Shown piece by piece: positions 1 through 64,000 of a DNA stretch of 64,000 nucleotides. The notes under the pieces are model-generated. The model was not told the origin of the DNA. It did no database searches and saw nothing but the letters and a program-made list of their open reading frames with translations. Location of the stretch: assembly GCA_963708025.1 (NCBI GenBank), contig CAVPSB010000002.1, positions 1 through 64,000 on the forward strand, in the 5' to 3' direction. Position 1 is the stretch's first letter. Every line of letters starts with the position of its first letter. Source of the DNA: an uncultured Candidatus Rokubacteria bacterium (GTDB taxonomy: Bacteria > Methylomirabilota > Methylomirabilia > Rokubacteriales > DASRDR01). The translations under genes were made by a program, and so were the position numbers.

Positions 1-1083
1 GGAGCCGCGCCGAGAGCCCCGCGACTGGTACTTCTACACGGCCCGTCCGACGGTGTGGCGATTGCGCAAGGACGTGGATCTCGCCCAGCGGCTCATCCGC
101 TTCGCCTTTTTCGACGAGTCGCAGGACTATCCGTTCTTCATTGACAAGTGGTGGGGGAAAGGCTCCACCGGTGGAACGACGCCGAGGTCGACATCGCTCC
201 ACCGTACTCGCCCGCAGACCTCATCGCCGAGGGTGGGTTTCTGCGAGAAGACGAGGTGCGACTCGCGGTGGCTCGCCTTCAGGCAAAGGGCGCGCTGATC
301 CTCCAGGGGGCTCCGGGTGTCGGGAAGACATTCGTCGCCAGAAAGCTCGCCTACGTGCTGATGGAGGCGCGCGACAACCGACGTGTGACCACGGTGCAGT
401 TTCACCCCTCATATAGTTACGAGGACTTCGTGCGGGGCTATCGCCCGACGGGAGAGGCTGGCCGGTTCGAACTGAAGGATGGCCCCTTCATGCTGGTGTG
501 TGAGCAGGCACGGCGCGACCCGGATCGCCGTGACGTGTTGATCGTGGACGAGATCAATCGCGGCCACCTCAGCCAGGTGTTCGGCGAACTGTTCATGCTG
601 CTCGAGGCGGACAAGCGCGGCCGTGAGCACGCCGTCACGCCGCTGTACCGACGTGCCGACAACGAAACGTTCTACGTGCCGAAGAATCTGTTCCTCATCG
701 GCACGATGAACCTGGCGGACCGATCCCTCGCACTCGTCAACTTCGCGCTGCGACGCCGCTTCGCATTTGTGACGCTAGAGCCGCGATTCGGCGACCCGGT
801 CTTTCGTCGATGGCTCCGAGAGCGGAAGATGCCGGACACGGTGTCCCAGCTGATAGTCCAACGGATGGGTGCGCTCAACGCGCAGATTGCGGCGGACCCG
901 CAGCTTGGCCCCGTGTTCCGCATCGGCCACAGCTTCTTCTGCCCGAGCGGCGACGACTTCTCGAACCTCGGTGAGTCCTGGTTTCGGCAAGTGGTCCAGA
1001 CTGAGATCGTCCCCCTCCTCGAGGAGTACTGGTACGACGCGCCGGGCAGGGCGAAGAGCGCGGCCGACGAACTGCTCGTGTAG
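1..1083 (+). CDS. mcrB: McrB-like AAA+ GTPase subunit (5'-truncated by window edge; apparent frameshift at ~150-185)
   Basis: GAPGVGKT Walker A, VQFHPSYSYEDFV, IVDEINRG, GTMNLADRS, ALRRRF motifs. The upstream frame (WYFYTARPTVWRL...) is offset by one base. Confidence 0.9.
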
Positions 1084-1088
1084 ATACC

Positions 1089-2171
1089 GTGGTGCTGGAC
1101 GACCTCGGCGTCTCGGTGGGGGGTATTCCGATTCGGAATGCCTGGTATCTTCTGCTCTATGCGTGGGACCTTGCGAGATGGCGCGAGCGCTGTTCAGCGG
1201 CCGTAGAGGCGTCTCCGAGCCTGCTCGGGTTGCTCGCGCGCGTGCTGGTGGACACGATGGAAACCCGGCTCAGGCGTGGGTTGGGCCGCCAGTTCGTTGT
1301 GCGCCACGACTTGGTGCCCGGTGTTCGTGGGCGGATTGACTTCGCGCGCAGCCTGAAGCACCTCGACTTCGAGGCGGGCCATGCGAGGTGCGTCTTTTCA
1401 CAGCTCGACATTGATACGCCGCGCAATCAGATCGTGCGGTGGACACTCGATAGGCTGCGCCGCGACCCTCGCGTGGATCACACGGACGCAGATCGGGCCG
1501 AAGAGATTCGGCGGCGCCTCGGCTCACTTGTGGTCGCAATGGAAGGCGTCACGCTGAGACGAGTGACAACGCCGATGTTCGCCCAAGTGCAGATCGGACG
1601 CAGCGACAGCGCGTACGCACTGCCGCTTGCGATCTGTAAGCTCGTACATCGATTGCAGATACCAACCGAGCGTGTGGGCGACCACGCGCTGGTCGCACTC
1701 GAAAGGGATGCGATCGCGTTTCAGACGCTGTTTGAACGATTCGTGCGAAACTTCTGGCGCTACCACCTTGAGGACTACGATGTGACGTCCGAGACGCTCG
1801 ACTGGTTCGACGATCTGGCCAATCCCCTGGTACCCGAGATGCGTACAGATATCACGCTGACCAGCCGGCGGCCGCCGCCGAGGCGGATCGTCGTCGATAC
1901 GAAATACTCGGCCACGACCCTGTCCACGGGCCGGTACGGCGTGGAGAAGTTCAAGTCAGAGAACCTATACCAGATTTACGCCTATCTGCGAACGCAGGAG
2001 CACCGGGGAGAGACGTACCGCTGCGCCGAGGGACTGCTGCTGTACCCGACGACGGCGCACGAACTTGATGAATCGATGATAGTCCAAGGTCACCGCATCC
2101 GCGTCGCCACGGTTAACCTTGCGGCGCGGTGGGAAGACATCCACGGAAGGCTCTTGACTCTGGCTGGTTGA
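1089..2171 (+). CDS. mcrC: McrC-like restriction endonuclease subunit
   Basis: IPIRNAWYLLLYAW N-terminus, LFERFV, RTDI...IVVDTKY PD-(D/E)XK motif, NLYQIYAY, GLLLYP; directly follows mcrB. Confidence 0.9.
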   Translation: MVLDDLGVSVGGIPIRNAWYLLLYAWDLARWRERCSAAVEASPSLLGLLARVLVDTMETRLRRGLGRQFVVRHDLVPGVRGRIDFARSLKHLDFEAGHARCVFSQLDIDTPRNQIVRWTLDRLRRDPRVDHTDADRAEEIRRRLGSLVVAMEGVTLRRVTTPMFAQVQIGRSDSAYALPLAICKLVHRLQIPTERVGDHALVALERDAIAFQTLFERFVRNFWRYHLEDYDVTSETLDWFDDLANPLVPEMRTDITLTSRRPPPRRIVVDTKYSATTLSTGRYGVEKFKSENLYQIYAYLRTQEHRGETYRCAEGLLLYPTTAHELDESMIVQGHRIRVATVNLAARWEDIHGRLLTLAG

Positions 2172-2514
2172 GCAGGGAGTAGAGAATTCATGGGCCATCA
2201 GGGTGAGTCGGTCGCGACGATGACCTTTTGACTCGGGGGGTCCGCGACGAATCTTTGCAGCGGGACGGGGCGGCCCGGCGGCGGCTCGGCCGCGAACCCC
2301 GGAACCGCCAGCACCCGCCGCACCGCGTGCTCTGGGCTCGGCCGACTTGGGCCACGCTTCTCCGCCGGGTCGCTTGGGCGCCCCGGTCTCGCCCAGGCCC
2401 GCTTGCGGACCGGCAATCCGGAAACACGACGCGAATTTCCATCTCCTGCGGTGATCCGACGGCCGCTGTGCCGCAACTCGCTGATTGTGAAGCGGGCAGC
2501 GGATAGAGCGCAGA

Positions 2515-2541
2515 AACACGGGTTCGCATCCCGTCGGGGGT
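2515..2541 (+). other. Degenerate tRNA 3'-end fragment (possible att scar)
   Basis: ACGGG-TTCGCAT-CCCGT T-arm followed by CGGGGGT; no 5' half. Confidence 0.45.
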
Positions 2542-2654
2542 TTGATCCCGCGTGGTAGCAGACCTACGGCCTCAGGCTGAGTGGGACGCGGTACGAGACC
2601 TCGAAGCGGAATTCGAGGCTGCGGTTCGCAGGCAGTCCAAAGCGCCCCCTCGAT

Positions 2655-3596
2655 TTGAACCAGCAATCCGACGCTGGGTGGACACCTGAAACCGGTCGGG
2701 AGGCAGACATGGATGGCGGAACGGTGGGCCGGAAGGCCGGCAATCGCACAGATGTTCGCCCGTACCGCCATGAGCGCTGCGCAGAGTGCGGAGCTGCGGT
2801 GGGCGATGAGTGGGTCTCCTACCGGCAAGGCCCCAGCGATCGAGAGACGCTCAGCAGACATTTCGGGGGAATCATCGGAACTGGCCCGATCGAGCCGCCA
2901 CCCGAGAGGCCGAAGCGGACGATCAGGGAGTTTCGTGGTGCAGAGGATCTGGGCGTCTACTTCCACCCCTGGTGCGCCCCGGAGGCCAGGGTGCCGGAAC
3001 AGGTCCAGGAGGAGCTGATCGAATTCCTCGCGCAGGCCCTGGTTGCTGATTACAAGAGGAGGGTAGCAAGGTGGGCGGTATGGCGGCCGGTGGGCCGTAC
3101 CGGGCGCGATCCCCTAAGATGCCAGGCCCACGTCCGGAGCGTCGAGAGGCGACGGGTCGTCACAATGACTCGCGCCGAGTGGGAGCGGTTCCGAGGCCTC
3201 GAGGGGGAGCTCGTCGAGCTTGACCTTGAGCGGACGCCATCGGAGAGCATTGGGGCGGTGGCGTCGGCGATCGCGGGTCTCGCAGCGCAGTCTCCTGTCC
3301 AGACCGAGCGGATCGAGGTCTGGCGATACGACCCGAGGGACAAACCGACACCGTGCAACGTCCAGGAATACCTCACCCTTGAGAACCTCACGCGGCGTCT
3401 GAACGTGCCGATGTTCGCGGAGCGAGTCTCGAGCCAGGACTCGCCGACATTGCGGAAGTATCTGCGTGAGCACGTCTTCATCGTCAAGGCCCAGCCCGAC
3501 GAAGGCCGACGGGAAGCGAAGGCGCGAGCGGTCGAGCAGATCGTGTTCCTGAGGACGGGAGCAGACAGGGGGGACCCTCGATTCGGCCGCCTGTGA
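2655..3596 (+). CDS. Hypothetical protein (start uncertain), possible Zn-binding CxxC...HxxC
   Basis: 313-aa ORF with CAEC and HPWC in an accessory-looking region; no family recognised. Confidence 0.4.
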   Translation: MNQQSDAGWTPETGREADMDGGTVGRKAGNRTDVRPYRHERCAECGAAVGDEWVSYRQGPSDRETLSRHFGGIIGTGPIEPPPERPKRTIREFRGAEDLGVYFHPWCAPEARVPEQVQEELIEFLAQALVADYKRRVARWAVWRPVGRTGRDPLRCQAHVRSVERRRVVTMTRAEWERFRGLEGELVELDLERTPSESIGAVASAIAGLAAQSPVQTERIEVWRYDPRDKPTPCNVQEYLTLENLTRRLNVPMFAERVSSQDSPTLRKYLREHVFIVKAQPDEGRREAKARAVEQIVFLRTGADRGDPRFGRL

Positions 3597-3792
3597 TATC
3601 CGTGGCGAGCGCGGGAGGGCTGCACCGTCGGGCGGGAGCTCGCCGATGTTCCAACGGTCAAACGCGAGCCTGACTGCGGAGGAGTGGTCTCCGGCCCGGC
3701 CAAAACCGGAAGTTCCTACGGGGTTCTGTGCGCGGGTTCTGTGCGTTGCCCGAAAACGGCGGAATCAAACCGCTAAGTGCCTGAAAAATAAA

Positions 3793-4211
<419 letters not shown>

Positions 4212-4260
4212 GCTCGATTATACCGCGGAGTACGTGGGGGAGGTGGACGGACCGATCGGG

Positions 4261-4968
4261 TCAGGGCTGGTAGAACAGGATGCGGCCGCAGCCCTCGCAG
4301 GTGAGGATCTGGCTCGACTGGCGCAGCTCGTTGAAGCGCTGCGGGGTCAGCCCGAGCCGGCAGCCGGTGCAGATCCCGTTCGACCCGACGACCGCCACCG
4401 CGAGGCCGCCCCGGCCCCTGAGCAGGCGGGTGTACTGCGTCAGCAGGTCTCGCGGGACGTCACGGGCCAGGGAGTCCCGCTCCGCCCGGACGACGGCCAG
4501 GTCGGCCTCCAGGGCGCGCTGCTCCTCGGTCGCGGCCGCCTCCTGCGTCTTCGATTCCTGCTCCTGGCGCTTGAGCCGGCTCTCGGCCTCGGCGACCTCG
4601 CGCGTCATGCGCTCCTGGGCCTCCATGAGCCCGAGGATCTCCTCCTCGATGCGCCCCTTGTCGACCTTGAGTCCCTCCATCTCGGCGAGGACGGCCGAGT
4701 ACTCCTTGTTGGTCTTGACCTCGTAAAGCTTCACGTCGCGCTTCGTCTTCTCGCTGGCGTTCTGCTCCAAGTCCTTCTCGCGGCCGCGCAGGTCCTTGCG
4801 CACCCCGGCCAGCTTGCCCCGCTGGGTCTCCAGCGCCGACCTGGCCTGCTCGCTGGTGTCGCGGATGGCCTGGATGCGCACCGGGATCGCCTCGAGCTTC
4901 CGCTCGAGGCCGGCGATCCGGCTGTCTAGCCCCTGGAGCTCGTGGAGCCGCTGAAGATTCCCGTCCAT
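4261..4968 (-). CDS. Coiled-coil C4 zinc-ribbon protein (CT398/DUF164-like)
   Basis: LQGLDSRI, TNKEYSAVLAE, CTGC...CEGCGRIL. Confidence 0.9.
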   Translation of the reverse strand: MDGNLQRLHELQGLDSRIAGLERKLEAIPVRIQAIRDTSEQARSALETQRGKLAGVRKDLRGREKDLEQNASEKTKRDVKLYEVKTNKEYSAVLAEMEGLKVDKGRIEEEILGLMEAQERMTREVAEAESRLKRQEQESKTQEAAATEEQRALEADLAVVRAERDSLARDVPRDLLTQYTRLLRGRGGLAVAVVGSNGICTGCRLGLTPQRFNELRQSSQILTCEGCGRILFYQP

Positions 4969-4974
4969 GTCAGA

Positions 4975-5050
4975 TGGTGGGCCCACCTGGACTCGAACCA
5001 GGAACCAACCGGTTATGAGCCGGTGGCTCTGCCAGTTGAGCTATGGGCCC
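4975..5050 (-). tRNA. tRNA with CAT anticodon, most likely tRNA-Ile2 (lysidine)
   Basis: GGGCCCATAGCTCAACTGGCAGAGCCACCGGCTCATAACCGG...GTTCGAGTCCAGGTGGGCCCACCA; lies downstream of rpoD like E. coli ileX. Confidence 0.92.
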
Positions 5051-5091
5051 GTAGTGGTGGATGCTAGCAGATTTTCGGAAGGCGGACAAAT

Positions 5092-6852
<1,761 letters not shown>

Positions 6853-6856
<4 letters not shown>

Positions 6857-8682
6857 GGACGGCGGTCCTCCGGTGGGTGGGATTTCGGGGCGGTCATGTC
6901 GGGGATCAGCTTGCCCACGCGTTGTAGCGCCACCTGCAGGTCGGACACCTCGGGGTTGCCCTGAGCCTGGGCCTGGTGGACGGCTTGGGTAAGCTCGCGG
7001 GCGCGGCGACGGCTGCCGAGGAAGTCGAGTCGCCGCTGCATGTCGAGGATCAATCCGCTGGTGTCCTCCCAGCTGGGTTCTTCGATCAGGAGCTGGGAGA
7101 GGAGAGCCCGTTCGGTCTCGTCCTCGAGGCGCTGGACGAGCGCCCCCGGGTCGACCTCCGGGTGAGCCCGGAGCGCGGACAGGAGCCGCCGGAGCCCCGG
7201 GTGGGCGACGTACTCGGGCTCGGAGCGAGGCAGCAGCGCCGTTCGGGCCTCGGGGACCTGGAGGAGGAGCTGCAGGAGGTCCCGCTCGAAGAACGCGACG
7301 CTTTGCGGAGGGATCACGGACGAGGGCCGGGCCGCCTTGACGGTCAGCAGCCGCTGGGCCTGGTTCCAGAGGTCGCTCGGGTCCACGCCGAGCCGGCGTG
7401 CCGCGTCGCGACCCAGCTCGAGGGCCTCGTCGGCGTCCTGCACCTTGGAGAGGAGCAGCGCGACCCGCGCGACGCCGGTGTTCTTCCCCCGCAAGCTGGC
7501 TGTGTCCTCCTCGCCGAAGATCCGGTCGATCGCGTAGAGCAAGAGGTTGCGGGCCGCCGCGCAGCGGGCTTCGAACGCCACCGCCCCCTCCTGACGGAGG
7601 AAGGTGTCCGGGTCGTGCCCGGCGGCCAGGGTGGCCACCTTCAGGCGGAGCCCAGCCCGCGTGAAGGTCGCCGGCTTCCGGTCGAGCGCCCACCAGTGCG
7701 GATCGGCGGACTGCTCGAGCAGCTCCTCGGCCCGTCGGGCGGCTTCGGCGCCGGCGCGGTCCGCATCGAAAAAGAGTACCACCTGGTCCACGTACCGGCG
7801 AAGGAGTCCGAGATGGTGGGCGGTCAGGGCCGTTCCCAGGACGGCCACCGTCTCCGTGAAGCCGTGCTGGTGCGCCATCAAGCAGTCGATGTAGCCCTCG
7901 ACGAGCAGGGCGCGCCGGGCGACGGCCATCCGGTCGCGGGCCAAGGCCATGCCGTAGAGGGTCTGGCCCTTCTGATAGAGCGGGGTCTCGGGGGAGTTCA
8001 GGTACTTGGGCTCCTCCCCGGCCAGGGCCCGGCCGCCGAAGGCGATGACGCGGCCCTGGGTGTCCGTGATCGGGAAGAGCAGCCGGCCCCGGAAGCGGTC
8101 GTAGTGGCCGCTGCCGCTCTGGCGCGGCAGCACGAGTCCGGCCTCGAGGAGAGCCTCGACCCCGAACCCCTCACCCCGCGCGGCTGTCAGGACGTGGTCC
8201 CAGCCCTCGGGGGCGTAGCCCAACCGGAACCGCCGGGCCACCTCGGGGCTGATGCCGCGCTCCTCCAGGTAGCGGCGGGCGCGGTCCGCGTCCTCCCGCT
8301 CCCAGAGCCAGCCCTCGTAGCGGCGGGCCGCCCACTCGGAGAGCCGGTACAGGGTCTCGCGGCCCCCCGTGTCGGGTCGCGGCCCGTCGCGGGTGGGGAG
8401 GGGGACGCCGGTCCGCTCGGCCAGGAAGCGCACCGCCTCCGGGAAGTCGAGCCGGTCGTGGCGCTTGAGGAACTCGAAGGCGTCGCCCCCGGCGTGGCAG
8501 CCGAAGCAGTGGAAGATGCCGAGCTTGGGGTTGACCGTGAAGGAGGGGGTCTTTTCCTGGTGGAAGGGGCAGAGCCCTTTCCAGCGCTCGCCGGTCCGCT
8601 TGAGCGGGACGTAGGTGGCGATGAGGTCGACGAGGTCCACGCGGGAGCGGATCTCGTCGATCACGTCATGCGGCACGATCAT
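6853..8682 (-). CDS. dnaG: DNA primase
   Basis: [11 protein letters not shown] zinc finger, [33 protein letters not shown] Toprim. Confidence 0.98.
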
Positions 8683-8685
8683 GGC

Positions 8686-11040
<2,355 letters not shown>

Positions 11041-11122
11041 TCCCACCTCGATCGGATCCGACGCAGGTCCTCCCGGCGACCGGTGTCTCGGCGCGCCGGG
11101 CTCGCGACCCACGCCGTCGCGC

Positions 11123-11317
11123 TCAGTCCGAATACCGCTCTCGGCGTTTGGCCTTCTTGCGCGCTGCCAGCGCCTTGCGCTTCCGCCGGACGCTCGGCTT
11201 CTCGTAGTGCTGACGCTTCTTGAGCTCGGAGAGAAGGCCAGCCTTCTCGCACTGCTTCTTGAAGCGTTTGAGTGCGCTCTCGAAGGACTCGTCGGGCTCC
11301 ACGATGACCTTCGTCAA
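11123..11317 (-). CDS. rpsU: 30S ribosomal protein S21
   Basis: [18 protein letters not shown]...[12 protein letters not shown]. Confidence 0.97.
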
Positions 11318-11443
11318 TTCGCTGTCCCCCCTTCCCTCCGTCTCCCAGCTGGATAAACGTTTAGTTTATATCACAATCACCCCACCCTGTCCACGCGACC
11401 GGCCGTGCGGGCCGGTTTCCGAGGCGGCCGCCCTCTCCCCGCC

Positions 11444-11983
11444 TCACCGCCGCGGGGCGGGCGCCGCCAGTTCCAGGACGGCGTCCGCAGCGCGCTCGAC
11501 CACGTCGGGCAGCGCCTCCCGCTCGTCGGGCAGGAAGCCGGTCAGGACCCAGTCGACCACGTCGTCCTGGCTGGTCGGGCGCCCGACGCCCACCTTGACC
11601 CGCCGGAAGGCCTCGGTTCCGAGGCTCTCGATGAGCGAGCGGACGCCGTTGTGGCCGCCGTGGCGCCCCTGGTGGCGGACCCGCACCCGCCCGAAGGGCA
11701 GGTCGATGTCGTCGTAGACCACGATGAGGGACGAGGGCTCCAGCTGGAGCAAGCGCAGGAGCCGCGCCACGCTCGGGCCGACCACGTTCATGAAGCTCAC
11801 CGGCTTCGCGAGGTAGAGGGGCTCGCCGGCCCACGTGACCTCTGCCACGTGGGCCGGCCCGCGAAGCCGGAAGCGCCCGTGAAGACGCCCGGCCAGCCGG
11901 TCGGCGACCGCCTGCCCGAGATTGTGGCGCGTGTCCCGGTACGCCGGGCCGGGATTTCCCAACCCGACGACGACCTGCGGCAC
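11444..11983 (-). CDS. pth: Peptidyl-tRNA hydrolase
   Basis: VVGLGNPG, TRHNLG, DDIDLPFG, GGHNG. Confidence 0.96.
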   Translation of the reverse strand: MPQVVVGLGNPGPAYRDTRHNLGQAVADRLAGRLHGRFRLRGPAHVAEVTWAGEPLYLAKPVSFMNVVGPSVARLLRLLQLEPSSLIVVYDDIDLPFGRVRVRHQGRHGGHNGVRSLIESLGTEAFRRVKVGVGRPTSQDDVVDWVLTGFLPDEREALPDVVERAADAVLELAAPAPRR

Positions 11984-12004
11984 GGCCAGGCGCCCGGAGA
12001 GGGG

Positions 12005-12724
12005 CTACTTCTTGCCCTTCTCGCCCCTCTCGCCCCGGTCGCCCCGCTCCTCTCGGCCCTTCGCCTCCGGCTTGGCCTCCTCGGCCCCTTCCTCGGGCTT
12101 CCGGGCGGTGACCACCTCCGGCTCGGCCGCCGCGGCCGCCACGGGCGCCGCCACTTCTTCGGCCGCCGGCGGCGACACCGTCACGACGGCCTGGCTGCCC
12201 GGCGTGGTGACGCGTATGCCCTCCGGGAGCTTCAGGTCCGAGACCGTGAGGACGTCGCCGATCCGGAGGCTCGACACGTCGACGTCCAGGCGCTCCGGGA
12301 TGACCATCGGCAGACCCGCGACCTCCACGGTTCGGAGGAGGACGGCCAGGATGCCGCTCTGCTCCTTGACCCCGGCCGCCTCGCCCACCGTGTGGATCGG
12401 CACCTCGACGGTGATCTCCTCGTCCATGCGGACCGCCTGGAGATCCACGTGGACCAGCGTCTCGCGCACCGGGTGGAACTGCAGGTCCCGGACGACCGCC
12501 GTGCGGGCCTCCGTCTCTCCGGGCAGCCGGAGGTTCACCAGGACGCCACCGCCGGCGTGGGCGTGCAGGACGCGCTGGACGTCCTTCGGCGCGACCGAGA
12601 GCGGGAGGGGCTCACTCACCGCCCCGTAGAGAATGGCCGGGACCCGGCCCTCGCGGCGCAGACGCTTGGCCGCCGCCTTGCCGCGCCCCTCGCGGCGCTC
12701 CACGGTCAGCTCACGAATCTCCAT
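12005..12724 (-). CDS. rplY: 50S ribosomal protein L25/Ctc
   Basis: LRREGRVPAILYG, QFHPV...HVDL; between prs and pth. Confidence 0.96.
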   Translation of the reverse strand: MEIRELTVERREGRGKAAAKRLRREGRVPAILYGAVSEPLPLSVAPKDVQRVLHAHAGGGVLVNLRLPGETEARTAVVRDLQFHPVRETLVHVDLQAVRMDEEITVEVPIHTVGEAAGVKEQSGILAVLLRTVEVAGLPMVIPERLDVDVSSLRIGDVLTVSDLKLPEGIRVTTPGSQAVVTVSPPAAEEVAAPVAAAAAEPEVVTARKPEEGAEEAKPEAKGREERGDRGERGEKGKK

Positions 12725-12737
12725 GAGAGTGTTCCTC

Positions 12738-13676
<939 letters not shown>

Positions 13677-13743
13677 CGCGCCTCCTCCGACTCGCTCCGG
13701 GGTGCCGGTCGCCACGAGGCCCGGCCCCCTCGTCGTCCTGCGC

Positions 13744-13788
13744 TGGTTGGGGCGGGAGGATTCGAACCTCCGATCCGGGATTCAAAGT
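13744..13788 (-). repeat. Displaced 3' half of tRNA-Gln (att site of island)
   Basis: ACTTTGAATCCCGGATCGGAGGTTCGAATCCTCCCGCCCCAACCA, a near copy of the 3' half of the tRNA at 17958-18032. Confidence 0.9.
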
Positions 13789-13849
13789 GCCGTCCTGTAG
13801 AGTATCAAATCGCCGCCTTGGCGGCGCCGAGCTGTGTCCCCCGCTACGA

Positions 13850-14320
13850 CCCCCTCGGCGCGGACCGAACCCTTTTGCGTGTACCGCTGCTCGAGCTTCC
13901 GCGCCCGCCTCGTCCATCGGCCCCCGCCGGGCATGGAGTCCGTGATCCGCGAACGCCTTGATGACATGAACCGGCACACCTTCCTCGGCCAGCGGCGTCA
14001 GGGCCAGATGCCGCAGATCGTGGAACCGGACCCACGTGAGCTCGGCCTTTCCCCGGACCTCTCCCGAGCCCGCTCCGGGAAGCGCCGCAAGGGCTGGCCG
14101 TTGGCGAGGCAGAACAGCGGGCCACTGGGGACGCCCAGGCTCGCCCGGGCCCGCTCGAGCGTGGGCACCGGCGGCCAATAGTATACCCGGTCCCGCTTCT
14201 CGTTCCAGCACCGGATCTCGCCGGGCCGCGCCCGGAGGTGTTCGGCCTGGAGCTGAAGGACGGCGCCCTTCCGCATGCCGGTGTACATCACCTGGCCCGT
14301 CTGCTCCCCGACCGCTCGCT
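13850..14320 (-). pseudogene. Tyrosine recombinase/integrase remnant
   Basis: YTGMRKGAVLQL (catalytic Arg box) and VRFHDLRH...GVPVHVIKAFADH lie in different frames; boundaries approximate. Confidence 0.8.
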
Positions 14321-14615
14321 GACGGGAAGGGTGCCGTTCTCTATCAAGCCGGGATGTTAGTTCACCTTCGCTGGGGTGCCTGAAAAAGAGCGGTCGGCCA
14401 CGAAGCGGGTCGGAAGGGACGCCCGAAAAAGCGTAAGCGAAGCACCGGGTGCTGTCCGTCCTCCCCGGGAGCTTGGCCGATCGGCTGTCGAACCGTTCGG
14501 CACCACCACCGCTCGACAACGTGCCTCGCAGGCTAACTGTCCGATGTACTTACCCCTATTTCTGGCACCCGGGTTGCGTCAGCTTGAGGGACGTACGCAG
14601 CGTGGTGAGGCCGAC

Positions 14616-15053
14616 GTGAAACTACTCACCGCCGCCGGGCTTGGCCTGATGTTCCTCGGCACCGGTGTTGCCACACACCAGGCACTCAAAGTCGCCGCTC
14701 CGCCGAGGGCATCGCTGGCGACCAATGCGCCACCTGACCGAGCGACCCCCGACCAGAGGTGGGAACGGCTGCTCGCCCGGGGAGATCGGCACTTGGCGCT
14801 TCGCGACCATCGGTTGGCACGTGAGAGCTATCTGGCTGCATTTGCTCGGGCTCGAGGGGAGGGATCCGTTGACGGGATGATCATCGTTGCGGAGGCTTTC
14901 GCTAGGCTCGAGGACTGGGAAATGGTCAGGAAAACTCTCGCGGCCGCCGAGATGGCCTCGGCCGAGCCAGAGGCGCGGGCTAGTGTCCGCGACGCCGCAG
15001 CCCGGCTGCTCGTTGGGGTCCGGTCAGGCGACGACCTGCCTGACCAAGAATGA
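14616..15053 (+). CDS. Hypothetical protein with N-terminal hydrophobic segment and TPR-like helices
   Basis: GTG start after GAGG; LLTAAGLGLMFLG; ARESYLAAFARARGEGSVDG. Confidence 0.55.
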   Translation: MKLLTAAGLGLMFLGTGVATHQALKVAAPPRASLATNAPPDRATPDQRWERLLARGDRHLALRDHRLARESYLAAFARARGEGSVDGMIIVAEAFARLEDWEMVRKTLAAAEMASAEPEARASVRDAAARLLVGVRSGDDLPDQE

Positions 15054-15395
15054 TTGCCGTCGTTGGACGGTGACGTCCTACTTACGGTCACCTGTCTAAG
15101 CCCAGCACAACCCGTCCCAACCCAGTCCAGCAGGTCACGCCGCAGGCGCTTCAGGCGCGCCCCGCGCCGGAAACCCGGAATTGGGGCCGTGAACGTGACG
15201 AGCCCCGGGATCGCGACCGGCGCGATGGGCATCGGGACTATGGTGGGCGCTACGCATGGCGCCGGCCATACTGGGGTGCCCCGGCCGGGGGCTGGTATGA
15301 GCCGTATGTGCCACCCACCCCGCCGGCCCCTGGCGGGGCAATGGCTGTGGACGGGTTACACCTGGGTCTGGCAGCCTGGGTACTGGACCTACTGA
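15050..15395 (+). pseudogene. Degenerate W/Y/G/P-rich (YXWGXW-like) protein
   Basis: RRPYWGAPAGGWYEPY and GQWLWTGYTWVWQPGYW lie in different frames; early stop. Confidence 0.4.
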
Positions 15396-15587
15396 GAGCT
15401 AACCCACGCGGGAACGAAATCACTGCGAGCCCGGTTGGTGCGGACCAGCCGGGCTTTGGCGCTTCCCCCACCTCACGGCGCGACGGAGCCGCCGCAGGGC
15501 CTGACTGGATGCGCTTGACGCTGTGTCTGCCCCGGAGACGAACGGGGCCGTATTGGCTCGCGACCGAGCTGATCCGCCGCCGCCAGC

Positions 15588-16448
15588 CTAGCCAGCGCCC
15601 CGCGGTCTTCTGACCGACGCCCGCTTCCGCTCGTCCAATCGCGTGATTGCCGCTGCGGGGCGGGTGGCCTCGGGCTCCGCCCTGGCCGGCGGCTTGCGGG
15701 CCTGCTCGACCGAGCGGCGGAGAGCCTCCATAAGGTCAGCCGTCTCTGGCGGAGCGGGCGCCGCCTCGGGTACCTGAATCTCCTGTCCCTCCGCCTTCGC
15801 CCGGATGATGGCCCCGAGCGTCTCACGATACTCGTCCTTGTACTGCTCCGGGTCGAAGTCCTTCGACAGCGCCTCGATGTACTGCTCGGCGAAGTTGACC
15901 TCCGGCTCGCCGGGTTTCGTCAGCGTGGAGGCCGTCTCCAGCGGCCGTACCTCGTCAGCGTAGTAGAGCGTGTGCAACACGAGCCTGTCCGCGTTAGCGC
16001 GGAGCAGTGCGTAGTGCTGCCGATTGCTCATCACAAACGTGACGAGAGCGGCCTTCTTCGTGTTCTGGAGTGCCTTGAGGAAGACGCTGTACGCGCGCCC
16101 CATGTCCGGCTGTGGTGCGATGTAGTAGGAGGTCTCCAGGTAAACCGGGTCCACGACCTCCTGGTCCACGAACTGCACCACGTCGATCGCCCGCGAGCCG
16201 GCCTTGGCGGCCTTCTCAAAGTCGTCCTCGTCCATCACGACGAAGCCGCCGTCCCAGGGGTGGCCGCGGACCAGCTCCTTGCGCTCGACCTCGCGTTCGC
16301 ACGTCGGGCAATGGACCCGATAGTTGATCCGACTCCCGCAGGCGGCATGGACCTGGTGGAAGGCGATGGTGACCGGACGAGCAGCGACGTGAAGCTCAAC
16401 CGGGATCGAGACGAGACCGAACGTGATGATGCCTTTACGGGCCGCCAT
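15588..16448 (-). CDS. ku: Non-homologous end joining protein Ku
   Basis: GIITFGLVSIPVEL, CGSRINY...CPTC, LHTLYYADEVR, FDPEQYKDEY, DLMEALRRSV, basic tail. Confidence 0.95.
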   Translation of the reverse strand: MAARKGIITFGLVSIPVELHVAARPVTIAFHQVHAACGSRINYRVHCPTCEREVERKELVRGHPWDGGFVVMDEDDFEKAAKAGSRAIDVVQFVDQEVVDPVYLETSYYIAPQPDMGRAYSVFLKALQNTKKAALVTFVMSNRQHYALLRANADRLVLHTLYYADEVRPLETASTLTKPGEPEVNFAEQYIEALSKDFDPEQYKDEYRETLGAIIRAKAEGQEIQVPEAAPAPPETADLMEALRRSVEQARKPPARAEPEATRPAAAITRLDERKRASVRRPRGAG

Positions 16449-16851
16449 CGCCATCTCCTTTCCGCTACTTCGAGCCTGCACCCATCAGTATGCCACTCCG
16501 GCCCTTCTCGGTCGTTCCCCTGGCGGCTAGGGGGTAAGTCTCTTCGTCTCCTCGCGGTATAGTCGAACAGGCCGGCTTGAAATCGACATACCGAAAGTGT
16601 CGGCGTCCCGGAGTTGCGGAGGGCCCGACATTGGGGGTAGGAGGCCGAGATGGACGTTCGCGAGGGGGACCCGCGGTTCGGCGAGTTGGTTACGATGGAA
16701 CCGGAGGTCCGGGTCCCGGCGGTCCGAAGGACGAGGGGCCAAGGCGGGGGCTGGCCGCGGTTGCGGTGCTCGGGAGCGTACCAGTTCAGAGGTCGCCCGT
16801 TTGACCCAGCCCGCCGCCCGGCGTAGCATCCCGGGTCGGGAGGTTCCCGCC

Positions 16852-16950
16852 ATGATGCGGTTGGCCGTCGCCCTCCTTTCCATCGCGCTCCTCGTCGTGC
16901 CTCTCGCGGCCGAGGGGCGGCAGCTGGCAGAATCCTCTGTAGTCCCATAG
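16852..16950 (+). pseudogene. Signal-peptide-only fragment resembling an ABC substrate-binding protein N-terminus
   Basis: GGAGG RBS then MMRLAVALLSIALLVVPLAAEGRQ, followed by an early stop. Confidence 0.35.
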
Positions 16951-16962
16951 GAGGGCCATCCG

Positions 16963-17499
16963 ATGGCGCGCTGGACGATCCAGGATGTGCACACAGCGGC
17001 CGAGTTCTGCGTCCGGCACATGATGATTACGTTCGTGCGGGGGCACTTCAAGAACATCAGCGGCACGTTGGACTTCGATCCCGACCATCCCGAGCGGGCG
17101 TCGGCGCAAGTCGCGTTTGATGCCGCCTCGCTCTGGACCGGCGAACCCGAGCGGGATGACCATCTGCGAAGCGAGGACTTCCTGCACGTGCAGCGGTTCC
17201 CCACGATCAGCTTTCACAGCACGAAGGTCGAGCCGACCGCGCGCAACGAGTATCGTGTCACTGGCGATCTGACGATTCGCGGCGTGACCCGGCCGGTCAC
17301 GCTCGACGTCCGCCATTTAGGGCAAGGGCGCTCGCCCTTTGACGACACGCGCACTGGGTTCACGGCCAGCGCGCGGATCAATCGGCACGACTTTGGGGCA
17401 AGCTGGAACTCGGAGATGCAGGACGGCGGGGTCGTCGTCGGCGACGACGTATTCATTACGCTCGACGTCGAAGCGATTCTCGAAGAGGGACGGGCGTAG
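16963..17499 (+). CDS. YceI family polyisoprenoid-binding protein
   Basis: FCVRHMMITFVRGHF, RDDHLRSEDF, GDLTIRGVTRPV, INRHDFG. Confidence 0.93.
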   Translation: MARWTIQDVHTAAEFCVRHMMITFVRGHFKNISGTLDFDPDHPERASAQVAFDAASLWTGEPERDDHLRSEDFLHVQRFPTISFHSTKVEPTARNEYRVTGDLTIRGVTRPVTLDVRHLGQGRSPFDDTRTGFTASARINRHDFGASWNSEMQDGGVVVGDDVFITLDVEAILEEGRA

Positions 17500-17559
17500 G
17501 GCCCTTGACAGGCCGACCGCTCCGTCGAGCTGGTCTCGGACTACCGGACCGCATTGCGC

Positions 17560-17885
17560 TGATCCGCGTCCGTCTCGGCCTGTCCCAGGGCTTCGAGGAC
17601 CTCGAAGCGGTCACCATCTTGGACGTGTGCGGCTGGACCGCATATCGTCCGAATCTGCCGAAGATCCTCGTGACCACAACGGGCTTCCACGAAAACGTCA
17701 AAAGCCGGTTCGGCTTGCGCATCCCCGTCGATTGCCTCGCGGACGCCGTGGACGCGTCGCACTTCGACGCCTTCGTGCTGCCGGGAGGCTTTCACAGCCA
17801 TGGCTACGATGAGGCGTACGACCGACGGGTGCACGAGTTGGCCAGAGTGATTCATGAGGTAGCAGCCAATGCTAATTCCTCATAG
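17560..17885 (+). pseudogene. Truncated DJ-1/PfpI family protein
   Basis: GFEDLEAVTILDVCGW, FDAFVLPGGF; ends before the nucleophile-elbow Cys, near the island boundary; start approximate. Confidence 0.7.
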
Positions 17886-17957
17886 CCGGCGCGCCGCGCC
17901 TGACGTGAAAAATGTGAAGTCTGTCGCTGATATCCGGCTACTAGCGGGGTTTAGGGT

Positions 17958-18032
17958 TGGCTGGGGCGGGAGGATTCGAACCTCCGAATACGGGATCCAA
18001 AGTCCCGCGCCTTACCGCTTGGCCACGCCCCA
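17958..18032 (-). tRNA. tRNA-Gln(TTG)
   Basis: TGGGGCGTGGCCAAGCGGTAAGGCGCGGGACTTTGGATCCCGTATTCGGAGGTTCGAATCCTCCCGCCCCAGCCA. Confidence 0.97.
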
Positions 18033-18983
18033 AGCTCTCCGTCCCGTGGCCACGCTGGCCGCCGCCTCCCCGGCCGCGACCAGCGTGGGGCCCGCGACCG
18101 TCCGGGTCACCCAGGTGCGCCAGGGCCGGCCCGCCAGGCCCGCCTGAATGCGCCGGGCAGCGGCGCTCGTCGGCGCCACGCCGATCACGGTCGGGCCGCT
18201 GCCCGACATCACCGCCCCCAGGGCCCCGGCGCCCAGCACGGCGGCCTTCACCTCGGCGAGCCCGGGCCAGAGGCGCGCCGCCGCCGGCTCGAGCCCGTTC
18301 ACCAGACGCGCCGCGATCGTCGCCGGGCCGGCCAGCAGCCCCGCCACCAGGGCGCGGACCGCGGTGCCCCCGCCGAAGTCGCTCGGCTCGAGCCGCCCGT
18401 ACACCTCGCGGGTGGGCAGCGGGAGGCCCGGGTTGACCAGCACCAGCGGCACCGACCGGTGTTGCGGCACCGGCTCCAGAACGTCCCCACGGCCGGAGCC
18501 GAGCGCGGGCCCGTCGCCCAGAAAGAACGCCACGTCCATCCCGAGCGCGGTCGCGAGAGCATGCCACCGCGCCGCCGGCAGCGAGACCCGCCACAACCGG
18601 GCCAGGCCCATCAGCACCGCGGCCGCGTCTGCCGACCCCCCACCCAGTCCGGCCGCCACGGGGATTGCCTTGACGATCCGGATCCGGGCGCCGGCCCCGA
18701 CCCCCGCCTCGCGGCGCAGCAGGTCCGCAGCGCGCCACGCGAGATTGGCCGAGCCCGGGGGTACCTCGGGGCTCTCGCACTCGACCTCGATGCCGTCATC
18801 CCCGGACCTGCCCCCGTCGGTCGTCTCCAGAGTCACCCGGTCGGCAAGGTCAACGGCGGAGAGGAGGGTCAGGATCTCGTGGTACCCATCGGTCCGCCGG
18901 CTCAACACCTCGAGCCCCAGATTGACTTTCGCCCGGGCTCGCACGGTGAGCCGCCCGCGTTCGAGCACGGAAAACCCTAACAT
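18012..18983 (-). CDS. ispE: 4-diphosphocytidyl-2-C-methyl-D-erythritol kinase
   Basis: AKVNLGLEVL, DGYHEI, IPVAAGLGGGSADAA, MSGSGPT. Confidence 0.96.
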   Translation of the reverse strand: MLGFSVLERGRLTVRARAKVNLGLEVLSRRTDGYHEILTLLSAVDLADRVTLETTDGGRSGDDGIEVECESPEVPPGSANLAWRAADLLRREAGVGAGARIRIVKAIPVAAGLGGGSADAAAVLMGLARLWRVSLPAARWHALATALGMDVAFFLGDGPALGSGRGDVLEPVPQHRSVPLVLVNPGLPLPTREVYGRLEPSDFGGGTAVRALVAGLLAGPATIAARLVNGLEPAAARLWPGLAEVKAAVLGAGALGAVMSGSGPTVIGVAPTSAAARRIQAGLAGRPWRTWVTRTVAGPTLVAAGEAAASVATGRRAWGVAKR

Positions 18984-18998
18984 GACGGGAACTTCCTG

Positions 18999-19769
18999 TC
19001 AATCAAGACGCTCGATCGAAATGCCGGCCGGCACGGCGATCTCGAACGCGTCCGTCGGAACGGTCACGTACTCTCCCGAGACGTAGCGGAGGTGGATCTC
19101 CACCGACTCGCTCGGAACGTCCATGGTCAGGGCTTGGATCTGGCCGCTCAGCGTCCGCTCGAACGTGGCCGTGATGCGCCGGCCGTCCTCCAGCTCGACG
19201 CGCGCTGGGTCCCCGGCCGGGGTGACCCAGATCCGCTCCGTCAGGCGGCCGTCCTGGAAGACCAGGTGCGGTCCGCGGTCCTGGCCGGCGCGCGCCGCCA
19301 CCCCGTCCGGCGGCGGTGGAACATGGCCGGCGAGCAGCCGGATCAGCGACCCCGGCGGAATCGTGGCCCCGAGCCATCGCCTCACCGCCTGCGGCGTCGG
19401 CTGGGCCGACCAGCCTTGCCGCTCGGCGAGGTTCAGGACGAGCAGGCGCGCGGGTCCGAGGGTGATCACGAAGATGGGCAACCCGACCGGCGTGATCGCC
19501 TCGAGACGCAGGTGCGTGGGGGAGAGGAGGAGGCCGCCCGCGGTCCGCTGGACGAAGCCCTTCCGCGCCACCGTGAGGTCGATCGCGGCTCGGAGCCCGC
19601 GGAACTCCTGCCACTGGGCTTCCCAGCGCCGCACCAGCGCATCCGCCTCGCCGAGAGGCACGCCGGCCACGACCGGCGGGCGCCGCTCGGGGACGCTGGC
19701 GCACCCCGCGACGCCGAGGACGAGGACGAGGGCGAGCGCGGGAAGTCGCGGGCCGCGCCCGCCTCCCAC
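18999..19769 (-). CDS. Lipoprotein, LolB/DUF4292-like
   Basis: Lipobox VAGC; position between TPR gene and ispE matches the lolB position in other diderms. Confidence 0.6.
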   Translation of the reverse strand: MGGGRGPRLPALALVLVLGVAGCASVPERRPPVVAGVPLGEADALVRRWEAQWQEFRGLRAAIDLTVARKGFVQRTAGGLLLSPTHLRLEAITPVGLPIFVITLGPARLLVLNLAERQGWSAQPTPQAVRRWLGATIPPGSLIRLLAGHVPPPPDGVAARAGQDRGPHLVFQDGRLTERIWVTPAGDPARVELEDGRRITATFERTLSGQIQALTMDVPSESVEIHLRYVSGEYVTVPTDAFEIAVPAGISIERLD

Positions 19770-21511
19770 TACTGCTTCCGACCTTCCCGCTGCTGACGGA
19801 CCTGCTGGAGCTTGCGCTTGACCGTCTCGTTCGCCGGATCCAGCTCCAGCGCCTTCTCCCAGGCCCGCAGCGCCTCGCTCTCGTTGCCGACCTTCTGGTG
19901 GGCGTCGCCGAGATGGTCGTAGATGACGGCGTCTTCCTTGCCGCGGGTCAGCTCGACCGCGCGGGACAGCTCCCGGAGGGCCTCCTGGTAGCGACCCTGC
20001 TGGTAGAAGGCCCAGCCGAGGCTGTCGATGTAGTAGCCGTTGTCTGGCTCCAGCTCCAGCGCCTTCTTGATGAGCTGCTCGGCCTCGTCCAGGCGGACCC
20101 CTCGCTCGGCGAACATGTAGCCAACGTAGTTGTAGGCCTCGGCGTACTTGGGGTCGAGGCCGATCACCCGCCGGAACTGGCTCACCGAGTCGTCGAACTT
20201 GCCCTGCTTCTCGTAGGCGATGCCGAGCTGGAAGTGGAGGTCCTTGTGCTTGTCGTCGAGGATGAGGCCTTCCTGGTAGGCGGCCACGGCGCGGTCGTAC
20301 TGGTTCGCGCGGTAGTAGGCCATGCCCAGATAGAGGAACAGCTCCGGCCGCTTGGGATCGAGGTTGATGGCCTCGCGCAGGACGGCGATCGCCTCGTCGT
20401 AGCGCTTGGCGCGGCTGTGGAGGAAGCCGAGCTGGAGCCGGGCGTCGATCGACCGGGGGTCGGATCGCAGCACTTCCTTGAGCTCCTGCAGCGCCTCGGC
20501 CTCGCGCCCGGCGTCGAGGTACGCCGAGGAGAGGTAGAACCTCGCGCGAAGATTCGTCGGCTCGAGCGTGAGGACGCGGCGGAAGGCCGCGATCGCCTGG
20601 TCGTAGGCCTTCTGCTCGTACTGGACCGCCCCCAGCTTGATCCAGACCCGGGGATCGCTAGGCATCTGATCGGCGAGCGTCGCGTATTCCTCGCTGGCGT
20701 CGCGATACTTGCCGAGGCGGATCAACAGCTCACCGAGCCGGTCGCGCAGGGCCGGGTTATCGGGATTCGCCTCCACGGCCTGCCGCAGGACGGCGACCGC
20801 CTCGTCCTCGCGCTTCTGCTGCTCGTACACCGAGGCCAGCGCGGCCCAGGCGCCGTCCTGATCCGGATCCAGCTCTACCGCCCGGCGCAGGAGGCGGATG
20901 GCCTCGTCCCAGTTCTCGCGCTCGGCGGCGATTCGGCCGAGCAGGTAGTGAGCCCGCGCGTGGCGCGGCTGCACCTGGATCAGCCGCTCCAGGACGGCGC
21001 GGGCTCGGTCGAGATCCTTGCGTTCCGCGTAGTAGCGGGCGAGCGTCTCGTACGCCTCGGGGGCAGCGGGATCCAGCCGGATCGCCTGCTCCAGCTCGGC
21101 CGCCGCCTGGTCGTCCTTCTTCTGGGCGTGGTACAGCTCGGCCAGGGTCAGCCGCGCGGATACCGATCCAGGGTCGAGGGCCAGGCCCTTCTGGGCGGCG
21201 CCGACCGCCTCCCCGTACGCCTCCTGTCGCCCGAGCCAGCGGGCGAGTTGGATCCAGAGCGTGGCGCTCTTGGGGTCCCGCTCGATCGCCCGGCGCATCT
21301 CGGCGATCGCCTCGCCGGTCCTCCCGGCCTGGGCGTAGAGGTGCGCCATGGAAGCGTGCAGGTAGGCCGTCGCGTCGGCCGGGCGCCGCGGCGCCGCGGT
21401 CGCGGGGCGCGCCGGGGTCTCGCTCGATACGGTACCCGGGGGGGGCGCTGCCGCACAGCCCAGGAACAGCGCGAGGACCAGAGCGGACGGCCAGCCGCGG
21501 GAAAACCTCAT
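19769..21511 (-). CDS. TPR-repeat lipoprotein
   Basis: FLGC lipobox, many TPRs, AYNYVGY...YIDSLGWAFY...IYDHLGD. Confidence 0.92.
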   Translation of the reverse strand: MRFSRGWPSALVLALFLGCAAAPPPGTVSSETPARPATAAPRRPADATAYLHASMAHLYAQAGRTGEAIAEMRRAIERDPKSATLWIQLARWLGRQEAYGEAVGAAQKGLALDPGSVSARLTLAELYHAQKKDDQAAAELEQAIRLDPAAPEAYETLARYYAERKDLDRARAVLERLIQVQPRHARAHYLLGRIAAERENWDEAIRLLRRAVELDPDQDGAWAALASVYEQQKREDEAVAVLRQAVEANPDNPALRDRLGELLIRLGKYRDASEEYATLADQMPSDPRVWIKLGAVQYEQKAYDQAIAAFRRVLTLEPTNLRARFYLSSAYLDAGREAEALQELKEVLRSDPRSIDARLQLGFLHSRAKRYDEAIAVLREAINLDPKRPELFLYLGMAYYRANQYDRAVAAYQEGLILDDKHKDLHFQLGIAYEKQGKFDDSVSQFRRVIGLDPKYAEAYNYVGYMFAERGVRLDEAEQLIKKALELEPDNGYYIDSLGWAFYQQGRYQEALRELSRAVELTRGKEDAVIYDHLGDAHQKVGNESEALRAWEKALELDPANETVKRKLQQVRQQREGRKQ

Positions 21512-21990
21512 CGGGATACCTCTCCTCCGGCGCGTCCCGTCCCGGTGGCGCGCATGGCGCGCCCGATGGCGTTCGCGAGATCCGGGCGGTCCCGGACGGG
21601 CGCCAGCACCGCGTCGATCGTGGTCGTGTCCTGAGGCTCGGGTTGCCGGCCGGGGTCGGAGTCCTCGGCCGGCGGGTCGGAACCGGCCGCCGCCGGGTGG
21701 GGCCCGGCCAGGGAGGCCAGACGGAATCGGATGGCCCGGACGCTCACCGCCGGGGCGACGGCGCGGCATCGGGTGAGGAGAGCCGGCTCGTCCAGCGTGA
21801 GCCGGTGGAGCCAGCCCGAGCTCGCCACGGCGACGTGCAGCACCCCGTCCTCGACCGACTCAGCCCGCGATCGGGCACCCCCCGCACCGGCGAGCTCGGG
21901 CCAGGCCGCGAGCAGCCGAGCCTCGGCCAGGCGCTCGGCCACCCCCGGCAGCGCGACGAGCAGGTCTCCGACGCGAACGGGTTCACCCAT
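21508..21990 (-). CDS. DUF721/DciA family protein
   Basis: AWPELAG...DGVLHVAVASSGWLHRL. Confidence 0.75.
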   Translation of the reverse strand: MGEPVRVGDLLVALPGVAERLAEARLLAAWPELAGAGGARSRAESVEDGVLHVAVASSGWLHRLTLDEPALLTRCRAVAPAVSVRAIRFRLASLAGPHPAAAGSDPPAEDSDPGRQPEPQDTTTIDAVLAPVRDRPDLANAIGRAMRATGTGRAGGEVSR

Positions 21991-23311
21991 CAGGCAACTG
22001 CCCGGAGCTTACCACGGTCAGGCGGCGCTCGACCCGGCGCATGTCTGCCGCCACGACGGAGGCGGCGGCCAGCGCGATCAGCCCCGCGAAGAAGACGATC
22101 ACCGGGAGGAGCAGCATCGCCCCCTGGAGCGACCGCCGGTCCGAGATCAGGCCCACGACGAAGGGTGACAGGGCGGCGCCGCCGACGTTGATCAGGAACA
22201 CGAAGATCGCCAGGGCCGTCGCCCGGAGCCCGGGCTCGACGACGTTGTGGATCACCGCGTTGACGCTGCCGACGTAGAGCAGGAGGAAGAAGACCGCTCC
22301 GAAGAGCGCGGGCAGGAACACGCCCCGGTTGGGGTTGAGCAGCACCACCAGCCCGAGGGGGGCCGACGCGATGAAGCCGGTCGCGATGGTCAGGAGGTGG
22401 CCGGCCGGCGTTCGCCGCGTCAGTGTGTCGCCGACGAAGCCGCCGACGACGACGCCAAGGAAGCCGCCGGATGCCGACAGCGCGCCGAACCAGAAGCTCG
22501 CTTCCGGAACGGAGAAGCGCTTGACGCGATGGAGGTAGAGCGGGAGCCAGTGGTTGAAGGCGCTGATGGCGAAGGCGACCAGCATGCCGACGGCGCATAC
22601 CATGACGAAGGTCGGGGTCCGGAGGAGGCTGCCGATGCCCGCGAGGATCGGGGGCGCCGCCGCCGCCGCCGGCAGGGCGCCGTCGACGCCCCGCGGCCCG
22701 TCCGCAGCCAGGATGTCCTGGCCGCCGCGCGGCGGGTCGCCGAGTCGCCAGGCCAGCCACGCCAGCACGAGGCTCGGGACGCCGACCAGCAGGAACGCGG
22801 CGCGCCAGCCGTAGCGGCTGCCGATGACGCCGCCCACGATCACGCCGATCGCCCCCCCGAGCGGGATCGCGGCGTTGAACAGCCCATTCACCAGGCCCCG
22901 GCGGGACTTCGGGAACAGGTCCGACACCATGGCCGTGGCCGTCGGGCCGTACGAGGCCTCCCCGATCCCGACCAGGGCGCGCGTGAAGAAGAGCTGCCCG
23001 TACGAGCGGGCCACGCCGGACAGGAAGGTCGCCGCCCCCCATACGGCCACGCCGACCGCGATGAGCCGGTTCCGGGAGATCCGATCGCCCAGCACCCCGA
23101 GCGGAATCGATCCCAGGAGGTAGAGGATCGTGAAGGCCGAGGCCAGCGCCCCCAGCGCGGTGTCGGAGAGCACCAGGTCGTCCTGCACCAGCGGGAGGAC
23201 CCCGGACATGATCTGGCGGTCCACGTAGTTGAACAGGTTGACCAGGAACAGAACCGCCAGCGCGTAACGCGCGTAACTCGGGGAGAACACGGCGGGCGTC
23301 GAAGTGGTCAT
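21983..23311 (-). CDS. MFS transporter (Spinster-like)
   Basis: NLFNYVDRQ, GDRISRNRL, RALVGIGEASY; about 12 TM segments. Confidence 0.9.
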   Translation of the reverse strand: MTTSTPAVFSPSYARYALAVLFLVNLFNYVDRQIMSGVLPLVQDDLVLSDTALGALASAFTILYLLGSIPLGVLGDRISRNRLIAVGVAVWGAATFLSGVARSYGQLFFTRALVGIGEASYGPTATAMVSDLFPKSRRGLVNGLFNAAIPLGGAIGVIVGGVIGSRYGWRAAFLLVGVPSLVLAWLAWRLGDPPRGGQDILAADGPRGVDGALPAAAAAPPILAGIGSLLRTPTFVMVCAVGMLVAFAISAFNHWLPLYLHRVKRFSVPEASFWFGALSASGGFLGVVVGGFVGDTLTRRTPAGHLLTIATGFIASAPLGLVVLLNPNRGVFLPALFGAVFFLLLYVGSVNAVIHNVVEPGLRATALAIFVFLINVGGAALSPFVVGLISDRRSLQGAMLLLPVIVFFAGLIALAAASVVAADMRRVERRLTVVSSGQLPDG

Positions 23312-23479
23312 CCGGCGATGTTGGGACCGTATCGGGCCCTTATCCTAGCACGCGACCTAGTATCGTCCAACTTTGCCGGCGCGAGGCCCACTACCAGGCG
23401 CGACGTCAGGCGCGACGCGGACTTGCACGACGTGGCGGGCGTTTGACGCCACTGCCCGCCTGTCGTAGCATGCCCGATC

Positions 23480-24853
23480 ATGGCCCGCGTGACCCGAGGC
23501 GATCTCTTGGCCGTGGACGTGACCGACCTGGCCTTCGGCGGCGAGGGGGTCGCGCGGGCGGGCGGCTTCGTCGTTTTCGTGCCGGGCGGCGTGCCCGGCG
23601 ACCACCTCGAGGTCCGGCTCACCCAGGTTCGCCCCCGCTTCGCCCGCGGCGAGATCGAGCGGGTGGTGACGCCGTCAGGGCTGCGGACCGAGCCGCCGTG
23701 TCCGTACTTCGGTCGCTGTGGGGGCTGCCGTCTCCAGCACGTCCGGTACGAGGCCCAGCTCGAGTTCAAGGAGCGCCAGGTGGGCGAGTGCCTGTCACGG
23801 CTGGGTGGGTTGGGCCCGGCCGACTCCATCCCGATCCGGCCGATCATCGCCGCCGTCGAGACCTTCGGCTACCGGAACAAGATGGAGTTCACCTTCGCCG
23901 AGGCCGACGGGCAGGCGATCGTGGGCCTCCACGAGGCGGAGCGCTACGACCGCATCCTGGACATCGAGCGGTGCCTGCTGCAGTCCGATGCGATGAACGC
24001 CGTCCTGGCCGAGGTGCGGGCCTTCGTCCGCGAGCGGGGCTGGCAGGTCTACCAGCCGGAGCGCGAGGAAGGCCTGCTGCGCTTCCTGGTGCTGAGGGAG
24101 GGGCGGGCGACGGGGGAGCGCATGGTGAACCTGGTCACGGCCTCGCCCGACGTGGCGACCGCTCGCAACCTGGCCGAGCGGCTCCAGGCGCGGTGCCCGG
24201 GGGTGACGGCCGTCGTGCTCAACGTAAACCCGAAGAAGGCGGCGGTGGCGGTCGGGGTCGAGGAGCATCCCATCGCCGGCAACGAGCGGATCCGCGAGCG
24301 ACTGGGCGGCCTCGACTTCACCATCTCGGCGAACTCGTTCTTCCAGACCAACACCCGGCAGGCCGAGCGGCTCTTCGGCCTCGTCGTCGAGTACGCGGCG
24401 CTGACTGGACGGGAGACGGTCTTCGACCTCTATTCGGGGACGGGCGCCATCAGCCTCCTGCTGGCGCGCCAGGCCCAGGCCGTCTACGGCATCGAGCTGG
24501 TGCCGGCGGCGATCGAGGACGCGACGCGGAACGCGGCCTCCAACGGGATCACCAACTGCACGTTCCTGGCCGGCGAGGTCCGGCACGTGCTGCCGGATCT
24601 CCTGCGCAAGGGCATCCGGGCCGAGGTCGTCGTGGCCGATCCGCCCCGGGCGGGGTTCCACCCGAAGGCCCTGCGCGCCGTCCTCGCGCTGGCCCCCGGC
24701 CGCGTCGTCTACGTCTCCTGCAACCCGGGCACCCTCGCCCGGGATCTCGGCGTGCTCCGGGCGGGCGGGTACCGGATCACGGCCGTGCAGCCGATCGACA
24801 TGTTCCCGCACACCCCGCACATCGAGGTCGTCGCCACCCTCGAGCGCGGCTGA
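23480..24853 (+). CDS. rlmD: 23S rRNA (uracil-5)-methyltransferase RlmD
   Basis: TRAM domain, CPYFGRCGGC, SFFQTN, DPPRAG, YVSCNP, DMFPHTPHIE. Confidence 0.95.
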   Translation: MARVTRGDLLAVDVTDLAFGGEGVARAGGFVVFVPGGVPGDHLEVRLTQVRPRFARGEIERVVTPSGLRTEPPCPYFGRCGGCRLQHVRYEAQLEFKERQVGECLSRLGGLGPADSIPIRPIIAAVETFGYRNKMEFTFAEADGQAIVGLHEAERYDRILDIERCLLQSDAMNAVLAEVRAFVRERGWQVYQPEREEGLLRFLVLREGRATGERMVNLVTASPDVATARNLAERLQARCPGVTAVVLNVNPKKAAVAVGVEEHPIAGNERIRERLGGLDFTISANSFFQTNTRQAERLFGLVVEYAALTGRETVFDLYSGTGAISLLLARQAQAVYGIELVPAAIEDATRNAASNGITNCTFLAGEVRHVLPDLLRKGIRAEVVVADPPRAGFHPKALRAVLALAPGRVVYVSCNPGTLARDLGVLRAGGYRITAVQPIDMFPHTPHIEVVATLERG

Positions 24854-24868
24854 CCACCGGCGGGACGC

Positions 24869-25465
24869 TCACGGAGTCCGCCAGCGGACCTCGAGCCGGC
24901 GGAGCCCCCAGGCGGTGCCGGCCGCGCCGAGCCCGGCTCCCACGAGGTCCCAGGCGGCCAGCCCGAGACTCCAGTCCAGCCCGGCCGCCAGCAGGCTGCC
25001 GGCGGCCACGGCGGCCGCCGTCCAGCGGAGAAGGCGGAGTCCCGCGACACCGACCGGCCCGCTCCCGCGGACCCACGCCACCCCGACCAGCGCCCCGGCG
25101 GCGTCGACCCCCACGTCCAGTGGCGATCCTGTCCGACTGGGCACGAAGCTCTGGTGCACCTCGTCGGTGACGGCGTACAGGGCGGCGAGCACGATGGCCC
25201 AGACGGCCGCGCGCGGTCGCGGATCCAGGGCGCGCAGCCAGAGGACGGCGAGGATGCCGTACTCGCCCACGTGCCCCAGCTTCCGCACGACCACGTGGAG
25301 CGCGTGCAGGAGCCCGGGGCCGGCCCCGGGCAGGAGGCGGGCGAAGAGGGGGAACAGCAGCGAGCCGGTCTCGTCGGCGCCGAGGACGCCGCCCGACAGG
25401 AGCGCGATCACCGCCATCCAGGCGAGCGGGGGTCCGAAGCGCGCGAGCCGGCCGGATGCGCGCAT
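24869..25465 (-). CDS. VanZ family membrane protein
   Basis: RKLGHVGEYGIL, YAVTDEVHQSFVPSRTGSPLDV. Confidence 0.85.
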   Translation of the reverse strand: MRASGRLARFGPPLAWMAVIALLSGGVLGADETGSLLFPLFARLLPGAGPGLLHALHVVVRKLGHVGEYGILAVLWLRALDPRPRAAVWAIVLAALYAVTDEVHQSFVPSRTGSPLDVGVDAAGALVGVAWVRGSGPVGVAGLRLLRWTAAAVAAGSLLAAGLDWSLGLAAWDLVGAGLGAAGTAWGLRRLEVRWRTP

Positions 25466-25506
25466 GCTGCGCTCATTCAACACTGCGGCGCGCGCGTTGG
25501 CAAACT

Positions 25507-25600
25507 GTTCGGGACCTCCCGCCCACCCGGCCCTTCGACGGCCTTCGGCCTTTGGCTGGGGGGAGGGGGAGCCGGACAACCGATTCAGTCACACGCTCCC
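25507..25600 (+). repeat. Dispersed palindromic repeat family 1, copy A
   Basis: GTTCGGGACCTCCCGCCCACCC...GGGGGAGGGGGAGCCGGA...TCACACGCTC shared with other copies. Confidence 0.8.
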
Positions 25601-25649
25601 AATTGAGTTATCCTGCGCGCACTCGATCCAGTGGGAAGGGGGGCCCGCG

Positions 25650-26720
25650 ATGCAGAGCGTGATCTTCGAGTACATGGCGAAGTACGGCTTCCGGAAGGTG
25701 GTCCTCTGCCACAACGCCGACGTCGGCCTCAAGGCGGTCGTGGCCATCCACTCGACGGACCTCGGTCCCGCCACCGGCGGCCTGCGAATGTGGACGTACG
25801 AGAGCGAAGCGGCCGCGATCATGGACGCCATGCGACTCGGCCGCGGCATGACGTACAAGTACGCGGCGGCCGGTCTGAACCTGGGCGGTGGCAAGGCCGT
25901 CATCATCGGAGACCCGAGGACGCAGAAGACGGAAGCCCTGATCCGAGCCATGGGGCGGTTCATCCAGAGCCTCCACGGCGAGTATCAGACCGGCGAGGAC
26001 GTCGGGACGACGCTGGCCGACATGGAGCTCCTGGCCCAGGAGACCGAGTACGTGGTCACGCTGCCCGAGTACTGCGGCGGCGCGGGCAACATCGGCCCGG
26101 CGACCGCGTTCGGGGTCCAGCAGGCGATGAAGGCCTGCGCGCGGGAGGTCTGGGGCGCGGACAGCCTCCAGGGGCGGAGCGTGGCGCTCCAGGGACTCGG
26201 CGCGGTGGGCTGGCCGGCGCTGGAGGGCCTGGTCAAGGAGGGCGCCGTCCTCACCGTAGCCGACATCGACCCGGCCAGGGTCGAGCGCGCTTGTCGCGAG
26301 TTCGGGGTCAAGGCGGTGTCGGCCGCGGAGATTCATGCCCAGCCGGTGGACGTCTATGGACCCTACGCGCTCGGCGCCGTGATCGACGACCGGACGGTCC
26401 CGGAGCTCCGTTGCCGGATCGTGTGCGGCAGCGCGAACAACCAGCTCGCCGAGGAGCGGCACGGCACACTCCTCCACGAGAAGGGGATCGTCTACGCGCC
26501 CGACTACATCGCCAACGCCGGCGGGACCATCTTCGACACCGACCGGCTCCAGAAGGGCGGCTTCAATCGCGAGCGGGCATGGGCCAACGTCGCGCGCATC
26601 GGGGAGCGCATGACCGAGCTGATCGCCATCTCGAAGCAGGAGCGGATCCCGACCTGGCTCGCGGCCGATCGCCTCGCCGAGCGGCGCCTCGGGATGGCGC
26701 GTCACCTGCGAATGATCTGA
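25650..26720 (+). CDS. Glu/Leu/Phe/Val dehydrogenase (leucine dehydrogenase-like)
   Basis: LGPATGGLRM, GMTYKYA, GGGKAVI, EDVGT, QGLGAVG, GSANNQL, PDYIANAGG. Confidence 0.93.
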   Translation: MQSVIFEYMAKYGFRKVVLCHNADVGLKAVVAIHSTDLGPATGGLRMWTYESEAAAIMDAMRLGRGMTYKYAAAGLNLGGGKAVIIGDPRTQKTEALIRAMGRFIQSLHGEYQTGEDVGTTLADMELLAQETEYVVTLPEYCGGAGNIGPATAFGVQQAMKACAREVWGADSLQGRSVALQGLGAVGWPALEGLVKEGAVLTVADIDPARVERACREFGVKAVSAAEIHAQPVDVYGPYALGAVIDDRTVPELRCRIVCGSANNQLAEERHGTLLHEKGIVYAPDYIANAGGTIFDTDRLQKGGFNRERAWANVARIGERMTELIAISKQERIPTWLAADRLAERRLGMARHLRMI

Positions 26721-26808
26721 GAGCCTGTGAGGGAATGGTCGTCCGGCTCCCCCTCCCCCCGGTGGGTGGGGGGAGGGGGAGTTGGAGGGTGGGCGGGAGG
26801 TCCCGAAC
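26717..26808 (-). repeat. Dispersed palindromic repeat family 1, copy B
   Basis: Reverse complement GTTCGGGACCTCCCGCCCACCC...GGGAGGGGGAGCCGGA...TCACAGGCTCTCAG. Confidence 0.8.
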
Positions 26809-26853
26809 CACAGGGCTCGTCAAACGTTGACATGAAGCGGGCGGGCCACTAAG

Positions 26854-29253
26854 ATGGCGGCCGATATGGCGGAGGAGCGGTCCGCCGACCTCGGCACGCT
26901 GCTCGATCGCCTGGTGACCGAGGCGGGCGAGGCCGTCACGGCCGTCCGGCGCTTCCCACCGCGGCCGGCCGTGCTGCTGTCCATTCCTGATTCCGTCAAC
27001 CCGCGGATCGCCGAGGCGCTGCGGGCCCGCGGGATCGAGGCGCTCTACAGCCACCAGGCGCGGGCCGTCGAGCTCACCGCGAAGGGTGGTCACTCCGTGG
27101 TGGTGACGCCGACCGCCTCGGGCAAGACGCTCTGCTACAATCTGCCGGTCCTCCAGGCGCTCCTGACCGACCCGGCGGCCCGGGCCCTCTACCTCTTCCC
27201 GACCAAGGCGCTGGCCCAGGACCAGCTCGCCGAGCTGGAGGCCCTGGCCCGGGCCCTCCCCGAGCTCCGGATCCACACCTACGACGGCGACACCCCGCAG
27301 GACGCGCGGCGCGCGGTCCGGGCCCGCGCCAACCTCGTCCTCACGAACCCGGACATGCTCCACGCCGGGATTCTCCCGCACCACACGAAGTGGGTGGCGC
27401 TCTTCCAGAACCTCCGCTACGTGGTCATCGACGAGCTGCACACCTACCGGGGCGTCTTCGGCAGCCACCTGGCCAACGTCCTCCGCCGGCTCCAGCGGAT
27501 CTGCCGCCACTACGGCGCGGCCCCCCAGTTCATCTGCGCCTCGGCGACCATCGCCAACCCGCAGGAGCTGGCCGAGCGCCTGATCGGCCAGCCGGTCGGC
27601 CTGGTGACCGAGAACGGCGCCCCGTCGGGCGAGAAGGTCCTGGTCTTCTACAATCCGCCCGTCGTCAACGCCGAGCTGGGCATCCGCCGGCCGTACCTCA
27701 AGGAGGCCGCGCGGCTGGCCACCCCGTTCCTCAAGCGCGGGATCGCGACCATCGTCTTCGCCGGGAGCCGCCTGGCCCAGGAGGTGCTGCTCACCGCGCT
27801 GAAGGCGGCGGTGGAGCGGGCCCCGGCGCTGACCAACGTGATCCGCGGCTACCGGGGCGGCTACCTCCCCGGACGGCGGCGCGACGTGGAGCGCGGGCTG
27901 CGGGAGGGCGAGGTGCGTGGGGTCGTGTCGACCAACGCGCTCGAGCTGGGGATCGACATCGGTCACCTCGACCTCGCGGTGCTGGCCGGCTACCCTGGCA
28001 CCATCGCCTCGAGTTGGCAGCAGGCGGGCCGGGCCGGCCGGCGGAGCGCACTGTCGGCCGCGGTGCTGGTCGCCTCCTCGGCGCCGCTCGACCAGTTCAT
28101 GGTCACCCACCCCGCCTACTTCTTCGGCGCCTCGCCCGAGCACGGCCTCGTCAACCCCGACAACCCCTACATTCTGGTGAGCCATCTCAAGTGCGCCGCC
28201 TTCGAGCTGCCCTTCGTCAACGGCGAGCGCTTCGGCGACCAGGACGTCGCGGAGTATCTGCGCCTCCTCGGTGAGGAGGGGCTGCTCCACCGGGCCGGCG
28301 GCCGGTGGCACTGGACCAGCGAGAGCTACCCGGCCGACCACCTCTCGCTCCGCGCGGTCGGCAGCGACAACTTCGTCGTGATCGACACGACCCACCGGGA
28401 GATGGTCGACCGCCAGCTCGGGAAGAAACGACAGGTCATCGCCGAGGTCAACTGGAGGAGCGCCTTCGGCATGGTCTACCCGAAGGCGATCTACCTGATC
28501 GAGGGCGAGCAGTTCGAAGTCCAGGAGCTGCACTTCCGGGAGGATGAGGAGAAGGTCGCCTACGTCAAGCGCATCGCCGTGGACTACTTCACCGACGCCA
28601 TCACCGCGAAGGGCGTGTGGGCGCTCGACCGCTTCCGCGACGCCCCGGCCGGCGAGGGCCGGCTGGCCCACGGAGAGCTGCTCGTCGCCGAGCAGGTGGT
28701 GGGCTTCAAGAAGATCAAGTTCGACACGATGGAGAACGTGGGCTCGGGCGCGGTCGAGCTGCCCCAGCAGGAGATGCAGACCGCGGGACTCTGGCTCACC
28801 ATCGCCCCGGAGACCCTCGAGGCCGTCTCCCCCGACCGCGACGCCCTGATCGACGGCCTGCGCGGCCTCGCCTATCTGGTCCACCACCTGGCGCCCCTCT
28901 TCCTCATGTGCGACGTGCGGGACCTCGGCTCCTGGCTCGGCGACGCCCCGCCGGAGTTGGGGGTGACGGCGGGGGCGACGCCGCCTGTCCTGACCGCACA
29001 CGGGACCCGACGCCGATTGCTCGATTCCGCGCGGTTCGAGCCGACCGTGTACCTCTACGACAACCAGCCGGGCGGGATCGGGCTGACCGAGCGCCTCTTC
29101 GAGCTGCTCCCTCCGCTCCTGGCCCGGGCCCGCGAGATCCTGGCCGCGTGTCGCTGCCAGGCCGGCTGTCCCTCCTGTGTGGGGCCGGTCAACGAGGTGG
29201 GGCGGCAGGCCCGACCCATCGCGGCCGCCCTCCTGGACCGGCTCCTGGGTTGA
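26854..29253 (+). CDS. DEAD/DEAH-box helicase with DUF1998 (MrfA/YprA/SftH family)
   Basis: TPTASGKT, DELH, SAT, QQAGRAGR, C-terminal C...CRCQAGCPSC. Confidence 0.93.
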   Translation: MAADMAEERSADLGTLLDRLVTEAGEAVTAVRRFPPRPAVLLSIPDSVNPRIAEALRARGIEALYSHQARAVELTAKGGHSVVVTPTASGKTLCYNLPVLQALLTDPAARALYLFPTKALAQDQLAELEALARALPELRIHTYDGDTPQDARRAVRARANLVLTNPDMLHAGILPHHTKWVALFQNLRYVVIDELHTYRGVFGSHLANVLRRLQRICRHYGAAPQFICASATIANPQELAERLIGQPVGLVTENGAPSGEKVLVFYNPPVVNAELGIRRPYLKEAARLATPFLKRGIATIVFAGSRLAQEVLLTALKAAVERAPALTNVIRGYRGGYLPGRRRDVERGLREGEVRGVVSTNALELGIDIGHLDLAVLAGYPGTIASSWQQAGRAGRRSALSAAVLVASSAPLDQFMVTHPAYFFGASPEHGLVNPDNPYILVSHLKCAAFELPFVNGERFGDQDVAEYLRLLGEEGLLHRAGGRWHWTSESYPADHLSLRAVGSDNFVVIDTTHREMVDRQLGKKRQVIAEVNWRSAFGMVYPKAIYLIEGEQFEVQELHFREDEEKVAYVKRIAVDYFTDAITAKGVWALDRFRDAPAGEGRLAHGELLVAEQVVGFKKIKFDTMENVGSGAVELPQQEMQTAGLWLTIAPETLEAVSPDRDALIDGLRGLAYLVHHLAPLFLMCDVRDLGSWLGDAPPELGVTAGATPPVLTAHGTRRRLLDSARFEPTVYLYDNQPGGIGLTERLFELLPPLLARAREILAACRCQAGCPSCVGPVNEVGRQARPIAAALLDRLLG

Positions 29254-29275
29254 CGGGCCGAGGCCTGGCCTCGCG

Positions 29276-30489
29276 GTGATCGTCGGGCTCCGTCCGGGCG
29301 GCCCCGACGCCCGCGCCGGCGCCGACCGGCTCGCCCGGCTCCGCGAGATGCTGCGGCGGCTGGAGGCGGAGCCGCCACGGCGCCGCTTGGCCGCCTCCAC
29401 GCCCGACCTGGGTCTGGAGCGTGTCGAGACGCCCCACGGCCCCGCCTTCCGTCGGGTCGAAGACGTGCCGCTCCCGCCGTTCCTGCTCGAGGCGCTGGCC
29501 CCGCTCGCGGAGGCCGGGACCGAGGGCACGGCGTTCCTGGACACCGAGACGACCGGGCTCGCCGGCGGGACGGGGACCTACGTGTTCCTCGTGGGGCTGG
29601 CGACGTGGACGGGCCATGGTCTCCGGGTCACGCAGTACTTCCTCGGTGATCTCGCGACCGAGGCCGCGTTCCTCGCCGCCGTCGCCGCGGCGGTGGCCGG
29701 GGTCCGGCGACTCGTGACCTTCAACGGGCGGACCTTCGACCTGCCGCTTCTCGAGACGCGCTACCTCCTGGCCCGCGCCCCGTGGTGGGGCGCGGAGATC
29801 GCCCACGACGACCTCTGTCCCATGGCGCGGGCCCTCTGGCGGGGGCGCGTGGCCGACTGCCGGCTGACCACGCTGGAGACCGGCCTCCTCGAGCTCGACC
29901 GCGGCGACGACCTGCCCGGCGCGATGATGCCGCAGCTCTACTTTCGCTACCTCCGCTTCGCCGACCGCCGGCCCCTGCCGCGGATCTTCGCGCACAACCG
30001 CTGGGACCTGGTCGCGCTCGCCGCGCTGGCCGCGCGGGCCGCGGCCCTCCTGGCCGGGCCCGATCCCCGCCACGACCCGGTGGAGTGGCTGGGGGCCGCC
30101 CGCTGGTTCGAGCGTCGCGACCCGGCCCGGAGCGCCGGGTTCTACGAGGCCGCGCTCCGAGCGCCGCTCCCGGCCGGCCTGCGGACGCGCGGAGCCTGGC
30201 GACTCGGGCGGCTCTGGCGCCGCGCGGGGCGAGGCGCGGAGACGCTGGCGCTCTGGCGGGAGGTCCTGCGCGACGATCCGACCCCGCCGCTCGGCCTGCT
30301 CGTCGATGTCGCCAAGCTCCTCGAGCACCACGCGCGCGACCCCGTCGCCGCGCTCGGCATCACGCGGGCCGCGCTCGCCCGCGCGGAGGCCGAGGTCCCG
30401 TTCGAGGTCCGCGCGCTGGTGCTGGAGGCGCTCGCCCACCGCGCCCGGCGCCTGGAGCGCCGCACCGGGCGGAGGGCTGCCCCGCCGAC

Positions 30490-30493
<4 letters not shown>
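29276..30493 (+). CDS. RNase H-like DEDD exonuclease with TPR-like C-terminus (MrfB/YprB family)
   Basis: FLDTETTGLAGGTG, TFNGRTFDLP, HNRWDL; adjacent to DUF1998 helicase. Confidence 0.88.
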
Positions 30494-31540
<1,047 letters not shown>

Positions 31541-31566
31541 GGACCCGGTCGGTCGTGCCCGGCCGC

Positions 31567-32289
31567 TCAGCTCGGCCGGTACACCCAGATCTTGGCGGCG
31601 GCCGCCAGCCCCAGGACGATGCGGGCGCCCCGGCCGGGAGCGGACATCGCGATCGTCCCCGCCCACGGCGCCACCTCGTCGATCCGGAGACGGGTGCCGG
31701 GCTTGACGTCGCTGTTCCACAGGTGCTCGAGCAGCCGGCGGTCCGCCTCCGCCTCCTCGGTGATCCGCTCGACGACGACGGTCGCGCCCTCCGGAGCCTG
31801 ATCGAGCGGGAACGGATGGGTCGGCGCCGGAGCCGGCATTCCCGGGATCGGGTTGCCGTGGGGGCAGGTGCTCGGCATGCCGAGGAGGGTCGCCAGCCGC
31901 TCCTCGACGCGCGGCGAGAGCGCGTGCTCCAGGCGGTGGGCTTCCTCGTGGGCCTCCGTCCAGTTGAGCGCGAGGATGTCGGTGAGCCACCGCTCGAGGA
32001 GCCGATGGCGCCGCGCCATGACCTCGGCCAGCGCCTTGCCTTTCCGCGTCAGCGTGATCGCCTTGCTAGCGTCCAGCCGGAGGTACCCGGCCCGGACCAT
32101 GCGCCGGAGGGCCTCGGTGACCGCCGGGGGCGAGACACGCATGTGCTTGGCGAGGCGGGCGCCGATGACCGTGTGGCCGCTGCCGCCCAGGTCGTAGATC
32201 CCGGCCAGGTAGTCCTGGACGGACGCGCTGCTGTGCTCGGCCGACCGGGCCGCAGTTTTTAGCCTTGACAGAGGTTTCTTATTAGGCAT
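31567..32289 (-). CDS. DtxR/MntR family metal-dependent regulator with FeoA-like domain
   Basis: QDYLAGIY, VSPPAVTEAL, RRHRLLE, HEEAHRLEH, CPHGNPIP. Confidence 0.93.
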   Translation of the reverse strand: MPNKKPLSRLKTAARSAEHSSASVQDYLAGIYDLGGSGHTVIGARLAKHMRVSPPAVTEALRRMVRAGYLRLDASKAITLTRKGKALAEVMARRHRLLERWLTDILALNWTEAHEEAHRLEHALSPRVEERLATLLGMPSTCPHGNPIPGMPAPAPTHPFPLDQAPEGATVVVERITEEAEADRRLLEHLWNSDVKPGTRLRIDEVAPWAGTIAMSAPGRGARIVLGLAAAAKIWVYRPS

Positions 32290-32295
32290 ACTTAA
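32265..32295 (+). promoter_or_regulatory. Sigma70 promoter of the iron ABC operon overlapped by a putative DtxR/MntR-type operator
   Basis: TTGACA-N16-CATACT; imperfect palindrome TTAGGCATACTTAA at 32282-32295. Confidence 0.6.
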
Positions 32296-32398
32296 CGCCG
32301 CGCACGTATCCGGCGCGCTGTCATTGTAGCCTTCCCGGGCGGCGGGCGCAAATCGCCAGTCGGGACGGCGCGATCTCATTCGAACTGGAGGACGGTCC

Positions 32399-33424
32399 AT
32401 GCGGATCCCCGTGGCGTTCGTGGGAGTGGGGCTCACCCTCGCGCTGGCGATGGCGCCGGGCCTGGCGACCGGGCCGGCAACCGCGGCCGAGTCGAGAGAC
32501 GTCGTCGTGTACTCGGCCCGGATCGAGGCGCTCATCAAGCCGATGTTCGACGCCTTCACGGCCAAGACCGGCATCAAGGTCCAGATCTTCAGCGCCGGCG
32601 AAGCCGAGTTGTTCGAGCGCCTCAAGGCGGAGGGCGCCGGCACGCCGGCCGACGTGCTGATGACCGTCTACGTCGGCAACCTCTGGCTTGCCCAGCAGGC
32701 CGGGCTGCTCCAGGGCTTCACCTCTCCTGTGATCGAGAAGAACATTCCCGCCCACCTGCGGGCCAAGGGGAACGACTGGGTCGGCCTGTCGGTGCGCGCC
32801 CGCACCATCGCCTACACCACCGAGCGGGTCAAGCCGGCCGAGCTGTCCACCTATGAGGCGCTCGGGGATCCCAAGTGGCGGGGGCGACTCTGCCTCCGCA
32901 CGTCCAAGAAGGTCTACAACCAGTCGATGGTCGCGACGATGATCAAGACGCTGGGCGAGCCGCGCGCCGAGGAGATCGTGCGGGCATGGATGGCGAACGA
33001 GCCGCGCATCTTCGCGAGCGACACCAAGCTCCTGGAGGGCGTCGCCGCCGGGCAGTGCGACGTCGGGCTCGTCAACACCTACTACCTCGCCCAGCTCAAG
33101 GCGAAGGAGGCCAACTTCCCGGCGGCCCTGTTCTGGCCCAACCAGGCGGACCGGGGCGTGCACGTCAACATCTCGGGGGCGGGGGTGACCCGGCACGCCA
33201 AGCACCGCGACCAGGCCGTCAAGCTGATCGAGTTCCTCAGCTCGACCGAGGTCCAGAACCTCTACGCCGACGTCAACTACGAGTACCCGGCCAACCCGAG
33301 CGTCAAGCCGAGCGCGCTCCTCGCCGCGTGGGGGAGCTTCAAGGCCGACCCCGTCGACGTGGCAGCCGCCGGCGAGTACCAGGCGGCGGCTACGAAGCTG
33401 ATGGATCGCGCGGGATGGAAGTAG
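32399..33424 (+). CDS. Fe3+ ABC transporter substrate-binding protein (FbpA/FutA-like)
   Basis: VYSAR, EGAGTPADV, VYNQS, VNTYY iron ligands, GVHVNISG, NYEYP. Confidence 0.92.
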   Translation: MRIPVAFVGVGLTLALAMAPGLATGPATAAESRDVVVYSARIEALIKPMFDAFTAKTGIKVQIFSAGEAELFERLKAEGAGTPADVLMTVYVGNLWLAQQAGLLQGFTSPVIEKNIPAHLRAKGNDWVGLSVRARTIAYTTERVKPAELSTYEALGDPKWRGRLCLRTSKKVYNQSMVATMIKTLGEPRAEEIVRAWMANEPRIFASDTKLLEGVAAGQCDVGLVNTYYLAQLKAKEANFPAALFWPNQADRGVHVNISGAGVTRHAKHRDQAVKLIEFLSSTEVQNLYADVNYEYPANPSVKPSALLAAWGSFKADPVDVAAAGEYQAAATKLMDRAGWK

Positions 33425-33452
33425 GCCGGACCCCCCGCCCGGTCGCCGCACC

Positions 33453-35099
33453 ATGAGCCGACCGGCGGCGGAGGCCAGCCCTTGGCCGCCCGCCGCCGGT
33501 CTGACCCGTGACCCCTGGCCGCTCGCGGCCGGCGCGGTCGCGCTACTGGTCGCTACGCCGGTGCTCCTCGTGGGCGCGTCCCTGGCGCGCCCGAGCGTGG
33601 ACGTCTGGCGGCATCTGTGGGCGACCCAGCTCCTGGAGCTGATCGGGAACACTCTCGCGCTGATTGCCGGCGTCGGCGTGGGGGCCGCGGTGATGGGGAC
33701 CGGACTCGCCTGGCTCGTGACGATGTACCGGTTCCCGGGCCGCGGCGTCTTCGAGTGGCTCCTCGTCCTGCCCCTCGCGATGCCGGCCTATGTCATCGGG
33801 TTCGTCTTCCTGGCGCTCTTCGACTACACGGGCCCGGTGCAGCGGGCGCTGCGCACCCTCACCGGCGGCCCCGCGCGCTGGTTTCCGGACATCGAGTCCT
33901 ACGGCGGCGTGGTCGTGGTCATGACCCTCGTGCTCTATCCATACGTCTACGTGCTGGCCCGGGTGGCGTTCCTGGAGCAATCGGAGAGCGCGCTGGAGGC
34001 GGCCCGCGCCCTCGGCGTGTCACGCCGCGCGGCGTTCTGGCGGGTGGCGCTTCCGCTGGCGCGTCCGGCCATCGTAGCCGGGGTGATGCTGGCGTTGATG
34101 GAGGCCCTGGCCGACTTCGGCACCGTCGCCATCTTCAATTACTCGACCTTCACCGTAGCGATCTACCGGGTCTGGTTCGGGCTGTTCAATCGTCACGCGG
34201 CGACCGAGCTGGCCACCCTGCTCGTGCTCTTCACGCTGACCCTGTACGGGGCAGAGCGGGCGCTCCGCCGCCGCGCCCGCTTCGATCCCCGAGGGCTCGG
34301 GGCGCGTCCCGTCCCGCGGATGGCGCTGACCGGCTGGCGGGCCGGGGGCGCCACGGGACTCGCCGGTGCCGTCGTCGGGGTGGCCTTCGTTCTCCCGGTC
34401 GTCCGGCTCCTCGCGTGGATCCCGGCCGGGGCCTCCGACGACCGCTATCCCGGGTTCGTCGGCAACACGGTGGCGGTGGCGGCGGTGGCCGCCGCCATCG
34501 TGGTGGTCGCCGCGCTCGTGGTGGCGTACGGGGTGCGCCAGAGCCGGCGGCCAGCCGTTGCGTTCCTGGCCCGGCTGGCCAGCATGGGGTACGCCCTGCC
34601 GGGGTCGGTGGTCGCGGTGGGGGTCCTGGCGCTCCTGGCCTGGCTCGATCAGGTCGTCGGGGGCTTGTTCCTGGTGGGATCGCTGGTTGGCCTCGTCTTC
34701 GCTTACTCGGTTCGGTTCCTGGCCGTCGGCTACCAGTCCGTCGAGGCGAGCCTGGCCCGGATCACACCCAGCATGGACATGGCCGCTCGCTCGCTCGGCG
34801 TCGCGCCCGGCGGTGTGCTGCGCCGGATCCACCTGCCGCTCCTCCGGCGCGGCCTCTTCACCGCCGGACTCCTGGTCTTCGTGGACGTGATGAAGGAGAT
34901 GCCGGCGACCCTGCTCCTCCGCCCGCTCGGCTACGACACCCTGGCCGTCCGGGTGTGGCAGTTCACCTCGGAGTCGTTGTGGGAGGCGGCGGCGCTCCCG
35001 GCCCTGACGATCGTCGCCGCTGGTGTGCTGCCGCTTCTCGTGCTCGTGCGGCAGAGCGCCGGTCCGCGCCGCCGCCCGCCATCCCGGCAGCGCCGTTGA
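33453..35099 (+). CDS. Fe3+ ABC transporter permease (FbpB-like)
   Basis: Two EAA-loop halves, MEALADFG, DVMKEMPATLLLRP. Confidence 0.92.
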   Translation: MSRPAAEASPWPPAAGLTRDPWPLAAGAVALLVATPVLLVGASLARPSVDVWRHLWATQLLELIGNTLALIAGVGVGAAVMGTGLAWLVTMYRFPGRGVFEWLLVLPLAMPAYVIGFVFLALFDYTGPVQRALRTLTGGPARWFPDIESYGGVVVVMTLVLYPYVYVLARVAFLEQSESALEAARALGVSRRAAFWRVALPLARPAIVAGVMLALMEALADFGTVAIFNYSTFTVAIYRVWFGLFNRHAATELATLLVLFTLTLYGAERALRRRARFDPRGLGARPVPRMALTGWRAGGATGLAGAVVGVAFVLPVVRLLAWIPAGASDDRYPGFVGNTVAVAAVAAAIVVVAALVVAYGVRQSRRPAVAFLARLASMGYALPGSVVAVGVLALLAWLDQVVGGLFLVGSLVGLVFAYSVRFLAVGYQSVEASLARITPSMDMAARSLGVAPGGVLRRIHLPLLRRGLFTAGLLVFVDVMKEMPATLLLRPLGYDTLAVRVWQFTSESLWEAAALPALTIVAAGVLPLLVLVRQSAGPRRRPPSRQRR

Positions 35100-35140
35100 G
35101 CGGACGTCGGTGGGTCTGCCGAGCCCCCCGATGCTCTTCA

Positions 35141-35234
35141 GTTCGGGACCGCCCGCCTACCCCCCCAACCCCCCTCCCCCACCCACCGGGGGGGAGGGGG
35201 GAGTCGGAGGACCCATTGCGTCACACGCTCTCAG
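35141..35234 (+). repeat. Dispersed palindromic repeat family 1, copy C
   Basis: GTTCGGGACCGCCCGCCTACCCCCCC...CCCACCGGGGGG...TCACACGCTCTCAG. Confidence 0.8.
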
Positions 35235-35419
35235 CGGGATAGACCCTCGGGGTTGACCGGGTTCGCCGGCCGGGTCCCTTCGACGTCCGGCAGGTGGGCC
35301 GCCAGCTCCGCCTTGCCGAGCCGCCGATCCTCGGGATTGATCCGGACGGTGGCCCGGGCCCGGGCGAGGTCGAGCGCCTCCCGGGGGAGCTGTCGCGAGA
35401 TGAACAGGGTGCCTGGCAT
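35231..35419 (-). pseudogene. N-terminal fragment of a D-2-hydroxyacid dehydrogenase (glyoxylate reductase-like)
   Basis: MPGTLFISRQLPREALDLARARATVRINPEDRRLGKAELAAHLPDVEG, then unrelated residues and a stop at the repeat end. Confidence 0.65.
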
Positions 35420-35562
35420 GAGGGGGCTGCCTCTCTCCGGGGCGGGCCCGTCTGGCGGAGCGGGCGAGCCGTTCCCGGGCCCGTCGCGTTGCGCAACTCG
35501 CGGTCGGTGCAGCAAGACCGGTGCTCCGACCGGCGCCACCCGATACCGTCGCCACTTTGCGG

Positions 35563-35616
35563 TTGACCGATCCCGAGGGCGCGGGTATATTAGCACTCGC
35601 CTCGATTGAGTGCTAA
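35563..35616 (+). promoter_or_regulatory. groESL promoter with CIRCE (HrcA operator)
   Basis: TTGACC-N17-TATATT; perfect TTAGCACTC-N9-GAGTGCTAA at 35590-35616. Confidence 0.95.
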
Positions 35617-35696
35617 CATCACGGTGGGGCCCGGCTCGCATCCGGCCGACAACCTATCATCAAAACCGACAGGCCCGAGAAGGAGGAGGTCACGGC

Positions 35697-36002
35697 ATGG
35701 CAACCGCCACCAAAACCAAGCTTCGTCCGCTCCATGACCGCATTCTCATCAAGCGCGTCGAGGAAGAGGAAGTCCGACGCGGCGGCATCATCATCCCGGA
35801 CACCGCGAAGGAGAAGCCCCAGGAGGGCAAGGTGATCGCGGTCGGCACCGGCAAGGTGACCGAGGACGGCAAGAAGATCCCGCTCGACGTCAAGGCGGGC
35901 GATCGGATCCTGTTCGGGAAGTATTCCGGCAGCGAGGTCAAGATCGACGACGAGGAGTACCTCATCCTGCGGGAAGAGGACGTCCTCGGCATCCTCGACT
36001 GA
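35697..36002 (+). CDS. groES: Co-chaperonin GroES
   Basis: [27 protein letters not shown]. Confidence 0.98.
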
Positions 36003-36037
36003 TTCCACCCCCCAGTCACCGATAAGGAGAGACGTGC

Positions 36038-37660
<1,623 letters not shown>

Positions 37661-37677
37661 GTCTTTCCCGAGGCCGT

Positions 37678-37721
37678 GGGGACGGCCCCCGCAGTGCGAG
37701 CTGCGGGGGCCGTCCCGCTTT
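37678..37721 (+). terminator. Probable intrinsic terminator of groESL
   Basis: 16-bp stem GGGACGGCCCCCGCAG/CTGCGGGGGCCGTCCC with short T tail. Confidence 0.75.
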
Positions 37722-37834
37722 CCGGGGATTTGCGGCTTGCGCGCCGTCCGAGGTCGCTGCTATGCTAAAGCGCTTTGCCGATGGCCGCGGCTGGTCCTCC
37801 GGGATCGCCGGGGTCCGAGAGGAGGTGAGGAGCT

Positions 37835-38209
37835 CTGCATCTGTACGACGTGCTGATCATTGCCGACCCGCGCCTGACGGAAGAAGAGGTCGCCCAGCTC
37901 AGCACCCGGCTGGTGGAGGCCTGCACCGGCCTCGGGGGCGAGGTCGTCTCGACCGAGAACTGGGGTAAGCGGCGGCTGGCGTACGAGATCCGGAAACAGC
38001 GGGAAGGGACATACGTCCTCCTGCAGATCAAGGCCGAGCCGCCCGCTGTTCGGGAGTTCGAGCGGCAGCTGAAGCTCAACGAGGCGGTCCTGCGCTTCAT
38101 GACGACGCGCGTGATCGAAGGGCGGCGGAAGGCTCGGGCGCCGGTGCCCGAGGAGCCGCCGGCCGACCCGGAGCCGACGATGGACCGGACCGCTGGGGAG
38201 GTCGGCTGA
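37835..38209 (+). CDS. rpsF: 30S ribosomal protein S6 (probable CTG start)
   Basis: (M)HLYDVLIIADP, ENWGKRRLAYEI, NEAVLRFM. Confidence 0.93.
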   Translation: MHLYDVLIIADPRLTEEEVAQLSTRLVEACTGLGGEVVSTENWGKRRLAYEIRKQREGTYVLLQIKAEPPAVREFERQLKLNEAVLRFMTTRVIEGRRKARAPVPEEPPADPEPTMDRTAGEVG

Positions 38210-38619
38210 TGGCGAGCTTGAACAAGGTCTTCCTCATCGGCAACCTGACCCGCCCGCCCGAGCTGCGATACACTCCGAGCGGCACCGCGGTCCTCGATCT
38301 GCGGCTGGCCGTGAATCGGTCCTACACGACCCAGGGCGGGGAGCGCCGGGACGAGACCTGCTTCCTGACCGTGGTGGTGTGGGGCAAGCAAGCGGAGGCG
38401 TCGGCCCAGTACCTGGACAAGGGCAGCCCGGTCATGGTCGAGGGTCGCCTCCAGACCCGCGACTGGGAGGGCAAGGACGGCCAGAAGCGGAACGTGGTGG
38501 AAGTCGTGGCCGAGCGCATCCAGTTTCTGGGCCGAGCGAAGGGGCCCGTGGCCGCGCCCCCCGGCGAGATCGAGCCTGTCGAGGAAGGCGCCGGCCAGGG
38601 CGACGAGGTTCCCTTTTGA
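38209..38619 (+). CDS. ssb: Single-stranded DNA-binding protein
   Basis: LNKVFLIGNLTRPPELRYT, C-terminal DEVPF. Confidence 0.97.
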   Translation: MASLNKVFLIGNLTRPPELRYTPSGTAVLDLRLAVNRSYTTQGGERRDETCFLTVVVWGKQAEASAQYLDKGSPVMVEGRLQTRDWEGKDGQKRNVVEVVAERIQFLGRAKGPVAAPPGEIEPVEEGAGQGDEVPF

Positions 38620-38644
38620 GGCGAATCGCTGAGGAGACGAGCAC

Positions 38645-38884
38645 GTGGTGAAGCCCGTGAAGCGGCGCCGGTTCGGCCGGCGCAAGGTCTGCAAATTCTG
38701 TGTCGACAAGATCGACACCGTCGACTACAAGGACGTCAAGCGACTCCGGACCTTCGTGACCGAGCGGGGCAAGATCATCCCGCGGCGGATCTCGGGGAGC
38801 TGCGCCCGGCACCAACGGCAGCTCACCGATGCGCTGAAGCGGCTGCGCACGGTCGCCCTCATCCCCTACGTCGTCGCCGAGTAG
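38645..38884 (+). CDS. rpsR: 30S ribosomal protein S18
   Basis: [21 protein letters not shown]. Confidence 0.97.
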
Positions 38885-38890
38885 GATCGC

Positions 38891-39823
38891 GTGACCGCTC
38901 TCCAGGGGACGAGGGGCGTCGTCCTGCTGGGCGCGGGTCTGGGTGTCGTGTTGCTCGGGGTGGAAATCGGTGAGGCGCGCTTCGGCCTGGGGGGTGCCAC
39001 CGCCCTGGTGAGCCTGGTGCCCATCGCCCTCAGCGTCGTCCTCGGGGGCGCGCTGGCAGCCGGGGTGGCGGTGGCGACCACGGTGGCGGGGGTGGCTCTC
39101 TCGCTCGGGGCGTCGGCGGCCATCGTCGTCGGTGTCCGGGAGGTGCTGCCGGGGCTCGTCCTCGGCACGGTGCTGGTCCGGCGCCTTCACCTGCCGGCCA
39201 GCCTCCTGCTGGTCGGGACGGGCAACCTGCTCGGTCTCCTCGCGCTGGTCTGGGCGTACGTGCCGGCCCCGGCCGGCCTCCTCGCCCTCCTCCGGCGCCA
39301 GCTCGAGGCACACGTCGCCGACGTCGACCGATTGTCCAGCCTGCTCGGACTGAACCGCGACCCGGCCTGGGTCGCCGAGTCGGCCCGGGTGCTCGGCGCC
39401 ACGATGCGCATCGCCGGCCCGGCGATCTTCGCCGTGGGGTTGCTCGTGGTCGCCCTCACCAACTACGTCGGCGCCCGGCTCTGCCTGCGCGGCCGCGGGT
39501 TTCGCGCGTTCGCCGAGGAGGCGGTGCCCGACCACGTCGTGTGGGGCGTCATCGCGGCCGGGGCGATGCTCATCTCGCAACAGGAGGCGATCGAGCTGCT
39601 CGGCATCAACGTCCTGATCGTGCTCGCGTTCCTCTACGCCATTCAGGGGCTGGCGGTCCTGCGCCACTTCTTCCAGAAGGCGCGGGTGCCGCGCCCGTTG
39701 CAGGGCGTCAGCTTCGGGCTGTTTGCCGTGCAGCCGCTCCTTCTGATCGCGGCCGCGTGTCTCGGGCTGTCGGACCTCTGGGCCGACTTTCGAAAGATCA
39801 GGCGGGCCGCGACCCCGGCTTGA
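38891..39823 (+). CDS. DUF2232/YybS family membrane protein
   Basis: Multi-TM, IQGLAV, GLSDLWADFRK; conserved position between rpsR and rplI. Confidence 0.85.
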   Translation: MTALQGTRGVVLLGAGLGVVLLGVEIGEARFGLGGATALVSLVPIALSVVLGGALAAGVAVATTVAGVALSLGASAAIVVGVREVLPGLVLGTVLVRRLHLPASLLLVGTGNLLGLLALVWAYVPAPAGLLALLRRQLEAHVADVDRLSSLLGLNRDPAWVAESARVLGATMRIAGPAIFAVGLLVVALTNYVGARLCLRGRGFRAFAEEAVPDHVVWGVIAAGAMLISQQEAIELLGINVLIVLAFLYAIQGLAVLRHFFQKARVPRPLQGVSFGLFAVQPLLLIAAACLGLSDLWADFRKIRRAATPA

Positions 39824-39876
39824 CCCCGCCGTGCCGATACCCGCAATTCGACGGACATGATGGGAGAGACGGAGCC

Positions 39877-40320
39877 ATGAAGATCATCCTGATGGAAGAT
39901 ATCGCATCCCTGGGTCGGCGCGGGGAGGTGCGCGAGGTCGCAACCGGCTACGCGCGCAACTACCTGCTCCCGAAGAAGCTCGCGGTACCGGCCACCCCGG
40001 GCAACCTCCAGAACCTCGAGCATCTCAAGCGCCAGCGCGAGCGAATCGAGCAGAAGGCCCGAGACGAGGCCCAGGCGACCGCCCGGCGGATCGGCGGGCT
40101 GACCTTCGCGGTGGCGACCCGCGCGTCGGAAGACGGCCACCTGTTCGGCTCGGTCTCCGCCCAGGACGTCGTCCAGTTCCTGGAGGGGCACCAGATCGCG
40201 CTCGAGAAGCGCCGGGTGGGGCTGGAGGAGCCGATCAAGGCGCTCGGCGAGTACCAGGTGCCGATCCGGCTTCCCCACGACGTCACGGCGACGCTGGCGG
40301 TGACGGTCAGCCGGGAATAG
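39877..40320 (+). CDS. rplI: 50S ribosomal protein L9
   Basis: MKIILMED, GYARNYLLP, LFGSV. Confidence 0.97.
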   Translation: MKIILMEDIASLGRRGEVREVATGYARNYLLPKKLAVPATPGNLQNLEHLKRQRERIEQKARDEAQATARRIGGLTFAVATRASEDGHLFGSVSAQDVVQFLEGHQIALEKRRVGLEEPIKALGEYQVPIRLPHDVTATLAVTVSRE

Positions 40321-40350
40321 GCGGGACCGCCCGTCGCTCGGGAGGGCAGC

Positions 40351-41706
40351 ATGGCGGCGCTCGTCGAGCTCCCCGGCAAGATCCCGCCCCACAATCTCGA
40401 GGCCGAGCGGGCCGTGCTCGGCGCCATCCTCCTCGAGCCGGGCGTGCTCCCGCGCGCCATCGAGCTCCTGGCCGCCGACGAATTCTACAAGGACGCCCAC
40501 CGAAAGATCTACGGCGCCATGGTCCGGCTCTTCGAGCGGAGCGAGCCGGCCGATGTCCTCACGGTGACCGAAGAGCTGAAGCGGGCGGGCGAACTGGAGG
40601 AGGTGGGTGGGCAGGCGGCCCTGGCCACCCTGATGGAAGAGGCGACCGTCGCCACCCAGTTCGCCTCCTACGCGCAGATGGTCCGGGACAAGGCCCAGCT
40701 CCGCGAGCTGATCCGGGTCGCCCGCGAGATCACCGAGCACGGCTTCGACGAGTCGGAGGACGTCCGGGCGCTGGTCGATCGGGCCGAGCAGATGGTCTTC
40801 CGGATCTCGGAGCGGCGCCTGCACCGGTCGGCGGTGCCGGTGCGCGAGATCCTCACCCGCACCATCGAGCACATCGAGCTACTCTATCGCCGGAAGGAGC
40901 ACATCACCGGCGTGCCCACCGGGTTCAAGGAACTCGACCGGCTGACGGCGGGATTCCAGAAATCGGACTTCGTCATCATTGCGGGCCGGCCCTCCATGGG
41001 AAAGACCGCGTTCGCGCTCAACGTCGCCGAGGAGGTCGCGGTCACTGACGGCCGGCCGGTGCTGATCTTCAGCCTGGAGATGGCCAAGGAGCAGCTCGTG
41101 CAGCGGCTCCTCTGCGCGGAAGCCCGGGTCGACTCGCATCGGGTGCGGACCGGGTACCTGGAAGCGGCCGACTGGAAGCGGATCGGCGTGGCCGCCGGCC
41201 GCCTGGCCGACGCCCCTCTGTTCATCGACGACACCGCCAACCTGTCGGTGCTGGAGGCGCGCGCCAAGGCCCGGCGCATCCGGGCCGAGCACGGGCTCGA
41301 GCTGGTCGTCATCGACTACCTCCAGCTCATGCAGGGCCGCTGGCGCGCCGAGAACCGCCAGCAGGAGATCTCGGAGATCTCCCGCTCGCTGAAGGCGTTG
41401 GCCAAAGAGCTGGAGGTGCCGGTGGTGGCCCTGTCCCAGCTCTCCCGGGCGCTGGAGGCCCGCGGCGGCGACGCCTCCCCGCGCCTGTCCGACCTGCGCG
41501 AGTCCGGCGCGCTCGAGCAGGACGCCGACGTCATCGTGTTCCTCCACCGGCCGGGGCTCTACAAGGAGAACCCGTCCGACGCCGAGAAGAACCTGACCGA
41601 CGTGATCATCGGCAAGCAGCGGAACGGCCCGACCGACAAGCTCCAGCTCGTGTTCAAGCCGGAGTACACGCGTTTCGAGGACCTGTCGCCCCGCGGCCAG
41701 GCCTGA
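40351..41706 (+). CDS. dnaB: Replicative DNA helicase
   Basis: PPHNLEAE, AGRPSMGKT, IDYLQL, LRESGALEQDAD, KQRNGP. Confidence 0.98.
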   Translation: MAALVELPGKIPPHNLEAERAVLGAILLEPGVLPRAIELLAADEFYKDAHRKIYGAMVRLFERSEPADVLTVTEELKRAGELEEVGGQAALATLMEEATVATQFASYAQMVRDKAQLRELIRVAREITEHGFDESEDVRALVDRAEQMVFRISERRLHRSAVPVREILTRTIEHIELLYRRKEHITGVPTGFKELDRLTAGFQKSDFVIIAGRPSMGKTAFALNVAEEVAVTDGRPVLIFSLEMAKEQLVQRLLCAEARVDSHRVRTGYLEAADWKRIGVAAGRLADAPLFIDDTANLSVLEARAKARRIRAEHGLELVVIDYLQLMQGRWRAENRQQEISEISRSLKALAKELEVPVVALSQLSRALEARGGDASPRLSDLRESGALEQDADVIVFLHRPGLYKENPSDAEKNLTDVIIGKQRNGPTDKLQLVFKPEYTRFEDLSPRGQA

Positions 41707-41734
41707 TCCCGGCGCCGTGAGGTAGCGTAGGGCC

Positions 41735-43569
41735 ATGTGGGTCCAGGCCCTCAAGCGGGTCCTGCTCGGCACGCCGATTCCCACCAGCCTGGCCAAGCAC
41801 GAGCGGCTCTCCCGCGTCACCGGGCTGGCCGTCTTCGCCTCCGACGCCCTCTCGTCGGTGGCGTACGCGACCGAGGAAATCCTGCTCATCCTCGTGCTGG
41901 CGGGAACGGCCGCGCTGTACCTCTCGGTTCCGATCGGGCTCGGGATCGCCGCGCTCATCGCCATCGTCGTGAGCTCGTACCGGCAAACCATCCTCGCCTA
42001 TCCGCAGGGCGGGGGAGCCTACATCGTGACCCGGGAGAACCTGGGCCGGTACCCCAGCCTGATCGCGGGCGGCGCGCTCCTGATCGACTACGTGCTCACG
42101 GTGGCGGTCAGCATCGCCGCCGGCATCGCCGCCATCACCTCGGCGGTCCCCGCCCTCTATCCCTATCGAGTCTGGCTCTGCGTCCTGGGGGTCGTTCTCA
42201 TCTCCATCGGCAACCTGCGCGGGGTGCGGGAGTCGGGGAAGCTCTTCGCCACGCCGACCTACCTCTTCGTGGGCGCTTACGCGCTGATGATCGGCTGGGG
42301 CGGGGTGGCCTGGCTCACCGGCGGGGCGGGCGGCCCCGGCGCGGGCCCACCCGGGACCGGGGGGCCCGACGCCCAGCAGCTGACGCTCTTCCTGGCGCTC
42401 CGGGCCTTCGCCTCGGGGTGCGCCGCCCTGACCGGGATCGAGGCGGTCTCCGACGGCGTGCCGGCCTTCCAGCCACCCGGAGGCGCGGAATGCGCGGGCC
42501 GTGCTCGTCTGGCTCGGCGTCATCCTGATCGCGCTCTTCCTCGGGATCACGTTCCTGACCCACCACTTCGCGATCCTCCCGGTCGAGGGCGAGACCGTGA
42601 CCTCGCAGCTGGCCCGGCGGGTCTTCGGGGACAGCTTCTTCTACTACTTCGTCCAGGCGGTGACGACCCTCATCCTGGTCCTGGCCGCCAACACCAGCTT
42701 CGCCGACTTCCCGCGGCTGGCCTTCTTCATGGCCCGCGACCGCTTCATGCCGCGGCAGTTCGCCAACCGCGGGCGATCGCCTCGCCTATCTCGAACGGCA
42801 TCCTGATCCTGGCGGTCCTGAGCGCGTGCCTGCTGGTGATCTTCCAGGGCGACACCCACGCGCTGATCCCGCTCTACGCGGTGGGCGTCTTCGTCTCGTT
42901 CACGCTGTCCCAGTCCAGCATGGTGCGCTACTGGCTCCGGCTCCGGACGCCGCTGCTGGCCCATGCGGGCCGCGCTGAACGGGGTGGGCGCGGCGGCGAC
43001 CGGGCTGGTGATGCTCGTCATCGCGACGACCAAGTTCACCCACGGGGCCTGGATCGTCATCGCTCCTGATCCCTTGCCTGGTCTTTCTCTTCCTCGCCAT
43101 CCACCGGCACTACGAGGACGTCGCGCTCCAGCTTTCTGTGGAGAACGCCGAGCCCCACCGGCCGCCGTCGGGGCACACCGTGCTGGTGCTCGTCGGCGAC
43201 GTACACCGCGGGATGCTCCCGGCCCTGGAGTATGCCCAGGCGCTCTCGCCGAGCGCCCGCGCCGTGTACGTGGAGGTCGACTCCGACTCCACGCGTCGCC
43301 TGGAGGATCGGTGGGGCAAGTGGGGGAGCGGCGTGCCGCTGGTCGTGCTCCGGTCGCCCTATCGTTCGGTGGTCGGGACCTTCCTGGAGTACCTCGATCA
43401 CCTCCAGCGGCAGGCGCCCGATCAGCTCATCACGATCATCCTGCCGGAGTTCGTGCCGGCGCGGTGGTGGCAGCACCTGCTGCACAACCAGACCGCGCTC
43501 CTGATCAAGGGCGCGCTCCTCTTCCGGAAGGGTGTGATCGTGACCAGCGTCCCCTACCACCTCAAATAG
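41735..43569 (+). CDS. APC family permease, KimA/YdaO-like K+ transporter (about 5 single-base insertions)
   Basis: VFASDALSSVAYATEE, YPQGGGAY, ALTGIEAVSDG, LAANTSFADFPRL, LIPLYAVGVF, LLHNQTA distributed over three frames. Confidence 0.88.
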
Positions 43570-44634
43570 CCTGACCCCCGGCGGGGTAGAAGAGGGCGTC
43601 GCGGAGCACGACGCCGATCGGCTCGCCCTCGGGCACCGCGCGGGTCGCGGTGGCGACGAGGTCGTGCGGGCCCAGCCGGATCCGGTACTCGAAGAACTCG
43701 CCGCGGTAGACGCGGGCGACGACCCGAGCCGGCATTCCGGTCCCGGGCGCCTCCAGCTCGACCCGGGCCGGCCGCACCGCGAGTACTCCGGCGCCGGTCC
43801 CGCCGGGAGGCACGCGGGCCTCGATGATCGGCCCCTCGGGCACCGCGGTCAGTCGGGCCCGCCCCGGACCAGCCACCTCGGCGGGGAGGAAGCCGACATA
43901 ACCCAGGAACTCGGCGACGAAGCGGTCGGCCGGGGTCCCGTAGACCGCTTCCGGCCGGTCGAGCTGGTGCAGCACCCCGGCGCCCATCACCGCCACCCGG
44001 TCGGCCAGCGCGAGCGCCTCGTCCTGGTCGTGGGTGACATAGAGAATGGCGGTCCCCACCCGCCGCTGGATCGCCTTCAGCTCGACGCGCATCTCCTGGC
44101 GCAGGCGGGCGTCGAGGTTCGAGAGCGGCTCGTCGAGAAGCAGCACGGCAGGCTCGGCGGCCAGCGCCCGGGCCAGCGCCACGCGCTGCTGCTGCCCGCC
44201 CGAGAGCTGGTGGGGATAGCGAGGGCCGAGCCCGTCCAGGCGCGTCAGCTCGAGGAGCGCCGCCACCCGCCGGGCGCGCTCGGCCGCCGGCACCCGCCGG
44301 AGCCGGAGCGGGTAGGCGACGTTCTGGACGACGGTCATGTGGGGCCACACGGCGTAGGTCTGGAAGACCATGCCGACGCGCCGGGCCTCGGGGGGAGGAA
44401 GACGGCACGGCGCGGCGCCGAGACGGTCACACCGCCGATCCGGATCTCGCCGGCCGATGGGTGCTCGAAGCCGGCCACCATCCGGAGCGTCGTCGTCTTG
44501 CCGCAACCCGACGGTCCCAGGATGGCGACGAACGCGCCGGGCGGCACGGTCAGCGTCACCCCGCGCACGGCGGCCGTCTCGCCGAAGCGCTTCTCGACGG
44601 CCTCCAGCTCGACGGCGTTCGGCCCCTCGCTCAC
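43562..44634 (-). CDS. ABC transporter ATP-binding protein (one base missing in a G run at ~44390)
   Basis: GPSGCGKT in one frame; MVFQTYAVWPHM, LSGGQQQR, DEPLSNLD in another. Confidence 0.88.
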
Positions 44635-46268
44635 GCGTCCCGCACCGCCGGCGCCCCGGCCAGGTACCGCGCCACGAAGTGCCCGGCCAGCGAGACGGCG
44701 ACGATGAGCGTGGCCAGCGCCGCCGAGAGGAGGACCTTCCCCTCCTCGTGGAGATTGAAGGCCATCACGCCGATCGTCTCGTTGCCGGCCGACCACAGGA
44801 TGACGGAGAGCGTGAGCTCGGTCAGCGCCGGCACCGCCGCCAGGACCCAGGCGGCGAGCAGGCCCGACCGGAGGAGCGGCACCGTCACGTCGGCGAGGGT
44901 CCGCCCCAGCGACGCGCCCGAGACCCGCGCGGCTTCCTCCAGCACCGGGTGGAGCTGCGCGAGCGCCGCCGCCACCGGCCGGAGGGCCAGGGCCAGGAAG
45001 CGCGCGATGTAGGCGATCAGGATGATCCAGAAGGTGTTGTAGAGGCGGAGCCCGAAGACCGGCCGCAGGAACGCCAGCACGATGGCGAGCGCCAGCACCG
45101 TCCCCGGCACGGCGAAGGGGAGCGTCACCAGGGTCTCCAGGAGGCCGCCCCCTCGCACCCGCCGCCGCTCGCGCAGATAGGCCACGGCCAGAGCGAGGAC
45201 CACGCACACCGTGGCCGCCGAGGCCGCCAGCAGCAGGCTGTTCCGCGCCGCCCGCCAGACCGCCGGCAGCTGGAAGAGGAGGAGGCGGAAGTTCTCGAGG
45301 CCGAGGTTGTCCACCGAGAGCGGGCGGCCGTAAGCGCGCGTGAGGGCGGTCAGCACGACGGCGGCCAGCGGGATCGCCGACGTCAGCACCAGGAAGAGCA
45401 CCACCCCGGCGCCGCACCAGCCACGAGCGCGGCCGAGCGGGACGATGGGGGCCCGCCCGCGGCCGGTCATCACCGCGAAGCCGCGCTCGCCGAACCACCA
45501 GCGCTGGAGCGCGAGGGCCGCCCCGGCGACAGCGACCAGGAGGAGGGACAGGGCGGCGGCCAGGTGGAGGTTGTACGGCCGGTCGAAGTCGAGGACGGTG
45601 GCGTAGATCTTGGTGGCGAGCACGAAGTACCGGGCCGGGAAGCCGAGGATCGCCGGCGTGCCGAACTCGGCCATGGCGGAGAGGAACACGAGCGTCATGC
45701 CGGCTGCGATGCTCGGGCCCACCAGGGGCAGCGTCACGTCCCGCACCGTCCGCCACGGCCCGGCCCCGGCGCTGCGGGCGGCTTCCTCGAGGGCCGGGTC
45801 CACGCGATCCAGGCCCGCCAGCACCGTGAGATAGGCGATGGGGTACTTGTAGAGGGTCATCGCCAGCACGATGCCGCCGCTGCCGTAGATCCCGACCAGG
45901 GGCTCGGCGCTCCCGGAGAACGCCATCCACGCCTGGTTCAGGAGCCCGGCCGGGCCGAGCACGTAGAGGAGCGCCATGGCGCCGATGAACGGCGGCACCA
46001 GGTAGGGGACGATCAGCAGCCCCTGGAAAGCGGTCCGCGCGGGCAGGTCGGTCCGGCCCACGAGGAGGGCGAGCGCCGTCCCCAGCGTGCCGGCCAGCAC
46101 GGTGGTCCACGCCGACACGGCGAGGGTGTTGCGGAAGACGCGCCACGTGTCGGGGTCGGCCAGCACCGCGCCGAGGTTCGCGAGGCTGGGAAGGGTGTCG
46201 CGGGAGACGCCGTACCAGGCGAGTACGAGCGCGGGGTAGCATACCGCTCCCGCCAGGACGGCGGCCAC
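44631..46268 (-). CDS. Fe3+/thiamine-type ABC transporter permease (true start possibly further upstream)
   Basis: Two LEEAAR motifs, multi-TM. Confidence 0.9.
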   Translation of the reverse strand: MAAVLAGAVCYPALVLAWYGVSRDTLPSLANLGAVLADPDTWRVFRNTLAVSAWTTVLAGTLGTALALLVGRTDLPARTAFQGLLIVPYLVPPFIGAMALLYVLGPAGLLNQAWMAFSGSAEPLVGIYGSGGIVLAMTLYKYPIAYLTVLAGLDRVDPALEEAARSAGAGPWRTVRDVTLPLVGPSIAAGMTLVFLSAMAEFGTPAILGFPARYFVLATKIYATVLDFDRPYNLHLAAALSLLLVAVAGAALALQRWWFGERGFAVMTGRGRAPIVPLGRARGWCGAGVVLFLVLTSAIPLAAVVLTALTRAYGRPLSVDNLGLENFRLLLFQLPAVWRAARNSLLLAASAATVCVVLALAVAYLRERRRVRGGGLLETLVTLPFAVPGTVLALAIVLAFLRPVFGLRLYNTFWIILIAYIARFLALALRPVAAALAQLHPVLEEAARVSGASLGRTLADVTVPLLRSGLLAAWVLAAVPALTELTLSVILWSAGNETIGVMAFNLHEEGKVLLSAALATLIVAVSLAGHFVARYLAGAPAVRDA

Positions 46269-46315
46269 CGGGGCGAGGGGGACGAGCGTGCCGAGCGGAA
46301 AGGGGTGGGCCCTCA

Positions 46316-46395
46316 GTTGGGAACCTCCCGCCTACCCCCCCACCCCCCCTCCCCCACCCACTGGGGGGAGGGGGGCGCCGGAGTCACCCATTCCT
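46316..46395 (+). repeat. Dispersed palindromic repeat family 1, copy D
   Basis: GTTGGGAACCTCCCGCCTACCCCCCC...CCCACTGGGGGGAGGGGG...CCGGAG...CCCATT. Confidence 0.78.
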
Positions 46396-46404
46396 TTCGG
46401 GCGG

Positions 46405-47394
46405 TCACTTGGCTTCGAACAGCTCGCGGTACTTCGCCTTCAGCTCCTCGCGGTGAGTGGCGATGTAGCCCTCGTCGGTCTGCAGGATGTCGAGCGCCTC
46501 GGCCGGCATGCCCTTCGGCCCCTCGATGCCCGGGAGGACCGATATGTAACCCTGCTGGACGAACAGGCGCTGGCCGTCGGAGGAGTAGAGGTAGCGCAGG
46601 AAGGCCTGGGCCGCCGCCACGTTCCGCGATCCCTGGACGATCCCGATGGGCGTTGGGATCAGGATGGCGCCCTCCCGCGGCCAGACGTGGTCGACCGGCG
46701 AGCCCTTCGCCTTCATGTCCCGGAGGAAGAAGTCGACGACGGAAGCGACCTGGAACTCACCGGTGGCCAGCTTCTGGGCCACGGTGCCGTTCGACTGCTC
46801 GACGACGGCCCCGTTGTCCTTGAGCCGGCGGAAGAAATCCCACCCGAAGCCGGGATGGGGAACGAGGGTGCCGAGGGTGGAGAAGGCGGCGCCGGAATAG
46901 AAGGGGCTGGCCATGCCGATCTTGCCCTTGAACCGGGGGTCCGCGAGGTCCTTCCAAGAGGTGGGCCGCTCCTTCACCCGCAGCGTGTTGTAACCGACCG
47001 TGTTGAAGATCAGGCGCACCTCGTGATAGCGGCCGCCCTCGTAGCGGAACTTGGCCGGCGCGCGCTCGGCCTCGGGCGGGGTGTACGCCTGGAGCAGGTT
47101 CTTCCGGGCGAGCTGGGCGAAGAAGTCGACGTCGGCCATCCAGATGAGGTCGGCCTGGATGGCGGCCGCCTGGATCTCGGCCTGAAGCTTCCCGATGACG
47201 ACCTGGGTGCCCGAGCGGTAGATGTTGACGGTGGTCCCCGGCTGCCGCTTCTCGAAGTCGGCCTTCATCTCGTTGACCTTGTCCAGTGACTCCGAGGTGT
47301 AGAGGGTCAGCGTGCCCTGGGCGGCGGCGGGGCCCGCTCCCGCCAGGAGCGCGGTCCCCAGGCACAAGAGCAGCAAGACGCGTGACAGGCTCAT
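46405..47394 (-). CDS. ABC transporter substrate-binding protein (Fe3+/thiamine/2-AEP class)
   Basis: Signal peptide, LTLYTS, PTSWKDL, WPREG. Confidence 0.88.
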   Translation of the reverse strand: MSLSRVLLLLCLGTALLAGAGPAAAQGTLTLYTSESLDKVNEMKADFEKRQPGTTVNIYRSGTQVVIGKLQAEIQAAAIQADLIWMADVDFFAQLARKNLLQAYTPPEAERAPAKFRYEGGRYHEVRLIFNTVGYNTLRVKERPTSWKDLADPRFKGKIGMASPFYSGAAFSTLGTLVPHPGFGWDFFRRLKDNGAVVEQSNGTVAQKLATGEFQVASVVDFFLRDMKAKGSPVDHVWPREGAILIPTPIGIVQGSRNVAAAQAFLRYLYSSDGQRLFVQQGYISVLPGIEGPKGMPAEALDILQTDEGYIATHREELKAKYRELFEAK

Positions 47395-47550
47395 CGGATG
47401 CACCTCTCGTCCTCGCGCCGGTCGGCTACGCGGCGGCGCGACGCTCTCGGCGGGAGACTTGGCGAAGCCTCGCAGATGCCATGGGAAGCTCCGTATGCTA
47501 GACTCGAAGGTCGGTTGACGCGGCGCGATTCCGCCGCACGATATCAAAGA

Positions 47551-48492
47551 ATGCTCAGCACATCAAACGGCGGAGCGCGACTCTCGCTCCGACCGGATCC
47601 GCCGCTCGATTTCGATCTGACCCTGCAGCGCTACCGCCTCTGGGGGATCGACCCGGCCAACGTCTACGTGGACGGCGCCTTCCATCGGGTGGCCCGGGCC
47701 GGCGCAGCGGTGGTGCCGTTCAGGCTCACGGCGTCGGGGTCGGCCGACCGGCCGGCGGTGACGGTGACCTTCGTGGGCCCGGACACGCCGGAGCGCCGCC
47801 AGGCGGTGCGGGCCGAGAGCCGGCGCCTCCTGGGTCTGGACGCCGACCTCGGCGGTTTCTACGCGCGCGCGGCCGGCGATCCCGTCCTGGCCCGGCTCGT
47901 GGAGCCGCTCTTCGGGCTCCGGCCGTCCGTCACGCCCGATCCCTTCGAGATGCTGGTCGGCGCGATCGCGGCCCAGCAGGTCAACCTGACCTTCGCCTTC
48001 GCCACCCGCGCCCGGCTCGTGCGCCGCTTCGGCGAGCCGTGGACGATCGACGGCGTCACCGTCCACGCGTTCCCCTTGCCAGAGGCCGTCGCCGGGGCCG
48101 ACGTCGCCACGCTCCGGGCGATGCAGTTCTCGACGCGGAAGGCCGAGTACCTGATCGGCCTGGCTGGGGCCGTCGCCGACGGCAAGCTGGACCTCGCCGG
48201 CCTGGCCCACGTGCCGGATGACGAGGTGATCGCCCGCCTGACGGCGCTCCGGGGCCTGGGCCGGTGGACCGCGGAGTGGTTCCTGGCCCGCGGGCTCGGC
48301 CGTCCCGACGTCTGCCCGGCCGGGGACCTCGGGGTGCGCCGCGCCGTCGAGGCGCTCTGCTTCCGCGGTCGGGCCTGCGACACTGCGCGCGTGCGGCGGC
48401 GCGCGCTCGCCTGGCGGCCCTACCGGAGCCTGGCGGTGCACTACCTGCTGGCGGGGCTGCGCCGGGCCCGCGCGGCGGCGGCGGCCCAATGA
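47551..48492 (+). CDS. alkA: DNA-3-methyladenine glycosylase II (HhH-GPD)
   Basis: FEMLVGAIAAQQV, LRGLGRWTAEW, PAGDLGV, WRPYRS. Confidence 0.88.
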   Translation: MLSTSNGGARLSLRPDPPLDFDLTLQRYRLWGIDPANVYVDGAFHRVARAGAAVVPFRLTASGSADRPAVTVTFVGPDTPERRQAVRAESRRLLGLDADLGGFYARAAGDPVLARLVEPLFGLRPSVTPDPFEMLVGAIAAQQVNLTFAFATRARLVRRFGEPWTIDGVTVHAFPLPEAVAGADVATLRAMQFSTRKAEYLIGLAGAVADGKLDLAGLAHVPDDEVIARLTALRGLGRWTAEWFLARGLGRPDVCPAGDLGVRRAVEALCFRGRACDTARVRRRALAWRPYRSLAVHYLLAGLRRARAAAAAQ

Positions 48493-48552
48493 GCCATTCT
48501 GGGTCAGCCCTGTCGCCCCACCGACCTCGCGCTGCGTCGGGACTGCGGGCCG

Positions 48553-48648
48553 CCTCCCCTCCCCCCGTCCAAAGGCCGGAGGCCGTCGACTGGTGGGGAG
48601 GGGTCGCCAAAGGCCGAAGGCCGTCAATGGGTGGGGGTGGACCCGAAT
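48553..48648 (-). repeat. Dispersed palindromic repeat family 1, divergent copy F
   Basis: Two CCAAAGGCCGRAGGCCGTC modules plus CCCCTCCCCCC/GGGGAGGGG arms. Confidence 0.65.
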
Positions 48649-48988
48649 GAGCGCTTCGAAGGGCCTGCTGCCGATCATCGGGCCCGATCCCAACGCGCCG
48701 CGCGACGTGCACCTGGTCGGCCGCTATGCGCTGGGGGTCGACTGGCAGGACGGCCACTCGAGCATCTTTCCCTTCGACCTCTTGCGCGAAGCCTGTCCGT
48801 GTGAGGCCTGTCGGGCGCCGACGGCGGCGGCCGGCCCGCCGAGCGAGGCGCAGAGCTGGCCGGTCGAGATCAAGAAGGCGGGGACCGGGCTCCGGATCCG
48901 CTGGCAGGACGATCATGTGAGCTCGTTCGGCGGCCGGGATCTGCGCGAGCGCTGCCGCTGCGCCAGCTGCACGACGGGGAGCCGATGA
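48647..48988 (+). CDS. DUF971 (GBBH-like N-terminal) protein with two CxCxxC modules
   Basis: VGRYALGVDWQDGHSSIF...LREACPCEAC and IRWQDDHVSSF...LRERCRCASC. Confidence 0.85.
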   Translation: MSASKGLLPIIGPDPNAPRDVHLVGRYALGVDWQDGHSSIFPFDLLREACPCEACRAPTAAAGPPSEAQSWPVEIKKAGTGLRIRWQDDHVSSFGGRDLRERCRCASCTTGSR

Positions 48989-50592
48989 GGTCGCCCGGGG
49001 GCCCGCCAGCGCGGTCGGCGCTCGAGGCCGGGCTGCGGGAGGGGCCGGCCGCCGCAGGTACTCCCCCGCGGCGCGCCATCGTCTTCGGGGTGATGCTCGG
49101 TCTCTTCCTCGGCGCGATGGAGTCCACCGCGGTCGCGACGGCGATGCCGACGGTGATCGCGACCCTGGGCGGGCTGTCGGTCTATTCCTGGGTCTTCTCA
49201 GGCTACATCCTGGCGGCCACCATCGCGATGCCGCTGTGGGGCAAGGCGGCCGACCTCTATGGTCGGCGGGCGGCGTACCTGGCGGGGCTCGCGATCTTCC
49301 TGGGCGGGTCCATCCTCTCCGGCCTGGCCACGTCGATGACGGGGCTCATCGTCTTCCGCACGATCCAGGGCGCCGGCGGCGGGGCCCTGATCCCGCTCGG
49401 CCACACCATCATCGCCGACCTCTACGGGCTCGAGCGGCGCGCCAAGATGCAAGGCTACTTCTCCTCCACCTGGGGCCTCGCCTCCATCGTGGGTCCGCTC
49501 ATCGGCGGCTTCCTGACCGACCACGCCTCCTGGCGCTGGGTGTTCTTCGTCAACGTGCCGTTCGGCCTCCTGGCCGGCGGCGTCCTCGGCTGGGCGCTCG
49601 GCGGCGGCGGCCGGCGGGCCGGGCGCGTGCAGGTCGACCTCAAGGGCGCCGCGCTCCTCACCGGCGGCCTGGCCGCGTTGCTGGTGGCGCTGGTCGAAGG
49701 AGGGCGGAGCGGGACCGGCCTCGACATGACGCACGGGGCCTTGCTGGCGCTGGCCGGCCTGCTGCTGGCCGCCTTCGTCCTGTGGGAGCGCCGTGCCCCC
49801 GAGCCGCTCCTGCCGCTTCGGCTCTTCGCCAACCGGATGTTCCGGGCGGCGGCCGTCACCGGCCTCCTGGTCGGGATGGCGATGTTCGGCACGATCTCCT
49901 TCGTCCCGCTCTTCGTCCAGGGCGTGCTGGGGGGCTCCGCGACCGAGGCCGGCACCGCGCTGACCCCGTTCGTGCTGGGCTGGGTCACGTTCTCCGTCAT
50001 CTCGTCACGGCTCCTGCTGAAGGTGGGGTACCGGTGGCCAGTCCTGGCCGGCATGGTCTGCCTGGCTCTGGCCTTCCTGCTCCTGAGCGGCATGGGGCCC
50101 GGCACGACGTGGTGGGTGGTGGCCCGGAACATGCTGCTGGCCGGCACCGGGATGGGCTTGATCATGGTGCCCCTCCTCATCGCCGTGCAGAACGCGGTGG
50201 GGAAGCGTGACCTCGGCGCCGCGACCTCGGCCACCACGTTCTTCCGGTCGATCGGGGGGGCGGTCGGGGTGGCGGTGATGGGCGCGATGCTCTCCCACGA
50301 GCTGGCCGCCCAGATCGTGCGCCTGGGCGGGCTGGCCGACGGTCTTCCGTCCGGCCAGCTCCAGGCTTTGATCGCGCATCCCGACATCATCGTGCATCCG
50401 GCGCTCCGCCTCACCCTGCCGGCGCCGGTCCTGGCGGCGTTCAGCCAGGCTCTCGCCAATGCCCTGCACGCCGTCTTTCTGGTCGGTCTCGGCATCGCGT
50501 CCCTGGCCCTCGCCTCCGCGTTCCTGGTGCCCGCCGGCCGGGCCCAGGATCTCGCCGTTGACGAGGGCCGGGTTCCTCGGCCGTCGTCCTGA
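48985..50592 (+). CDS. DHA2 (EmrB/QacA) MFS efflux transporter
   Basis: WGKAADLYGRR, GPLIGG, WRWVFFVNVP; about 14 TM segments. Confidence 0.92.
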   Translation: MRSPGGPPARSALEAGLREGPAAAGTPPRRAIVFGVMLGLFLGAMESTAVATAMPTVIATLGGLSVYSWVFSGYILAATIAMPLWGKAADLYGRRAAYLAGLAIFLGGSILSGLATSMTGLIVFRTIQGAGGGALIPLGHTIIADLYGLERRAKMQGYFSSTWGLASIVGPLIGGFLTDHASWRWVFFVNVPFGLLAGGVLGWALGGGGRRAGRVQVDLKGAALLTGGLAALLVALVEGGRSGTGLDMTHGALLALAGLLLAAFVLWERRAPEPLLPLRLFANRMFRAAAVTGLLVGMAMFGTISFVPLFVQGVLGGSATEAGTALTPFVLGWVTFSVISSRLLLKVGYRWPVLAGMVCLALAFLLLSGMGPGTTWWVVARNMLLAGTGMGLIMVPLLIAVQNAVGKRDLGAATSATTFFRSIGGAVGVAVMGAMLSHELAAQIVRLGGLADGLPSGQLQALIAHPDIIVHPALRLTLPAPVLAAFSQALANALHAVFLVGLGIASLALASAFLVPAGRAQDLAVDEGRVPRPSS

Positions 50593-50617
50593 CCGCATCC
50601 CGATCGAGGAGAGCGCC

Positions 50618-51247
50618 ATGGGTCGCCCCGCTCGCGCCGCCGATCTGAAGGTCAAGCAGGAGGTCCTGATTCCCGCCCGGACCGGGGCCGGCTTCCGGAT
50701 GGAGGCTGGCGAGTTCGTCCAGGTGCTCGACGTCTCCGGCCAGCAGTGCGCGGACTTCTTCGCGTTCCGGGCCGACGACCCCCGCGAGTACCTGTCCGCC
50801 TCGCACACTCGGGTCCAGGTTGACCGGCTGTTCCCGCAGGTCAACCAATCGTTCTTCTCGAGTCTTCGCCGCCCGATGTTCCAGCTCGAGGAGGACCACT
50901 CGCCGGGCGTCCACGACATGCTGTTCGCCGCCTGCGATGCGGCCCGGTATGTCCAATACGGCGTGGGCGACCACGCCTCGTGCGCCGACAACCTGCGGGC
51001 GGCGGCGGGCAGGCTGGGCTTCGAGCCGACCCACGTTCCCCAGCCCGTGAACTTCTTCATGAACGTCGCGGTCCGCCTGGACGGGCGCTGCGAATTCGGA
51101 TCGCCGCCGACCAGCCCGGGTGACTACGTCCTGCTCAAGGCCTTCGAGGACTGCCTGGTCGTGATCTCGGCCTGCCCGCAGGAGTGGAATCCCGCCGCCA
51201 ACTACCACCCGTCGGATCTGCTGGCGCGGGTCCTGGTGGCCGCCTGA
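50618..51247 (+). CDS. DUF1989 / urea carboxylase-associated family protein
   Basis: GQQCADF, HDMLFAACD, HASCADNL, PVNFFMNV, SACPQ. Confidence 0.88.
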   Translation: MGRPARAADLKVKQEVLIPARTGAGFRMEAGEFVQVLDVSGQQCADFFAFRADDPREYLSASHTRVQVDRLFPQVNQSFFSSLRRPMFQLEEDHSPGVHDMLFAACDAARYVQYGVGDHASCADNLRAAAGRLGFEPTHVPQPVNFFMNVAVRLDGRCEFGSPPTSPGDYVLLKAFEDCLVVISACPQEWNPAANYHPSDLLARVLVAA

Positions 51248-51251
51248 AACC

Positions 51252-51620
51252 ATGACGTTCATCCGCGAGGTCGGCGACGACGAGCTCCGGCGCGAGAAGG
51301 CGAAGGCGCGCGAGCTGCGCCAGAGCCCGTGGTGGAAGCGACGGCTGGCCGCCGGGCGGTGCGCCTACTGCGACCGGCCGACCCCTTCGCGCGAGCTGAC
51401 GATGGACCACCGCGTCCCCCTCGTGCGGGGCGGCCGCTCGACGAAGGGCAACGTGGTGCCGGCCTGCAAGGCGTGCAACACGGCCAAGAAGTACCTCTTG
51501 CCGATCGAGTGGGAGGCGTACATCGCGCGGCTTGCCGACCCGGCGGAGTCGGAGGAGCACCCGCCGTCATTGCCCGTGCGAAAAGAATTGGACAAGCGAG
51601 CGGAGCCGGATTTAGGATGA
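51252..51620 (+). CDS. Small HNH endonuclease
   Basis: CAYC...LTMDHRVPLVRGG...NVVPACKACN. Confidence 0.9.
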   Translation: MTFIREVGDDELRREKAKARELRQSPWWKRRLAAGRCAYCDRPTPSRELTMDHRVPLVRGGRSTKGNVVPACKACNTAKKYLLPIEWEAYIARLADPAESEEHPPSLPVRKELDKRAEPDLG

Positions 51621-51748
51621 GACAAATCGATCGGGGGTCACACAGCCCCCTGGCGCGCCGATCCTGGCAGTGGAGCCGGGCGGGGCGGATCGAGCCGCGG
51701 GCCGGGAGTCGGCGGCCGGCCGGCGGTGGCGGGATCGTGGGCCCGCGT

Positions 51749-51975
51749 GGTGCGTGCGCCGAGAAAGGAGGTGGTCCAGCCGTGTGTACAACCCCGGTGA
51801 TTTTCTGTGAGGTGGTGACCTCCTAGGTCGCGCGCACCCGGTTCCATCTGAGGGTGGCCCGCCTGGGAGGATCCCCAGGCACCACCGGCCCCGAGGGTCC
51901 TGCACTTCACCTGCAGGGCGGCCCGAGCCTCCGACAGCGAGGTGGGTCGCAGACGCCCTCGGGGCTCCCTTTTTG
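51749..51975 (+). ncRNA. Candidate structured RNA containing a 14-codon micro-ORF (51782-51826)
   Basis: Three GC-rich stem domains ending in TTTTT; extended 16S-complementary SD AGAAAGGAGGTGGTCCAGCCG. Confidence 0.55.
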
Positions 51976-52057
51976 CGGAGATCCCGGTCCCGGATCCTGG
52001 GAACTCACGCCCGCCGGCTTCTGGCAATCCTCTGACTCTGGCCGCCCTGGCGTTCCA

Positions 52058-52131
52058 CTTCGAGCCGCGGCTTCGCCGCGGCCTGCGCGGGGGGGCCTCG
52101 GGGTCTTCCCAGACCCCCCCGAAGATCCTAG
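52058..52131 (-). repeat. Dispersed repeat family 2, copy 1
   Basis: Reverse complement CTAG...TTCGGGGGGGTCTGGGAAGACCCCGAGGCCCCCC...CGCGGCGAAGCCGCGGCTCGAAG; matches 63744-63820. Confidence 0.7.
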
Positions 52132-52613
52132 TTGAGCATTCCGACCAGGCGGTGGAGCTCGGCGCGGGCGGGGCGGTAGTCGGGTTCGATGTCGAGAGCC
52201 TGCCGCAGCTCGGCGATCGCCTCGTGGACCTTGCCCTGCTTGGCGTAGACGCGGGCCAGGTTCACGTGTGGGTAGTGGCGCGGCTCGTAGCGGGAGGCGG
52301 CCATCGCCTTCTGGAGCCAGGGGATGGCGTCCTGGTGGCGGCCGAGCTTGATGAGATAGGAGCCGATGTCGTTGTAGGGGTTGCCGAAGTCCGGATCGAT
52401 ACGGATCGCGGTGCAGCACTCGCGGATCGCCGCCTCGAGATCGCCGTTGAAGCTGTAGGTCCAGCCGAGGAAGGTGTGGGCCTCGGCGGTCGGCAGGCAC
52501 TCGATGGACTTCCGGTAACCGGCGATCGCGCTCTCGAGGTCCCCTCTCATCTGGGCCTCGTACGCCGCCTCGAAGTACCGCTGGGCCTGGTCGCGCGCGC
52601 TCGCCTCGTCCAT
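52128..52613 (-). CDS. TPR-repeat protein
   Basis: AEAHTFLGW, DPDFGNPYNDIGSYL. Confidence 0.88.
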   Translation of the reverse strand: MDEASARDQAQRYFEAAYEAQMRGDLESAIAGYRKSIECLPTAEAHTFLGWTYSFNGDLEAAIRECCTAIRIDPDFGNPYNDIGSYLIKLGRHQDAIPWLQKAMAASRYEPRHYPHVNLARVYAKQGKVHEAIAELRQALDIEPDYRPARAELHRLVGMLN

Positions 52614-52641
52614 GGCCGGTCCGGCGCCGTCGGGTTGACCG

Positions 52642-52956
52642 CTAGCCCACGATCTCGCTGATCTGGATCTGCGGGGCGATGTCCGTGTAGTTGGGGATGT
52701 CGCCCATGATCTCCTTCCCGTGAGCCGCGACGCCCTTCGGGAAGTCGCCCGGCGCGTTGAAGTAGAGGTGGCAGGCGGCGACGAACGGGGCGGGAGTGCC
52801 CGGCGCCCCGCCGGCGATCCCCTTGTCGATCTCGTAGCGGGCCAGGCCGAAGCCCCGGAGTCGCTCCGCCACCATCGGCAGGTGCTTCCGCGCGTAGTAG
52901 TCGTGATCGAACCGCGCGCCGTCCTTTCGTGGATAGAGCACAGAGACCCGGATCAT
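52642..52956 (-). CDS. EthD family reductase
   Basis: SVLYP...FDHDYY...KHLPM, DIPNYTDIAP. Confidence 0.9.
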   Translation of the reverse strand: MIRVSVLYPRKDGARFDHDYYARKHLPMVAERLRGFGLARYEIDKGIAGGAPGTPAPFVAACHLYFNAPGDFPKGVAAHGKEIMGDIPNYTDIAPQIQISEIVG

Positions 52957-53288
52957 GGGGATGCCTCCTTCCGGTCGAGACGTCGGAGGAACACCTCGAT
53001 CTCTTTCTTCGTCTGCAGATCGCCGGTCTGCGTGGCCACCTCCAGCCCCTGGCGGTACGCCGCCCTGGCCTCCTCGAGTCGGCCCGCGCGCTCCAGGGAG
53101 CGGCCCAGGCCGCGGTGGGCGGCGGAATAGTCGGGCTTGAGCCGGATCGCCTCGCGGTATTCCCGGATGGCGTCCTCGGCCTCGTCGGCGTCGAGATGGG
53201 CGCCGGCCAGACCGAAGCGCACCACCGGGTCCTCGGGCATGAGCGCGGCGACCTCCTTGAACTCGGCCAGGCGGTCAGCGTCCGGCAC
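52953..53288 (-). CDS. Small TPR-repeat protein
   Basis: PDYSAAHRGLGRSLE, GDLQTKKEIEVFL. Confidence 0.82.
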   Translation of the reverse strand: MPDADRLAEFKEVAALMPEDPVVRFGLAGAHLDADEAEDAIREYREAIRLKPDYSAAHRGLGRSLERAGRLEEARAAYRQGLEVATQTGDLQTKKEIEVFLRRLDRKEASP

Positions 53289-53333
53289 CGGTGGAACCCT
53301 CCGTCCCGAGCATGGTCCGCGGGTCCGGGCCTG

Positions 53334-54368
53334 TCAAGCTGCCGCGGATCCGATCGGCTTCGTCACCAGGCGGCTGCCGTTCCGCGTCGCCAGCCAGCCG
53401 GGCAGCGCGCAGGAGAAGCGGCCGGCCCGGCCGCCGGCCACCACGACGAAGATCTCGCCGGGCGAGGGGAACTTCGGCACCAGCGCGTCCGGTGCCGGCG
53501 GATCCGGCCGGAACCGGAGGATCGAGGACTCGCCCCCCCGGGCGTCGGGCAGGCACTCCCGGTAGGGGCGCCGGATCGTCTCGAACAGGAAGCGGCGAAG
53601 GTCGTCCTTCGACCAGCCGTCGGCGGCCAGCGTGGCCGCGTGCTCGGGCCCGACGACCAGCATCGTCTCGCAGTAGAGCGGCCAGTGCTTGTCGTTCCAG
53701 AGCCCGGTCATCGACCAGCCGAGCGAGGCGGCGAGGTCGCGCGGGCTGCGGCTCGCGTGGTCGGAGACGCCGTGGGGCGCCTCGCAGGCGAAGGCGGTCA
53801 CCGTGCTCTCGCCGGCGGCGTACCCGCGCTCCACGTGGAGCGGCGGCCACGGCGAGTCTTCCTGGGCCTCGGCGATGCAGTAGGCGTAGCGGCCGGGATG
53901 GCCAAAGGTGGACATCGAGATCTCACCGGGCCGGGCGCCCCCCAGGTTCACGAGGCAGAGCCGGAGCGCGCGGCCGATCGTGGCGTTGGCCCGGAAGCCC
54001 GGCCCGAACACCCCGGCCCCGGCGTGGAGGCCGATGGCCTGGCGGATGGGCCCGTTCACGACGAGGAGCGGGGCGGCGAAGTGCGTCGTTGTCATCACCC
54101 CGTGCAGGTTGAAGACCGGGTCGAGCACCGCGTCCACTGCCGCCAGCACGACGGGCAGGTACTCGGGCCGGCAGCCGGCCATGACCGCGTTGATCGCGAT
54201 CTTCTCGACGGTGGCCCGACCGTAGTTGGGCGGGACGAGCCCCACCAGCTCGTCGGGCGACCGGCCGGGCACGGCGGCCAGGAAGCGATCCACGCGCTCC
54301 CGGGTCGGCGGGACGACCGGGAGCCCGTCGGTGACGCCACGCTCGAAGAGGTGCTCGAACTCGTCCAT
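53334..54368 (-). CDS. Conserved hypothetical protein (TDGLPVVPPT family)
   Basis: TDGLPVVPPT, ATVEKIAINAVMAGC, FRANATIGRAL, SPWPPLH. Confidence 0.8.
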   Translation of the reverse strand: MDEFEHLFERGVTDGLPVVPPTRERVDRFLAAVPGRSPDELVGLVPPNYGRATVEKIAINAVMAGCRPEYLPVVLAAVDAVLDPVFNLHGVMTTTHFAAPLLVVNGPIRQAIGLHAGAGVFGPGFRANATIGRALRLCLVNLGGARPGEISMSTFGHPGRYAYCIAEAQEDSPWPPLHVERGYAAGESTVTAFACEAPHGVSDHASRSPRDLAASLGWSMTGLWNDKHWPLYCETMLVVGPEHAATLAADGWSKDDLRRFLFETIRRPYRECLPDARGGESSILRFRPDPPAPDALVPKFPSPGEIFVVVAGGRAGRFSCALPGWLATRNGSRLVTKPIGSAAA

Positions 54369-54400
54369 GCCTTCCCAGCGTGGCGCGATTTTGCCATACT

Positions 54401-54531
54401 CTGTGAGGCCGTGAATGAATCGAGTTTTCCGGCTCCCCCCCCGGCCACAGGCCGAAGGCCGTCGAACAGTGGGGGAGGGGGGCCACAGGCCGAAGGCCGT
54501 CGAAGGATCGGGTAGGCGGGAGGTCCGGAAC
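54401..54531 (-). repeat. Dispersed palindromic repeat family 1, copy E
   Basis: Reverse complement GTTCCGGACCTCCCGCCTACCC, two TTCGACGGCCTTCGGCCTGTGGCC modules, GGGGGAGCCGGA...CGATTCA. Confidence 0.78.
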
Positions 54532-54536
54532 ACGCG

Positions 54537-55796
54537 ATGGGCCTGACCATCACCGAGAAGATCCTGGCCGCGCACGCCGGCCGGTCCGGCGTCGAGCCCG
54601 GGGAGTTCATCGTCGCGCGGGTCGACGTCGTGATGGGCAACGACGGCTCCACCGCCGGCGCCCTCCGCGTCTGGCGGGAGATCGGCGCGGCCCGCGTGTT
54701 CGATCCTGATCGGGTCGCCATCGTCTTCGATCACTTCGTCCCCAACAAGGACATCCAGGCGGCGGACCTGCTGCAGCCCGTCCGCCGGTGGGTGCGCGAG
54801 CAAGGGATCCGCCACTTCTTCGCCGAAGGGCGGAACGGGATCGCCCACACGATCCTTCCCGAGCAGGGGCTGGTCGGTCCCGGCGACGTCATGGTCGGTG
54901 GTGATTCGCACTCGTGTACGAACGGCGCGGTCGGCGCCTTCGCCACCGGTGTCGGATCGACCGATCTCGCCTCGGTGCTGGCGCTCGGCGAGGTGTGGTT
55001 GAAGGTCCCGGCCTCGCAGAAGTTCGTCTACCACGGAACGCCGGGCCGCTGGGTGATGGGGAAGGATCTGATCCTCGCCACCATCGGGCGGATCCGCATC
55101 GACGGCGCCCTCTATCAGGCCATGGAGTTCGCCGGTCCCACCATCGCCGGGCTCTCGATGTCCGACCGGCTGACGATGTGCAACATGGCGATCGAGGCCG
55201 GCGCGAAGTCGGGCATCATCGCGCCCGACGCGGTGACCCTCGGGTACGTCGAGGGCCGCGCCAAGCGGGCGTGGACGCTCCACGCGTCGGATCCGGACGC
55301 CCGCTACGCGGCGGTCCACGAGCTGGACGTCGCCGGGCTGCCGCCTCAGGTCGCCAAGCCCTTCTCGCCCGACAACGTCGCCCCGGTCGAGGAAGTCGCC
55401 GGCACTCCGCTCGATCAGGTTTTCCTCGGCTCCTGCACCAACGGCAAGCTGGAGGACCTCCGGGTCGCCGCCGGCATCCTCCGGGGTCACACCGTCCACC
55501 CCTACACGCGCCTCATCGTGATCCCGGCCAGCCAGTGGATCTACACCCAGGCCCTGAAGGAAGGCCTCCTGGAGGTCTTCGCCGAGGCCGGGGCGGCCGT
55601 CTCCACCCCGACCTGCGGCGCCTGCTTCGGCGGGCACATGGGCGTCCTGGCGGCCGGCGAGGTCTGCGTCTCGACCACCAACCGTAACTTCGTTGGCCGC
55701 ATGGGCCACCCGACCGCCCGGGTCTACCTGACGAACCCGGCGGTGGCGGCGGCGAGCGCGATCAAGGGCGTGATCGCGCTGCCAGACCAGGTCTAG
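54537..55796 (+). CDS. leuC: 3-isopropylmalate dehydratase/homoaconitase large subunit (type 2)
   Basis: [41 protein letters not shown]. Confidence 0.88.
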
Positions 55797-55797
55797 G

Positions 55798-55974
55798 GGG
55801 CGGGGCCGATGAGCTTCGCAATGTTGATCCCGGTCGGGACGCGCTCGGCCTGCGGCCTCGCGGCCGTCCCGACCTATGGTCGTCCTCGGTCGAGCCGATC
55901 CTCGGCGTACTAGGAGTACGCCTGCGGTCGGCTCCTCCCTGCGTCCTAGCGCTGCTCGCTCCTCGGCCCCGCCC
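55798..55974. repeat. Nested-hairpin MITE/REP-like element
   Basis: Outer inverted repeat GGGCGGGGCCGA-T-GAGC / GCTC-C-TCGGCCCCGCCC enclosing two long hairpins. Confidence 0.6.
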
Positions 55975-56055
55975 GGGAACTTGACTGGTCTACCACGACT
56001 CTGGGGCCCCAACCCACTGTTTGCCATGAGCTGTGGCGCTTCGAGGAACCTGCGG

Positions 56056-57761
<1,706 letters not shown>

Positions 57762-57780
57762 GAGCCCCGGGGGGCTCCGC

Positions 57781-58632
57781 ATGCTCGAGTTGTGGATTCG
57801 CTACCGGAAGTACTCCCGGCTGCTGATCGTCCTCCTGGCCTCCTTTGCGCTCCTCGCCTTTCAGCAGACGCGTCCCGAAGGCCGTTGGCTCGCCGAGGGC
57901 GTGGCCACGGTCACCGCACCGGTCCAGGCCGCCTTCGCCCGGATACACCGGGTGGCGCTCGCGGGGTGGACCACCTACCTGGAGTGGAAGGCGTTGCGCG
58001 CGGATGCCGCGCGACTGCGAGCCGAGGTGACGGCGCTGCGGCTCCGCCAGCTCCGTCAGGACGAGCTGGACGCGGAGAACGAGCGACTTCGGGCACTCCT
58101 GGCGCTCCGGGAGCGGCTCGCCGTGCGGACGATCGGCGCCGAGGTGGTGGCCCGCGAATGGAACGGCTTCACCCGCGGCCTGACCATCACTCGCGGCCGG
58201 ACCGACGGGCTCGAGAAGCTGGCCCCGGTCATCGTTACCCGGGGCGTGGTCGGTCGGGTGATGGAGCTGCGGCGGGACTCGGCGGTCGTCCAGCTCGTCA
58301 CGGATCCGGCCTCGGGCATCGGCGGCGTGGTCAATCGGACGCGCGCCCAGGGTCTGGTGGAGGGCGTGGCCGGCGGCCGGATGCGCCTCAAGCTGGCCGC
58401 CCGTGAGGAAGGCGTGATCGTCGGCGACATGGTCTTCACTTCCGGCATCGGGGGTCTGTTTCCCAAGGGGCTGCCCCTGGGGCGGGTCACGCGCGTGCAG
58501 CCGGCCAACGGGCTCTTCCGCCTGGTCGATCTGGAACCGGCGGTCGACCTCAGCACCGTGGAGGAGGTTCTCGTCCTCCCGCGTGGCGCGGCCGAGGACC
58601 TGAGCACCGCCTTCCCGGGTGACACGCGGTGA
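57781..58632 (+). CDS. mreC: Rod shape-determining protein MreC
   Basis: ENERLRALL, TSGIGGLFPKG. Confidence 0.94.
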   Translation: MLELWIRYRKYSRLLIVLLASFALLAFQQTRPEGRWLAEGVATVTAPVQAAFARIHRVALAGWTTYLEWKALRADAARLRAEVTALRLRQLRQDELDAENERLRALLALRERLAVRTIGAEVVAREWNGFTRGLTITRGRTDGLEKLAPVIVTRGVVGRVMELRRDSAVVQLVTDPASGIGGVVNRTRAQGLVEGVAGGRMRLKLAAREEGVIVGDMVFTSGIGGLFPKGLPLGRVTRVQPANGLFRLVDLEPAVDLSTVEEVLVLPRGAAEDLSTAFPGDTR

Positions 58633-59105
58633 AGCTGCCCCTCTACTTCCTCGCCGTGGGTGGCGGCACGCTCGTCCAGAGCACGGTCGTCCCGGCGTTC
58701 GGCTTCTGGGGCGTCGTCCCCGACCTGCCGATCGTCCTGGTCGTCTTGCTGGCGCTCCGGCGCGGTCCCGAGGTGGGCTGCGTGACGGGCTTCGCCCTCG
58801 GGCTCGCCCAGGACGTCGTCGCCGGGGGGCCGCTCGGCCTCCAGGCGCTCTCCAAGAGCGTCATCGGCTTCATCGCCGGGGACCTCCCGCGCTGGTGCCT
58901 CCTGTCGAACCCGCTGGTGCCGATCACCGCCACCGTGGTGGCCACGGTGGTCGACGGCGCCCTCCGCTTCGCGGTCCTCCAGCTCTTCCACTACCCGGCG
59001 GCTTTCAGCGAGCTGCTCGGGGGCGTGATCCTGCCGCAGGCCGCGTACAACGGCGTCCTCGCCGCGGTGATCATCGCCGTGCCCGCCGCTCGCGTCCGCG
59101 CATGA
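58629..59105 (+). CDS. mreD: Rod shape-determining protein MreD
   Basis: PDLPIVLV, GLAQD; operon position. Confidence 0.9.
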   Translation: MKLPLYFLAVGGGTLVQSTVVPAFGFWGVVPDLPIVLVVLLALRRGPEVGCVTGFALGLAQDVVAGGPLGLQALSKSVIGFIAGDLPRWCLLSNPLVPITATVVATVVDGALRFAVLQLFHYPAAFSELLGGVILPQAAYNGVLAAVIIAVPAARVRA

Positions 59106-60916
59106 ACGGCCGGAGGCGCCCGCGGCCGCACGACCACCGGCGGCGGCTGGCCGGCCTGGCCCTCGTGCTGGGCGCCGGCTTCCTGGCCCTCACGTCCCAG
59201 CTCGTCTACCTGCAGATCCTCACCGGCGACCGGCTCGCCGAGCTGTCCGAGAAGAACCGCATCCGCCTTCGCACGGTGATGGCCCCCCGTGGCATCCTCT
59301 TCGACCGCAACGGGCTCCCGCTCGTCGAGAACCGGCCGGCGTTCACCCTGGCGGTGGTGCCGCGGGACGCGGCCGAGGACCTCCCGGCCGTGCTCGATCG
59401 GCTGGCTGGCCTGCTCAAAGTCCCCGTCGCCGAACTGCAGGAGCGGTTCGCCCGCGTGTCCGCCGATTCACCCTGGCCCGTGCGGCTCCAGCGCGGACTC
59501 ACGCTGGACGAGATCTCCCGCCTGGAGGAGTGGAAGCTCGAGCTGCCGGGCGTCACCATCGAGGTGGAATCCCAGCGGGCCTACCCGTCCCTGCGCTTCG
59601 CGGCCCACCTGCTCGGCTACGTCCGCGAGGTGTCGGAGGCCGACCTGGCTCGCGGGCGCTTCCGGCGCGGCGACCTCGTCGGCCAGTCGGGGCTCGAGCG
59701 GCTCTACGACGAGCACCTGCGCGGCCGGGACGGGGCCGAGCAGATCGAGGTCGACGCCTACGGGCGGCCGATCCGGGTCCTGCAGCGTCAGGAGCCGGTA
59801 GCGGGCGCCCATGTCTACACGACCATCGACCGCCGGATCCAGGAGGCCGCCGAGCAAGCGCTGGGGCCGCGGAACGGGTCGGTCGTGGTCCTCGATCCCC
59901 GGAACGGTGACGTCCTGGCCCTCGTCTCGAACCCGGCCTTTCCGGTCGAGCGCTTCTCGGGCCCGATCGACCGGGAGACCTGGCTGGCGCTGGTCCAGGA
60001 TCCCGCCCGGCCCTTGCTGAACCGGGCCGTCCAGGGAGAGTACGCGCCGGGGTCGCTCTTCAAGGTCATCGTCGCCGCCGCCGCCCTCCAGTCCCAGGTC
60101 TTCACGCCGTTCGACCGGCTCTCCTGTCCGAAGGAGTGGTGGTTCGGAGGCCGCGCCTACCACAACTGGGAAGACCGGGATCGGGGCGCGCTGAATCTCC
60201 ACGAGGCGCTCCAGGTCTCCTGCAACACGTTCTTCTATCAGCTCGGGCTCAAGGTGGGTCCGGAGCGGATCGGCAAGATGGCCGAGGAGTTTGGCCTCGG
60301 GCGAGCCACCGGCAGCGGGCTCGTCGGCGAGCGCCCCGGCCTGGTGCCCTCGCCGGCGTGGAAGAAGAAGGCCCTCAGGGACAACTGGTATGCCGGGGAT
60401 ACCGTGAGTCTCTCCATCGGTCAGGGCCTCATCACGGTCACGCCGCTCCAGGTGGCGCGCTTCATGGCCGCCGTGGCGAACGGCGGCGTCCTCTGGAAGC
60501 CCCGGATGGTCATGCGCGTGAAGGCGCCGGACGGCACGCCGCTGGTCAGCGAGACCGAGGTGGAGGAACACCGCCTGAACGTCGCGCCTGTGGTCTTCGA
60601 CTTCCTGCGCGAGGCCCTGGTGAACGTCGTCGCCAACGGCACCGGGAAGGGCGCCCAGGTCCCAGGCATCACCATCGCGGGCAAGACGGGCACCGCCCAG
60701 ACCCGCGAGTTCAAGAGTGACGCCGACCGCAAGCGCCGCGACCAGGACAACGCCTGGTTCGGCTCGTTTGCCCCGGCGGAAGATCCCCGCTTCGTCGTGG
60801 TGATCTTCGCCGAGCGCGCTGGGCTCGGCGGCCAGGTGGCGGCGCCCATCGCGCGTGAGATCTACCGGGCGATCTTCCTGGAGAAGGTGGCGTCCGCCGG
60901 CGGGCCGACGGGCTGA
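59102..60916 (+). CDS. mrdA: Penicillin-binding protein 2
   Basis: APRGILFDRNG, PGSLFK (SxxK), SCN, KTGTAQ. Confidence 0.95.
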   Translation: MNGRRRPRPHDHRRRLAGLALVLGAGFLALTSQLVYLQILTGDRLAELSEKNRIRLRTVMAPRGILFDRNGLPLVENRPAFTLAVVPRDAAEDLPAVLDRLAGLLKVPVAELQERFARVSADSPWPVRLQRGLTLDEISRLEEWKLELPGVTIEVESQRAYPSLRFAAHLLGYVREVSEADLARGRFRRGDLVGQSGLERLYDEHLRGRDGAEQIEVDAYGRPIRVLQRQEPVAGAHVYTTIDRRIQEAAEQALGPRNGSVVVLDPRNGDVLALVSNPAFPVERFSGPIDRETWLALVQDPARPLLNRAVQGEYAPGSLFKVIVAAAALQSQVFTPFDRLSCPKEWWFGGRAYHNWEDRDRGALNLHEALQVSCNTFFYQLGLKVGPERIGKMAEEFGLGRATGSGLVGERPGLVPSPAWKKKALRDNWYAGDTVSLSIGQGLITVTPLQVARFMAAVANGGVLWKPRMVMRVKAPDGTPLVSETEVEEHRLNVAPVVFDFLREALVNVVANGTGKGAQVPGITIAGKTGTAQTREFKSDADRKRRDQDNAWFGSFAPAEDPRFVVVIFAERAGLGGQVAAPIAREIYRAIFLEKVASAGGPTG

Positions 60917-60937
60917 CGGGGTCGGAGTTCTGGCGAG

Positions 60938-62014
60938 ATGTTCCGCATCGATCGACGCCTCCTGCTCCACTTCGACTGGCTCCTCATCGGGCTGGCCGCG
61001 CTCCTGATCGGCGCCAGCCTCCTGACCCTCGGGAGCCTGGTGCCGCGGCTGCTCATGCGGCAGCTCGCCTGGCTCGGCATCGGCGTCGTCTGGGTCCTCG
61101 TCCTCATCTCGATCGACTACCGGATCCTGGCCCGCTGGGCCTACGTCGGCTACCTGGCCGGGCTCGGCGTGTTGGCGGCGGTCCTGGTGCTCGGGCGCTC
61201 CGCCCAGGGCGCCCGGCGCTGGCTCGCGGTCGGCCCCTTCACGGTGCAGCCGTCCGAGCTGTTCAAGCTGGTGCTGCTCACGACGGTGGCCGCCTACCTC
61301 GCCGGCCGGGAAGACCAGCGGCCGGGCTGGGACCGGGTCGTCTTCCCGCTCCTGCTCGTCGCGCCCGGCTTCGGCCTGATCGTCAAGCAGCCGGACCTCG
61401 GGACGGCGCTGGTCCTGATCCCGGTGGTCATGGCGCTCCTGTTCGTCGGGGGCGCGCGCTGGCGGGACCTGGCGGTCCTGATGGGGGGCGGCCTGGCGGC
61501 CGCCCCGGCGTTCTGGTTCGTCCTTCGCGACTATCAGCGCGAGCGGCTCCTGGTCTACCTCGACCCGTTCCGGGATCCGCTTGGCAGCGCATGGAACGTG
61601 ATTCAAGCCAAGATCACGATCGGCTCCGGCCAACTCGTCGGCAAGGGACTCTTCGGGGGGACCCAGAGCCGCCTCGCCTTCCTGCCGGAGCGGCACACGG
61701 ATTTCATCTTCGCCGCCTTCGCTGAATCGTGGGGCTTCATCGGCGCCGTCGGTCTGCTCGCCGTCTACGGTCTGCTCGCGCTCCGGGGCCTGGAAGTGGC
61801 GGCCACCGCGCGGGACACGCTCGGCAGCCTGCTGGCCACCGGCGCCACCGTCCTCCTCACGAGCCAGGCCCTCGTCAACCTCGGGATGGTCACGGGCCTG
61901 CTCCCGATCGTCGGCATTCCGCTCCCCATGGTCAGCTATGGCGGCTCGGCCCTGTTGACGGCGCTGGGCGCCGTCGCTCTGATCGAGAACGTGCGGATGC
62001 GCCGGTTCGCGTGA
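60938..62014 (+). CDS. rodA: Rod shape-determining protein RodA
   Basis: QPSELFK, QPDLGT, PERHTDFIF, SYGGS. Confidence 0.95.
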   Translation: MFRIDRRLLLHFDWLLIGLAALLIGASLLTLGSLVPRLLMRQLAWLGIGVVWVLVLISIDYRILARWAYVGYLAGLGVLAAVLVLGRSAQGARRWLAVGPFTVQPSELFKLVLLTTVAAYLAGREDQRPGWDRVVFPLLLVAPGFGLIVKQPDLGTALVLIPVVMALLFVGGARWRDLAVLMGGGLAAAPAFWFVLRDYQRERLLVYLDPFRDPLGSAWNVIQAKITIGSGQLVGKGLFGGTQSRLAFLPERHTDFIFAAFAESWGFIGAVGLLAVYGLLALRGLEVAATARDTLGSLLATGATVLLTSQALVNLGMVTGLLPIVGIPLPMVSYGGSALLTALGAVALIENVRMRRFA

Positions 62015-62108
62015 TCATGCGCCACCCTCCTGCCGTCGTCCCGGTCCTCTCCGGCCAGGGTGCGCTCCGTCACCGATCCGGTCGTGATCCATGGGGAGCG
62101 ACTGCTAC

Positions 62109-63644
62109 ATGGGACGGACGATCGTCATCAATGCGGGGATCAGCGAAACCCGGGTGGCCGTCCTCGACGGCGGCATCCTCACCGACCTGTCGCTCGAGCG
62201 GAAGCGCCACCGCTCCATCGTCGGCAACGTCTACAAGGGAGTCGTCACGAACGTCCTGCCGGGCATGCAGGCTGCGTTCGTGGACATCGGCCTGACCAAG
62301 GACGCCTTCCTCTACGCCGGCGACTTCACCGCCAACGTCGGCGAGTACGAGCGCCTGATGCTCGCCGACGACGAGGCGGACATCGATCTCGGGGAGGGTG
62401 AGGAGCAGGAGCAGCCCCCCGAGCGCGACCGCCGCGAGATCCCGCCGATCGAGGACGTGCTGCGGAAGGGGCAGACGATCCTCGTCCAGGTCTCCAAGGA
62501 GTCTCTGGGGACCAAGGGCGCCCGCATCACGTCGTTCATCAGCCTGCCCGGTCGCTACCTCGTCTACATGCCGCAAGTCTCCCACGTCGGCGTGTCCCGG
62601 CGGATCCGTGACGCCGCCGAGCGGGACCGGCTCCGCCGCCTGATCAAGGCCCTGCGGCCACCCGGCGGCGGCGGGTTCATCATCCGGACCGTCGGGGAGG
62701 GGCGGGGCGAGGAGGAGTTCAAGGCCGACGTCGAGTTCCTGGTCCGCCTCTGGCAGCAGATCCAGGCCCGCTTCGCCCAGGCGGCGCCGCGCTCGGCGCT
62801 CCACGAGGAGGGCGACCTGGTCTTCCGGGTCATCCGGGACCTGTTCACCACCGAGGTCAACGAGATCCTCATCGACGCCGAGGAAGAGTACCGTCGGGGG
62901 CTGGAGTACGCGGAGAGCCTGGTGCCGGCCCTGGCCCATCGGGTCCACCTCTACGAGGGCCGGGACCCGGTCTTCGAGGCGCGCGGGATCGAGAAGGAGA
63001 TCGAGAAGGCGATCCGGCGCAAGGTGTGGCTCAAGTCCGGCGGCTACCTGGTGATCGACCAGACCGAGGCCCTCGTCTCCATCGACGTGAACACCGGCAA
63101 GTACGTCGGCAAGCGGGACTTCGAGGAGACGATCCTCAAGATCAACGTGGAGGCGGTGAACGAGGTCGTCCGGCACATCCGGCTACGCGACCTGGGCGGC
63201 ATCATCATCATCGACTTCATCGACATGGAGCGCGAGGAGCACCGGCAGCAGGTCTTCCGGGCGCTCAAGAAAGCCCTCGGCGAGGACAAGTCGCGGACGA
63301 ACGTCCTCGAGATCTCGGAGCTGGGCATCGTCGAGATGACGCGCAAGCGGGTCCGGCAGGGCCTCCAGTCCTTGCTCATGACCCAGTGCCCGACCTGCAA
63401 GGGGAGCGGCGGCGTGAAGGCGCCGGCCGCGATCACCGCCGAGATCTACCGGAAGATCCAGGCGGCGGTGGCCGACGTGGGCGGCCAGGAGGTCCTGATC
63501 CGGGTGAACCCCGAGATGGCCGCCTACTTCCAGGACGAGGAAGGCGAGGGGCTCGAGCTCCTCCAGCGCCGGATCCAGCGCAAGGTGACCATCCAGGCGG
63601 TGCAGGCCCTTCACAAGGACGAGTACGAGATCATCACGCGCTAG
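62109..63644 (+). CDS. rng: Rne/Rng family ribonuclease (RNase G-like)
   Basis: VLPGMQAAFVDIG, IDVNTG, LRDLGGIIIIDFIDM, CPTC. Confidence 0.92.
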   Translation: MGRTIVINAGISETRVAVLDGGILTDLSLERKRHRSIVGNVYKGVVTNVLPGMQAAFVDIGLTKDAFLYAGDFTANVGEYERLMLADDEADIDLGEGEEQEQPPERDRREIPPIEDVLRKGQTILVQVSKESLGTKGARITSFISLPGRYLVYMPQVSHVGVSRRIRDAAERDRLRRLIKALRPPGGGGFIIRTVGEGRGEEEFKADVEFLVRLWQQIQARFAQAAPRSALHEEGDLVFRVIRDLFTTEVNEILIDAEEEYRRGLEYAESLVPALAHRVHLYEGRDPVFEARGIEKEIEKAIRRKVWLKSGGYLVIDQTEALVSIDVNTGKYVGKRDFEETILKINVEAVNEVVRHIRLRDLGGIIIIDFIDMEREEHRQQVFRALKKALGEDKSRTNVLEISELGIVEMTRKRVRQGLQSLLMTQCPTCKGSGGVKAPAAITAEIYRKIQAAVADVGGQEVLIRVNPEMAAYFQDEEGEGLELLQRRIQRKVTIQAVQALHKDEYEIITR

Positions 63645-63747
63645 TGCCGTTCCAACTGCATGAGCCAAAATGGGCAAGCGATTCTTGAAGCACGGACGTG
63701 CCCCCTTCCTCGAAAGCACTAGCTGGAACAAGTTGGAACGGCGCTAG
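63641..63747. mobile_element. 107-bp MITE with 17-bp terminal inverted repeats
   Basis: CTAGTGCCGTTCCAACT ... AGTTGGAACGGCGCTAG (16/17 match). Confidence 0.75.
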
Positions 63748-63820
63748 TCTTTTCGGGGGGTCTCGGAAGAACCCCCCCGAGGCCCCCCTCGGTTGCGGCG
63801 GCGGAGCCGCCGCTCGGAAG
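63744..63820 (+). repeat. Dispersed repeat family 2, copy 2
   Basis: CTAG...TTCGGGGGGTCTCGGAAGAACCCCCCCGAGGCCCCCC...GCGGCGGCGGAGCCGCCGCTCGGAAG. Confidence 0.7.
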
Positions 63821-64000
63821 CCCTCGCCGCCATGCTCTTGGCCACCATTCGGGGTGGATCCATAGGCTGGACCCGGGGTGGGCTGCCGCGCGTTTGACAG
63901 CGCGGCGATCGGGGGTATGATACCCCCCGAGGGTATCCGATGCCACCCGCCCACCTGAACCCGATGGATGCGGACGCCAAGGCGACCTTGCTGCGGCGGC

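What the first reader, a model, noticed from the sequence alone, without database searches (positions are those of the whole stretch)
51589..51975. Unannotated structured RNA cassette hiding a 14-codon micro-ORF behind a sequestered, very strong SD
Seen in the ~500-bp gap after the HNH gene: (i) a possible promoter TGGACA-N18-TAGGAT (51589-51618). (ii) Domain 1: GGTGCGTGCG (51749-58) pairs with CGCGCGCACC (51829-38) and AGGAGGT (51766-72) pairs with ACCTCCT (51818-24). This encloses ORF 51782-51826 (MCTTPVIFCEVVTS*) so that its own 3' end masks its SD; an alternative local hairpin GAGGT-GGTG-ACCTC would free the SD. (iii) Hairpin 51853-51886. (iv) A multibranch stem GCCCCGAGGG/CCCTCGGGGC (51888-51965) with two inner hairpins, then TTTTT. 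The next gene is convergent, so this is not a leader for a downstream gene. Inference: a stand-alone switchable sRNA or small-peptide gene, with a type I toxin-like mRNA fold or a ribosome-binding role. I cannot assign it to a named RNA family.
Basis: partly seen in the sequence, partly recalled or inferred. Interest (0 to 1): 0.8.

Follow-up and report, generated by a model that had tools for sequence, protein, structure and literature searches.

The report
Small mRNA with giant Shine-Dalgarno site
A conserved, separately transcribed RNA of about 350 bases carries a 14-codon gene behind a ribosome-binding site that matches the whole tail of 16S rRNA; it is a diverged relative of a known RNA family whose function is still unknown.

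Summary
Window 51625-51975 (+) is a real, single-copy RNA gene with a conserved promoter and a terminator. Its structure is supported by covariation. Metatranscriptome contigs from 3 studies cover it but not its flanks.

It does belong to a nameable family. It is the enlarged, diverged Rokubacteria-lineage counterpart of Rfam Ms_IGR-5 (RF02471). Sister families of the same class carry a canonical Ms_IGR-5 (55-84 bits). This lineage carries the present form instead, which scores only 20-35 bits.

Its architecture matches the rre-type small mRNAs of alpha-proteobacteria (rreB, Hahn et al. 2016). 51761-51781 is complementary over 21 nt to this genome's own 16S 3' end. Only a 5-nt toehold is single-stranded; the rest is paired with an internal copy of the 16S tail. 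The 14-codon ORF is open in 91 of 91 distinct homologues across at least 7 phylum-level labels. The start codon shifts position but keeps frame. The stop always lies 9 nt after an internal second SD (GAGGUG).

Most likely it is a 30S-binding, weakly translated micro-mRNA. Its physiological role is unknown. A type I toxin reading is not supported.

The parts
51589..51594 (+). -35-like box TGGACA
   Evidence: Consensus scan. A -35-like box (TTGGACA / GTAGACA / TTTGG) at the same spacing in relatives.
51613..51618 (+). -10 box TAGGAT. It overlaps the end of the HNH ORF.
   Evidence: A -10 TAGGAT/TACGAT at conserved distance in 43 of 44 related loci.
51625..51975 (+). Inferred transcript (about 350 nt). 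The ends are inferred, not mapped.
   Evidence: Homology block 51613-51978. Metatranscriptome contigs cover 51656-51969 and nothing in 51200-51650 or 51979-52347.
51627..51693 (+). 5' domain. Closing stem TCGATC/GATCGA encloses a hairpin 51633-51650 with a conserved ACACA loop and a second hairpin.
   Evidence: Helices 1-4 have compensatory changes, e.g. AU<->GC in 9 and UA<->CG in 11 of 28 sequences.
51695..51746 (+). Two hairpins (51695-51726 and 51729-51746).
   Evidence: Helix 5 has 3 pairs changed on both sides. Helix 6 has one-sided changes only.
51749..51758 (+). 5' strand of the outer stem of the SD/ORF domain. It pairs with 51829-51838.
   Evidence: MFE fold. An outer stem is predicted in 45 of 53 distinct homologues, with different sequences per clade.
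51761..51781 (+). Extended SD, GAGAAAGGAGGTGGTCCAGCC. With the G of the start codon it pairs with the 16S 3' end of this genome (21 contiguous pairs from 51762, one G.U). 51761-51765 is a single-stranded toehold.
   Evidence: 16S 3' end read. The 17-mer occurs only here and in the two 16S genes of the 8.17-Mb assembly. Unpaired probability is at least 0.9 for GAGAA and about 0 for the rest.
51782..51826 (+). Micro-ORF, GTG start, 14 codons, TAG stop (MCTTPVIFCEVVTS*).
   Evidence: This frame is open in 91 of 91 distinct homologues, against 13 and 15 of 91 in the other frames. Shuffle expectation is 0.14. Start and stop codon types vary.
51809..51815 (+). Internal second SD-like element GAGGTGG, inside the ORF. 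The stop codon begins exactly 9 nt after GAGGTG.
   Evidence: The 9-nt spacing holds in 129 of 132 loci and in 9 of 9 further loci of the compact form.
51811..51824 (+). 16S-tail mimic / anti-SD strand GGTGGTGACCTCCT. It pairs with 51766-51781.
   Evidence: Helix 8: 13 pairs, 99.5% of cells paired, no change on both sides.
51829..51838 (+). 3' strand of the outer stem (CGCGCGCACC).
51853..51886 (+). Hairpin: GGTGG/CCACC closes GCCTGGG/CCAGGC. The loop holds a further SD-like GGGAGGA.
   Evidence: Predicted. Nearly invariant, so untested by covariation.
51887..51966 (+). Three-way terminator domain. An outer 11-bp stem encloses hairpins 51899-51917 (loop TCACC) and 51918-51950.
   Evidence: Helices 11-13 carry compensatory changes, e.g. 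GC<->CG<->AU in 13 of 28 sequences.
51971..51975 (+). U-run after the terminator stem.
   Evidence: Sequence. T-rich tails in relatives. RNA contigs end at 51942-51969.

Best explanation
This is a separately transcribed small mRNA/sRNA gene of about 350 nt. It is the enlarged, diverged counterpart, in the Rokubacteria lineage (Methylomirabilota), of the Ms_IGR-5 RNA family. It works like the rre-type small mRNAs of alpha-proteobacteria.

Its 5' part carries a 'super' Shine-Dalgarno region that is complementary to the entire single-stranded 3' tail of the cell's own 16S rRNA and runs on into helix 45. In the free RNA only the first five bases (GAGAA) are exposed. The rest is held in a helix by an internal imitation of the 16S tail, which is itself the 3' end of the 14-codon ORF.

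Inferred steps:
1. The 3'-terminal bases of 16S rRNA in a free 30S subunit seed on the toehold and displace the internal mimic. The subunit is then bound very tightly, with the GUG start codon at the edge of the duplex.
2. The micro-ORF is translated, probably inefficiently.
3. A second SD-like element (GAGGUGG), fixed 9 nt before the stop, re-engages the anti-SD while the ribosome terminates.
4. Ribosome engagement then decides the fold and lifetime of the RNA.

Shown here: the gene, its conservation, its structure, the complementarity, the ORF geometry and the presence of the RNA in metatranscriptomes. Taken by analogy from rreB experiments, not tested here: 30S binding, weak translation and ribosome-dependent decay. 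The physiological role is unknown, here and in the literature I could read.
For: Gene and conservation:
- BLAST match in 38 of 41 genomes of the order, and in 27 of 27 good-quality ones; one strong, near-full-length match per genome, with only short weak secondary hits in 8 genomes.
- Covariance model R1 hits 88 of 151 genomes of the class.
- Promoter conserved in 43 of 44 loci.
- Structure: 98% paired, 18 pairs with changes on both sides, 0 of 500 shuffles reach this.

RNA:
- Contigs of 4 metatranscriptome runs from 3 studies cover 51656-51969. The 10 pieces that cover it include 8 with no differences; 2 (records 2 and 9) differ at 11 and 2 letters.
- No contig covers the flanking genes.

16S complementarity:
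- The genome's 16S ends ...CGGCTGGATCACCTCCTTTCT, so 51762-51782 pairs over 21 contiguous bases with one G.U.
- The 17-mer occurs only here and at the two 16S genes.
- Toehold GAGAA has unpaired probability of at least 0.9.
- Opening the region costs 9.8 kcal/mol. The duplex with the 14-16-nt 16S tail gives -25 to -30 kcal/mol.

ORF:
- 129 of 132 loci have an in-frame start 7-16 nt after GGAGG and a stop exactly 9 nt after GAGGUG. The 3 exceptions are chance pattern hits.
- 91 of 91 distinct sequences are open in this frame, against 13 and 15 of 91 in the other frames. Shuffle expectation is 0.14.
- Spacer length varies from 22 to 31 nt. Stops are TAG 75, TGA 9, TAA 7.
- 9 of 9 further loci behave the same way.

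Family link:
- RF02471 scores 55-84 bits in families f6 (18/20), f11 (18/21) and f13 (1/1) of the same class. R1 finds nothing in those families.
- RF02471 scores only 25-35 bits, at the same loci as the R1 hits, in f1, f2 and f8.

Functional analogy (Hahn et al. 2016, PMC5711450; I read the abstract and sections 13, 14, 17, 18, 19). rreB has:
- a 14-aa sORF;
- a 17-nt 16S complement that ends in the first base of GTG;
- only 5 upstream bases single-stranded;
- co-sedimentation with 30S subunits;
- weak translation;
- a half-life that rises from 10 to 37 min when the start codon is removed.
Against: - There is no direct evidence in this organism for 30S binding, translation or the peptide.
- The RNA evidence comes from assembled contigs. 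These show neither strand, nor ends, nor abundance. DNA carry-over cannot be formally excluded, and only the absence of the flanks argues against it.
- The contigs start at 51656/51657, not at the inferred start near 51625.
- The SD/anti-SD helix is invariant, so covariation neither supports nor refutes it.
- The conserved residues C-E-V are encoded by the invariant RNA motif UGUGAGGUGG. Cys is Gly in family f11. The N-terminal half of the peptide varies freely. The peptide itself may therefore have no function.
- Pairing beyond the 16S single-stranded tail would need helix 45 to melt.
- Rfam scores for this locus are below both thresholds: 20.6 against 45 bits, and 17.3 against 75 bits.
- Sequence homology to rreB/rreR was not tested. 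No alpha-proteobacterial sequences were at hand, and the authors themselves report no similarity between the RreB and RreR peptides.
- The MFE z-score is only -1.99.
Confidence: 0.7

Rival explanations
1. It is a purely non-coding regulatory or ribosome-associated sRNA. The 'ORF' is a by-product of RNA-level constraints (SD, second SD, 16S mimic) and is never productively translated.
For: UGUGAGGUGG and CGGUGA are invariant even at synonymous positions. The peptide's N-terminal half is not conserved. Cys is replaced by Gly in f11. rreB translation is weak (PMC5711450, abstract).
Against: The frame is open in 91 of 91 distinct sequences although the spacer varies from 22 to 31 nt. The start codon moves but stays in frame (ATG/GTG/TTG). 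The stop varies (TAG/TGA/TAA) at a fixed position. The other frames are open in only 13 and 15 of 91. In the compact form, the Thr codon before Cys uses all four third bases in 50 of 56 distinct sequences.
Confidence: 0.15
2. It is an ordinary gene for a functional 14-aa peptide. The RNA structure serves only to control that peptide's synthesis.
For: The ORF architecture is conserved across phyla. The C-terminal half, [TI]-C-E-V-[AV]-x-x, is conserved. There is synonymous variation at the Thr codon.
Against: About 300 further nucleotides of conserved, covarying structure surround a 45-nt ORF. The conserved residues coincide with an RNA motif complementary to the anti-SD. Cys is not invariant. 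RreB and RreR peptides were unstructured, and over-expression had no phenotype (PMC5711450, sections 13, 18, 19).
Confidence: 0.1
3. It is a type I toxin-like mRNA, or a 3' UTR or attenuator element belonging to a neighbouring gene (the HNH gene upstream).
For: SD sequestration by a long-range 5'/3' fold resembles type I toxin mRNAs (resemblance recalled, not tested). An HNH gene lies upstream in 48 loci of the Methylomirabilota lineage; a 49th, weak hit (L078, Actinomycetota, E 2.5e-4) lies about 2 kb away on the opposite strand and is unrelated.
Against: The peptide is too short and too polar for a membrane toxin. The gene is single-copy and vertically conserved in a whole class. It has its own conserved promoter. 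In family f2 another gene lies between HNH and the RNA, and no HNH lies beside the homologues in other phyla. The downstream gene is convergent.
Confidence: 0.03

Closest known systems
rre-type small mRNAs (rreB of Bradyrhizobiaceae, rreR of Rhodobacterales; Hahn et al. 2016, RNA Biol, PMC5711450)
   Same: - Stand-alone small transcript with its own promoter and terminator.
- An SD extended to a 16-17-nt (here 21-nt) complement of the 16S 3' end, which ends in the first base of a GTG start.
- An sORF of 14-18 codons (here 14).
- Only about 5 upstream bases of the complement are single-stranded; the rest is in a hairpin.
- Genomic context is conserved only within the clade.
   Different: - About 350 nt instead of 165 nt, with a 120-nt structured 5' domain and a three-way terminator.
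- The strand that masks the SD imitates the 16S tail and is the ORF's own 3' end.
- There is a second SD fixed 9 nt before the stop. Whether rreB has one I could not check, because figures and supplements are not held.
- It lies outside alpha-proteobacteria.
- No sequence comparison with rreB/rreR was possible here.
- 30S binding is shown for rreB and only inferred here.
Rfam RF02471 Ms_IGR-5 ('Actinobacteria sRNA')
   Same: - Shared core: ACACA, AAGGAGGUGRUCC, the micro-ORF ...[TI]-C-E-V-[AV]-x-x-stop, GAGGUG 9 nt before the stop, and CACC-CGGCCCC-GAG...CUCGGGG terminator.
- Complementary distribution within one class: each family has either the canonical form or this one.
- One copy per genome.
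   Different: - This locus scores 20.6 bits against a gathering score of 45.
- It has an extra 5' domain.
- Its SD is sequestered by CCUCCU, which the actinobacterial and compact forms lack.
- Rfam describes the family as actinobacterial. The passages I saw in the papers naming it say nothing about an sORF or a function.
Rfam RF01867 CC2171 (Caulobacter sRNA)
   Same: The consensus starts with GAAAGGAGGUGAUCCAG followed by UG, i.e. an extended SD that ends in a GUG start. This fits the rre genes reported for Caulobacterales. Its function is likewise unknown.
   Different: 17.3 bits against a gathering score of 75. The sORF is different and longer, with no UGUGAGGUGG. That CC2171 is the Caulobacter rre gene is my inference from the consensus.
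Leader-peptide attenuators with SD sequestration (erm/cat type), and dual-function sRNAs (SgrS/SgrT, RNAIII/hld); recalled, not from a call
   Same: A short translated ORF whose ribosome occupancy remodels RNA pairing. The RNA both codes and folds.
   Different: There is no downstream gene to regulate: a terminator follows, and the next gene is convergent. No target-pairing seed was identified.

Membership tests
rre-type small mRNA (Hahn et al. 2016) | Independent small transcript with its own promoter and terminator | tested here: met
   Promoter conserved in 43 of 44 loci. Covarying terminator domain plus U-run. RNA contigs are confined to 51656-51969. The transcript ends are not mapped.
rre-type small mRNA (Hahn et al. 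2016) | At least 16 nt complementary to the 3' end of the organism's own 16S rRNA, including the canonical SD | tested here: met
   21 contiguous pairs with one G.U against the 16S end read. 17-18 perfect pairs in relatives that have A at the wobble position. The 17-mer is unique in the genome apart from the 16S genes.
rre-type small mRNA (Hahn et al. 2016) | The complementarity ends in the first base of a GTG start codon of an sORF of about 14-18 codons | tested here: met
   ...CCAGCC-G of GTG at 51782, 14 codons. In family f2 the start is ATG one base further on, so this feature is not met in that family.
rre-type small mRNA (Hahn et al. 2016) | Only the 5'-most bases of the complement are single-stranded; the rest and the start codon lie in a hairpin | tested here: met
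   In silico only. GAGAA has unpaired probability of at least 0.9 and the remainder about 0. The helix is predicted in 47 of 53 homologues.
rre-type small mRNA (Hahn et al. 2016) | Binds 30S subunits, is weakly translated, and shows start-codon-dependent decay | not testable with these tools
   Needs fractionation, toeprinting, reporter fusions and half-life measurements.
Rfam RF02471 Ms_IGR-5 | Covariance-model score at or above the gathering score (45 bits) | tested here: not met
   20.6 bits, E 0.028, full-length alignment. Not significant genome-wide. Relatives of the same form score 25-35 bits.
Rfam RF02471 Ms_IGR-5 | Shared core elements in the same order (extended SD, micro-ORF with CEV core, GAGGUG 9 nt before the stop, GGCCCCGAG terminator), and orthologous distribution | tested here: met
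   Canonical form in f6 18/20, f11 18/21 and f13 1/1, where R1 finds none; the reverse holds in f1, f2 and f8.
Rfam RF01867 CC2171 | Score at or above the gathering score (75 bits) | tested here: not met
   17.3 bits.
Type I toxin-antitoxin mRNA | Hydrophobic toxin peptide of roughly 20-60 aa with a cognate antisense RNA; often multi-copy or mobile (definition recalled) | tested here: not met
   The peptide is 12-15 aa and not membrane-length. One copy per genome, vertically conserved. An antisense RNA was not tested.
cis-regulatory leader / riboswitch | A co-oriented regulated gene directly downstream | tested here: not met
   A terminator follows, then a convergent TPR gene at 52128-52613. 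Neighbours differ between phyla.

The most novel reading that the evidence does not exclude
Ms_IGR-5, this Rokubacteria-lineage form and the alpha-proteobacterial rre genes are one ancient, nearly pan-bacterial class of ribosome-capturing micro-mRNAs. One site holds the anti-SD of a single ribosome at initiation: a full complement of the 16S tail, opened by toehold strand displacement. A second site holds it at termination: an SD fixed 9 nt before the stop, which is initiation-like geometry on the last sense codon. The RNA would then act as a dedicated sensor or buffer of free or idle 30S subunits (ribosome homeostasis, hibernation or quality control). The peptide would be only a by-product.
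Probability: 0.2. Interest if true: 0.85.

Novelty: new variant of a known kind. Interest (0 to 1): 0.6.

Why it matters
Rfam lists Ms_IGR-5 as an actinobacterial sRNA without a function. rre genes have been described only in alpha-proteobacteria, also without a function.

This locus shows three things:
- The Ms_IGR-5 family reaches well beyond Actinomycetota. It occurs in Methylomirabilota, and in records labelled Binatia, Desulfuromonadales, Thermodesulfobacteriota, Nitrospiria and Terriglobia.
- All members share a 12-15-codon ORF with a fixed geometry: a super-SD before it and a second SD 9 nt before the stop.
- The architecture is that of the 30S-binding rreB.

This gives one testable model for three separately catalogued RNAs. 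It also points to cultured, tractable carriers such as Streptomyces and Mycolicibacterium smegmatis, where the function of this very small conserved gene could be found.

In the library searched I found no paper that links these families or reports the sORF in Ms_IGR-5. Supplements and paywalled papers were not visible.

Tried and rejected
- **Known RNAs.** Rfam at gathering thresholds finds nothing in the region. ARAGORN finds no tmRNA or tRNA here. So tmRNA, 6S, SRP and RNase P readings are dropped; RNase P RNA is elsewhere in the window.
- **Terminator scan.** The simple scan finds no terminator, because the terminator stem closes a three-way junction. I did not take this as evidence against termination.
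- **Neighbour clustering.** Clustering neighbour ORFs by BLASTP gave merged, uninformative clusters, because high-GC spurious ORFs overlap on both strands. I replaced it with a targeted tblastn using the HNH protein.
- **HNH as a partner.** Rejected. It is synteny confined to the order.
- **Strict two-motif pattern.** It suggested absence from families f6, f11, f10, f7, f12 and f9. This was misleading for f6 and f11, which carry a variant ending GAGGTGA. For f7, f9, f10 and f12 nothing was found with R1, RF02471 or the pattern in the few genomes searched (2, 1, 6 and 2). That is not evidence of absence.
- **Chance pattern hits.** Three hits (L079 Verrucomicrobia, L083 Flavobacteriales, L098) lack the ORF architecture and were set aside as chance. 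L146, labelled Gammaproteobacteria, carries a mycobacterial-type sequence and may be mis-binned.
- **Literature for a function.** Searches on Ms_IGR-5, CC2171 and the Rv0812/Rv0813c interval gave only expression listings.
- **Earlier findings.** Two look-ups returned nothing.
- **RNA contigs.** The absence of contigs over 51625-51655 is not interpreted.
- **Single-sequence energy.** z = -1.99 was judged too weak to count on its own.
Full report
**What is there**

The gap between the small HNH gene (51252-51620, +) and a convergent TPR gene (52128-52613, -) holds a block of about 365 nt, 51613-51978 (Pfam assignments). BLAST finds this block once per genome in 38 of 41 genomes of the same order, and in 27 of 27 of those that are at least 90% complete. 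These tallies include genome G038, which is flagged unpublished.

TGGACA-N18-TAGGAT is the only sigma-70-like site in 51000-52700, against 0.0 expected from shuffles. A -10 TAGGAT/TACGAT, a -35-like box and an A/T-rich stretch recur at the same distance in 43 of 44 related loci. The block ends in a GC-rich three-way stem followed by a U-run.

**Structure**

RNAalifold on 28 sequences gives 84 pairs in 13 helices. Counted on the alignment:
- 98.0% of cells pair.
- 18 pairs change on both sides, against 12.0 +/- 1.3 in shuffles (0 of 500 shuffles reach this).
- The covariation score is 0.186, against at most 0.051 when partners are slid by 1-3 columns.

The 5' domain, two middle hairpins and the terminator domain carry the compensatory changes.

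Folding 53 distinct homologues one at a time, an outer stem of at least 5 bp appears in 45, built from clade-specific sequences. The SD/anti-SD helix appears in 47. That helix (51766-81 with 51811-24) is invariant, so covariation cannot test it. The single-sequence energy is only marginally unusual, with z = -1.99.

**Is it expressed?**

Sixteen runs on record as RNA hold part of the stretch. I laid four of them, from three studies. Their contigs cover 51656-51969. Of the 10 pieces that cover it, 8 show no differences; 2 (records 2 and 9) differ at 11 and 2 letters. Nothing lies on 51200-51650 or on 51979-52347.

Contigs show neither strand nor true ends. One contig begins at 51656 directly after sequencing-adapter letters. 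I do not interpret the missing first 30 nt.

**The SD is a copy of the 16S tail in reverse**

The genome's 16S rRNA ends ...CGGCTGGATCACCTCCTTTCT. Window 51762-51782 (AGAAAGGAGGTGGTCCAGCC plus the G of the start codon) pairs with it over 21 contiguous bases, with one G.U. This covers the whole single-stranded tail and runs into helix 45.

In the 8.17-Mb assembly the 17-mer AAGGAGGTGRTCCAGCC, allowing one mismatch, occurs only here and at the two 16S genes.

The strand that masks it, GGUGGUGACCUCCU, imitates the 16S tail. In the ensemble only GAGAA (51761-65) is unpaired, with probability of at least 0.9. Opening the region costs 9.8 kcal/mol. A duplex with a 14-16-nt 16S tail yields -25 to -30 kcal/mol. 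Toehold-seeded displacement by a 30S subunit is therefore energetically plausible. This is an inference.

**The micro-ORF**

I examined 132 loci: relatives, covariance-model hits, and 80 loci from a two-motif scan of one genome per species. In 129 of them an in-frame ATG, GTG or TTG lies 7-16 nt after GGAGG, and a stop lies exactly 9 nt after GAGGUG. The three exceptions are evident chance hits of the pattern. L065, from unpublished G111, is in that count.

I then dropped those three and L065 and collapsed duplicates. Results on the remaining 91 distinct sequences:
- 91 of 91 are open in this frame, against 13 and 15 of 91 in the other two frames.
- Shuffling the spacer gives an expectation of 0.14.
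- The spacer ranges from 22 to 31 nt.
- Stops are TAG 75, TGA 9, TAA 7.

Nine more loci, found without requiring the second motif, behave the same way.

The scan pattern forces UGUGAGGUGG, so the invariance of C-E-V in those 80 loci is partly circular. Family f11 has Gly instead of Cys. The N-terminal half varies freely. In the compact form the codon before Cys is ACN (Thr) in 50 of 56 distinct sequences, and uses all four third bases.

My reading is that translation through a fixed window is under selection. The peptide sequence is under much weaker selection, if any. GAGGUG(G/A)U is itself complementary to the anti-SD. With 9 nt to the stop, it would pair with the anti-SD while the last sense codon is in the P site. 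This too is an inference.

**Which family?**

Rfam gathering thresholds give nothing here. In E-value mode the locus aligns end to end with Ms_IGR-5 (RF02471; 20.6 bits, gathering score 45) and with CC2171 (RF01867; 17.3 bits, gathering score 75). Neither is significant genome-wide.

The link to Ms_IGR-5 is nevertheless solid:
- My model R1 (core 51747-51924) hits 88 of 151 genomes of the class: f1 7/8, f2 66/73, f4 1/1, f8 13/15. It finds none in f6 (0/20), f11 (0/21), f13, f10, f7, f9 or f12.
- RF02471 passes its cut-off in 37 of 151 genomes, and these are exactly f6 18/20, f11 18/21 and f13 1/1.
- In f1, f2 and f8, RF02471 gives only 25-35 bits, at the same coordinates as the R1 hits.

Both tallies include genomes flagged unpublished. 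Each family thus has one form or the other.

R1 also scores records from other groups:
- Binatia, 104 bits.
- Thermodesulfobacteriota, 90 bits.
- 'Deltaproteobacteria', 67-70 bits.
- Desulfuromonadales, 64 bits.
- Streptomyces, 24 bits.
- Terriglobia, 24 bits.
- Nitrospiria, 18 bits.

RF02471 passes its threshold on 4 of 4 actinobacterial loci and on 0 of 12 others.

Titles of related public records place the window's lineage in Candidatus Rokuibacteriota / Methylomirabilota. This placement is an inference.

**How it probably works**

The closest described system is rreB (Hahn et al. 2016, PMC5711450). I read the abstract and sections 13, 14, 17, 18 and 19. Figures and supplements are not held. 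rreB is:
- a 165-nt mRNA with a 14-aa sORF;
- equipped with a 17-nt complement of the 16S 3' end that ends in the first base of GTG, with only five upstream bases predicted single-stranded;
- co-sedimenting with 30S subunits;
- weakly translated;
- more stable without its start codon (half-life rises from 10 to 37 min).

The authors found analogues in four alpha-proteobacterial orders and no function. The present RNA meets every sequence-level criterion. It adds three features: the 16S-mimic masking strand, the second SD, and about 200 nt of extra structure.

The CC2171 consensus (GAAAGGAGGUGAUCCAG-UG...) looks like the Caulobacter rre gene. That is my inference. Its function is also unknown.

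**What it is not**

It is not a leader, because a terminator and a convergent gene follow it.

It is not tied to the HNH gene. tblastn finds HNH upstream in 48 loci, all of the Methylomirabilota lineage. In family f2 another gene lies in between. No HNH lies next to the homologues in other phyla. In mycobacteria the RNA lies between an aminotransferase IV gene and a nitrobindin-like gene.

It is not a type I toxin.

**Prior art**

In the held library, Ms_IGR-5 appears in three papers, as an expressed Rfam hit only in the passages I read. rreB with 'Shine-Dalgarno' appears in one paper, and three others cite it, all on other topics. I found nothing that links the families or extends them to these phyla. 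Paywalled papers and supplements were not visible.

**Verdict**

It is not a toxin, and it does belong to a recognisable family. It is a new, enlarged variant of a known but functionally unexplained kind.

Noticed in passing
window 3798-4202 (-), 4975-5050 (-), 17958-18032 (-): Bacterial RNase P RNA class A (277.7 bits), tRNA-Met (CAT) and tRNA-Gln (TTG) are the only Rfam or ARAGORN hits in the window.
   Followed up: no
window 51252-51620 (+): A 122-aa stand-alone HNH endonuclease-domain protein (PF01844). Its stop codon overlaps the RNA's -10 box. It is kept upstream of the RNA throughout the order (adjacent in f1, one gene removed in f2) but not in other phyla.
   Followed up: partly
window 52019-52140 (+ coordinates): A GC-rich hairpin (GGGGGGGCCTCGGGGTCTTCCCAGACCCCCCC...) lies between the RNA and the convergent TPR gene. 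It is probably that gene's terminator. It gave a weak chance-level Rfam match.
   Followed up: no
G107:C397:3380-3573 (L215); G048, G117, G148 (L213, L198, L199): Other families of the same class carry a compact form of about 200 nt that passes Rfam's Ms_IGR-5 threshold (55-84 bits). Rfam describes the family as actinobacterial. In family f11 the otherwise conserved Cys codon is a Gly codon.
   Followed up: yes
G214:C9:872364-872410 (-) and 874954-875000 (+): One genome of family f2 has two copies of the motif pair, 2.5 kb apart and in opposite orientation. All other genomes listed have one.
   Followed up: no
L146 (record titled uncultured Gammaproteobacteria MAG): This contig carries a mycobacterial-type Ms_IGR-5 core and sORF. 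It may be a mis-binned actinobacterial contig.
   Followed up: no
window 51640-51644 and 51806-51810; 51797-51802 and 51906-51910: An invariant ACACA in the 5' hairpin loop could pair with the UGUG before the internal SD. An invariant CGGUGA in the ORF could pair with the conserved TCACC loop of the terminator-domain hairpin. Both members of each pair are invariant, so these possible tertiary or alternative pairings could not be tested.
   Followed up: no
L031 1490-1500 (just 3' of the 16S gene, G000:C16): Directly after the 16S 3' end the spacer reads CTAAGGAGATCGGGGGG. This is an SD-like stretch that could fold back on the anti-SD in the precursor.
   Followed up: no

What the first reader, a model, noticed from the sequence alone, without database searches (positions are those of the whole stretch)
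51762..51797. Bipartite antisense match to two separate conserved regions of 16S rRNA
Seen: AGAAAGGAGGTGGTCCAGCCG (51762-82) matches the reverse complement of the common bacterial 16S 3' end (CGGCUGGAUCACCUCCUUUCU) at 20/21 positions, and the exception is a G-U wobble. That is far longer than a normal SD and reaches into helix 45. It runs directly into GTGTGTACAA (51782-91), the exact reverse complement of UUGUACACAC (E. coli ~1390-1399, part of the 1392R primer site), followed by CCCCGG, which resembles the complement of the adjacent CCGGG. Established: both rRNA segments lie near the mRNA path of the 30S subunit. Inference: an RNA that may clamp 30S or pre-16S rRNA (sequestration, hibernation or maturation guide). 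The 10-nt second match could be chance, and this organism's own 16S is not in the window.
Basis: partly seen in the sequence, partly recalled or inferred. Interest (0 to 1): 0.75.

Follow-up and report, generated by a model that had tools for sequence, protein, structure and literature searches.

The report
Ribosome-docking small RNA with mini-gene
The 16S-complementary stretch is the oversized ribosome-binding site of a 14-codon mini-gene inside a conserved, highly folded small RNA of unknown function that occurs in several bacterial phyla and seems built to engage ribosomes.

Summary
Block 1 is real. Window 51762-51782 matches the antisense of this genome's own 16S 3' end at 20 of 21 positions. 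Block 2 (GTGTGTACAA) also matches the own 16S, but it is exact only in the window among 107 homologous loci. It is the GTG start codon plus codons 2-4.

The site lies in a single-copy small-RNA gene of about 340 nt (about 51625-51965, + strand). The gene has a promoter-like site, a 144-nt 5' domain, a very long Shine-Dalgarno sequence, a 14-codon ORF (51782-51826) and a branched terminator stem. It was found in 38 of 41 relatives and 136 of 201 phylum genomes. Covariation supports the fold: 39 of 67 pairs show compensatory changes.

It is a long-form relative of Rfam Ms_IGR-5. The window scores only 20.6 bits, below the 45-bit cut-off, but same-class genomes carry short forms at 54-63 bits. 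Start, frame and stop are kept in 89 of 89 distinct homologues, while the peptide sequence is not. Translation itself probably matters.

Function is unknown. It is not an rRNA fragment or an assembly chimera.

The parts
51589..51618 (+). Promoter-like site, TGGACA - 18 nt - TAGGAT
   Evidence: 1 site found against 0.0 expected in 50 shuffles. Both hexamers are conserved in relatives (alignment).
51625..51965 (+). Whole small-RNA gene: long-form relative of Rfam Ms_IGR-5. The ends are inferred from the promoter and the T-run.
   Evidence: DNA is conserved at 71-93% identity in 38 of 41 relatives, with one full-length match per genome. The fold has 67 pairs, 94.8% of cells paired and 39 pairs with compensatory changes. 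Contigs from RNA libraries cover 51656-51969. Models R2 and R1 hit 51623-51766 and 51753-51913, once each in the genome.
51623..51766 (+). 5' domain, specific to the long form: several covarying hairpins, including P1 at 51633-51650
   Evidence: Model R2 scores 130 bits, with a single hit in the own genome. It is present in 8 long-form loci and was not found beside the core in L076, L086 or the 16 short-form loci searched. Helices 1-6.
51762..51784 (+). Extended Shine-Dalgarno (the finding's block 1). GGAGG is at 51767-51771. The stretch is complementary to the 16S 3' end for 21 nt, or 23 with wobbles.
   Evidence: GGAGGTGRTCCA is invariant in the 29 aligned long-form sequences.
51782..51826 (+). 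Mini-ORF, GTG to TAG, 14 codons (MCTTPVIFCEVVTS). Its first 10 nt are the finding's block 2.
   Evidence: 89 of 89 distinct homologues have a start (ATG 27, GTG 27, TTG 35) 7-13 nt after GGAGG and a stop exactly 6 codons after the TGT codon (TAG 74, TGA 9, TAA 6). The two other frames give complete ORFs in 0 of 89 and 11 of 89.
51811..51816 (+). 5' strand of the long-range helix (GGTGGT, inside ORF codons 10-12)
   Evidence: Pairs with 51881-51886 (helix 8). The homologous 10-bp helix in actinobacterial members is 94.1% paired, with 5 pairs changed on both sides. Short forms carry GGTGATTG paired with CAATCGCC.
51881..51886 (+). 3' strand of the long-range helix (ACCACC), directly before the terminator stem
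51861..51880 (+). Hairpin GCCTGGG / CCCAGGC with a purine-rich loop
   Evidence: Helix 10: 7 pairs, 96.5% of cells paired.
51887..51964 (+). Long branched terminator-like stem (GGCCCCGAGGG ... CCCTCGGGGCT) with two inner hairpins, followed by a T-run at 51960-51964
   Evidence: Helices 11-13: 12 + 3 + 4 pairs, 13 of them with compensatory changes. The simple terminator scan finds nothing because the stem is branched.

Best explanation
The block is the ribosome-binding site of a translated mini-ORF inside a structured small RNA. The gene (about 51625-51965, + strand) has its own promoter and a terminator stem. It is a long-form member of the family that Rfam lists as Ms_IGR-5.

Proposed mechanism:
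1. The 30S subunit docks on a Shine-Dalgarno sequence that pairs with the whole single-stranded 16S tail and somewhat beyond.
2. Translation initiates at GTG 51782, and the ribosome reads 14 codons to TAG 51824-51826.
3. While doing so it must unwind the helices that tie the ORF to the 5' domain and to the segment just before the terminator stem.

The RNA would therefore switch between a closed fold and a ribosome-opened state.

Shown: the gene, its fold, the long complementarity, and the conserved start, frame and stop.

Inferred: that the act of translation is what selection preserves, not the peptide, and that ribosome engagement is the RNA's business. The downstream output (sensing or buffering free ribosomes, RNA stability, or a trans target) is unknown.
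For: Own gene.
- Promoter-like site.
- Conserved one per genome in 38 of 41 relatives and in 136 of 201 phylum genomes, against 0 for the reversed-pattern control.
- Single hits of R1 and R2 in the own genome.
- No conserved neighbours across phyla.
- Contigs from four RNA libraries of three studies, several identical to the window, cover 51656-51969.

Fold. 94.8% of cells are paired and 39 of 67 pairs have compensatory changes. None of 500 shuffles reached this, and slid controls gave 34-53%.

Family.
- RF02471 aligns end to end with the window at 20.6 bits, E 0.018.
- A model built only from long forms finds short forms in same-class genomes, and these score 54-63 bits on RF02471.
- The same model hits 24 of 24 actinobacterial loci given to it.

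Translation.
- Start, frame and stop are kept in 89 of 89 distinct homologues, against 0 and 11 of 89 in the control frames. No homologue has C as the first letter of the start codon. Stops switch among TAG, TGA and TAA.
- Members found without the search pattern keep the ORF.
- A paper reports ribosome-protected reads on MS_IGR-5 homologues in M. abscessus and M. smegmatis (PMC4974804, passage seen).

Peptide not selected. The variable codons show no excess of third-position change, and the Cys is replaced by Gly in two genomes.

Precedent. Start-proximal extended SD pairing, together with longer core-to-start spacing, has been seen by cryo-EM in S. aureus ribosomes (PMC13009471, passages seen).
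Against: - The window fails Rfam's cut-off for RF02471 (20.6 against 45 bits).
- There are no ribosome-profiling or end-mapping data for this organism. RNA-library contigs cannot prove transcription or map ends.
- Most homologues were collected with a pattern that fixes 21 nt. This inflates apparent invariance of the SD tail and of TGTGAGGTGG.
- A normal SD does not need 15-24 nt. Complementarity reaching into the last 16S hairpin cannot form on a mature subunit without melting that hairpin (recalled structure). The SD reading does not explain it.
- In a sister family the antisense match covers both strands of that hairpin.
- The SD tail also has internal pairing partners (helices 1-2), so its conservation may be partly structural.
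- The single-sequence fold is only modestly better than shuffles (z -1.99).
- The role of the 144-nt 5' domain is unexplained.
Confidence: 0.6

Rival explanations
1. Pure antisense clamp or guide. The RNA binds the 16S 3' end (mature 30S or pre-16S rRNA) by long base pairing, to sequester subunits or to hold the 3' minor domain during maturation. The ORF-like features would be incidental or would serve only for release.
For: - 15-24 nt of contiguous complementarity in all 95 distinct homologues.
- In relative L040 the match to that genome's own 16S is 17 + 12 identical nt separated by 4 against 3 nt, covering both strands of the last hairpin.
- The same second block (CCTACGG and longer) recurs in L103 and L076, which come from other phyla.
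- Model R1 even picks up the antisense of the 16S 3' end.
Against: - The extra block is significant in only 6 of 78 distinct sequences. It is absent from the window, its own family and all 47 actinobacterial sequences.
- The start codon, frame and stop are conserved with changing codon identities, which a clamp does not need.
- Pairing into the hairpin needs an unfolded 16S end (recalled).
Confidence: 0.17
2. The 12-16-residue peptide is the functional product, and the RNA is simply a short structured mRNA.
For: The ORF is universally kept. Cys-Glu-Val is kept in nearly all members, and many long forms have a second Cys at position 2.
Against: - Positions 2-4 and the last three residues vary freely, with no third-position excess.
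- The Glu-Val codons are the 5' strand of a covarying helix. The residues after them change in step with the pairing partner.
- Cys becomes Gly in G138 and G172.
- No modifying or partner gene is conserved next to it.
Confidence: 0.1
3. Cis-acting leader or attenuator for a neighbouring gene.
For: A short ORF followed by a terminator-like stem resembles an attenuator.
Against: - The next gene in the window and in L018 is convergent (a TPR protein).
- Neighbours differ between lineages.
- Rfam and published transcriptomes treat the actinobacterial members as stand-alone sRNAs.
Confidence: 0.03
4. Degenerate rRNA fragment, or an assembly chimera of rRNA reads.
For: Two exact or near-exact antisense 16S matches sit side by side.
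Against: - Only 21 + 10 nt match.
- There is no SSU rRNA hit in the window at gathering score.
- The same junction is conserved at a syntenic, single-copy locus in relatives.
Confidence: 0.01

Closest known systems
Rfam RF02471, Ms_IGR-5 (listed as 'Actinobacteria sRNA'; first reported in M. smegmatis; function unknown)
   Same: Strong SD followed by a 12-16-codon ORF ending ...(C/G)-E-V-x-x-x-stop. A long-range helix joins the ORF's 3' half to the segment before the terminator. The terminator stem has a similar sequence. One copy per genome, stand-alone.
   Different: The window scores 20.6 bits against the 45-bit cut-off. It carries an extra structured 144-nt 5' domain that was not found beside any short form searched. 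It comes from a phylum outside Actinobacteria. Its complementarity to 16S is longer (23 nt against a mode of 17). Most long forms also have an internal CCTCCT at the stop codon.
Dual-function (coding) small RNAs such as SgrS/SgrT, RNAIII/hld and SR1/SR1P (recalled; not examined here)
   Same: A small structured RNA that also carries a translated short ORF.
   Different: In those the peptide sequence is conserved and active, and the RNA base-pairs with known targets. Here the peptide sequence is not conserved and no target is known.
Extended, start-proximal Shine-Dalgarno pairing in Staphylococcus aureus (PMC13009471; abstract and passages seen)
   Same: The SD helix extends towards the start codon, together with a longer distance between the GGAGG core and the start. 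That distance is 10 nt in the window and 10-12 nt in most homologues.
   Different: That work concerns ordinary mRNAs. Here the complementarity is longer, conserved over phyla, and attached to a mini-ORF in an sRNA.
6S RNA (recalled): an abundant RNA that mimics an open promoter, sequesters RNA polymerase and is released when used as a template
   Same: Analogy only. This is an apparently abundant housekeeping-like RNA that mimics the substrate of a core machine and carries a short template whose use could reset it.
   Different: No evidence of sequestration here. This genome has an ordinary 6S RNA elsewhere (105.5 bits).

Membership tests
Rfam RF02471 Ms_IGR-5 | Score at or above the family's gathering cut-off (45 bits) | tested here: not met
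   Window 51757-51974 scores 20.6 bits, E 0.018, over model positions 1-184. Actinobacterial loci score 61.8-175.8 bits and same-class short forms 54.4-62.6 bits.
Rfam RF02471 Ms_IGR-5 | Shared architecture: SD, mini-ORF, ORF-to-pre-terminator helix, terminator stem | tested here: met
   Model R1, built from long forms only, hits 24 of 24 actinobacterial loci end to end at 19-38 bits. Caveat: those loci were fetched with a 21-nt pattern shared with the model.
Rfam RF02471 Ms_IGR-5 | Link through intermediates found without the pattern | tested here: met
   R1 finds one locus each in G042, G047, G138 and G172, which lack the exact pattern. All four pass RF02471's cut-off. G081 gave no hit.
Rfam RF02471 Ms_IGR-5 | Taxonomic range as described (Actinobacteria) | tested here: not met
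   The nearest titled records are Candidatus Rokuibacteriota and Methylomirabilota MAGs. The family evidently reaches beyond its label.
Shine-Dalgarno-led translation initiation site | Complementarity to the organism's own 16S 3' tail, with a start codon at workable spacing and an open frame | tested here: met
   20 of 21 against the own 16S. GTG lies 10 nt after GGAGG, and start, frame and stop are conserved. Actual initiation was not tested.
16S rRNA gene fragment or pseudogene | Extended collinear similarity to SSU rRNA | tested here: not met
   No SSU hit in the window. Only 21 + 10 nt match, and these lie 127 nt apart in the rDNA.
tmRNA | tRNA-like domain plus a tag ORF without a start codon | tested here: not met
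   ARAGORN finds no tmRNA anywhere in the genome. RF00023 has no hit over its cut-off. The ORF here has an SD and a start codon. Relatives carry both this RNA and a normal tmRNA.
Ribosome-sequestering or maturation antisense RNA (hypothetical class) | Stable binding to 30S or pre-30S, with an effect on translation or assembly | not testable with these tools
   Sequence complementarity only.

The most novel reading that the evidence does not exclude
An abundant, single-copy RNA found in several phyla acts on the ribosome itself. It captures 30S subunits, or unfinished 16S 3' ends, through a 15-24-nt antisense match. In a sister family the match is 33 of about 37 nt and covers both strands of the last 16S hairpin. 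The built-in mini-ORF serves as the release or reset step. This would be a ribosome counterpart of 6S RNA, or the first bacterial trans-acting antisense partner of pre-rRNA. The 5' domain of the long form would be the sensor that decides when the site is open.
Probability: 0.15. Interest if true: 0.9.

Novelty: new variant of a known kind. Interest (0 to 1): 0.6.

Why it matters
Ms_IGR-5 has been in Rfam since about 2013 as an actinobacterial sRNA without a function. In the papers I could search it appears only in lists. I found no printed mention of its mini-ORF peptides or of non-actinobacterial members.

This locus shows three things:
- The family reaches well beyond Actinobacteria.
- It exists in a long form with an added, covarying 144-nt domain.
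- Its invariant core is a ribosome-engagement module: a very long SD, a start, a short frame, a stop, and helices that a translating ribosome must open.

An RNA kept as a single copy across phyla, and assembled from small soil and sediment RNA libraries, is a candidate housekeeping RNA of translation. Culturable carriers (M. smegmatis, Streptomyces) make it directly testable.

Tried and rejected
- **tmRNA substitute.** Considered because ARAGORN, RF00023 and SmpB find nothing in this assembly. Rejected: 12 of 21 relatives have a normal tmRNA as well as this RNA, and there is no tRNA-like domain.
- **6S RNA.** Rejected: an ordinary 6S is present elsewhere in the genome.
- **Conserved neighbours.** HNH upstream plus a convergent TPR gene is shared only within the family. 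The rest differ: a DEAD helicase, a class IV aminotransferase, a PNP oxidase. Several candidate ORFs had no Pfam hit and may be spurious in this GC-rich DNA.
- **Phage carriage.** 0 matches in viral contigs.
- **5' domain as a reusable module or known aptamer.** It hits only once in the genome and only beside long-form cores. No Rfam family matches it.
- **Naive search for the best complementary partner of the ORF strand.** Too noisy in GC-rich sequence (shuffled mean 6.9 bp). Replaced by positional counts.
- **Possible pseudoknot.** ORF GGAC (short forms) or GGTGA (long forms) against the loop of the first inner terminator hairpin (GTCC or TCACC). The complementarity is there, but both sides hardly vary, so it is unproven.
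- **Simple terminator scan.** 0 sites, because the stem is branched.
- **RNA contigs in the flanks.** None of the laid contigs covers 51450-51655 or 51970-52200.
- **Papers.** The original description (PMC3527728) is not held. Supplements are closed, so Dataset S2 of PMC4974804 and Table S4 of PMC10454040, which may show ribosome footprints and boundaries of the M. smegmatis homologue, were not seen.

Full report
**1. Observation**

The sequence at 51762-51797 reads as reported. The genome's own 16S genes lie on other contigs.
- The 21-mer at 51762-51782 matches the strand antisense to the 16S 3' end with one mismatch. None of 200 shuffles gave a match. The mismatch, G51774, faces a U, so it is a wobble.
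- The 10-mer GTGTGTACAA also has an exact antisense match, 127 nt further into the rDNA.

Both matches are real. Whether they mean anything depends on conservation.

**2. Context**

The site lies in a 510-nt gap between an HNH-domain ORF (51252-51620, +) and a convergent TPR ORF (52128-52613, -). The gap is not idle.
- Window 51700-52010 is conserved at 71-93% DNA identity in 38 of 41 related genomes, including G000, and in 27 of 27 high-quality ones. There is one full-length match per genome (the tally includes unpublished G038).
- The alignment shows a conserved -35/-10 pair, about 340 nt of conserved body, and a G+C-rich stem followed by a T-run.
- The promoter scan finds exactly that site: TGGACA-18-TAGGAT at 51589-51618, one found against 0.0 expected.
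- Contigs assembled from four RNA libraries of three studies, several identical to the window, cover 51656-51969. Two of them join the 5' domain to the SD region. These are contigs from RNA libraries, so they show presence in such libraries, not ends or levels.
- Thirteen runs labelled RNA hold part of the stretch.

**3. Structure**

I aligned 29 long-form sequences from the window's order and from records titled Thermodesulfobacteriota, Nitrospiria, Binatia, Methylomirabilota and 'delta proteobacterium'. RNAalifold gives 67 pairs on this alignment.
- 94.8% of cells are paired, and 39 pairs show changes on both sides.
- None of 500 column shuffles reaches this. Sliding the partners gives 34-53% paired.

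The fold has these parts:
- a multi-hairpin 5' domain (51623-51766);
- a 4-bp helix joining that domain to the middle of the ORF;
- a small hairpin presenting the SD;
- a long-range helix between ORF codons 10-12 (GGTGGT, 51811-51816) and ACCACC (51881-51886);
- a hairpin across the stop codon;
- a GCCTGGG/CCCAGGC hairpin;
- a long branched terminator stem.

**4. The mini-ORF**

GTG 51782 opens a 14-codon frame that ends at TAG 51824-51826. I pooled the window, 29 relatives and 77 of the 80 loci fetched by a two-block pattern from species genomes. Three loci (L045, L049, L064) were dropped as chance matches: they have no ORF, and model R1 gives 11 bits on one and nothing on the other two. This leaves 89 distinct cores.
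- All 89 have an in-frame ATG (27), GTG (27) or TTG (35) 7-13 nt after GGAGG.
- All 89 have a stop exactly six codons after the TGT codon (TAG 74, TGA 9, TAA 6).
- The other two frames give complete ORFs in 0 and 11 of 89.
- Indels in the order-level alignment come in threes.

The pattern fixes 21 nt, so I also looked at members found without it. Model R1 recovered one locus each in four same-class genomes that lack the exact pattern. These keep the SD, a GTG start, the frame and the stop at the same distance. In two of them the Cys codon is Gly.

The peptide itself is not conserved. Residues 2-4 and the last three vary freely, and variable codons show no third-position excess (mean entropies 1.04/1.01/1.30, 0.93/1.01/0.48 and 0.95/1.11/1.09). 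The residues after Glu-Val change in step with the pairing partner of the long-range helix. In 58 actinobacterial sequences that helix has 10 pairs, 94.1% of cells paired and 5 pairs changed on both sides.

I conclude that the start, the frame and the stop are selected, and the amino-acid sequence is not.

**5. What the two blocks are**

Block 1 is the Shine-Dalgarno region of this ORF. With G.U allowed, contiguous complementarity to the 16S 3' end is:
- 23 nt in the window;
- 17-23 nt in 27 distinct sequences of the order;
- 17-24 nt in 10 other non-actinobacterial sequences;
- 15-21 nt (mode 17) in 58 actinobacterial sequences.

GGAGGTGRTCCA is invariant in the 29 long forms. Beyond that the sequence varies between phyla, and the window's CCG extension is shared only within its order.

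Block 2 is the start codon plus codons 2-4. It is exact in 1 of 107 loci, has one mismatch in 5, two in 1, and three or more in 100. In the phylum sample only ATG/GTG followed by TGT is common, and the next codon varies at all three positions.

**6. Family**

- Rfam's Ms_IGR-5 model aligns end to end with 51757-51974 but scores only 20.6 bits, against a cut-off of 45 (E 0.018).
- The actinobacterial loci fetched by the pattern pass the cut-off in 4 of 4 tested. Eight non-actinobacterial loci do not.
- The link is made by the short forms in same-class genomes. They were found with a model built only from long forms and score 54-63 bits on RF02471.
- The 5' domain (model R2) occurs once in the genome. 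It was found beside the core in 8 long-form loci. It was not found there in L076 or L086, nor beside the 4 same-class and 12 actinobacterial short forms.
- In a 201-genome sample of the phylum the pattern occurs exactly once in 136 genomes, and in 82 of 104 high-quality ones. The reversed control gives 0 (the tally includes unpublished G038, G080, G119 and G163).
- There are no matches in viral contigs.
- Two earlier notes of this scan describe the same family in other genomes. They agree with this reading but are not independent evidence.

**7. Literature**

In the searchable library Ms_IGR-5 appears only in lists.
- It is reported as expressed in S. lividans and S. avermitilis.
- It is re-detected in M. 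smegmatis as ncMSMEG15794c.
- It is named among sRNAs with ribosome-protected reads in M. abscessus and M. smegmatis.

For all four papers I saw passages only. Searches for the peptide strings, for RF02471 and for Rokubacteria non-coding RNA found nothing relevant. The original paper is not held.

A 2026 paper shows by cryo-EM that S. aureus ribosomes form SD helices extended towards the start codon, and that this goes with longer core-to-start spacing (abstract and passages seen). That fits the 10-nt spacing in the window.

**8. Mechanism**

Best supported: the RNA is built to be bound and briefly translated by ribosomes, and translation must open the helices that lock the ORF to both flanking domains.

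Most long forms also carry CCTCCT at the stop codon. In the single-sequence fold this pairs with the SD. The SD may therefore be masked until a ribosome, or something acting on the 5' domain, opens it.

What the cell gains is not shown. Possibilities are sensing or buffering free subunits, controlling the RNA's own stability, or exposing a trans-acting loop.

**9. An unexplained extension**

In family f2 of the same order, and in L103 and L076 from other phyla, the antisense match to 16S continues beyond block 1.
- L040 has 17 + 12 identical nt, separated by 4 against 3 nt.
- Read against that genome's own 16S, this covers both strands of the terminal hairpin.
- The extension is significant in only 6 of 78 distinct sequences. 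It is absent from the window's family and from Actinobacteria.

It may be a remnant of an origin from an antisense rDNA fragment, a result of gene conversion, or true pairing with unfolded 16S.

**10. Verdict**

The finding is a real, conserved feature, reinterpreted. It is not a bipartite antisense element against the 1390 and 3'-end regions. It is the oversized ribosome-binding site and start of a mini-ORF in a long-form, non-actinobacterial member of the Ms_IGR-5 sRNA family, whose function is still unknown.

Noticed in passing
window 52008-52130: A dispersed repeat of about 120 nt lies just past the RNA gene. BLAST gives 82 HSPs on 28 contigs of the genome, with median identity 81% and both orientations. 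There is one copy in the window. It folds into G+C-rich hairpins, like a REP or MITE element.
   Followed up: partly
L040:1508-1661 (G040) with its 16S in L168; also L103 and L076: In these relatives the RNA's SD-to-codon-6 region is antisense to the genome's own 16S 3' end well beyond the SD. It matches 17 + 12 nt, covering both strands of the last hairpin, with the start codon placed opposite the unmatched 3-4 nt. This is not seen in the window's own family.
   Followed up: partly
whole genome G000: No tmRNA (ARAGORN finds 0; RF00023 has nothing over its cut-off) and no SmpB domain were found in an assembly rated 99.67% complete. 12 of 21 relatives have a normal tmRNA. This is either an assembly gap or a loss.
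   Followed up: partly
window 51656: One RNA-library contig (run X2) ends here fused to sequencing-adapter letters, and a contig of another run of the same study (X1) starts at 51657. This could be a fragment end, a processing site after the first hairpin, or an artefact.
   Followed up: no
L162-L165 (G138, G047, G172, G042): Same-class genomes carry the short form: no 5' domain, and the RNA starts just before the SD as in Actinobacteria. In L162 a group II intron domain hit (RF00029, 41.4 bits) lies about 80 nt from the RNA gene.
   Followed up: partly
window 3798-4202, 4978-5050, 17961-18032: RNase P RNA (class A, 277.7 bits) and two tRNA genes, all on the minus strand.
   Followed up: no
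L112: A contig titled 'uncultured Gammaproteobacteria' carries a mycobacterial-type copy (peptide MVDLWTCEVAAS). It may be a mis-binned contig.
   Followed up: no
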